DNA of 64,000 bases from Eledone cirrhosa (taxonomy: Eukaryota), in the NCBI GenBank assembly GCA_964016885.1, contig OZ024742.1, forward strand, positions 116,498,001-116,562,000, in the 5' to 3' direction. Under the pieces are notes generated by a model that was not told where the DNA came from, made no database searches, and saw only the letters and a list, made by a program, of their open reading frames with translations. Each line of letters begins with the position of its first letter. Position 1 is the stretch's first letter. Of this stretch, positions 1-64,000 are shown piece by piece. The position numbers and the translations under genes are program-made.

Positions 1-331
<331 letters not shown>

Positions 332-574
332 ATTATTGTATATTTATGTATGTTCTTCTGGTTTTATAATTTCACCAATGTTTTCCCAATGGAGAGAGAG
401 TCGGTTTCTAACATAGACACAAGACTCTCTCATTGGAATTTACACACCATCAACTAGGTATATTATGTATGCATGTGTAGATATCGATGTTATAGTATGT
501 GTGGATACGGATGTGTTGAGGTGTATGTGTGCATGCGTATATGCTTTGTATCTGTACATGTGTATATGCAGTTA

Positions 575-1200
575 TTAGATGCAACATTTTGGGAATGTTT
601 TACATATTTTTACTGTTCCATTGATGGATTGTACTTGTAATTTCCTAACTAGTCGTGTTCTTCCTGTTCCTGTGAAGCCTAGTTTCTCAAGATTTGTATT
701 GAGGCAGTTACTCACATACCCCAGTGCCCCAATAATCACAGGTATAAATCTGAAGGTGTAATAAGGGTGGAGTATCTGCTGATTTCTCATCAGTTCTGCA
801 TAAATATTCTTCTTTTCGCTAATCTTTGATATTATATTTGCATCTGCTGGGCAGCTAATTTCCACTACTGTGCATGCTTTCTTCTCCCTGTACCATATCA
901 TAATATCTGGTTTGTTATGCCTGCATTTTATTGGGGTTTTTACTGGAACATTCCACCAGTACTCTTTCATATTATGTACAAGATGTCTTCCACATTGCTG
1001 TACCTTTTAATGTATTTATTATCGGAGCTCTCTTTTTTACGGATTGCATTGTACAGTGTTTTGGCCACTACATCATGCCTCATAGGTAAATAGTACCGCG
1101 ATGACATCTTTGGACAGCTGCTGATTACATATGGTGATATATTCGCTGTTAGTTCTGCAGAGTCTGCACTTATTATCACATCTAGTTGTTTTACCTGCAT
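575..1200 (-). pseudogene. Zinc knuckle / RLE (PD-(D/E)xK) endonuclease of the R4/Dong-like element
   Basis: SSCPKM..RHDVVAK; WWN..HNKPDIMIW..VEISCP..K..IY; FIPVIIGALG. Confidence 0.88.
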
Positions 1201-1912
1201 CCCTATCTCTTTTGTGAATCAGGTATGTCGTGTTAATTTCCTGTTCTTGGATTGCAAAAGCGTATCCTTCACAGTGGAAGCCAATATAGCGGTTGTTGGT
1301 CCAAGATAGACTACTTTCTTTATCTATATTACTCTCACTCTGGAGCTTCCTGGCAACATATCCATGCATAAATTTTTGGCTGATAAGCATGCAGTTTTTC
1401 ATCCATGGAATCACTGCGATACTGCTCAGCGACTTCCCTGGGTGTGAGTTTTTGATTATCACACAGGGAATATCTCTCGGGGAGTTCCTTCCCAACTCTC
1501 ATGATATTATATGTTTCATGCAGACAGACTTGCTCGAGAGACGGGCTCTAACGTTTCGAGGTTCGTAGATGTCGGGGAGATATGATGCGACATTCAAATG
1601 ATGTCTGGACTGATATTATGCCTCTGCCTCGCTGCTTACGTTTCAAGTAAAGGCGGTCTATGTCACTGTTGATGTGGAAGATTCCGGTGTTGTTTAGTAT
1701 TTTTCGAGTTACAACCTCAACTTCTCGGATTTCGTCTATCGTCCAATTGAGTATTCCAAACGTTGGTGTTAGGACAGGCACAGCAAAAACATTGTGAGCC
1801 ATTGTTTTGTTTTGCGCAGTGAGTTCCGATGACCAAATCTTTCTTAATCGGGTGTAGTATTCCCTGGTTACACGTTCCTTATTACAGATACCATTATAGG
1901 ATATGTTCTCAT

Positions 1913-2737
1913 CTATCCCCAGGTATCTATAGCAGTCCTCATCAATATCGGTGAAACAGTTAGGCCATTGATGACAATGTTGCTAGATTGGGTTGTTGTT
2001 TTTCCCCGCTTTACAATCATATATGAGCATTTATCTTGGCCAATTTCCATTCCTATATACTTTGAGAACGTTGTAACCAGGTCAAGAATGTTCTTAATCC
2101 CATCCATGTTCTTGGCATAAAGTTTCAGATAATCCACAAAGAAATTATGTGTTAGGTTCGTATTTCTGTCCTCCTGTGAGTCAATGATGTATCCTTCACA
2201 TTTCTTGGGCAGAAAGGACAAGGGGTTTAATGACAGGATGAATAATGTCACAGAGAGACTCTCTCTCTGAAATATACCCCTGCGATATTTTATTTTATCA
2301 GTGAAAATAGAGTCCTCCCTCTCTGTCTTTAACCTTAGGATAGTAGCCCAAGAAGAAGACAGCTTATCTATGGCTCTGATAATAATGTCTGGGAGTTTAG
2401 CAAGTTGGAGGGCCTCTATCATCCAAGAGTGGGGAACAGAATCGAAAGCTTTCCTGTAGTCCAGCCAGACTGTAGCCATATTCCTCCTAAGTTGTTGCAC
2501 CTCCGACATCGCAGTTTTGTTGATTAGGAGTTGTTCAGCACATCCCCAAACCCCTTCCTTTCCAGCTGCTTGTTCATCTGTGATGATGTTATTATTTTCA
2601 CAGTGATCTTGGAGGAGTAGGTTCAGGCAGGCTGTATACATCTTATACATCAGGTTCTGGCATGCAATGGGTCGGTAGTTTTTTGCCAAGTGGGTGTCTT
2701 TGTTCTTCGGGAGCAGTAATGTTTGTGCTAATGTCAA
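1913..2737 (-). pseudogene. Reverse transcriptase domain of the R4/Dong-like element
   Basis: RT motifs present, but the catalytic DD is changed to DY and the ORF is frameshifted on both sides. Confidence 0.92.
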
Positions 2738-4684
2738 TCATTCTGGTATAAGTGTATCTCCCTTAAGAACTTGTTGGTAGAGGTCTGTAAGATGCCTCCG
2801 ATAGAATATCAGTTTTTTGTACCAGTAGCCGACAATCATGTCTTTTCCTGGTGTTTTCTTATCTTGGAGTTTTCCTATCACAGTCGCAAGGGTACCCTCA
2901 CTTATTTAGTATGTTTTTTTGTTGTAGTGTAGGAGCAATAGTTCTTTCGGATTTCTTTTAGCCACACTGCATCTTGGTTGAAATTCTTCTTTTCACCCCA
3001 TATTTTGCTCCAAATGGAATCTATATCTTTCTGGGATGGGGCCTCAGTGACACTTATTATTTTGTTCTTCATATCTCTATAGACTGACGTTTGATTCCTT
3101 CTGAATCTTTTATTAAGCACTTTTCTTTCATCTACCTTCTTCAGGTATCGGTGTTTTTCGCTAACAGCTCTCATTTTTTGTTTGAGGGTGATCAGCTTAT
3201 ATTGAAGAGTTCTGGTTCTACTGTTACCAAACATCGTCTCGATATCACTTTTCACTCTTTGTTAGTGAGGAGTGAGGTTTTTTGTGTTTGTTTGCATGTA
3301 TGGAGCATTGTCACATATGCTATGGTTTTTTGTAGGTCAGCAATCTTTTTTTCTATTTTAGTTATATATGATGATATTTTTGGTGGTGTTTTGTTCTTAT
3401 TAATATCTCTGCTATCACCAAGATAATGCTTCACTATCGTTGCTAAGGCATATAAACAGGCGTTGATTTGCCAAAATGTTGGGGTTTTTATCCGTCGTAA
3501 ATATTCATCCCCTATGTCGTCAATAACAGGTAATATTTCATTATTTGTTTTTTTATTAAATATGTTCGTTTTAATACGTTCAGCAAGAGAGATATTCATA
3601 CATGAATTAATTTCTCTCTGGAAGATTTCGTTGAGGGGATTTTAAATTGTTTATACTTTTGATTATCGATAGTATTTTCCACAACAGTCGAAGTAGACTC
3701 GGATGGTACACGTGGTGTCAAATTTCTTCGATTATTATTATTATTTCTTCGATTATTATTATTATTATCGATAGTGTTTTTTCCCCAGCATTCGAGGTAG
3801 ACTTAGTTGGTACACGTGGTGTCAAGTTTCTTACAGCCATAGTTGTTTCAAGGCATTGTTTGTCCTGGCTGCTAGGAAGGCTAGTAACATGGAGACCTGT
3901 AGCATGTGTTGTTGATCCCATATTTGTTATGGGGGACTTACAATTCATAATATTTATCTTATTTTTACGCTCAACAAACGTCGCTTGTCGGCGTAATTGT
4001 TTCCCTGTGAAATAATTTAGCTCTGGGTGCATTTCATCCCAGTGTAGCTTCATTGTGTTCATATACCCAATGGAGGGATTGTTTTTTGCCATTTTATAAC
4101 AATTAAATAAATCATCATTAAGTACGCAACTCCAAGAGATATTCAATTTATAATTTCGGTTTCTTCTGTAGTTACAACTGAATAAAGTTTGTTTACCTTT
4201 GTCGTTCTTTGTCTTCGATACTTCCTTAATTTTGTTGTTATATTGTGTTCAGCCATGCTGTTTGTAGCAAATCCTTGTAAAATGAATTATGTATTTAGTC
4301 GGATATCTCTACGAATTCAAAAAAATGGTGTCTTCAGAAGATATAGTTAGAAGAATAACTAGTTATTCAACATGACTGTAGTTGGGCCATTACTGTCGGA
4401 GATAGTATTCATCTTAAATTTAATAAATAGTCTCCCACGCCAAAATATGCAACTGATCGCAAACACCCACAAAAAAGGCCCATGTTTATATAAATCCAAC
4501 ATTTTACCGATCACAACAAACAATTTATTTGTTGTTGAACCACCAGTTATATGAGCAGATGCTGGGGTACATAGCTTCCATCGGTGACCTTTAACCAATT
4601 ATTTGCGAAACGCTATACTCAATTAAAACATAAATACATGTAATCGAAACTTATATATATATATTGACAGTCAATCGACTTTCG

Positions 4685-4885
4685 TTAAATCGGACTGAGG
4701 AAACAATGTTTCCATTGGTCTTTCCAATTGCTAATACTATCTATCGGTCGCAACTCCAGGTAGAACGAGCAACGTGAAATAAAGTGTCTTGCCCAAAGAC
4801 ATAACGCATCGCCTGGTCCGGGAATCGAACTCACAACCTCTTGATTGCGAATCAAATTCTGTAAGCACTCAGCCACATGCCTTCA
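4685..4885 (-). mobile_element. tRNA-derived SINE
   Basis: Minus strand has box A-like TGGCTGAGTG and box B GTTCGATTCC, then GGGCAAGACACTTTATTTCAC. Related copies at ~35935-36015 and 57323-57620. Confidence 0.8.
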
Positions 4886-5899
4886 TATATATTATGACGC
4901 GACATATAAGATGTATGTGTCACGTAAATTCGTACCACAGAAAACAGATATATGTATAACAATGAAAGTACATATCCAATGTGAGACGTAGTTTTTCTCT
5001 TTATTCACATAAGATCATTTATTTTTTTATTGACGCAAACTTTACATGAAAATCAAGAGTTGCTAGCTGTTTGCTAGTTTCATGTGAAGGCCTACACTGA
5101 TAATTAATACTAATTTCATTAGTATCATTTAATCAATTAATATTTATTTAATTTCGAACATTTACAATAATTACGTTTCTGAATAGCTAGCGGTATTCTT
5201 GATAAATACTATTCTTAAAGCTATTTCTTTGCTGTTGAAAATCTTTTCTGTCCTTACTTGTAAAAGTTTCCTGGACAGTCATTAATCAAATTGTCGACCC
5301 TGAACAGTCAATGATCAATAAATCTATTATTACCATTCGTCTTCATGATCCTGTTGTTAGAAACCATTATTGTGAGGCATTTTCCAATAAAGTATATATC
5401 AAAATGTGGTGTCTGTTGGGTATATCACAATAGACTTTTCTGTAACAGTGGTCTTCAAAAAATAAATTTGAGAGGAAGCAAAATAGAGATAATGCATAAG
5501 AAAGACAGAGGAAAGAAGTAGAGACAAACTGAAAAAAAGGAAATTTATGAGAGAGGGATTGTGAGAGTAAGAGAGAGACTGAAAGCGAGAGCGTGAATGA
5601 GAAATGGAGCGACTGATTGAGAGAGACGGACAGAGATATTGAATGATGTTTGTAAAAATAAATTAGCAGTTGAGTTTAACAGTCCAAAATGGTCATTGAA
5701 GTTTGGACACTCGCCTGACATTACTGACATGTCTACTTGTTTAAAGTACTATTGTCTATGATTGTTGACCCAAGGCGTACATATATTTATGTGTGTGTCT
5801 GTAAGTGTGTCTGTAAGTGTGTGTGTGCGTACGCATACAAACACACACGCATATATATATATGCGTACATATAGGTATATATATATGCGTATGTATAAA

Positions 5900-5952
<53 letters not shown>

Positions 5953-6039
5953 GATACGTTATTCCGGGTTGAATCGGAGGTAACCACAGTAAGTAAGGTA
6001 CTCAATACACGGCAGAGTATAAAAGTTTTAATATAGATG

Positions 6040-6090
6040 AGATTCTACAGGATTAGAACTGTTTCATTCTTTAGAAATCATCAGGAATCT
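6040..6090 (-). ncRNA. Type I hammerhead ribozyme (mirror copy)
   Basis: Reverse complement of 6256-6306. Confidence 0.85.
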
Positions 6091-6255
6091 GGCTATCCAA
6101 AAATAAATATGGTATTTATAGGTCTCTTCAGGTGGTAGGAGAGGGTGGGGAGTGGGAAGAGTAGAGGTCAACTAATGACCTCTACCCTTCCCACTCCCCA
6201 CCCTCTCCTACCACCTGAAGAGACCTATAAATACCATATTTATTTTTGGATAGCC

Positions 6256-6306
6256 AGATTCCTGATGATTTCTAAAGAATGAAACAGTTCTAATCCTGTA
6301 GAATCT
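6256..6306 (+). ncRNA. Type I hammerhead ribozyme
   Basis: AGATTC-CTGATGA-tTTCTaaAGAAt-GAAA-CAG ttctaatc CTG-TA-GAATCT. Stem I is 6 bp; predicted GUA cleavage after 6300. Confidence 0.85.
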
Positions 6307-6318
6307 CATCCATATTAA

Positions 6319-6366
<48 letters not shown>

Positions 6367-6475
6367 TATATAATAATAATAAATGGAGAGCGAATAACCA
6401 AGTTATACATAAAACTTAATCTTAATCCTACATATGTTTCAATGTTTCAGTGTATAACGGTGGGCCATACCACGA

Positions 6476-6513
<38 letters not shown>

Positions 6514-6514
<1 letters not shown>

Positions 6515-6650
6515 TAGCAGAAATACCCGGCGTTGCTCGGATTAAAGAAAATAATGAAGTGCAATTCAACCGTTGGTATACTGTCTGATAATATAGTGTG
6601 ATTAGTGATTCTAACTTTTCCGGCATAACACATTTTGTGAGATCATGATC
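6514..6650 (-). mobile_element. Helitron 3' terminus
   Basis: Minus strand reads CCGAGCAACGCCGGG hairpin + TATTTCTG + CTAG followed by T, the canonical Helitron 3' end. Inner boundary approximate. Confidence 0.75.
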
Positions 6651-6654
6651 AATC

Positions 6655-7200
6655 ATTGTTTTTACGTCCGCTTTTCTACGCTTGCATGTGTTGGACAGGT
6701 CTTTCCGTTTACAATATCCCGATAATCGTCGCATTCCTTCATCTCCTCTGGGAGACTCAGCGATTTAAGATCAGCTCTCCCCAACTTTGCCCAGGCCTTT
6801 CTCGGTCTACTGCAACTTCCTTCCACTGGGATTTCCTGGCACTTCACGTTTCTGTACCAATGCTCTCTTCTGTCTTGCACACTGCTTCGGATTCCTCTTA
6901 ACCCACCTTCTCCCTCGGCTCATTCAAGCTCTGCCTTTATCCGCATCCAATGAAGCATGATTGTTTCATTTCTCTCCACTCTATGTAGTCACAGCCCATG
7001 TTTCATTACCATGTAGCACCCCATTTCGCACACATATGTCAAACAGCCGTCTTTTTTTACGGAGAAAGAAACCATTTTCTTGTCAACATTGGTAGTAGCT
7101 CTCTAAAGTTGTTCCATCCTATCCTTATTCAAGCTTTTATGTTTTTCGAACAGCCTCCTCTGCTGCTCCCCTTGGCGATTGGTTGCTTTCATTTTCCTAT
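6655..7200 (-). mobile_element. RTE-clade LINE 3' fragment
   Basis: Decayed C-terminal peptide VKCQEIPVEGSCSRPRKAW..ADLKSLSL, typical of RTE tails. Confidence 0.7.
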
Positions 7201-7807
7201 TATCAACAAGCCTTTTTTTTATATTGTTGTTCTCTTCTGATTCATTTCGACTAGATTTCGCTTTTGTTTTTCTTAATTTCTGGAGTATATCTTGTCGTTG
7301 TTCTTTACTTTCATTCTCCCTTTATAGCTGCTTCGGATGAAATTGTTACTTGCAGCTTCCAAAGTCAATATAATTCATCTAAAACTTTTACATTTTTCTA
7401 TTAATGATGGATGTAAGTCGACTCAATTTTTTTTTAATAGGGACTTACTGCATTAAATTTCAGGTATTCTTCGGAATCAACAACCAAAAGCTAAGGGTTG
7501 AGTCAAATGTTTCTTGGATGAGGACTCACGGCGTTAACTTTCAGTTATCTAACGTAAACAACAACCAAAGACTAACGGAAATTAATATGTAATAAAATAT
7601 TAAAGCTTTCACAAATGTTTATTTTTAGTATTGTGTTCATAAATCAAAACGCATTTTTACCAACTTTCTTCGCTGTCTTTATCTCTGTATTTTTTTCTCC
7701 CCGTTCATTCATTCACTTACTTACTTAATACCATATTTTGCTTTCGGAGCTATATACGAAGATATGTGTGTGTGGGGGGGGGGGGGGCTGTAAAAGCTAA
7801 ATATGAA

Positions 7808-7887
<80 letters not shown>

Positions 7888-7927
7888 AAATATAGATATA
7901 GATATAGATATATAGATATAAATATAT

Positions 7928-9326
7928 TGTATACTATAAATCTGACGGCCGTATGTAGGTAACAAACTTTCCGCCAAACGGCTGGACCAAACAGCACCAA
8001 ATTTGCACCATAGATGTAACGTTCTCCAAGTAAAAAAGTGAGGGTATTTTTGTCTACTGAATTTTGTTAAAAGATTAAAGACATTATTTAAATATCCACT
8101 TCTTAAAAATTTCAAATGTCAACACTTCCGGTTATACGTCATTCCTCACTTTTTCTTATGACGTCGCACAACATTCACCTCTTTTTCTTAGTCTATCTTT
8201 TAGATAGATACATAGCTATAACGTAGCGCCCTTATAATATGTCTCTGTATGTCTGACTGTTTGCATTAGATAACGTTTTTCGAAATATTTACTTCTGCGT
8301 TCACAGACTGATTTTTTTTAGTTAAGGGTGAAAGCAACGATTCTTTGCTTAAACTTTAATGTTATTTTAATATATATATTCGTGTACAGATATTTTTGCA
8401 TACACAAAAACAAAAACCTATTTATTTCACGAAAGCACAGACGGCTTATCGTTATTGTTACTATTCGAGGTTAGCGGACCAGAGTTTTTCCAAGATCTGA
8501 GAACCATCAATGGCCATCAATGTTCCACTTACCGTTTGGCTTGCCTGATGCGTGATATGTTACACGATGACAGGCATTGGCACCTCATCCTGCAAGAACC
8601 AGCAACTGCTAAAGTCCCTTTTCAGCTGCGAAAATGTTTGCTATTATGCTGCACAACTGCGATCTCGCCGACCCTCTCGCAATGTGGAACAACCACCACG
8701 AAAGTGTAGCTGAGGACATCCTCCACCGCACACGCAGACACAATCCGAACGTAACATACGATGTTGTTTTCAATGAGGCGCTCATTTGTCTTGACAACAG
8801 TGCCCTGGAGATTGGTGGTAGGCCTCACTACGGCTTACCTGCTCCTGACAAGAGTGGCCAGAGGTCAATGTCTACAGAGCTTCTCCGTGAGACGAGCAAC
8901 GAGATCAGTGCTTCTCCCATGGTCAATTGCATGTAGGATGCTCTAGGGTGAGCTCACCAAACAATCTCTTCATCTTTGCTCCGGAGGGCCGAACAAAAAA
9001 TATTGTATACTCTGAGGCTCTAACAATGTAATTTAATTATTTTCTGTTACTTGGAATTTCCATTATGGTTGTACAAATTATTGTTTGTTAAAAAATGTGT
9101 TCTCTGTTCAGCCTTTATATTTATAACTATCAATTTTCTTTAACGTACTGGCTACTGAACTGGGGAATCCTAAAAACTATTCAAACCCAACATCAGAGCA
9201 CGTTAACCCCCCTCCATCGGTGACTTGAGAAGGCGTGTGGTATCTTTGCATTGGAGAGGAGGGGCGATTCCTGAAAAGATAAAATGCCGGTATACCTTTC
9301 CAGTGGCCAGCCGGATGGGCCAGCTA

Positions 9327-9327
<1 letters not shown>
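7928..9327 (+). mobile_element. Internally deleted Helitron with RepHel fragment
   Basis: 5' T(g)TATACTATAAA..AAACGGCTGGACC-type start. 3' GC-rich hairpin then CTAG|T at 9324-9328. Internal RepHel peptide. Confidence 0.8.
8440..8900 (+). pseudogene. Helitron Rep-helicase linker region (frameshifted)
   Basis: LLFEVSGPEFFQDLRTING..TYRLAC..LHDDRHW..L.E / LR.MFAIML.NC...DP..MW......AEDI matches the conserved segment between Rep and PIF1 helicase. Confidence 0.88.
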
Positions 9328-9378
<51 letters not shown>

Positions 9379-9619
9379 AGTGATGTATGCATGATTTAGA
9401 TATTCGTGCGTGTAAACGCAAACAACTGTAATAGTAGTTGATGACTATAATAGTAGAATTAGGATAAAATACCCCAGGATAGGGGAAAATTTGGTCGGAG
9501 TCATATGCGAGAAATCGAACCACTTTGCTAAAGAGCTACTGTCCAACAATTTATCCTGTAGATAGAAATGTAAACAAACCACTTGACGTTTCCGTATCAT
9601 GGGATACTTTACACACACA

Positions 9620-9658
<39 letters not shown>

Positions 9659-10004
9659 ACATACACACACCTAAATACAATACAAAAAACATGTACATAC
9701 ATACGCATACGGAATAGCTGGAATGAACGATATTAATGATATTACCTTCAGACAATCACTGGAAATAGAGTCAAGATAGAAAACAGATTTGTTCAGGAAA
9801 AAAAAAAGAAAAAAGAAATTCTCTTAGATTTTATACTCGTCTGAAAGAAACAAGTAAATTGAAAACGAAATAAAGGTAACTTATAACTACTTTGCTAATA
9901 CGTGATACTTTTCGAAAATGTGTACCTCATTTGAGAGTTCGATTTTCATTTCTCTGTCCATACAAATGTCTACAATAAGTTTAGCTATTTGCCTATTCTG
10001 TTTC

Positions 10005-10170
10005 GGACGCAGCATCGCCAAATGATTAAGAATTATATTACGTAATTATAAGATCCCAGGTTTAATCACACTGCGTGGCTTCTTGGGAAAATGTCATTTA
10101 ACATAGCCTCAAGACGACCTAAGCCTCGTAAATGAAATTGGGTTGACGAAAACTATTTGGAAACCCCACT
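10005..10170 (+). mobile_element. Old tRNA-derived SINE (second family)
   Basis: Degenerate head ..CCCAGGTTtAATCaCACTGCGTGGC..TTGGG. Related copies at ~50065-50230 and ~53800-53910. Confidence 0.6.
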
Positions 10171-10945
10171 TTTGCCACACATTATGTCTTGCCGAATCTC
10201 CCTGTGATTTAACTGAAGAATACACGCCTGGACTTATCGAATAGATGTGAGTTGGGCTTATACTTTGTTTTATAGAATTTTTGCCTCGAGCTGTTTTAAA
10301 CCCAGAGCTCAGAGAACCGGAGTAAATACTTCATAGAATCTTTAATCACTCTATTAATTCACCTGCTGGTCACTGAAAACTGAAAGAATCAGTATTTACC
10401 ATTTTGAAATGAAAGTCATATATATATGTTTTATGGTGACATTTCATTAATTAACGCCTTTCTTTAATATTATTTTTAGCTGGGGAAACATTATCAACAA
10501 TAAATGAATCAAAAGTGTACAATAAAAAATTAATAAATAATCGCTAAAAAAAGTAAAACAAAATAAATATGATGATAATGATAATATTAATAAAACCAAA
10601 ACATGATAAATTAAATGAAGAAGCGAAGTAAAATCAATAAAGACACTACATTGTTCCTTTGACGTTTAATTGTGAAAAGATTGTTTTAATTGTCAATCAT
10701 TTTCATGCTGTAAAGTTATTGTCACGTTATTTAATTATCCTTCAAATTCTATTTGTTAGACTTGATTGGCCATTCACAGCCACCAACAACTTCCTTCTTG
10801 AAGATATTCGATCGGATTTAGTTTCTTTTCAATATGTTTTTCTTCTTGTGCTATACACTCTCAAGGAAAAAAAATTCCGTTAATAAAATATCAAGTTAAA
10901 TGTAAAATATAATTTTTTTTCATTTCTAGTTACTTAGGCTTTTAT

Positions 10946-11135
10946 TGGTGGATTGGCAGTATCGGTAGAGGGTCGGACGCTATGCTTTCCAGCATAGTTA
11001 CGTCCCTTTACGATCTGAGTTCAAATCCCGCCGAGATTGACTTTGCCTTTCATCCTTACGGAGTCGATAAAATAAAGTACCAGTAATGCAATGGGTAATT
11101 TCTGGCATTGTGCCTAAAGTAGTAGAAACAATTAT
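10946..11135 (+). mobile_element. Abundant ~190-bp SINE (GGCGGTGGATTGGCAG..GAGTTCAAATCCC..GCCTTTCATCCTTACGGGGTCGATAAAAT..AGAAACAATTAT family)
   Basis: Box B GAGTTCAAATCC; more than 10 similar copies in the window. Confidence 0.9.
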
Positions 11136-11442
11136 TTAATATTTGGTTTCTATTTATTTTGTTAATGAAACCTTGGCGTAGCATATTGATGTATTGGAAA
11201 ATAAAACAATATTTTCTGGTCGTACATCCTGATTGTATTCCGCGTTATGAGATTTGCTAAAATGATTTGAAAATTCGTTGGTCATTCGCCAGAATCTTTA
11301 GAACGCCTGTTAAAATACCATACGATCTTGTGTTGCAGACCTTTATGAGTTTTCATCGCTTTCAGATAAATGTTCGCCTTCATATTTCCCGCAGTCAATA
11401 AAATAAAACACCAGGCAAATATTCCGGAAGATGTATATCCCT

Positions 11443-11632
11443 ATAATTGTTTCTACTTTTGGCACAAGTCCAGCAAATATCCTAGTGTATTGCTGGTGCT
11501 TTATTTTATCGACCCGTAAGGATGAAAGGCAAAATTAACCTCGGCGGGATTTGAACTCAGACCATAAAGGGTCGTAACTCTTTGCTGCATTGCATAGCGT
11601 CAGACTATATCGATACTGCCAATCCACCGCCT
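11443..11632 (-). mobile_element. Same SINE family, inverted copy
   Basis: Reverse-complement match to 10946-11135. Confidence 0.9.
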
Positions 11633-12098
11633 GGATATTCTTGTAATGCATCTTAGATGTGAATGGGAAAATAATACGTGTATATATGCGTATATAAACA
11701 CAGCCACATATTCATTGTCCTGCTTACATTCCCTTGCACATACGCATATACAGATTTGTTCATTCACGAGCGGGAGACAAGATTTCACATCTTTTCCATA
11801 AGATGCATTCCTGCAGTCTAATAGTATATCCGCTTTAACCGCAGTAGGAGATGCAATACCAGAAAAAGGTTAACCTCAGCCATTCGTACACTTCATTGGA
11901 CATACAGCCATAAGACAGGCATAAGTCAGTTTAGCTAATTATTAGGTGTGTTAAACGTACTATCTCGCCCGTAGAAAGTATCTCAGTAGGATTGCTGCAA
12001 AGAATTCGTTATTATGCATGCATTAAAATATATATATATATTATATGACCATTTCTATCCAGTGGTAAACCAACAAACCTAAAGATATATATATATGA

Positions 12099-12149
12099 AG
12101 CTTCGACAGGACAAGAACTGTTTCATTCGAAGGAAATCATCAGAAAACC
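12099..12149 (-). ncRNA. Type I hammerhead (same family as 6256), within a cluster of four partial copies at 12096-12443
   Basis: GGTTTT-CTGATGA-tTTCcttcGAAt-GAAA-CAG ttcttgtc CTG-TC-GAAGCT. Stem I relies on G-U pairs. Confidence 0.7.
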
Positions 12150-12150
12150 G

Positions 12151-12211
<61 letters not shown>

Positions 12212-12462
12212 GGATTAAACAGTTCTTGTCCTGTAGAAGCTTTATATATATATATATATATAAAGCTTCTGCAGGACAAGAACTGTTTCATTCGAAGGAA
12301 ATCATGAGAAAAGCCATGATGATTTTCATCGATGAAACAGTTCTATTCCTGTAGAAGCCCTTTCTGTATTAAATACTGTATATACTCTACTATGTATTGA
12401 GTAGCTTTCTTACTGTGTTTACCCTGGATTGAACCTAGGGTATGCACACACGTGCGCACGCA

Positions 12463-12502
<40 letters not shown>

Positions 12503-12955
12503 TATATTATTCAAAATATTAATAAATGAAGACATTCACATAATCAAAATATATGTTTTATTATATATATTTCGAAGGTACTGTGCTGTTTTTTTCAGTA
12601 CGTCCTCGTCAGATAAAATACATGAATTGGTGTATGACATGCCTCAACGGTCTTGATGGTTCACTTCCAGTATTGGAAGTATTCCAGACTGCCAATACTG
12701 GAATTGAACCATCAAGACGGTTGAGGTATGTCATACATCAATTCAATTATTTTATCTGACGAGGACGTACCGAAAAAACACCAGAGTACCTTCGAAATAT
12801 ATATAATAAAATATATATTTTGATTATGTGAATGTCTTCATTTATTAATATTTTAAATAATATTAATAACTCCAGAAAACTCTTTGTAGAGTGCTTTTAA
12901 TCTATTGTAAAACTATATTCATTGAGTAATCAATGAACCATATTAATCTTTGGTC
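12503..12955 (+). mobile_element. Fold-back pLTR-like element with hammerheads
   Basis: ~175-bp inverted arms spanning 12503-12863; unique extension to ~12955. Confidence 0.75.
12748..12813 (+). ncRNA. Minimal type I hammerhead with palindromic stem III (mirror copy at 12556-12618, minus)
   Basis: TATTTTAT-CTGACGA-G..GTAC..GTAC..C-GAAA-TATATA-TA-ATAAAATA; 8-bp stem I. Confidence 0.75.
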
Positions 12956-12980
12956 ATATATATATAGAGAGAGAGAGATA

Positions 12981-13216
12981 AAAAATGGCGAGCTGTGTTA
13001 TTGCAATTAAGTATAAAAAATGAAGAATTAGAAATAGAAGTTAGGAATATTCATCATCAGTTGTCTACTAGGCATCATAGGTATTTCTTCATATTGTCTG
13101 TAATGCGAAGAAATACCTAAGATGCCTAGTAGACAACGGATGTTGGATATTCCTAACTTCTATTTCTAATTGTTCATGTTTTATACTTAAATGCAACAAC
13201 GCAGCTCGCCATTTTT
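12981..13216. repeat. ~110-bp-arm imperfect palindrome; third copy of part of it at 13668-13757
   Basis: AAAAATGGCGAGCTG...CAGCTCGCCATTTTT; arms match throughout. Confidence 0.9.
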
Positions 13217-13755
13217 CATTCATATATGCTTTCCCCTTCGCTGTGACCTGTCTTTTTTCTCTTCCCTTGCAGCTATCCTCTTTCTCTCTCCCCCTTCTCT
13301 CTCCTTCTCCCTCTTACTTTCACTCAACCCCTCTGTTAGTCACCCTCTCTCGGCTAGCCTCTTCCTCGCACTTTCACTCACTCACTCTCTGCTACTCACG
13401 CTCTCTCTCACTTCCTCCATCGTCCCACACCGTACGCGATCTTTCTTCTCGCTCACATCCGTACGGTTAAGATGTGTCTTTATATCCTCGTCAATATTCG
13501 CCTGTTCTTATGTTCGAAATGAATTATTGACATGATTTTTTTCATTTTTTCCTCTCTTTACGTTGCCTCACCATTCGTGTCTGTTTACCTGTCTTTCTCT
13601 TTCTCCACCCAACTCTTTTTTATCCCAATAAGTTATTTTAGTTATTGTATCGCCCGAGACGGAGGTATATTGTCTGTAATGCGTAGAAATACCTATGATG
13701 GCTAGTAGACAACTGATGATGGATATTCCTAACTTCTATTTCTAATTCTTCATTT

Positions 13756-13759
13756 TATA

Positions 13760-13826
<67 letters not shown>

Positions 13827-13827
13827 G

Positions 13828-13860
<33 letters not shown>

Positions 13861-14018
13861 GTATATATATATATGTATATATATATGTATATATATATGT
13901 ATATATATATGTATATATATATGTATCTGTATATGTATATATATATAAATATATATGTATGTATATATATATGTATATATGTATATATATATATATGTAT
14001 ATGTATATGTATATGTAT

Positions 14019-14086
<68 letters not shown>

Positions 14087-14141
14087 GTATATTTAAATAT
14101 GTATATTTATATATGTATATATATATATATATACATACATA
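13756..14141. repeat. (TA)n/(TATG) microsatellite
   Basis: Direct reading. Confidence 0.97.
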
Positions 14142-14790
14142 TAAATATAAATTAGCGAGAATCGTTTTCAGCTCAGGAATTAACGAAAATCAACGTCCGA
14201 TGTGTGTGGCAAGCGCTCGATGAATCATATGAATCAGAGCTACAACATACGTTAAGGGCCAAACACACTGAGATGATGGTTAAACATATCATCCGCAAAG
14301 CCAAAACAAAACGACCAAGTAATTCGGGTCAAACAATAAAAATATATGTGTTGATACTTTCCCGGACCCTGGACTGATGGTAAAATCCAGTATTGGTTTC
14401 TGCGACTCCAAATCAGGTACTGTCCGCCTACATAAAGAATGTTGGGCTTCTGGTGAGATGATGAACAAGGCAGTCGTGTTATCAACGGGTTTTGCTCCAA
14501 GATGCAATAGATAGTGTGGCTATTACTGACCCCGCGTGGGATTCAGCAAGGGAGGTAACACCTCTATTAAGCGAATGATTCAGTTGTGTATTATTGCGAG
14601 AATGCAAAGTATCACAAATCGAATAAAGCTCTCGACAGAATGGTTAAATATAACAGAGCTATTCAACAGTCAATATAAGTAACTGAAAAAATCAATAAAA
14701 TTAACTGCTCAATAGCTAGACTCTGGAGATTAATTCAAATATAAATTAGCGAGAATCGTTTTCAGCTCAGGAATTAACGAAAATCAACGT
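14142..14790. repeat. ~650-bp non-coding element bounded by identical ~55-bp direct repeats
   Basis: AAATATAAATTAGCGAGAATCG...AAAATCAACGT at 14142-14196 and 14737-14790; flanked by (TA)n. Confidence 0.85.
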
Positions 14791-14903
14791 ATGTATACAT
14801 ATATATATATATATATATATGCACTGGAAGGTAATATCCCTAATGGTAGAGCATTCAGTCCATGGGACGAGTTAGGTAGAAGTGGTTACACAACAGTTAG
14901 TTC

Positions 14904-14955
14904 ACCATACCGAGAACAATTGTCTCACCTGAGCGGATCGTCAGCTCGTAATGGT
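14904..14955 (-). ncRNA. Minimal hammerhead in the Penelope pLTR, core mutated (GAAA to GAGA)
   Basis: CGAG-CTGACGA-tccgctcaggt-GAGA-CAATTG-TT-CTCG. Confidence 0.75.
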
Positions 14956-15116
14956 CATGGTTATACGGAACAGGAAGGACAACCGTACGAACGTGCATGC
15001 GCAGAAACGATCACTTCATACAGCCAATACTAAATTGCGTGCGAGAGGTGTAAAGGAGATAACTCCGAAAGTCCGAAAGTTTCTAGTTGATAAGAAAATT
15101 AGGATGTTGTTGTAAT

Positions 15117-15570
15117 TCAATCGGGGGCTTTGTAGTTATGTAAGAGGTGTTTCCAGACGTGTGGACAACGTGTGAAGAATTCATTACTTGAGTTTAGGCA
15201 ATAACTATTGCGTAATCTCTTTAGATTATTTATTCGTTCATCAATACATAGTCCACACGACGGATTGCCTCTTGCGTATGGCTTGGAATTAGTGATGGCT
15301 TTCCATTGATTGGAGTAGTCTATACTTGAGTCCTTGAGGGACCATGCGTGGCTCGCAAGTTTCGTATATGAACGCCTGTCCGGGTACCTAAAGGTCGACT
15401 GGTGGTTCAGGAAGCGTTCCTTAAATCGGGCCTCCGCCATACCCATATAGGATTTGACCTCCTGTGGTTGATTTTGTCAGTTGGAAGTGACGACAGCTTC
15501 ATAAACTACAGCGGGTGTGTTGCATTGCTGTTGAAGGGTACAAGCTTCGGGCTTACGGCAAGTGCACCCT
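15117..15570 (-). pseudogene. GIY-YIG endonuclease of the Penelope-like element
   Basis: Cys-rich linker, VVY..YMG motifs, catalytic R, and C-terminal CxxC..E..LN..CxH. Confidence 0.9.
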
Positions 15571-15722
15571 GGTGGGGTGTTGCTCTTAGGGCTGTTGGTG
15601 ATGTGGGCCTTCATGTTCTTAGCGCAGGAGTATCCTAGTTTTACTTTGTGTCGATTAAAGATGCAGCGGTATTTATGACCTATGGGAAAGTGTCTATCTA
15701 AGAGGGCTAGAAAGTTTTTTGC

Positions 15723-16526
15723 CTACATCGGTTTTAACGTTGAGTGAGAATGGAGCAGAGAACCATATAGTTTGTCTATTGTTACGCTTTCTTTTCTTAT
15801 TGCTGTGTTGTTAGTGGAAGAGTAAGTGATAGGTTGCGAGAAGCCGCTGTTAGCTAACGCCGTGTTATAGTAGGGTGCTGCTCTGTCAAAGATAGCCTTA
15901 TTAGAGGAGAGGTTTGAGATTCTAGTACTGATATTATTTACGAAGTTTCTAAAAACAGTGGCAGGGTGGCATGAGTCCTTGTGAATGTAATTGAGTTTTT
16001 CGTTAAGCTTCTGGAAAGGTCTGTAGGTGTGTGTGGGAAGGGTTAAATTAATGTCTAAGAAATCTACGCTAGAGAGGTTGTTAGCTACTGTTATCTTAAG
16101 TCCTAACTCATTGAAGGTAGAAGCTAAGTATTTTTTAAACCGGTCGAGGTCGTAACCACTTTTATGGATCGATAAGGTCAGTCCATCGTCGCGGTATATT
16201 CCCGTGTGGAGATCCGGGAATGTAACTCGTAATATGTCTAAAATAAATAGGCCAACCAAGTGGCATACATCAGCACTGTGAAACGATCCCATGGAGACGT
16301 GGAATAGGTTTGAAGTTGTTGTCTTCATTGCCCAGGCAACTCCGTTGTTAAAGAGGAGGGTTTTCCGGCAGTGAGCAATGATTTCCCTCTCTAAACCATC
16401 GACGGTAGTGTAAGTGGTAGCAAAGTCCAACGCTTTGTTTAACAGGGTCTCTGAGATCGACGGGTAAAAATCAACAATGTCAAACTGTCTGAACTTCGCT
16501 TTTTTGGATTTGAAGGAGTTAAACAA
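15723..16526 (-). pseudogene. Penelope-like reverse transcriptase
   Basis: YRDD catalytic motif and PLE thumb YIHKDSCHP; frameshifted relative to the endonuclease. Confidence 0.93.
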
Positions 16527-16883
16527 CTTAATTACGGAGTCGCTGTTCTCCCACTAGGACAGGTTGGACTTTGTCCTAATGGACTTAACTATGTTTCTAA
16601 GTATGGCCTTACTGACTAGTCCCATATCTGTGCGTGCCGTGTTTAGTAGCCTACATGTGGGGTTACGCAATAACTATTGCGTAATCTCTTTAGAATATTT
16701 ATTCGTTCATCAATACATATTCCACACGACGGATTGACCCTTCGTATGGCTTGGTAATGGCTTTCCATTGAATGGAGTAGTCTATACTTGAGTCTTTGAG
16801 GTACCTTACATGGCTCGCGAGCTTCGTGGATGAACGTCTGTCCGCGTACCTAAAGGTCGACTGGTGCTTCAGTAAGCGTTCCT

Positions 16884-16978
<95 letters not shown>

Positions 16979-17439
16979 AAAGTGTTCGCTACGACACAGG
17001 TGTTTACATATATGTATGAGTAGTTGCATATCTAGCGATATACGATATATATATTTATGTAAAAACTTTAAAAAGCCTTAGGCATGAAACTTGGAAGCTG
17101 ATAGGTAGCGTTATCAGGTGGATTCCATTAAAAGCAAGGGCGGATAATCTGTCAACAGTTGACTTTCTGACTGATGGTTGTTATCAAGATAGCGCTTCCT
17201 CTACTTGCCCTCTGTTGTAAACCAATGTAGGTAAAAACCTATAGTTTTGATGCCTATGTATATAGGCTTATAAGCCTAAATCACCTTCAACATCCTCACC
17301 AAACAGCTTGGTGGGGTTGCCGGTTTAATTGCCGACGATTCGACTATTGTCCTGGGTTACAGGAAGGCCCCTTTCTAGTCCTCCAAAGTCAATGTTTCCA
17401 GGACGCTTTACCCCTCCCCTCCCCCACCCTCAAAGCGGA

Positions 17440-18432
17440 TATCCCTGAGCTTCTTCTTTACCTTTGGTAACATCCAGACGTCGCATGCGGCGGACTTTGG
17501 ACTGTAGGGACGGCGAGAGACAGTCTTGATATCATATCAGCCAAGTAGCTGGTCACAGGAATGGATTTGTGTCAGAGGCACATGATACTGGCCAGACGCG
17601 ATTTGTCCTGGCGCACATGATATTGGCCAGACGTGAAGGGATCTAGTCTATTGCGACGAAATCTCGAACTGAACTGCCTCAAAACGTCTACATAGTATTA
17701 TTTGTTGCCTCTCTGGCCGTCAAGAAACAATTTGATATAGATGAAGCCCAGGCTGTCGAATAATGGGTTCACCGTGTGCTTTCCAGTAGACCTTCTTTAC
17801 CTGGGCTTCTTGGGCCGTGGGGAGTCATCCCTCTGCTATTATCAACGCGCCTTTGATCTTGATTGAGCACCGTGGGAACAAACTTTACACGAAGTTTTCG
17901 CTTGTTCAAATCGTCTTGAACGACTCTTCAAATGTATAGCAATCGTCAGAAGAGATGCACGATGGACTTCATCCAGAAATATAGGAATTTTCTCGACAAA
18001 ATTTGATGCCTTAATGTCCATCTCCCTGTCATACATTCCGTCGTCCCTCACCTGATTCCTGGCCTCCTGGAACGTCCTGTGCTATCGGAAAAAAGTCACC
18101 CGGCACATGAAGTTACTCCGTAAGTAGGTCTGAACATCTCATGTTTCTGCACGTTTTTTTGCTGAGCTTAACACAAACGTTATTGCTTATCGAGCCCCCA
18201 AATTATTCTTACGTACCGATAGCGTTGTAGAACCAATGAGCTTTGACAAGATGTGTGTGGCGGGTATGGTTTAAAGAACTGTAGCTGCCCGGATCTTCAG
18301 CCTGTAAGCAAATGATTTGGCATATTAGCTTACTGTAACCATATCAAAGATGCATTAGAGTGACAATTAGGTAGTTCAATTACAAGTGCCTGAAGGAAAA
18401 GTAAAAGTCTCAAAACCTCTTGTGTGTACCTC
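17440..18432 (-). mobile_element. Decayed Tc1/mariner (mariner) transposon fragment
   Basis: Minus strand starts TAtGAGGTac..AAGAGGTTTTGAGACT, a mariner-like TIR. Remnant peptides RQDKSR (HxDNA-like) and PYSPKSAACDVWMLPKVKKKLR (YSPDLAPCDF.LF..LK). Confidence 0.8.
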
Positions 18433-18446
18433 ATATATATATATAT

Positions 18447-18610
18447 AGGTAGAACACTGGAAGGTAATATTCGTAGTGGTAGAACACACAGTCCATGAGA
18501 CGAGTTTGGTAGAAATAGTAACACAACAGTTCACCATACCGAGAACAATTGTTTCACCTTATGCGGATCTTCAGCTCGGTATGGTAAACTAACTGATGTG
18601 TTACTACTTC
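18447..18610 (-). mobile_element. Solo Penelope pLTR fragment
   Basis: Homologous to 14821-14955, downstream of the GIY-YIG ORF. Confidence 0.85.
18528..18590 (-). ncRNA. Minimal type I hammerhead, intact core, palindromic stem III
   Basis: AGTTTACCATACCGAG-CTGAAGA-tccgcataaggt-GAAA-CAATTG-TT-CTCGGTATGGTGAACT; 16-bp stem I with one G-U. Confidence 0.88.
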
Positions 18611-20067
18611 TATATATATATATGTGTGTGAGAGAGAGAGAGAGGGGGGGGGGCGAGAGAAAGAAAGAAAGGAAAAGAGAGATGAAGTAAAACGGAATAG
18701 CATTGTTTTTGACGATGATAGTTCAAGCTGTTCGAACAAGAGAACCGTCTATTTATTAAATTAAAGACCAAGTGGTTGAGTATTCCTTCGACACTTGTTC
18801 TCTTAACATTGTGCTGAATCTGCAAGAAGATTAATCTTAACAAATTGCCCAACCAAGTACACGGAGAATATATTATGTCAATACTATTCAATATATTAAA
18901 ACAATGAAAATAAGCACGAAATCAATCATTTTAAAAGTTGTATATGACATATGTGGAAATGCTTTCTTTTGGCCTGATATCAGTAACTTTTTCCTGTGAT
19001 TTCCCCCTCTTGATTTTTCTGTTCTTTTGCTAGTGGTGGTTGGTGGTTGTTTGATGGTAGTTATGGTGATATTGGTGTTGTTGTTGGTGGTGGTTGTACG
19101 GATGGTGGTCGTTGAGTTAATATTGCTGTTTTTGTTGTTGTTGGTGGTATTTTTGTTTGGTGATTGTAGTCGTAGTTCTTTTCGTGTTATTAGTGATGGT
19201 CGTGCTGCTAGAATTGTTGCTGTTTCTGTTCATATGATGCCGCCTCAGGTCAGCTCTGACCAAACAAACTGAGTAACAGCCTAGATTCCCCCGTTGCTAG
19301 TAAGATTGTTATTGTTGATGTTTAGCGTCAAGCCAATATCGATTTGAAACTCCTATAATGAACATCATTCGTAGGGTATTATGTTGTTCTTTGGCCTCCC
19401 GTTATTCCCTTTTGAGTAGACTTATTTTCGAATGTATTCAAGCAATGTCTATCTCATCTTTATTCTTTATTTCTTTAGGCATAGTGTATCTATTATAACA
19501 TTATTTCATGTAACAACTTTCTTTAAGACAGTAGAATGTGATTTGATGGAATAGATCTAGCTGTTATTTCTTGCAGGTCATTTGATTTGCCAATATTAGT
19601 AGTCTTTCATAGGGCCGGCAAATCTTTCAATAATATAATTTCAGACAGAGCTAAGAAATTGTATAAAAGAATAAGCGCTTTGCAGAAACATTTTTACAGT
19701 CCACATGACTAAGCAATTTTTGAGTCTGACGTCAAAGACGAGACACAACGAGATAGAAAGATGGCTAAATATCTTGTTATATAACAGATTATGTAATCGC
19801 ATAGATCAAATAGATTTTGTCTCTCAAATACACATTTGACATGGAGCCATATCAAAGAAAGTCCAGATTTCTGACGCGTGTTATATAGATATAAGATATG
19901 AACGAGTTATGTTTTATTCTATTGTATTTGTGTGAAGAGGAAATCGTTCGCATTCAAAAATATTTTCTGAAAAATGCTCTAATAATTTTGTCAGTAATTT
20001 AATATAAGATGTAACGAATAATAAGAAATGTTACATCTATATATCATTCACACACATCCATAAATAT

Positions 20068-20741
<674 letters not shown>

Positions 20742-20893
20742 CAGGTACACATACATATATGCACGTATCAGTTTAGCGGACGCTTATTATAACGCCGCTT
20801 TGTTCGTTTGTAAACAAACTGAACAGCCTGGATTTTTATGCCGTACGGTGTTAAGGCAACCACGTCACCTTTTTGTTCAACACTGACACAGGA

Positions 20894-20936
20894 ACGATGT
20901 ACTAGTTTCAAGCTTGTTAGCTATCATCAGCACCGT
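20894..20936 (-). ncRNA. Minimal hammerhead in a partial copy (20735-20942) of the 475-bp repeat family
   Basis: ACGGTG-CTGATGA-tAGCTaacaAGCTt-GAAA-CTAG-TA-CATCGT. Confidence 0.85.
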
Positions 20937-20975
20937 ATACCCGTATATATTTATATATATATATATATATATATT

Positions 20976-21570
20976 GGTGCTACTGGTAACATGTATCACA
21001 GTACAACCTGTCTCATGGTCGGGTCGTTGGCGACTAAACTGGCAACCCCACCAAGGTTTCTTGGTGAGGAGGGTGACTTTGGACATCCTGTAGGACTAAA
21101 AGCAAAACCTGTCAAAGCGCAAATGAGCTCTTAAGAGTCAATGGCCATTCAAAATGACCGGGAGAGTTGACCCCTTAGCCTTTGTCAAGGCAGAATTCTA
21201 GGAGAAGGAAAACTCTGATATAACACCTGCAACTCTGATGGTATCCAATGATGTTGACTTGTTCTTCTTTTTGGTAAATATCATCTTGGTTAAGAGAGTG
21301 GGACTGGCTTTGTGCAGTGCCTTTGCTCACTATAAAAGCTTCACGTCACAGGCATTGCTTTATATCTGGAGATCTATCTGCACTTGTCCTCACATGGTAC
21401 CATGGGCCCAGCACTATGTGTCAATAATTGTCACATGTGTAGTGTATGTACCAGAGTTTTCAAGTCGGTGGCTGGACTAAAAAGCACACTCGTTCAGCGC
21501 ATCGGTAGGGGTTCTTCTACATGGATATGAAGTATTGGCCGTACTCGAAAACGAGTTGGCAGCCACCATA
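20976..21570 (+). mobile_element. Probable 5' UTR fragment of an RTE-clade LINE
   Basis: CTAGGAGAAGGAAAACTCTGA motif (~21198-21218), which I recall from RTE 5' UTRs; GC-richer than the flanks; no ORF retained. Confidence 0.55.
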
Positions 21571-22006
21571 TATATGTATATATTTATATATATATATATC
21601 TATACGTGTGTGTGTGTGTGTATTATAGGTAATACGTAGCATTGTGAGATATGCAATAAATGATAAGTTTCAAAAACCCGGTGCAATGCAGTAAAGATAT
21701 ATAAAGGCCAAAAGATTACAAATAAAACAAATCAAAACAACCCAAAGTAATGTTTTCTCCAGTTTATTTCAACATATACTCCACTTAGGGACGAACACAT
21801 CTTGTTCGTTTCCGTTTGAACCGTTTCCACTTTACATATGACAAGAAGGTTATTGCCCTGAAATATCATGTTGAAATAGACTTGGTAAAACATTATTTCA
21901 CTTTGTTCTTTATCATCCTGCATATATATATGCATAAAAAAAATGCGGCGAAAACTTCTATTTCTACGTTCATACTTGCTCGCTGTTTCAGAACATACTT
22001 ACACAA

Positions 22007-22105
<99 letters not shown>

Positions 22106-22258
22106 TGTGTGAAATATCGAGCGAGTTTGAAATTAGAAATAGTACCTTTCACCGTTTTTTTTTTTTAAGAAATACGGTTGGCAGCCTATATATATATATA
22201 TATATATAAAATAAAAATGGCGTAGACATTACAGTACAATACAATGGGAGGAGACATA

Positions 22259-22311
22259 ATAGTACCACTGATGATGTTGCAGATGTGCAACGAAAAACTT
22301 TGATAGACTAT
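22259..22311 (+). ncRNA. Degenerate hammerhead-like motif
   Basis: CTGATGA-t-GTTGCA gatg TGCAAC-GAAA with a perfect stem II; stems I and III are eroded. Confidence 0.45.
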
Positions 22312-24892
22312 ATATATATTTATATTTGTATTTTAACCGATGGTCAATCAATGATAAACATTGATTGCCAAGTAAATTAACTATTTAGATATAAAAGACA
22401 CAGAAGCGAAAACCAACCAAACAGCGAGTGTGTTCTGTTATTATTTCTGACAATATTATTACAACAATATGATCCTCCCCAAGTATATACAATATATATA
22501 TATAGAATAAGAAAATGCTAAGTAGTTTCAGATGTTAAAGACCTTTATTGATAATGCTGTGATATATATTTCAATGACGATTCGATTCCGTGTACCCAGT
22601 GTCGTGACATCATCAGACAGCTTCTTACATAAGAAGGTTACGTTCTCGAGTCAATCCAAAGTGATACGAGCGGGAAACGGACAAGGCGTGTGTTCTTGTA
22701 TCCCTCGTCCGTTCCTCTGTGAGTCCGAATTCACCTCCACATGTATGGACAGATGCGACGAGGCCAGCCAAGTAAGATCCGTGCGAAACCACTTTTGGAA
22801 ACTGCTGTTGGATAGAAACTATGTACAACTTTTTGTAAGAAACGTTGTCGAAACTATAACAGACCACAAACACAATCACAGACACCAATATCTACCACCA
22901 CTGTTAATGCTAATAGCAGCCACAACCACTTGCAGACCAGCAACAACGAAAGACACAGCACAAACAACAAATAAAAGGAGAGAAAGAAATCAGAAAATAA
23001 ATATAAAACCTGCGTCAATATTGATCTGCGATAACAATGTGAACAGACAGATAGTCGTTTTAGAAACTGTATCTTATCATGTCTCCCAGTGCGAGTAATA
23101 AAGCATGAAGGAACGTTGATACAACACCTCACGCAGAGCACCGATGAAAACGCTTGCTGCCTTCGTATATGCCCTGTCAGGGAATATACTACCACGTGAA
23201 TTAACAACAACAACAAAAACACTATAAAATCAATATACCTGAGAGACCATGTAGTTTATGAGTTCAACTGTGCGTGCGAATCCAACTACATCCGTTCCAT
23301 TAAACGCCAACTGCATAAGAGAAAACTCGAACAATTTGAAAATGTGACGCCTCCGAGCGCAGTGTTTCAACACAAAGAAATATGTGGAAGAATAATAATC
23401 CCAAAAATACTTGCGCAGCTAAGAGATACGGTCAACTGAAGAATAGCAGAGGTATGTTTTATTAGGAAGCGGATGCCTACCCTAAACCATTGGAGTGACG
23501 TGAACACATGGAAACACATATACGTATTCTCTGACGGGTAACGGAATAGCCAAGCCAGGAATAATATAGTAACCTGGTAAACACTCCCACATCCACTTCA
23601 CACGACAATTCCAATAATCTAACAATGAAATATTATGCTATATTTATGCCGTGTTTATATCAGATGCGCTATTAGCCCTTCTACAAACCAAATCGATTTT
23701 CTCCTTATTAAGTCTGCATCCTATTGTGTTAATATCACAACATTTTATAGTGTTAGTATCACATGCATTCACACGAGTGCCGTCACACTCAGTTGCTCAT
23801 TATTAAACACAGACATTCACACACACTTACTCGAGCTAGTTTTCTCATGTTTAATTCTTTCGGCATATATTTGACATTGTCTATCCCTTTGCTCGATCCT
23901 CTCTACTAGAAAACACACTGACATTTTTACTTCAACAGCATCCGACGTGTTTCTTCCCCATTAATCACAAATTGCTTTTACCTTTTTCAAATTATTTTCT
24001 CTTTCTGTGCTTCTGCCATCGATCGTACCAAATTGACAAAGGAAAACTGTTTGAGATTTCAATACCTCTTTCTTTCCTTCTCAGCGTAATATGTTGACAT
24101 TATACTATGTATTTATATTTTTGCTTTGGATGTTCTCTAGATACATATATACCACGCTGGCATAAACCAAGTGGAGATTTATAGCTTCTGAATGTTTTCT
24201 ATGGAATATTTTAGCATAATATTTTAGCAGCTGAACCAGAAACTACAATAGATTTCGGAAGCTGCTGTTCTAGAAACAGCGCCAATCATGACTCTGGTTG
24301 CAGCTGTAAAATCGGTCGAAATTGTTATCGTAATATTCAAATCAAACGACAACGACCAACGATCTTCCTTGCAGGTCTCAAGCAGTAGTGTATCTTCATC
24401 ATCAAATTCGGAGATCGACTCCTCCTCTGGAGAACATCTGATAAGATTTTATAAACATCATGAAATAAATACTGAAGGTAAATGAAATCAATGAGTGATT
24501 CGTAATGTAGAAATTAGTAGAGAAAACAGTACTGATGCAGATCATCATGTGAAAACTGTATCAACATGATATCGCTTAAGATAGTTCAACTATCTACTCA
24601 CGCAGCAACCGAATAGCTTCCAGGACATTTCGGTACTGAAAATGTTCAATAGGAGGGTAACAGCTACATGGATTTCTTTATTACGACTTACCTGGTGTAA
24701 TATCTGGAATGTAAGATTACCCAAAATATCAGGTATTTTAAATTACATGTGTTAATTTTGTGAAATGTTTAATATACATATCAAGTTACACTGTTTAATT
24801 TATAACTATATTTTTACATCTACATTTATATAAATATATACTGTATAGTCGAATCCCTAGCTTCGTTTCCTGTGTAATTTTGTCCGACCCCA

Positions 24893-25095
24893 TAGTTATT
24901 AGGCCAGCAATTTTGGGGGAGAGGAAAGTCGATTAAATCGATCAGTGCATTACTGGTGCTTTATTTTATCGACTTCGTTAGGACGAAAGGCAGAGCTAAC
25001 CTCGGCTGGATTCGAAATCAAACTGTAAAGGGCCGTAACTCTATGTTGCAAAGCAGGTTGTCCGACGCTCTATTGACTCTGCCAATCCGCTGCCC
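24893..25095 (-). mobile_element. SINE (190-bp family, long-tail variant)
   Basis: Reverse-complement match to the family. Confidence 0.85.
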
Positions 25096-25217
25096 TAATA
25101 ATAATGATAATAATGATAATGGAGACAAAAGTAATAAATAAACATATTATGATGATAATAATAATAAATAAATCTGATTGCAATTTAAATATATGCTCTT
25201 AAATACATAAGTATGTA

Positions 25218-25464
25218 ATAATTGTTTCTACTTTGGGCACAAGGCCAGCAATTATCCAGTATATTACTGGTACTTTATTTTATCGACCCTGTAAGGATGA
25301 AAGGCAAAGTTAACCTCGGCGGGATTTGAACTCAGATCGTAAAGAGACGTAACTACGCTGGAAAGCATGTCTGACCCTCTAGCAATACTGCCAATTCACC
25401 GCCCTTGTAAATTTAAATAATTGTTTCTACATTAGGCACAAGGCCAGCAATTACCCAGTTCATT
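25218..25464 (-). mobile_element. SINE plus partial second 3' end, inside a 30-bp direct repeat
   Basis: ATGCTCTTAAATACATAAGTATGTAATAAT at ~25193 and ~25465. Confidence 0.85.
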
Positions 25465-25639
25465 ATGCTCTTAAATACATAAGTATGTAATAATATTCAC
25501 TGATTATTGAGAGCATATTAAGAGAGTTTGCTGATGCGAAACACCAAATCAGCTTTTATTATATTTTGAAATAATTGTTTAATCGCTTGCAACAAATGTA
25601 GATTTACACACACACACCCACATAAACACACACACGCTC

Positions 25640-27067
<1,428 letters not shown>

Positions 27068-27109
27068 ACGAAACATAAGTCAATTGCATGAACTTATAAT
27101 CCCTTATTT

Positions 27110-27165
27110 ACTGCTATATATATTTCGATGATAGACATTGAATGGCTAAGACCTCATCAGGCAGT
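27110..27165 (-). ncRNA. Minimal hammerhead with palindromic stem III
   Basis: ACTGC-CTGATGA-Ggtcttagccattcaatgtctatcat C-GAAA-TATATA-TA-GCAGT. Confidence 0.75.
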
Positions 27166-44900: not shown

Positions 44901-46969
44901 ATAAAGTTTGACTACGTATATATGTGTTTGCGTCAGCATCTAACAGTTCGACAAAAAAGTACCGATAAAATAAGTACCAGACTTCTAAATCTAAGTACTG
45001 TTATGTATATGTTCGACTAAATCATGATAGTGCCCCAGCATGACTGAAGAAAAAGAAACAAAATATACTTATATTCACTCATATACACCGTCCGTCCCTA
45101 CCAATGTAGCTACATTTCAATTTGATATTAACAGAACTTCTGGCTATCAACTTAGCCCTCTCCCTAAAAAATGTTCCGATGACCTTTTATTGCCACATCA
45201 TATTCATAACATAGACAAACATGTATTCCAAATGCTAGGCATCCTCATAGGTGTTTATATGATAATACGCCTCTCCCCATATTAAAGCAGTGCACCATAA
45301 TCAATGCAGACCTCAACCCTTCAAAAGGCTATTTGATTGATTAACAAACTTCCATACATCATCATACTACAATTACTAACCTTTGGTGTACTGTACCCTC
45401 TCTCTCTTTCTCTCTCTCTCTCTGTATATATGTTTGTATCATTCTCAACTGCTCTTTGCAAATTCCTCTCTTCCGTTACTATATTGATTCCTATTTATCT
45501 AAACCAATGATAGTATAGTCGCAATTTGAATATTGCATCGGCAAATGAATTGAATATCCGTAACTATTTTTCTATGGATAAAAATCTTGTAAATTGCTCA
45601 AGCAGGTTTGAGTAGACTATACTATTATATTTAATAAACCGAAACGTGCTGTTAGTTTTATGAGACTACTATCATTTAGGTATAAAAAGAGTATTGTTTT
45701 ACGTTGGCGGTTCTACTCTTGTAATTGTAATATTTCCTTTAGCTTTTTCCATGGTTGTACAGTTTCTACTAACAATGCACATCACTGTCTATATTTCCAT
45801 TAATGATCTGTTATATTATCAATTGATGCTTACAAGGTAACAGTTTACGTTATGAAAAACAAATAAACTATAAAAACATTTTTGAAATGTAAAACAGAAA
45901 GTCTAAGAGTCTGGTTATTATTATAAAGCTTGTACGCAGATTAACTCATATAAATACAGTGTCAGTTTTATCTCATTGCAGTGTTTATAATGCTTGATTG
46001 ACATGCTGGAATAGCTAATGAGAACCGTCTGCTATCTTTTTTATATAGTTTATTTGTACATTGGTAGCTAATAACACCAACAATGTTTGTTTTTTATCCG
46101 TTGCTCTTAGTATTTATACATATTTTCTAATATCTGAAAAACATATTACATGATAAACAATTATTTCATACATATTTTTTGTATGCAAGTGACAAGAAGT
46201 TTTATGTATTAATGTTGTTTAAACAGCAACATACTACAGAAAGATATATCAAACAGGAAATTGATCCTGGGGATAATACAAATATTTTTTTTATGGAAAT
46301 CTGTTCAGTTGTTGTTGTTTCGTATTTGTCAGGGCGGAAATGGAAGTGCCTATAACCTTTTTCATGGCCTCTGAGACTGGTCGAAGAGAGAAAGATATCC
46401 TCTGGTAAGAGACCTGGTGCAAATGCTTGCAACTGAATAGACTCCCCTGAAGTGACAGATTGAAATCTACCATTCAAATAGACCACAGCAGGATTTGAAC
46501 TCAGCATATACTCTAACTGACCTTCATTTCACCTTTAAATATGCGGTGATGACTTAAACGACGTTTTTCAATGGTGTAATTTTATTTTAATTGTTATACC
46601 TCTCTGAATCCTTGTTTTTCTCATCAGAACCTCTCTGTGATTGTTCATATTCAATGAACTTGCATTTCTAAACGTGTTACATATACCGAGCATAGATATT
46701 TTCATTAGTGATCGAAGGGATAAAACTAAACTTCAGATATCTCGGTTTGGAGATACGCCACTCCCACAATTCTGGAAATCCATAAAAATGGGTCTTCGGC
46801 GTTATTGCCACCCCCGAGTAAACAGTAAAAACTATTGTTCTATAATACTTTCCAATTGAATTTATTTAAACTTTCACTTAATCATGTTCCTATTTTATAT
46901 GTATGAATTATCTATATGCACTTATTCATTTGAGTTATAAAGGATTTTATTCATATTGGGTTCTGATAT

Positions 46970-47160
46970 AGGCAAAAGTCAAGCAAACTTTGGAGGATGA
47001 GCAAATTCGATGAATCGTCCCCAGTATTTGACTTGTAGTTTATTTTATCAACACTGGAAGGATGAAAGGCAAAGTTGACATTTTCACCATATGTAAAGAG
47101 CCTGAAAAATAATGCAATGGCAATTTAAGCAACACTATTAATTCTGCCACACGACCACTC
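46970..47160 (-). mobile_element. Old SINE copy (same superfamily)
   Basis: GGAAGGATGAAAGGCAAAGTTGAC core. Confidence 0.7.
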
Positions 47161-49589
47161 TCAAATATGTTATTCATATTCAGCGTATGTCTGGAGCATA
47201 GATATGTGCCCTGGTCTATTTATCGCTACTTCTTGTTCCTTTATAGCTGCTTCTCAACCTGCGCAAAACCGGGTGTTCTGCTAGTAAACAATAATTATCT
47301 CGATTTGTCAAGTGTAGTTATAAAAGTTCCAGTTCTCTTGTAATTGTAACTTGGAAATATAGGAGTCTGTAAAACTTTATTATCAACAGTTTCAGTCTTA
47401 CATTATCTTAAGTGTATATGAAGTATTGTTTTATGAAGCCATGGTGAGGACATCATATTTCACTATATTATCACTTGGCTGAGAAACCTTAGTAGTCCAA
47501 GTAGTTATGTCTAATATTCTGTTCTTTTATTAAGGCAAAGACATAAACAACTTTGAAAATACAGCTTGATGGTTATTAAAGATAGAGAACAAAGCTGATT
47601 GTTGATTAGAGGAGCGTTGCCACAAATCCTTCTGAGGATTTAATGGGGTTATAGGTTACGCAAAACTCTTTGAAATTCATTGATTCGTTATAATTAAAAT
47701 TTTCAATTAGGAATTCAACTTCAATCTGAGCTTGTGCATTGTGCAGAAATCACATCAAATTTCGCTTAAGAATTCAGAAATAATCTTAATACGTTTTCAG
47801 ACATTAAATCTGAAACGCTGATATCCATTACATCTTTGATTTAGTGAATCTGTATTCATTAGCATCAAAATAATTTTCATGAAGAACACGCGCTAAAATA
47901 ATGACAATATTTTATAAAACATTTTACTTTATAAGATAATGATTTGGGGTAATATATTTTAGATTAAGTGTGCTGTTCATTACTTGGATAGTTTAAGGTA
48001 GTTAATACATTAATAAACAACGTATGAAGCTAAGACAAGTTTTCTTTCTTAATATTTATTTACTAGATAAATAGCAGGTACACATACTATTATGACATTT
48101 TGAGCCCGAGCAACAACACATTAATTTCTGTATAACACCTAAGATTGAAACAGAGAGAAAATCCATTTATAGTGGTGAAGTAGCTGTCACACGAGCTTCT
48201 GAAAAATGCCATGCGGAATTGCTTTTGAGCCGAAAGAAAAGTCTTGTGGTAATGAATCAGAATCATTGCGTTCTGTGGATATTGTGTCGTAGATTTCATC
48301 TGACGTCCAGGTTAATGCCAACACCTGGGTCTTGGATGCCTTTAGCAGAGCCCATTCTGTTACAAGCATTCGTAATGTATCTCCGGTTTGTGGATACTTT
48401 CCTTGGAGACCCGTGGTATGATGGACACTGTCCCAACCTCCCTGACAAAACAGTAATAAAACAATAAAGTAACGTGTTAGAAAGTTGATGAGAATGATTT
48501 GTGGTAATCCTTTCGGTTTTCTCTGCTCTCAAAGTTCAAATCCCGCCGAGGCGAACTTAGCTTTTTATCCTTTTAAAATCGATAAAAATGTTCGATACTA
48601 GGGTAGATTCTTCCTCTACATCTCTTTCTTACTTAATCTCATTCTTTTACTCTTTCTCTGGAGGAAATTGCCGGTGTTCAAGCCTGAAGAGTTTATGGGG
48701 TCCATATATAGGAACAAGAGCTCCTAAATTGTTGGACACATATATCTACAAATAGTTTTCTGGTTTAGCTGTTGAATCAAGCTTCGCTAAACGTAATATA
48801 CTGCACACAAATATAGTAATACTCCAACTAAAGAAGTAAAGTATTTCCAGAAATAGCAGCTAAATGACTTATCATATTTCATTCTCCCATCTTTTAAAAA
48901 GTAGTGGCAGGTTGGATGAAGATAATGTTGATGTTGTTGTTGGTTATCATGATGGAGGATAAAAGATATTTGCAGTCAATTTACAACTCTATCTACTGAC
49001 ATTTTTTTCTATTTCCTTCCTTACATTTTAATAACATAATACTTAGGAAACAGTTTTAAATGTCATTTTAATAACCTTATTAAAATATTATTTCTCAAGA
49101 AAGATTGCACATTCTATGAACTTGTAAAATATAACAAAACAACAAGGTTCTGTTGTATAACATCTTCATACTCGAAAGTTAATAGTTCAGATATAGTCAA
49201 AGAAAATATTAAATTAGTTTTAAAAATAAGAAACTCATTTCTAAGATAAAATTCTCAATTCTTCTCTTGGTGAAGTTGTATAATAATAAGGAGGTTGTTG
49301 TTTATATTTAATACTTATGTGCTCGGAAATTAAAGGAAATTTCTTAAAGGAATTTTTTCTAACGTTATGTTAATATTGGAAAGTAAATAATAGCTTGACA
49401 ATAAAATTATATTATAGGTATCTCTGTATCACTGATAATCCACACGGAAATGTGTTCAATTATATATCATTTGGTATATTTCAGAAAAGTAGGTTGAAAA
49501 TTGTATATGACAATAGAAAAAACTAGAACAAATTTTAAATGTTTTCTTCTTCTCTTCCTCCTTCTCTCCTCTTCCCTTTATTTATGTTT

Positions 49590-49905
49590 TTAGCAGGAGA
49601 GGTGAGAGTGTGCGACCTTGGTGGAGCCAGACACCCATATTGAATGGTTTCGATTTCGCACCATTTATCCGAACAAAATGAAAGAGGACATTCGTATAGA
49701 AACTTCAGACCAATAAGAAGCTGTCCATTGATCCCATACTCATGCAAAACCTTCCATAATAGGTCATAGGGAATGCGATCATATTCCTTTTCGAGATATA
49801 CAAAACGAGGATTACCTCTTCACAATACTCTCACAATTTCTCAAAGACCTGCCACAGTGTGAATATTTTGACACGATTATCACCAAAATATCGCCGTCCA
49901 TCACG
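49590..49905 (-). mobile_element. RTE-type LINE RT fragment
   Basis: Remnant peptides EKEYDRIP..L.KVLHEYGINGQLL and ..LSPLL in decayed frames. Confidence 0.7.
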
Positions 49906-50716
49906 GAGAATCCATTTACCTCACATACACATCCGTACTCTCCGCATCCATACACGAGTTGAATATATATATATATACATGCATACACACATACATGCTT
50001 ACTAGTGAATTATTTAAATAAAAATAGTTATGATTAAATAATCTGGGCAGCATGTACTCGGAGGTCAGGACGCAGTATACTCGAATGATCAAGTAGCTCA
50101 CTTCACAATCATAAATCCCAGGTTCGACCCCACTGCATAGCATCTTGGCTAAATGATATTTACCAGAGCCATGAGTTGATGCAACATTTTGAGTGAGATC
50201 ATGTACACGGGAACATTTTAGAAACCTATCGCATGGTCTTCTGTAATTAAAAAATCTGACCTTGTCACACAATGTCACACTGTATCTCTCTAAGAATTAC
50301 GTTATGGGTACACGTTTCAGTTGTATAATAAATCACTTATACATTACTTTCACCTGTAGGCAATTCTATTGATAAACAACTGGATCATTCTTCGTCGAAA
50401 CCGATGGAAATCCATTCCATTCAAAGAAGTATTGAATCTCCGTCGGTTTTGCGAATGAGTCCTCCGACTGTTCGGAAATAGGAATGGCCTATTCATGAAA
50501 TTAACGTATATGTGACTGAATATTCCACAGAGACGTGTACCCATAAAATAATCTTAAGTTTCCATCTTTCAAATTTCACTAAGTTTGAATCTATCCAATG
50601 CGATGGTAAGAGACACTTGATCTGCATGCCATACATATGCATCTAACTTGATACCTGATTGTGAAGCCAATTTAACTAATAGACCAATATTTGCATCCAT
50701 TATTTCAGTATGACAA

Positions 50717-50903
50717 GGGCGGTGAATTGACAGTATCGGTAGAGGGTCAGACATGCTTTCCAGCACAGTTACGTCCCTTTACGATCTGAGTTCAAATCCC
50801 GCTGAGGTTAACTTTGCCTTTCATCCTTACGAGGTCGATAAAATAAAGTACCAGTAATGTACTGTGTAATTGCTGGCCTTGTGCCAAAAGTAGAATCAAT
50901 TAT
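50717..50903 (+). mobile_element. Young SINE copy with 17-bp TSD
   Basis: ATTATTTCAGTATGACA on both sides. Confidence 0.93.
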
Positions 50904-52053
50904 TTCAGTATGACATTGCTGCTAGCAAGAAAATAAACTATTTGAAAAGGACGGAAAAATGCTAGCATATTTTGCCAAAACGTTTCTGACAGGATTGTGA
51001 ACGAAATAGCTTTAACACTATTTCCCAACTGGTAATAAAATAGAGCCATAACATATAGAAACGGCTGCAGTCACCTTAATATGTGAGAGCTAAAATCCGT
51101 CGAAAGACGTGCACTGTTAACATTCGATATGAGATGTTTACAGAATGAGGCTATTGAATCCAGTTTCGTTTGCCCACCCTCATGTTTGAAAATACTATTT
51201 TCTACGGTGATAAGTCTATTTGGTCATCTTCCATAACATCTTAGGTGATTTAGGTTTTATCGCTAATGATCACCATCATCAAGGACGAATAAATATAATG
51301 CATTATATTTTTGGATAGGATTTAAAATAAGATTAATGTATGTATCAAATAGTACTTCGTTTTATGGTTAATCCATATTGTACTAGATGTTTTCCTTTTA
51401 TTTCTAGAGGATCTAATCAAGATTGTAATCCATTATTTATCATTAAATACGTAAGTTTTCTGATATGGCAACAAATATTAAATAAATGAATATAAAGCTA
51501 AGAGATTTATCGAATGAGTGTTCAACTGCGTAATTATAAATGTCCCATCAACTAATCCTTATTGAATTAGTTCAGTAGCTTCAAGCTTCTTACACTGTAA
51601 TTCAAGTTCGGTGTCGACTGTTAACCTTTATACATAGGAGATTGTGTAAATATATGAAGTCAAAATATTGTCCGCCCTTCCTCCCCTCCCACTCCGCCTA
51701 TCACATATCAGATCTACAAGTTCCCCAAAGGAATGAAATAGAAAATGAATGGGAGAGAGGGAAAGAGAGAGAGAGAGAACAGGGGGGAAAAACAAGTAAA
51801 TAATCGTTATAGAACCTGTCTATTGTACCGCATGCCTAATAATGTTTCCCCTGTGTAAGATGAAGTCAATGTATGCTATCCCATAACGGTAGTCTGCAAA
51901 AAGGTTTTTACATGACCGTTCGACCTGTTTGAAATAGCAACCAGAAAACGTTCTCGAATCACACACTCCTATCTTAGAGACTATATTTGACAAGGTAGCT
52001 CTTGGTATATAAAAGGATGGAACATTCATGATTGGAACGCCTTTAATTAAAAT

Positions 52054-52272
52054 AGCGGTGGATTGGGAGTATCGGTAGAGGGTCCGACGCCATGCTTTGC
52101 AGCATATAGTTACGGCCCTTTATGATCTGAGATCAAATCCCACCGTGGTTAATTTTACTTTCATCCTTAAGGGGTCGGTAAAATAAAGTAGCTGTAACGC
52201 ACTGGGATCGATTTAATCGACTTTCCCCTCCTCACAAATTAGTGGATTTGTGCCTAAATCAGAAACCATTAT
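52054..52272 (+). mobile_element. SINE (long-tail variant)
   Basis: Match to the family consensus. Confidence 0.88.
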
Positions 52273-52693
52273 CATAGTACCATACCGAATGATTAGTTTG
52301 TATCGTAAAAAAAAAATTAACTTAATCATTCCTTGATTGCAGCATTATTTTGTCTACTTTGCCTCAAATCGTTATATATATTCTATATATACTGTATACT
52401 AATGCCGGCCTTCTATACGCAAATATGTATTTATCGCATATCTGTAATGTTTCAAGTGTGATGAAATCATTTCTTATTAATATATTTATACATTTTTATT
52501 TATTCGACAACTGTTACCCACAGTGATAAATGTGTACTTCCACAATTACATGTTATATGAGAGCTAACACTCGTATCCCTATAATAACTGCCCTCATAAC
52601 TCATCTTCTACAAAATTGTTAGCTTCAGAAAATACGAATAAATCATGAATTTGCTTATGAACAACATTCGCTTTTATACCTGTTCATTACCAA

Positions 52694-52762
<69 letters not shown>

Positions 52763-52779
52763 GTGTGTGTGTGTTTTTT

Positions 52780-53535
52780 GTCCAGCGATAGCATCCCTCA
52801 TTTTGTGTTTTGGAGAAGTTGCTCAAGACATACTCAAAGGTTCCTGCTTTGGAATAAAAACAGCACATTGACGTTTGCACCATGACCCATAGAAACAGGT
52901 TGGATAGGCTGGGCAGGACATCATAAACCATCATGTATCAAGAATTCCATCCTTTGTTTGTTCAGTATCCAGATGTCCTGCCGCCTGTTCCCACTTCATC
53001 CGACCACCGTGCATTCCCAAGGCTACTGATCTGGTTGCATGCCCCTTCTCCACCGAAGATCGCATCTTTCCCTGCACAAGCTTCCGACTCTCTTTAGTGT
53101 CTTATCTGTTTGATGTTTAGTTACAAATTCCAGCTCTACTCTGTGCCACACTCCAAAGAAAAGATTTGTTCTTCCACTATACCCCAGTCTGCTTATCGAT
53201 CTGAGCTGTCTTCTGCTCCTTTTAAGTCCACACAACAATTCCTGCACAATCCACTTTTGAGTACTTTGATCCAGCAAATGTCCTCGTGTGCATGATGCCA
53301 TGAAATATTCTGATACAGCTGAATGGAAGTCTGAGCGTGTTGCCGTACCCATACATTTCAATGCTGCTCAAACTCCGTGGCAAACCCAGCCATCTACAAA
53401 GATGGATGGCTTCTCAACTTGGCGCTCCCAGCCTTCCATTAGTATGCAGACTTCAAATATAAGGGAGCCAGATGATTCTTTGGCGTATCCCATGTTTCTA
53501 AACGTAAGTCCCGGATTTTCCCTATGTATTTGATT
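52780..53535 (-). mobile_element. Hero-type (R2/NeSL-group) RLE non-LTR retrotransposon fragment
   Basis: Frameshifted peptides RWLGLPRSLSSIEMYG..LRLPF and VYDVLPSLSNLFLW..C..GTFEYVLS..EGCYRW, typical of the Hero thumb to Zn-knuckle region. Confidence 0.82.
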
Positions 53536-55330
53536 TAAATCTCTTCACAAACAAGCCGAAAATATTGTAAATTTCCCATTATCTTCATCTTATATTTGTC
53601 TCCAAAGTGTGACATCTGTGTTTATTTTCTCTCTGGTCAGAAGGACTGTTTCACAAATATTAACTAAACTGCATTATTTTGTTTTTGTTGTTTATCCCAG
53701 TCTCTTAATATAACCAGGACTTCATTATTCCATCCGTTCCTTACAAGTCGGTAAGGAGAGGTATGAGGAAATTTAAGTGCTATTTCTAACATAACTTATA
53801 GGCATTCGGCATGGCTACGTGACGCATTTGTAGATATATATATATCCCCAGGTTAACCAATGCCTTGTGAGTCATATTTGGTATACAGTAACTTTGTAGA
53901 AGCCCATCCTATATTTACATACATATGTGTGTTCTAGTCTCTGCTTACGTTTACTGCTTGTTTTTGTGTAGTGAATTAGGGCTTCAACAAAACGAATTCG
54001 ATATAATTACAAAACTTGCAAAGTAAATATTGAGGTCGATATGATCGCTTGAATCACGTAATTAGTGCCCCAACATGACCTCAGCCTAATGACTGAAACA
54101 AGTAAAAAGAAAATTAAAGAATATAGTAGTAAAATTGGAATGTTTCGTAGTGTTCAGTATGAGACACTTAGATTTAAGTGTGCCTCATCAGATATCTATG
54201 AAGAAAATTAAAACCAGATCTGAAAATGTTATCTAAAGTAAACCGGTATATTTGCTGTGCGGATACTATTGCTGCATACTTTCCCCTGAAGCCGGGGTAT
54301 CATAATATCCTAAAGAAAACAAAACATTACAGCAGATGGAAATCCAGTTTAAGGACATAGACTTTTGCTTCACAAATCAAAAATGAAAGAAATCGACCAG
54401 ATGATACCTGAAACACTGTACTACTGTGAAATTGTAACAGTATCTATAGGTATTAGCAATGATCATTCGGGTGATCGATTGACTTATGAATTAACGCGTG
54501 AATTAGACATTTATTGCATTTGCCAAGCCAAATCAACGTGATACAATTCGTATCAAAACTGGGCTCTGAATTACTGGTAAAATCCAACCAACAAGCTTCC
54601 TCGTAGTCTCTGACTAATCAGTTTCATTGACTGAACTGTTATCAACACGTGGCTACGATCGGCGTGACGTTCCAAATGGCCTTGTATTAGGACCGAATCC
54701 AGAACCAAGTAAGTGTGAAAATTTACAGCCATAACTGTAATACGAATCGTAGAGTAAAATAGAAAGTGACATCAGTAAACCTGAGATATTGTGGTTTACA
54801 GGATTTAACTGTTGAAGCGAAACTCCAACCAGTTTAGAGGTGCAATCAAATAGCTAAGAGTAGAAATCTTCAAACAGAATAAAACAGTGTGAAGGAACAC
54901 AATGAAATGGCCCAGAAAACAACATTGATCGATACAACATGGATAAAATATTTATAAATAGCTTGTGGATAAAAATTATTGGAAACATCAGTTTCATAAC
55001 AAATAATCAGAATGGCTGCAAACTGGAAAGAATATATAAATTGTTGAGGAGCAAGAATGGTAGGAAGAGATTACAGAGAAACAGATTTTCAGAACGAGAG
55101 GTTTTGGAAATAGACGGATTAATAAATTTGGAGTTATTTTCCGTAGAGATACAATTTAGAAATCGTTACAATAACATCATGATTGTGATATTGTAGCCCG
55201 TAATATAAAAATAAAATTGGTTTACAAGATAACATAAATGCATGGAGCAGACACGTACGACTCAGCGTGGTTACTCGAACACCTACAAATAATAATCAGA
55301 TCATTCTTAAATCTAATAATACCGTATTAT

Positions 55331-55525
55331 TGGGCGGTGGATTGACAGTATCGGTAGAGGGTCGGACGCCATGCTTTGCAGCATAGAGTTACGCTCCTTT
55401 ACGGTCTGAGTTCAAATCCCGCCGAGGTTAACTTTGCCTTTCATCCTTACAGGGTCGATAAAATAAAGCACCAGTAATTCACTGGGATAATTGCAGGCCT
55501 TGTGCCAAAAATAGAAACAATTATT
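55331..55525 (+). mobile_element. SINE copy
   Basis: Match to the family consensus. Confidence 0.92.
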
Positions 55526-56655
55526 AAAAAAGGACAAATATGATATTGTGGTCTGTGAAACACTACGAATAGAAAAGAAATGTTTTTTTTGTTTTCTATT
55601 CGTAGTGTATCTCTTTTGTTTTACCGAGCCTGTTGAATTAAGGCTAACCTGGCGCTAAACAATAAGCAATACGTGCATAGAATCTTCTGAATCGCAATCT
55701 AGTAAGCTGACGGTATATTTTGTTCTAAGTGTTATCTTCAGTCATAAATAGTCTTCCCTCGGCTTCAACGATGTGTTCTTGTCGGTCGATTAACGTTAAC
55801 GAGTTTTTCAAAGACACGTGTACCTATAAGGTATTTCTCAAAGTAATTCAGTATAACAAACTTTGAAATGGACTTCAAAATAGTAACCTCCTACTTAATT
55901 CCACTCATATGGCTTATGTTGACCTCAGGGTATGGTAAATTAAACTTTCGCAAGATGCCCCGCAGTAGGAGCAAACTTTTTAACCATTCAGCATACTGCA
56001 CATATATAGACTTGAACTATAATAAATTATTACCACATGTGCAGAAATACTAAATAAACCATTTATATTGGAAATAAGTAAGAGTTGGACATAAACTAGT
56101 GGCGATGTTTCGGCTAAAGTTATTTAATAAAGCTCACGTTTAGAACAGTTTGTAAGAGATACGATAATGGTCTAATACACAAATATTGTTTGAAACATCG
56201 ACGTTCGTGTTTACACATAGTAGTGAAATTTGGCAAAATTTGGTGAACTTTGCTGATAATACACAATAAACAAGTTGATAACAGAAATAGAAATGAGAGA
56301 CGATACCTGTCAATAATGTAGACATATTTAAGTACATGGAGAATATGTAGAATAAATGAGAAAATAAGATTCTTTCTGATAAAACAAATAACAAAAAACA
56401 ATGTAGATTCCCATCGTAACTTTCAACATATTATACCGTTACCATATACTTGGCAAGGATTTGAACATTCTAAGGTAATTTTCTCTTGTTTAAAAATAAT
56501 ATACCCATAATTATGTTATATAGCATACTGCATAACACATTAGGATTAAGAATATTTTCGTTATAGAACAATGATTCTGAACGTGGATATTCATTGATTT
56601 GTGAATTTGAATATTCCGGGAAGAACATTTTACACATTTTAAAATCCAGACAGGT

Positions 56656-56709
<54 letters not shown>

Positions 56710-57322
56710 GAGGAACCAATATCATAGAAATATAGTAGAATTATTTAACTTTGAAGGCACACTGATTGCTCTATTCGACATATTATGTGCTTATTCATTC
56801 GACAAAAATGCTGAAATGTGATGTCGTGTTGAGAAGCTAGTAAATATTTCAGTAGTAAAAACACAAAAATTATACTGCACTCAATTGTATGAATATGCCA
56901 TAATTAATATATCGGAAAATAGTGTCTAAAAATAATTACGAATGGTTGATACTATGATATCGCTGTAGGTAAGTCGATCTAATAGGCTGAAGTAAGAGTA
57001 TTTCAGAAGAATGAAATTGATTTGAAAACAAACTTTATAGACATGTATATAAATATAAGCATAACCATATGTAATGCATAACCCCGTGGATGATATTATC
57101 ACCAGGTGGTGAATTGGCTGCTATTAATGTGTCAGATAGAATGCCTTGCGCCATGTTACTGATATGCATTCTGTGTTCAACAGTGCCTTTCATATTTTGG
57201 GGTCTCTCCGAAAGGAATTTTGTGTTGTCAAAACTGAAAAGAAAAGAGCTCCACTAAATTTAGATATCCATCAGGAGTTAAGTGTCCGAACCTAGACAAT
57301 GCAATCAATACAGAGGGTTCAT

Positions 57323-57620
57323 GAAGGCAGAGGGTTTAGTGTCTACAATGTTGGGCTTATAATCGGGAAGTTGCCTGTTTGATTCCCGGAACGTGCGGTG
57401 CGTTGTATCCTTGGACAAGACACTTTATTTCACGTTGTTTCAAGTCAATCCTCTCGACGAAATGAATTGCCACTTTACTGGTACGAAGCTTTATTGGCCT
57501 TTGCGTTTCCCTTGGACATTTGTGGCGTGGAAAAGAATACAGGCATGTATGGGCGACTTCTGGTTATCTACCAAAACAACTTAACTAGGCTTGTGACTCG
57601 AGGGGGAATTTCATAAGTTC
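57323..57620 (+). mobile_element. tRNA-derived SINE (family of 4685-4885)
   Basis: GTTTGATTCCCGGA..CCTTGGACAAGACACTTTATTTCACGTTG. Confidence 0.75.
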
Positions 57621-59236
57621 AAAGCGATGGTAATTCCTGACCAAATGTGGCATACGTAAGGTTTTGATAAATCTATAATTTACTGGCAAACACATGTACT
57701 TTATTTTACCAACTACGAAATGGTGGAAAGTAAAGTTGACCTCGGAGGGGATTTCATCTAATAGTGCAGAAAACCAGAATTAATATCGGAATACATTTTG
57801 TCTATCGACTGAAGTACAAATAGACATAAATATTAAGCATGCTCATGCATTATTTCCTATATATGTGTATACAACTCAGTTCTTTGTTATTCATTGATAT
57901 ATAAGCACCAACAATTCTTTCGACAATCTTCAGTGGAGAAGAGATACAACTTCTAGCATGTTTTTTCTCTTTTCTATGTTTTTTTTTTCTTTCAATTTTT
58001 AACATTTTTGTTTTATTGCCTGGTTCATTTGTTGATTTGTATAAACAACTAAAACTAATAAAAAAAAAAATAACTACAAAACATATACAAATAACTTACG
58101 AATCTACCGTCAATTAAATATTTATTTTAGATTAGATTACTTCTTAGTTCATATGTGCGTGAATAGTTTATCTAGCTACTTATGATATTAGCACGGTAGA
58201 TTAGATTCCAAATAACAAACAATAATACGATTCCTTTAGTTTATATATTACTGTAACAGCATCAATACATCGACTATACGACTGAGCTGTCTGCAATAAT
58301 ATCATTGTCGAAAAGCTTAATGAACCTGAAAAATCTGCTAGAATGAGATAAACATCTACGGTTCAACGTGAACGGAGGAATATAACAATAAAAACAAAAG
58401 ACAAAAACATCCAAATGTGTTTCTATTATATTTCTCTATTTATAATTTAAAGATATATTTTGTTTTCATTGTTTTATTTATGGCACATACTTTCTCTCCC
58501 CCTCCCCCTCTCTCTCATTCTCTTCCTCGCAAACATATAAACTTAAATATGTACACGTATATGCGTGCGCACACGCACACATATGCAATAATTGTAGACA
58601 TTCCGTCGATAGTCGACGATGACTGTCTGGATGAAATGATGTCAGTTTTAATATCAAAATGGATTTGTTTTCTGGTACTGGTTTCTGTAATCCTACTGTG
58701 GACTACACCTAAACAAAGTGGCAGCGTGCAACAATTCAGAGAGAAACCTCTAAATATTTGACGCCAATTCCCTTCAATTCTGTGAGGCACTCTCCCTAGC
58801 ATCAGGGACTAAAAAGTCATTTTTTACCGTGGAAATTTTATTTCGGGGAGCCTAGATGCATATTTCCTTCTTTCCACTCGTAACATATCCTCGATTTCTT
58901 CTACCACACTCCATTTCCCAATACCAAACTAGGTCTGGCCTAAGCAGTGAACTAGATCTTGACTGGCCTCTGCCTTCTTCTGTCTTTCGGTAAAGATGGG
59001 TTTAGGTTGTGACACATCATTCCAATCAAGACTTAACTCATAAAGAACTTAAGTTTTTCAGATGTTAACGTTTGTGCGTGGACAAGAATTGTTTGATTCC
59101 ATACGTATGAAATATTTCTAATCCTGTAAATGTCATTACTATATGAAATTAACTTGAACCTTCTCAAAGGATGTGTTATGAAGATAAGTTGATAAGTGGC
59201 CTTTTCTATTTTCTCCTCGAAAAGCCATTTTTAATC

Positions 59237-59278
<42 letters not shown>

Positions 59279-59393
59279 GTGAGGTTTTTTTTACAAAATG
59301 AAAAATAACCGAGGTGTCCTACACGAGTGAAAGTATAAAGAAAAAGGGATGAAATCGAAAATTCAACTGGAATCTTATTTTTTTTTTTTTTTT

Positions 59394-59425
<32 letters not shown>

Positions 59426-59427
59426 TA

Positions 59428-59966
59428 AATTGGTGCTCTGAAATAGCGATATATATATGAATGTATATATAGAGTATTTTGCAATAAACTATATGCTTAA
59501 TTAAAAGCATTTTCAAGATCTTACATTTTAAAGTAGTGACTATGTCACTTATTTCTTTTTTTCAGAAAACAAAGGGAGATAAGCTGACAGATCTTTGTTT
59601 CGTACTGTTGGTACTCCTCAGAGCTTAGCACTCCCTTTGCCTGCTGAAAATTATGAATGTTGGATTCTTATAGAATTCCAGTAATAATCAGGAACTGATT
59701 ATACAGAGCGGTTGCCGGTCCAGCAAAAATTGAAAATTAGAATTGGTGCTCTGAAATAGCGATATATATATGAATGTATATATAGTGTATTTTGCAATAC
59801 ACTGTATGCTTAATTAAAACATTTTGAAGACCTTACGCTGTTGTTTTAAAGTAGTGACTATGTCACTTACTTCTTGTTTGCTGAAAAAAGAAGTAAGTGA
59901 AATAGTCACTACTTTAAAACAATAGAGTAAGGTCTTCAAAATGCTTTTAATTAAGCATACAGTGTA
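59428..59966 (-). mobile_element. ~313-bp hammerhead unit with terminal direct repeat and 5' fold-back (retrozyme-like)
   Basis: Direct repeat 59428-~59565 / 59741-~59885; inverted repeat 59798-59966. Confidence 0.85.
59570..59639 (-). ncRNA. Canonical full type I hammerhead ribozyme (GUC)
   Basis: CAAAGGGAG tgc TAAGCT-CTGAGGA-GTAC caaca GTAC-GAAA-CA aagatc TG-TC-AGCTTA t CTCCCTTTG. Confidence 0.92.
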
Positions 59967-59968
59967 TA

Positions 59969-60008
<40 letters not shown>

Positions 60009-60359
60009 GGAAAAAATGAAACGAAATTTCATTTCTCACACTTAGTGCGGCTGTTACTTAAATATAAGTATGTATACATATATGTATACTTCCGTTTCCT
60101 TCGTCTCTCTCTCTCTCTCTCTCTACTACGTTCTCACCGATAACATACGTGTTCTCTTGCTCTCTCGCTGTTAATAAGGTCCCGTGGGCTTAAACCCTCT
60201 CTCTCCCCTCCGTTACTTAGTTACATGTGCCATTGTCCTGTGTTTCCCCCTTCTATCGGTATGTTATTTTTTCTTCGGTTTCTCTCTTTTTTTACTTTTT
60301 ATTTTCTCTCTACGCTATCGCCTTTCTGTCCCTCATAACTTCTTGGTAATAAGTTATAT

Positions 60360-60363
60360 ATTT

Positions 60364-60427
<64 letters not shown>

Positions 60428-60930
60428 CTTTATCTATACATATATATATAACTATATATATACATATATAACTATATATATACATATATAACTATATATA
60501 TATATACATATATAACTATATATGTACATATATATATATAAATACATATTTATATATAAATATATATATACAAATACACACATATATATATATATATATA
60601 GATACATATTATTATATGTATACATATATATATACAAATATATATATATGTATATATACAAATATATATAAACATATATATACAAATGTATATATACAAA
60701 TATATATAAACATATATATACAGATATATATAAATGTATATATACAATTATATATAAATGTATACATACAAATATATATAAATGTATACATACAAATATA
60801 TATAAATGTATATATACATATATATAAGAATGTATATATACATATATAAATATATATATAAATATATATATACATATATATAAATCTATATGTACATTTT
60901 ATATACATAAATATATATATACGCACACAT
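60360..60930. repeat. Degenerate (TA)n-based mini/microsatellite
   Basis: Direct reading. Confidence 0.95.
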
Positions 60931-61049
60931 ACATACCCATGACTGTACTGTACTCAAATATATTCATGCGGCACATATTGTCATGTCGTAATGTACATTT
61001 TCCGTAAAATAAAAGGTGTTAAAATGTCTTTTAATATTGCATAACATAA

Positions 61050-61123
<74 letters not shown>

Positions 61124-61204
61124 GTGTGTGTGTGTATGTAAAAGATAAAAAGAAATAAAATAAAAAGAATATATTAGGTTAACGCTTGAAATGGCAGGAA
61201 TAAT

Positions 61205-61242
61205 ATCTTAACATTTCGGACGCTAGTCCTTCATCAGGAGAA
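61205..61242 (-). ncRNA. Penelope-type minimal hammerhead remnant
   Basis: CTGATGA-a-GGAC tagc GTCC-GAAA-TG-TT. Probably GAAACG with CpG decay; stem I is weak. Confidence 0.6.
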
Positions 61243-61431
61243 AATAACAGGTCCATTGATGTAGCCATAATACATGTGTACCTATAAAATATTTCTGAAA
61301 GAAATTCAGTATAACAAACTTTGAAATGGACTTCAAAATAGTAACCTCCGACTTACTTCCACTGTAAAGTGGTTGGTGACAGGAAGGCACCGCGCTGTAG
61401 AAACCATGCCTAAAATGGATTGAGAGGACCC

Positions 61432-61467
<36 letters not shown>

Positions 61468-62350
61468 CTGTGTGTGTGTGTGTTTATACAGATGTATATA
61501 CGTGTTGTGTTCTTGAACAAAACACTTCTGGAATTGAATAACCAAAACCGTAGCGGTATGTCACATATCAAATCTTATATTTTGTCTAATGAAAACGTAC
61601 TTAAACACCATTGTACCTTTGAAATATGTATAATAAAATATATATTTTGATTATGAGAATATTTTTCATTAATATTTTGAACAATATATATATACATATA
61701 TAAATATGTGTGTGTGTGTGTGGACATGTGTGAGACTATATATAAATATATATAAATGTTTATTACAAACATGACCATTAGCATGATATTTTTACTTTAG
61801 TGTGGTGAGGACATTAGTTATCACCGCTTTATCCTATATAAACTCACACTCGCAGATGCTTGAGTATCAGTAAACCAAGATGCATGTAACACACACGTAC
61901 TCGCGCGCTTTTGATGGCAGGCCCCCGCATAGCGACAGTTAATTGACCGGAACAAGTGAAAATGAATCCACCCTTGCATATGTGTGTGTATGAGAGTGTG
62001 CTTGTGTGCATTAAATTTCCCAGTGCTAAAACATCTCTTCCACTATCAATTAGGATCCCAACACAGTATAGGATGTGATGTATCAGCTTACAATAGCAAT
62101 AAAAGAAATCAAGATGCGGTGACGATAACTAAATACATATGGATCCTAGAACTTCAGTATGTGCCCACTAAATTGTGTGTTTATTTCTAGTATTTCAGCT
62201 AATTTTTCATATATTGTATTGTTTAATCTGTCTTTTGCGGAGGACGTGTTGTTATCTTAGCAACATTGAGTGTATTTTCGTTAAAGTTCCATATTAATTT
62301 CTGTTGTCATTATAGAATATATTGTTATTGTTACTATCGTTATCATTATT

Positions 62351-62575
62351 AGGGCGGTGGATTAACAGTATCGGTAGAGCGTCAAATACCATACTTTTGA
62401 AGCATAGAGTTACGGCCCTTTACGTTCCCAAATCAAATCCTGCCTTACTTAGATTCGCCTTGCATCCTTACGGGGTCGATAAAATAAAGCACCAGTCACG
62501 CACAGGAGTCGAGTTGATCGACCATCCCCTCTCACAATATTGCTGGTTATGTGCCTAAATCTGAAACCATTATCT
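62351..62575 (+). mobile_element. SINE (long-tail variant)
   Basis: Match to the family consensus. Confidence 0.85.
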
Positions 62576-62629
62576 AAACACACACGTGTGTGTGTGTGTA
62601 TGTATGTGTGTATACAACATCAATAAAGC

Positions 62630-64000
62630 CTTTTAAGGCCACTTCCCTGTAAAATCAGGGGTTTACCTTGCGCGTCCCATGAAAAGCTCCTCTATTTTCC
62701 TTATTTTCTGCATCCCCCCTCACCAACCGTCTGATTTTCATTTCCACCCCCATCATGTTTACCATTTCTTTCTTGGTCTTCCTCTGTTTCTACTTCCGTC
62801 CATATTCACTTCCATCACTCTTCCCACCCAGTCACTTTCATCCTTCCTCAAAACATCACCCAATCATTTCATTCCATTTCTCTTCACAACATTCATTACT
62901 GGTTGTATTCCCATCATCTTTTGTGTTACTTACCTCATCCACCGGACCACCATCGTTCCATTTCTTTCCTGTTTTCACTGTTGCTCTCTGTTTACCATCC
63001 ATGTCTAGCTCCCATAATTCATGGCACTTCTCACGTTTGCAGCATATACTTTCCCCTTCACTTTCAGTGACCCAACCTCCCTTAATATACTACATGCACA
63101 TCTCACTGTAGATACTGTCGCAGTCAGATCCACCATCTTCATTCAACATGCATCCGAGGTAACATATACTTTTTTTCACTTTCCATCTTCACTCAATATC
63201 CAAGTTCCATTTGAACATCCTCTTTATCTCTAGCTTCTGCTACACTTTGTTGTAGCTTACACATTATTTATTAATCCCTTCACAACACTACATTTTCGAT
63301 GTACCCATCCAGTACAATTAATGAACACCCTTCCTGTACACTGCACATATCCATCTTCCTGTTCTTTCCATCTCACCGACATTCGTTTCCCCAATATTCA
63401 TTTCCATACCTTTTGCCCTAATGCGTTCCTTTCACTTATTCATCCTCCCCTTCAGACCATCGATACTCCTATTAACAACAGGTCATCAGCCTACAACAAC
63501 TCCAATGTTAAGCTTACCTTTACACATAGGACTGTGTACATTACAAGTAGTAATGGGCTTAATACTGTTTTCTGAAGTACTATAATCATTTCAAACTTTC
63601 CACTGTTCCCGTCCTTCGTTCTCATGACTGTACGCGCGTTTTCATACATTTTCATCACTCCTCTAACCAACCATTCTTGCCCATGTACTTCACCTGTAAC
63701 TGCTTCACAATAAAATTACATCCATCATTCCCCTTTCCGATATAAATCATTACTACATGGCATCACTTATTCCTTTTCCTCATTACTGACACGCTTTCCA
63801 ATACTTTTATATCAAGTTCCGATAACTTAATTGCTCTATACAAACGACAGTCTTAGGGATCGCCTTTTCCATTGTAAAGAGCGATGAGAGTACTAAATTC
63901 CAAATCCATTGGAATTCAGTCTTCTTTTACCACCAACTTCGAGAGGACCCGAAAGCAGTTTTGTTTTGTTTGTTACAATTCCTCTCAAAGGCCATGGGTC
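62630..64000 (-). mobile_element. Decayed RTE-clade LINE (RT to 3' end)
   Basis: Remnant peptides GKGDPK..YRAIKL and KTVLSPLLLVM..ELL*ADDLL; purine-rich C-terminal region; 3' hairpin CCCTG..CAGGG. Confidence 0.78.

What the first reader, a model, noticed from the sequence alone, without database searches (positions are those of the whole stretch)
59428..59966. Textbook full-length type I hammerhead inside a 313-bp unit with terminal redundancy
Seen: a perfect core (CUGAGGA, G-C-closed 4-bp stem II, GAAA, GUC site at 59588-59586). Stem I is 6+9 bp interrupted by an asymmetric UGC/U loop, positioned to contact loop II (CAACA). The unit repeats with period 313 (about 1.45 copies) and ends in an inverted copy. 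Established: loop I-loop II contacts give fast cleavage at physiological Mg2+, and ~170-400 nt is the size range of animal retrozyme circRNAs. Inference: more than one unit length with terminal redundancy is what reverse transcription around a circular template would leave.
Basis: partly seen in the sequence, partly recalled or inferred. Interest (0 to 1): 0.82.

Follow-up and report, generated by a model that had tools for sequence, protein, structure and literature searches.

The report
Ribozyme retroelement copied around RNA circles
This is an old, likely collapsed copy of a small hammerhead-ribozyme retroelement whose young relatives in the same genome sit as mirror-image arrays of up to two dozen near-identical units, a pattern that likely records a Penelope-type reverse transcriptase copying round and round a small RNA circle.

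Summary
The type I hammerhead is real and covaries across the family, but this copy's stem III is weakened and Rfam misses it. The 313-bp unit belongs to a non-coding family with thousands of copies. Its ends are not permuted: 116 of 142 arms stop at one 3' site, with or without a ~27-nt tail, mostly in (TA)n. That is a Penelope-like (PLE) insertion signature.

The circle idea still gains support. A colinear young sister lineage (16,659 unit matches) forms head-to-head arrays with arms of 0.6-18 units. Each array is uniform for one of 22 genotypes, shared by both arms in 24 of 27, and carries the tail on exactly one arm (54 of 54). This fits rolling-circle target-primed reverse transcription on one monomer. 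The window's family looks like collapsed remnants.

No RNA data, cleavage assay or autonomous partner was obtained. Retrozymes and this model are published as hypothesis; I found no report of such arrays. The scan noted palindromic mini-PLEs elsewhere, not these arrays.

The parts
59400..59425 (.). (TA)n target tract, left flank
   Evidence: 13 copies; sequence
59424..59449 (-). 26-nt PLE-type tail: first bases of the next unit, ending at the second (inferred) RT start site
   Evidence: same tail on 56 of 116 family arms
59450..59762 (-). One full 313-bp non-coding unit, 32.6% GC
59570..59639 (-). Type I hammerhead: stem I 6+9 bp, core 59621-59615, stem II, GAAA, weakened stem III, predicted cut after 59586
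59763..59875 (-). 5'-truncated upstream partial unit; begins downstream of the cleavage site, so it has no hammerhead
   Evidence: junction read
59874..59972 (+). Inverted 5'-truncated second arm, no tail, joined head-to-head through a 2-nt overlap, with an 8-nt internal deletion
59972..60005 (.). (TA)n target tract, right flank
   Evidence: 17 copies

Best explanation
The locus is an old two-armed insertion of a non-coding hammerhead unit into a (TA)n tract, with PLE-type fixed ends and a tail on one arm; it was likely made by a Penelope-type reverse transcriptase copying a monomeric RNA circle from both cut DNA ends, and likely shrank later to about 1.4 units plus an inverted stub. Inferred cycle: tandem arrays are transcribed; hammerheads (probably as dimers, through the palindromic loop III) cut out monomers; a host ligase closes them; a borrowed PLE protein nicks both strands of the symmetric (TA)n target and starts at two fixed sites 27-34 nt apart, one per arm; each RT circles the template until it drops off at random, and the two cDNAs join head-to-head; recombination between identical units later removes whole units. 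This copy has one hammerhead with a damaged stem III and is probably a dead end.
For: Window family: fixed 3' ends in 116 of 142 arms, TA after the end in 93 of 116, tail on exactly one arm in 24 of 27 two-arm loci. Hammerhead covaries: 8 of 20 pairs change on both sides, 0 of 500 shuffles; C3-G8 83, U3-A8 21, mixed 7 of 111. Arms of one locus share rare alleles 14 times vs 0.8 expected. Young sister lineage, colinear, 212 of 324 columns identical: 23 of 24 loci two-armed, all 23 with one tail; arms 0.6-17.9 units, compatible with exponential (simulated p = 0.14); 5' ends uniform over the unit (p = 0.57), so no stop at the ribozyme site. Unselected arms fit one geometric law from the first unit (26 arms, p = 0.26). 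48 multi-unit loci hold 22 genotypes, each uniform; both arms match in 24 of 27 against 0.095 by chance. 54 of 54 outward-facing end pairs are tail + no-tail. Locus-fixed substitutions are A>G in 7 of 18, within-locus ones in 0 of 24 (p = 0.0012; my count). Old-family partner arms have ends uniform modulo the unit (p = 0.88) and lengths not exponential (p = 0.004), 43 of 52 at most one unit, as collapse predicts.
Against: No circle, cleavage or RT reaction was observed. No autonomous partner shares sequence with the unit. The window copy's three segments share no rare allele and differ at 7-11% of sites. Old-family arms reach 2 units in only 1 of 77, so collapse is inferred, not seen. DNA-level events do occur: one variant sits in two units 5 apart in L357, and a deletion is in 4 of 5 units of L402. 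L025 is a direct tandem of two subfamilies, and both arms of L019 share core-breaking changes. Four minority variants recur in another locus. In vitro a PLE used uncleaved RNA and needed no ribozyme activity (PMC11167929). 17 of the 24 complete arrays were top-scoring hits, biased to long.
Confidence: 0.65

Rival explanations
1. Standard PLE route with no circle: a linear read-through RNA of a partial tandem gives short insertions like the window copy, and the young arrays grew afterwards by unequal crossing-over or slippage.
For: The window family is almost never longer than 2 units. Uncleaved RNA is the dominant PLE substrate in vitro (PMC11167929). Local amplification is proposed in 10.64898/2026.07.22.740005. 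One RNA feeding both arms would also give shared variants. L357 and L402 show DNA-level change.
Against: Both arms of most young loci would have to expand several-fold while units stay about 99.9% identical, yet thousands of older partial tandems never expanded. Arm lengths run continuously from under 1 to 18 units. Old ends are uniform modulo the unit.
Confidence: 0.2
2. The RT jumps repeatedly onto ribozyme-cut linear monomers (the same molecule or siblings) rather than circling a ligated one.
For: It gives the same concatemers, and L025 shows that mixed tandems can exist.
Against: No scar at the cleavage site in 231 full units and no excess of 5' ends there. Jumps between sibling RNAs would mix the 22 genotypes within arrays, which is not seen.
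Confidence: 0.08
3. The unit is only the 3' pseudo-LTR of a protein-coding PLE, and all copies are truncated by-products of that element.
For: The end structure is identical to PLE ends, and pLTR homology was found for 24 of 57 Xenopus retrozyme families (10.64898/2026.07.22.740005).
Against: Units join head-to-tail to themselves. 33 of 239 loci have PLE ORF pieces nearby; by coordinates none continues into the unit, and the three read in full are separate insertions with their own ends. The young 1217-aa PLE has no likeness to the unit.
Confidence: 0.04
4. Arrays come from rolling-circle amplification of an extrachromosomal DNA circle, then integration.
For: It gives homogeneous concatemers; the idea is proposed for satellite spread (passage in PMC9940879).
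Against: It does not explain strand-polarised fixed 3' ends, the one-tail rule, (TA)n targeting, ribozyme covariation or the sense A>G bias.
Confidence: 0.03

Closest known systems
Metazoan non-LTR retrozymes (Cervera and de la Pena 2020, PMC7229834)
   Same: Type I hammerhead in a ~300-bp AT-rich non-coding tandem unit; the paper proposes target-primed RT on the circle, probably by PLEs, giving tandem cDNA.
   Different: There the circles were shown and the insertion step was hypothesis. Here no RNA was available, but insertion anatomy is resolved: head-to-head multimer arms, one tail per insertion, one genotype per locus. The word 'inverted' does not occur in that paper's main text.
Animal retrozymes as non-autonomous PLE derivatives (Li, Clavereau, Pollet 2026, 10.64898/2026.07.22.740005)
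   Same: PLE dependence; monomers, dimers and multimers coexist.
   Different: Their evidence is co-occurrence and pLTR homology, and they invoke unequal crossing-over for arrays. Here the link is the insertion signature, and no homologous pLTR was found.
Endonuclease-bearing PLE insertion units (PMC8557442, PMC3846280, PMC11167929)
   Same: Partial tandem, inverted 5'-truncated copy, optional 30-40-bp tail at one end, AT-rich or microsatellite target, two RT start sites; pLTRs suffice for mobilisation in trans.
   Different: No ORF; canonical rather than minimal hammerhead in the window family; young arms reach 18 units.
MRC1, non-autonomous Chlamys PLE of Chlamydomonas (PMC8557442)
   Same: Non-autonomous, with multicopy head-to-tail insertions.
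   Different: Most Chlamys elements lack canonical hammerheads and MRC1-type elements resemble their autonomous partners at the 3' end; the passages seen give no per-unit genotype evidence.

Membership tests
Non-LTR retrozyme | Type I hammerhead with conserved core and three stems | tested here: met
   stem III weakened in this copy
Non-LTR retrozyme | Tandem unit of 150-450 bp, GC under 45-50% | tested here: met
   313 bp, 32.6% GC; sister 311 bp, 34.4%
Non-LTR retrozyme | No protein-coding frame | tested here: met
   no ORF of 100 aa or more overlaps 59424-59972
Non-LTR retrozyme | At least two consecutive hammerhead units (the 'active' criterion of Li et al. 2026) | tested here: not met
   window copy has one hammerhead; met by the young arrays
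Non-LTR retrozyme | Self-cleavage | not testable with these tools
   needs an in vitro assay
Non-LTR retrozyme | Expressed as linear and circular monomer RNA | not testable with these tools
   no RNA holder listed
Non-LTR retrozyme | Lack of PBS and PPT | not tested
   not examined
Rfam hammerhead models | Score at the family threshold | tested here: not met
PLE-mobilised insertion | Partial tandem with 5' truncation and an inverted 5'-truncated copy | tested here: met
PLE-mobilised insertion | Optional 30-40-bp tail at one end | tested here: met
   26-34 nt; 24 of 27, 23 of 23, 54 of 54
PLE-mobilised insertion | Microsatellite or AT-rich target | tested here: met
   93 of 116 arms
Autonomous PLE | RT plus GIY-YIG ORF within the element | tested here: not met
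Derivative of a named PLE family | Homology to that family's pLTR | tested here: inconclusive
   none with the young 1217-aa family or around a second family's RT loci; other families not surveyed

The most novel reading that the evidence does not exclude
This genome records rolling-circle retrotransposition in the act. A PLE protein dimer engages one ribozyme-made monomer circle, primes both strands of a (TA)n cut at two different fixed sites, and writes palindromic concatemers of up to tens of units that later collapse into ordinary-looking partial tandems like the window copy. A>G changes fixed across whole arrays would be RNA edits made on the circle before copying.
Probability: 0.5. Interest if true: 0.85.

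Novelty: new variant of a known kind. Interest (0 to 1): 0.7.

Why it matters
How hammerhead retrozymes re-enter genomes, whether PLEs use circular templates, and why PLE insertions are tandem, inverted and tailed are open questions in the papers read. Here more than a thousand very recent insertions, an older decayed cohort and an intact PLE ORF lie in one genome. That makes the circle model testable by census, pedigree and a reconstituted RT assay. It also suggests a direct route from a ribozyme circle to dispersed satellite arrays (about 5 Mb, from 16,659 x 310 bp). The strict one-tail rule constrains PLE mechanism in general. The window copy itself is an ordinary old remnant.

Tried and rejected
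Rfam scans: no hammerhead hit; only hairpin-like miRNA matches below threshold. Circularly permuted ends: rejected. A pile-up of arms at exactly one unit from their RT start looked present in the first sample but failed in an independent one (77 arms, Fisher p = 0.65). A hard stop at the upstream cleavage site: not seen, 6 of 77 arms pass it. Raw within-locus distance in L001-L060 did not discriminate (6.6% direct, 8.1% inverted, 7.7% between loci). Partner search: the window's PLE remnant, the young 1217-aa family and a second RT family show no likeness to the unit. Pfam and PDB gave no match for the 1217-aa protein. RNA: no RNA holder listed. Contigs of three runs of unknown kind, possibly the assembly's own sample, were laid on one array junction: no listed piece spans it. 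A bacterial promoter scan was irrelevant. Scan look-ups by sequence, by place and by array words returned nothing.

Full report
OBSERVATION. On the minus strand the window has a type I hammerhead: core CTGAGGA at 59621-59615, 4-bp G-C-closed stem II with loop CAACA, GAAA, GUC at 59588-59586, and stem I of 6 + 9 bp around a UGC/U loop. The region folds at z = -4.64, 0 of 200 shuffles. A degenerate pattern finds 2 sites in the window against 0.06 matches expected. Rfam finds nothing at the gathering score or at E<=10. Stem III is not textbook: relatives close it with a G-C pair, this copy has A.C, and the region does not fold as a monomer (0 vs -1.9 kcal/mol; self-dimer -7.2 vs -12.2). Core numbering and the role of loop I-loop II contacts are recalled or taken from PMC4209133; the contact itself was not tested.

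ANATOMY. From left to right: (TA)13, a 26-nt tail, one full 313-bp unit (59450-59762), a partial unit to 59875, a head-to-head join, an inverted partial arm without tail, (TA)17. Only one hammerhead is present, so this locus cannot release a monomer by two cuts (inference).

THE WINDOW FAMILY. The genome is 3.0 Gb; the element gave 3,451 first-look candidates, 40 scored. A 3' 24-mer has 2,079 exact matches, control 0; the window-type ribozyme 25-mer has 87; a 5' 28-mer has 855. I took the first 100 places as 89 loci and dropped 6 duplicates. Of 142 arms, 116 end at the unit's 3' end; 56 of these carry the tail; 93 run into TA; 24 of 27 two-arm loci have the tail on exactly one arm (binomial p = 5e-5). 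The ends are therefore fixed, not permuted. PMC8557442 (passages) and PMC3846280 (passages) describe this partial tandem, inversion and one-sided tail for PLEs. PMC11167929 (parts 1-2 of 4) ties the tail to two adjacent internal RT start sites, predicts a dimer, and found ribozyme cleavage dispensable in vitro.

The ribozyme was under selection. Of 164 distinct copies, 111 keep the core, with C3-G8 83, U3-A8 21 and mixed 7. In 22 copies picked to span subfamilies, 8 of 20 pairs change on both sides (0 of 500 shuffles; slid controls at most 5). Relatedness and my choice of rows inflate that test. Arms of one locus come from one genotype: 141 inverted pairs differ by 7.2% vs 15.8% reshuffled and share 14 rare alleles vs 0.8; 70 direct pairs share 7 vs 0.3. 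The window's own segments share none. Exceptions: L025 joins two subfamilies, and both arms of L019 share core-breaking changes.

THE YOUNG SISTER LINEAGE. A flank fetched during the partner search (L241) held identical 311-bp units, colinear with the window unit over their whole length (212 of 324 columns; score 276 vs 93 +/- 10 shuffled). They have the same two 3' ends and a predicted hammerhead with a minimal palindromic stem III. Such weak stems work as dimers in amphibian retrozymes (PMC7229834, passages and Discussion). A 3' 22-mer has 16,659 matches, with 1,051 tail ends and 1,186 tail-less ends of the forms searched.

I read 24 arrays whole: 17 top hits, biased to long, and 7 from the ordered list. 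They hold 231 full units. 23 are two-armed and head-to-head, each with one tail. Arms span 0.6-17.9 units, mean 1.68 kb, compatible with an exponential (simulated p = 0.14). The 43 5' ends are uniform over the unit (p = 0.57), and no unit has a scar at the cut site. In the ordered list, 15 complete loci (the cut 16th left out; 11 two-armed, 4 one-armed) give 26 arms fitting a geometric law, mean 3.8 (p = 0.26). On the first 222.5 Mb of C1, 83 tail ends and 100 tail-less ends form 54 outward-facing pairs, all tail + no-tail, median span 2.4 kb, largest 15 kb (unread).

Adding 30 loci (seen only within 1.5 kb of the tail), 48 of 54 loci show two or more full units: 326 units, 22 genotypes, each locus uniform. 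Both arms have the same genotype in 24 of 27 (chance 0.095). The other 3 share the core genotype and differ by extra changes. A variant can fill a whole array only through a single-unit bottleneck. A>G makes up 7 of 18 locus-fixed substitutions, several recurring on different backgrounds, and 0 of 24 within-locus ones (my count; p = 0.0012). This fits editing of the template RNA or selection for G-U-tolerant changes; polarity assumes the commoner allele is ancestral. Against a clean picture: a variant in two units 5 apart in L357, a deletion in 4 of 5 units of L402, two minority variants seen in two loci each, and two matching alleles fixed elsewhere. Contigs of three runs of unknown kind show other head-to-head joints, loose TA ends at both 3' sites and the 1-nt deletion of the 310-bp form; they may be the assembly's own sample.

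LINKING OLD AND YOUNG. In the window family arms are short: truncation is 2.15-fold more frequent past one unit (p = 0.0025), and 1 of 77 arms reaches two units. For 52 partner arms not selected by the search pattern, 5' ends are uniform modulo the unit (p = 0.88), lengths are not exponential (p = 0.004), and 43 are at most one unit. Long arrays that later lost whole units predict this pattern; a simply less processive RT does not. No intermediate-age arrays were found among loci L001-L303, so collapse remains inferred.

PARTNER. The genome has a young intact PLE with a 1217-aa RT-GIY-YIG ORF (motifs read by eye; 31,797 first-look candidates). It also targets TA, but its tail is 45-65 nt and it has no likeness to the unit. 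33 of 239 unit loci have PLE ORF pieces nearby, none continuous with the unit by coordinates; three were read. The partner is unresolved.

MECHANISM. Shown: structure, ends, covariation, array anatomy and genotypes. Inferred: cleavage, ligation to a circle, twin priming by a PLE dimer, rolling-circle copying, collapse. I put the PLE-mobilised retrozyme identity at about 0.95, monomer rolling-circle origin of the young arrays at about 0.75, and the whole account including collapse of this copy at 0.65.

LITERATURE. PMC4209133 (parts 1-2 of 4) and PMC7229834 propose more-than-unit RT on circles as hypothesis. 10.64898/2026.07.22.740005 (parts 1-3 of 5) links retrozymes to PLEs and says evidence on the life cycle is limited. 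PMC9940879 was seen as passages. Searches listed no paper describing palindromic multimer retrozyme insertions, locus-uniform genotypes or an exact one-tail rule; two of them used a guessed taxon word. The library lacks most subscription papers and no supplements were read.

VERDICT. The flagged copy is an old remnant of a known class. The lineage it leads to is a new variant whose anatomy gives genomic support for a long-proposed rolling-circle step. Interest 0.7.

Noticed in passing
window 15117-17031 (-): Broken PLE-like RT and GIY-YIG frames of another family, with a hammerhead-like core in the 3' UTR; no Pfam hit.
   Followed up: partly
window 575-4248 (-): Broken non-LTR retrotransposon; one frame matches RVT_1.
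   Followed up: no
window 12105-12143 (-), 12612 (-), 12756 (+), 27160 (-): Further hammerhead-like cores of other short repeat families beside (TA)n.
   Followed up: no
L270:1646-5296 (-) (G000:C3 near 263.88 Mb): Very young, abundant PLE with an intact 1217-aa ORF, an asparagine-rich insert, its own minimal hammerhead and a 45-65-nt tail; no Pfam or PDB match. Candidate enzyme for an assay.
   Followed up: partly
L266:166-332: Distant relative of the unit with a U3-A8 core.
   Followed up: no
L019; L025: Both arms of L019 share two core-breaking changes; L025 is a direct tandem of two subfamilies.
   Followed up: no
L335-L358, L389-L418: Variation among young arrays clusters in the ribozyme (core position 7, loop II, a stem I bulge), and A>G changes recur on several backgrounds.
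   Followed up: partly
window 55332-55485 and 62352-62506; 55811-55905 and 61269-61363: Two other dispersed repeat pairs, 80-92% alike.
   Followed up: no
window 59763-59770 and about 59727-59733 (-): A TATA-like run at the unit junction lies about 35 nt before an initiator-like motif; PMC3846280 notes a similar layout in pLTRs. Possible promoter, untested.
   Followed up: no
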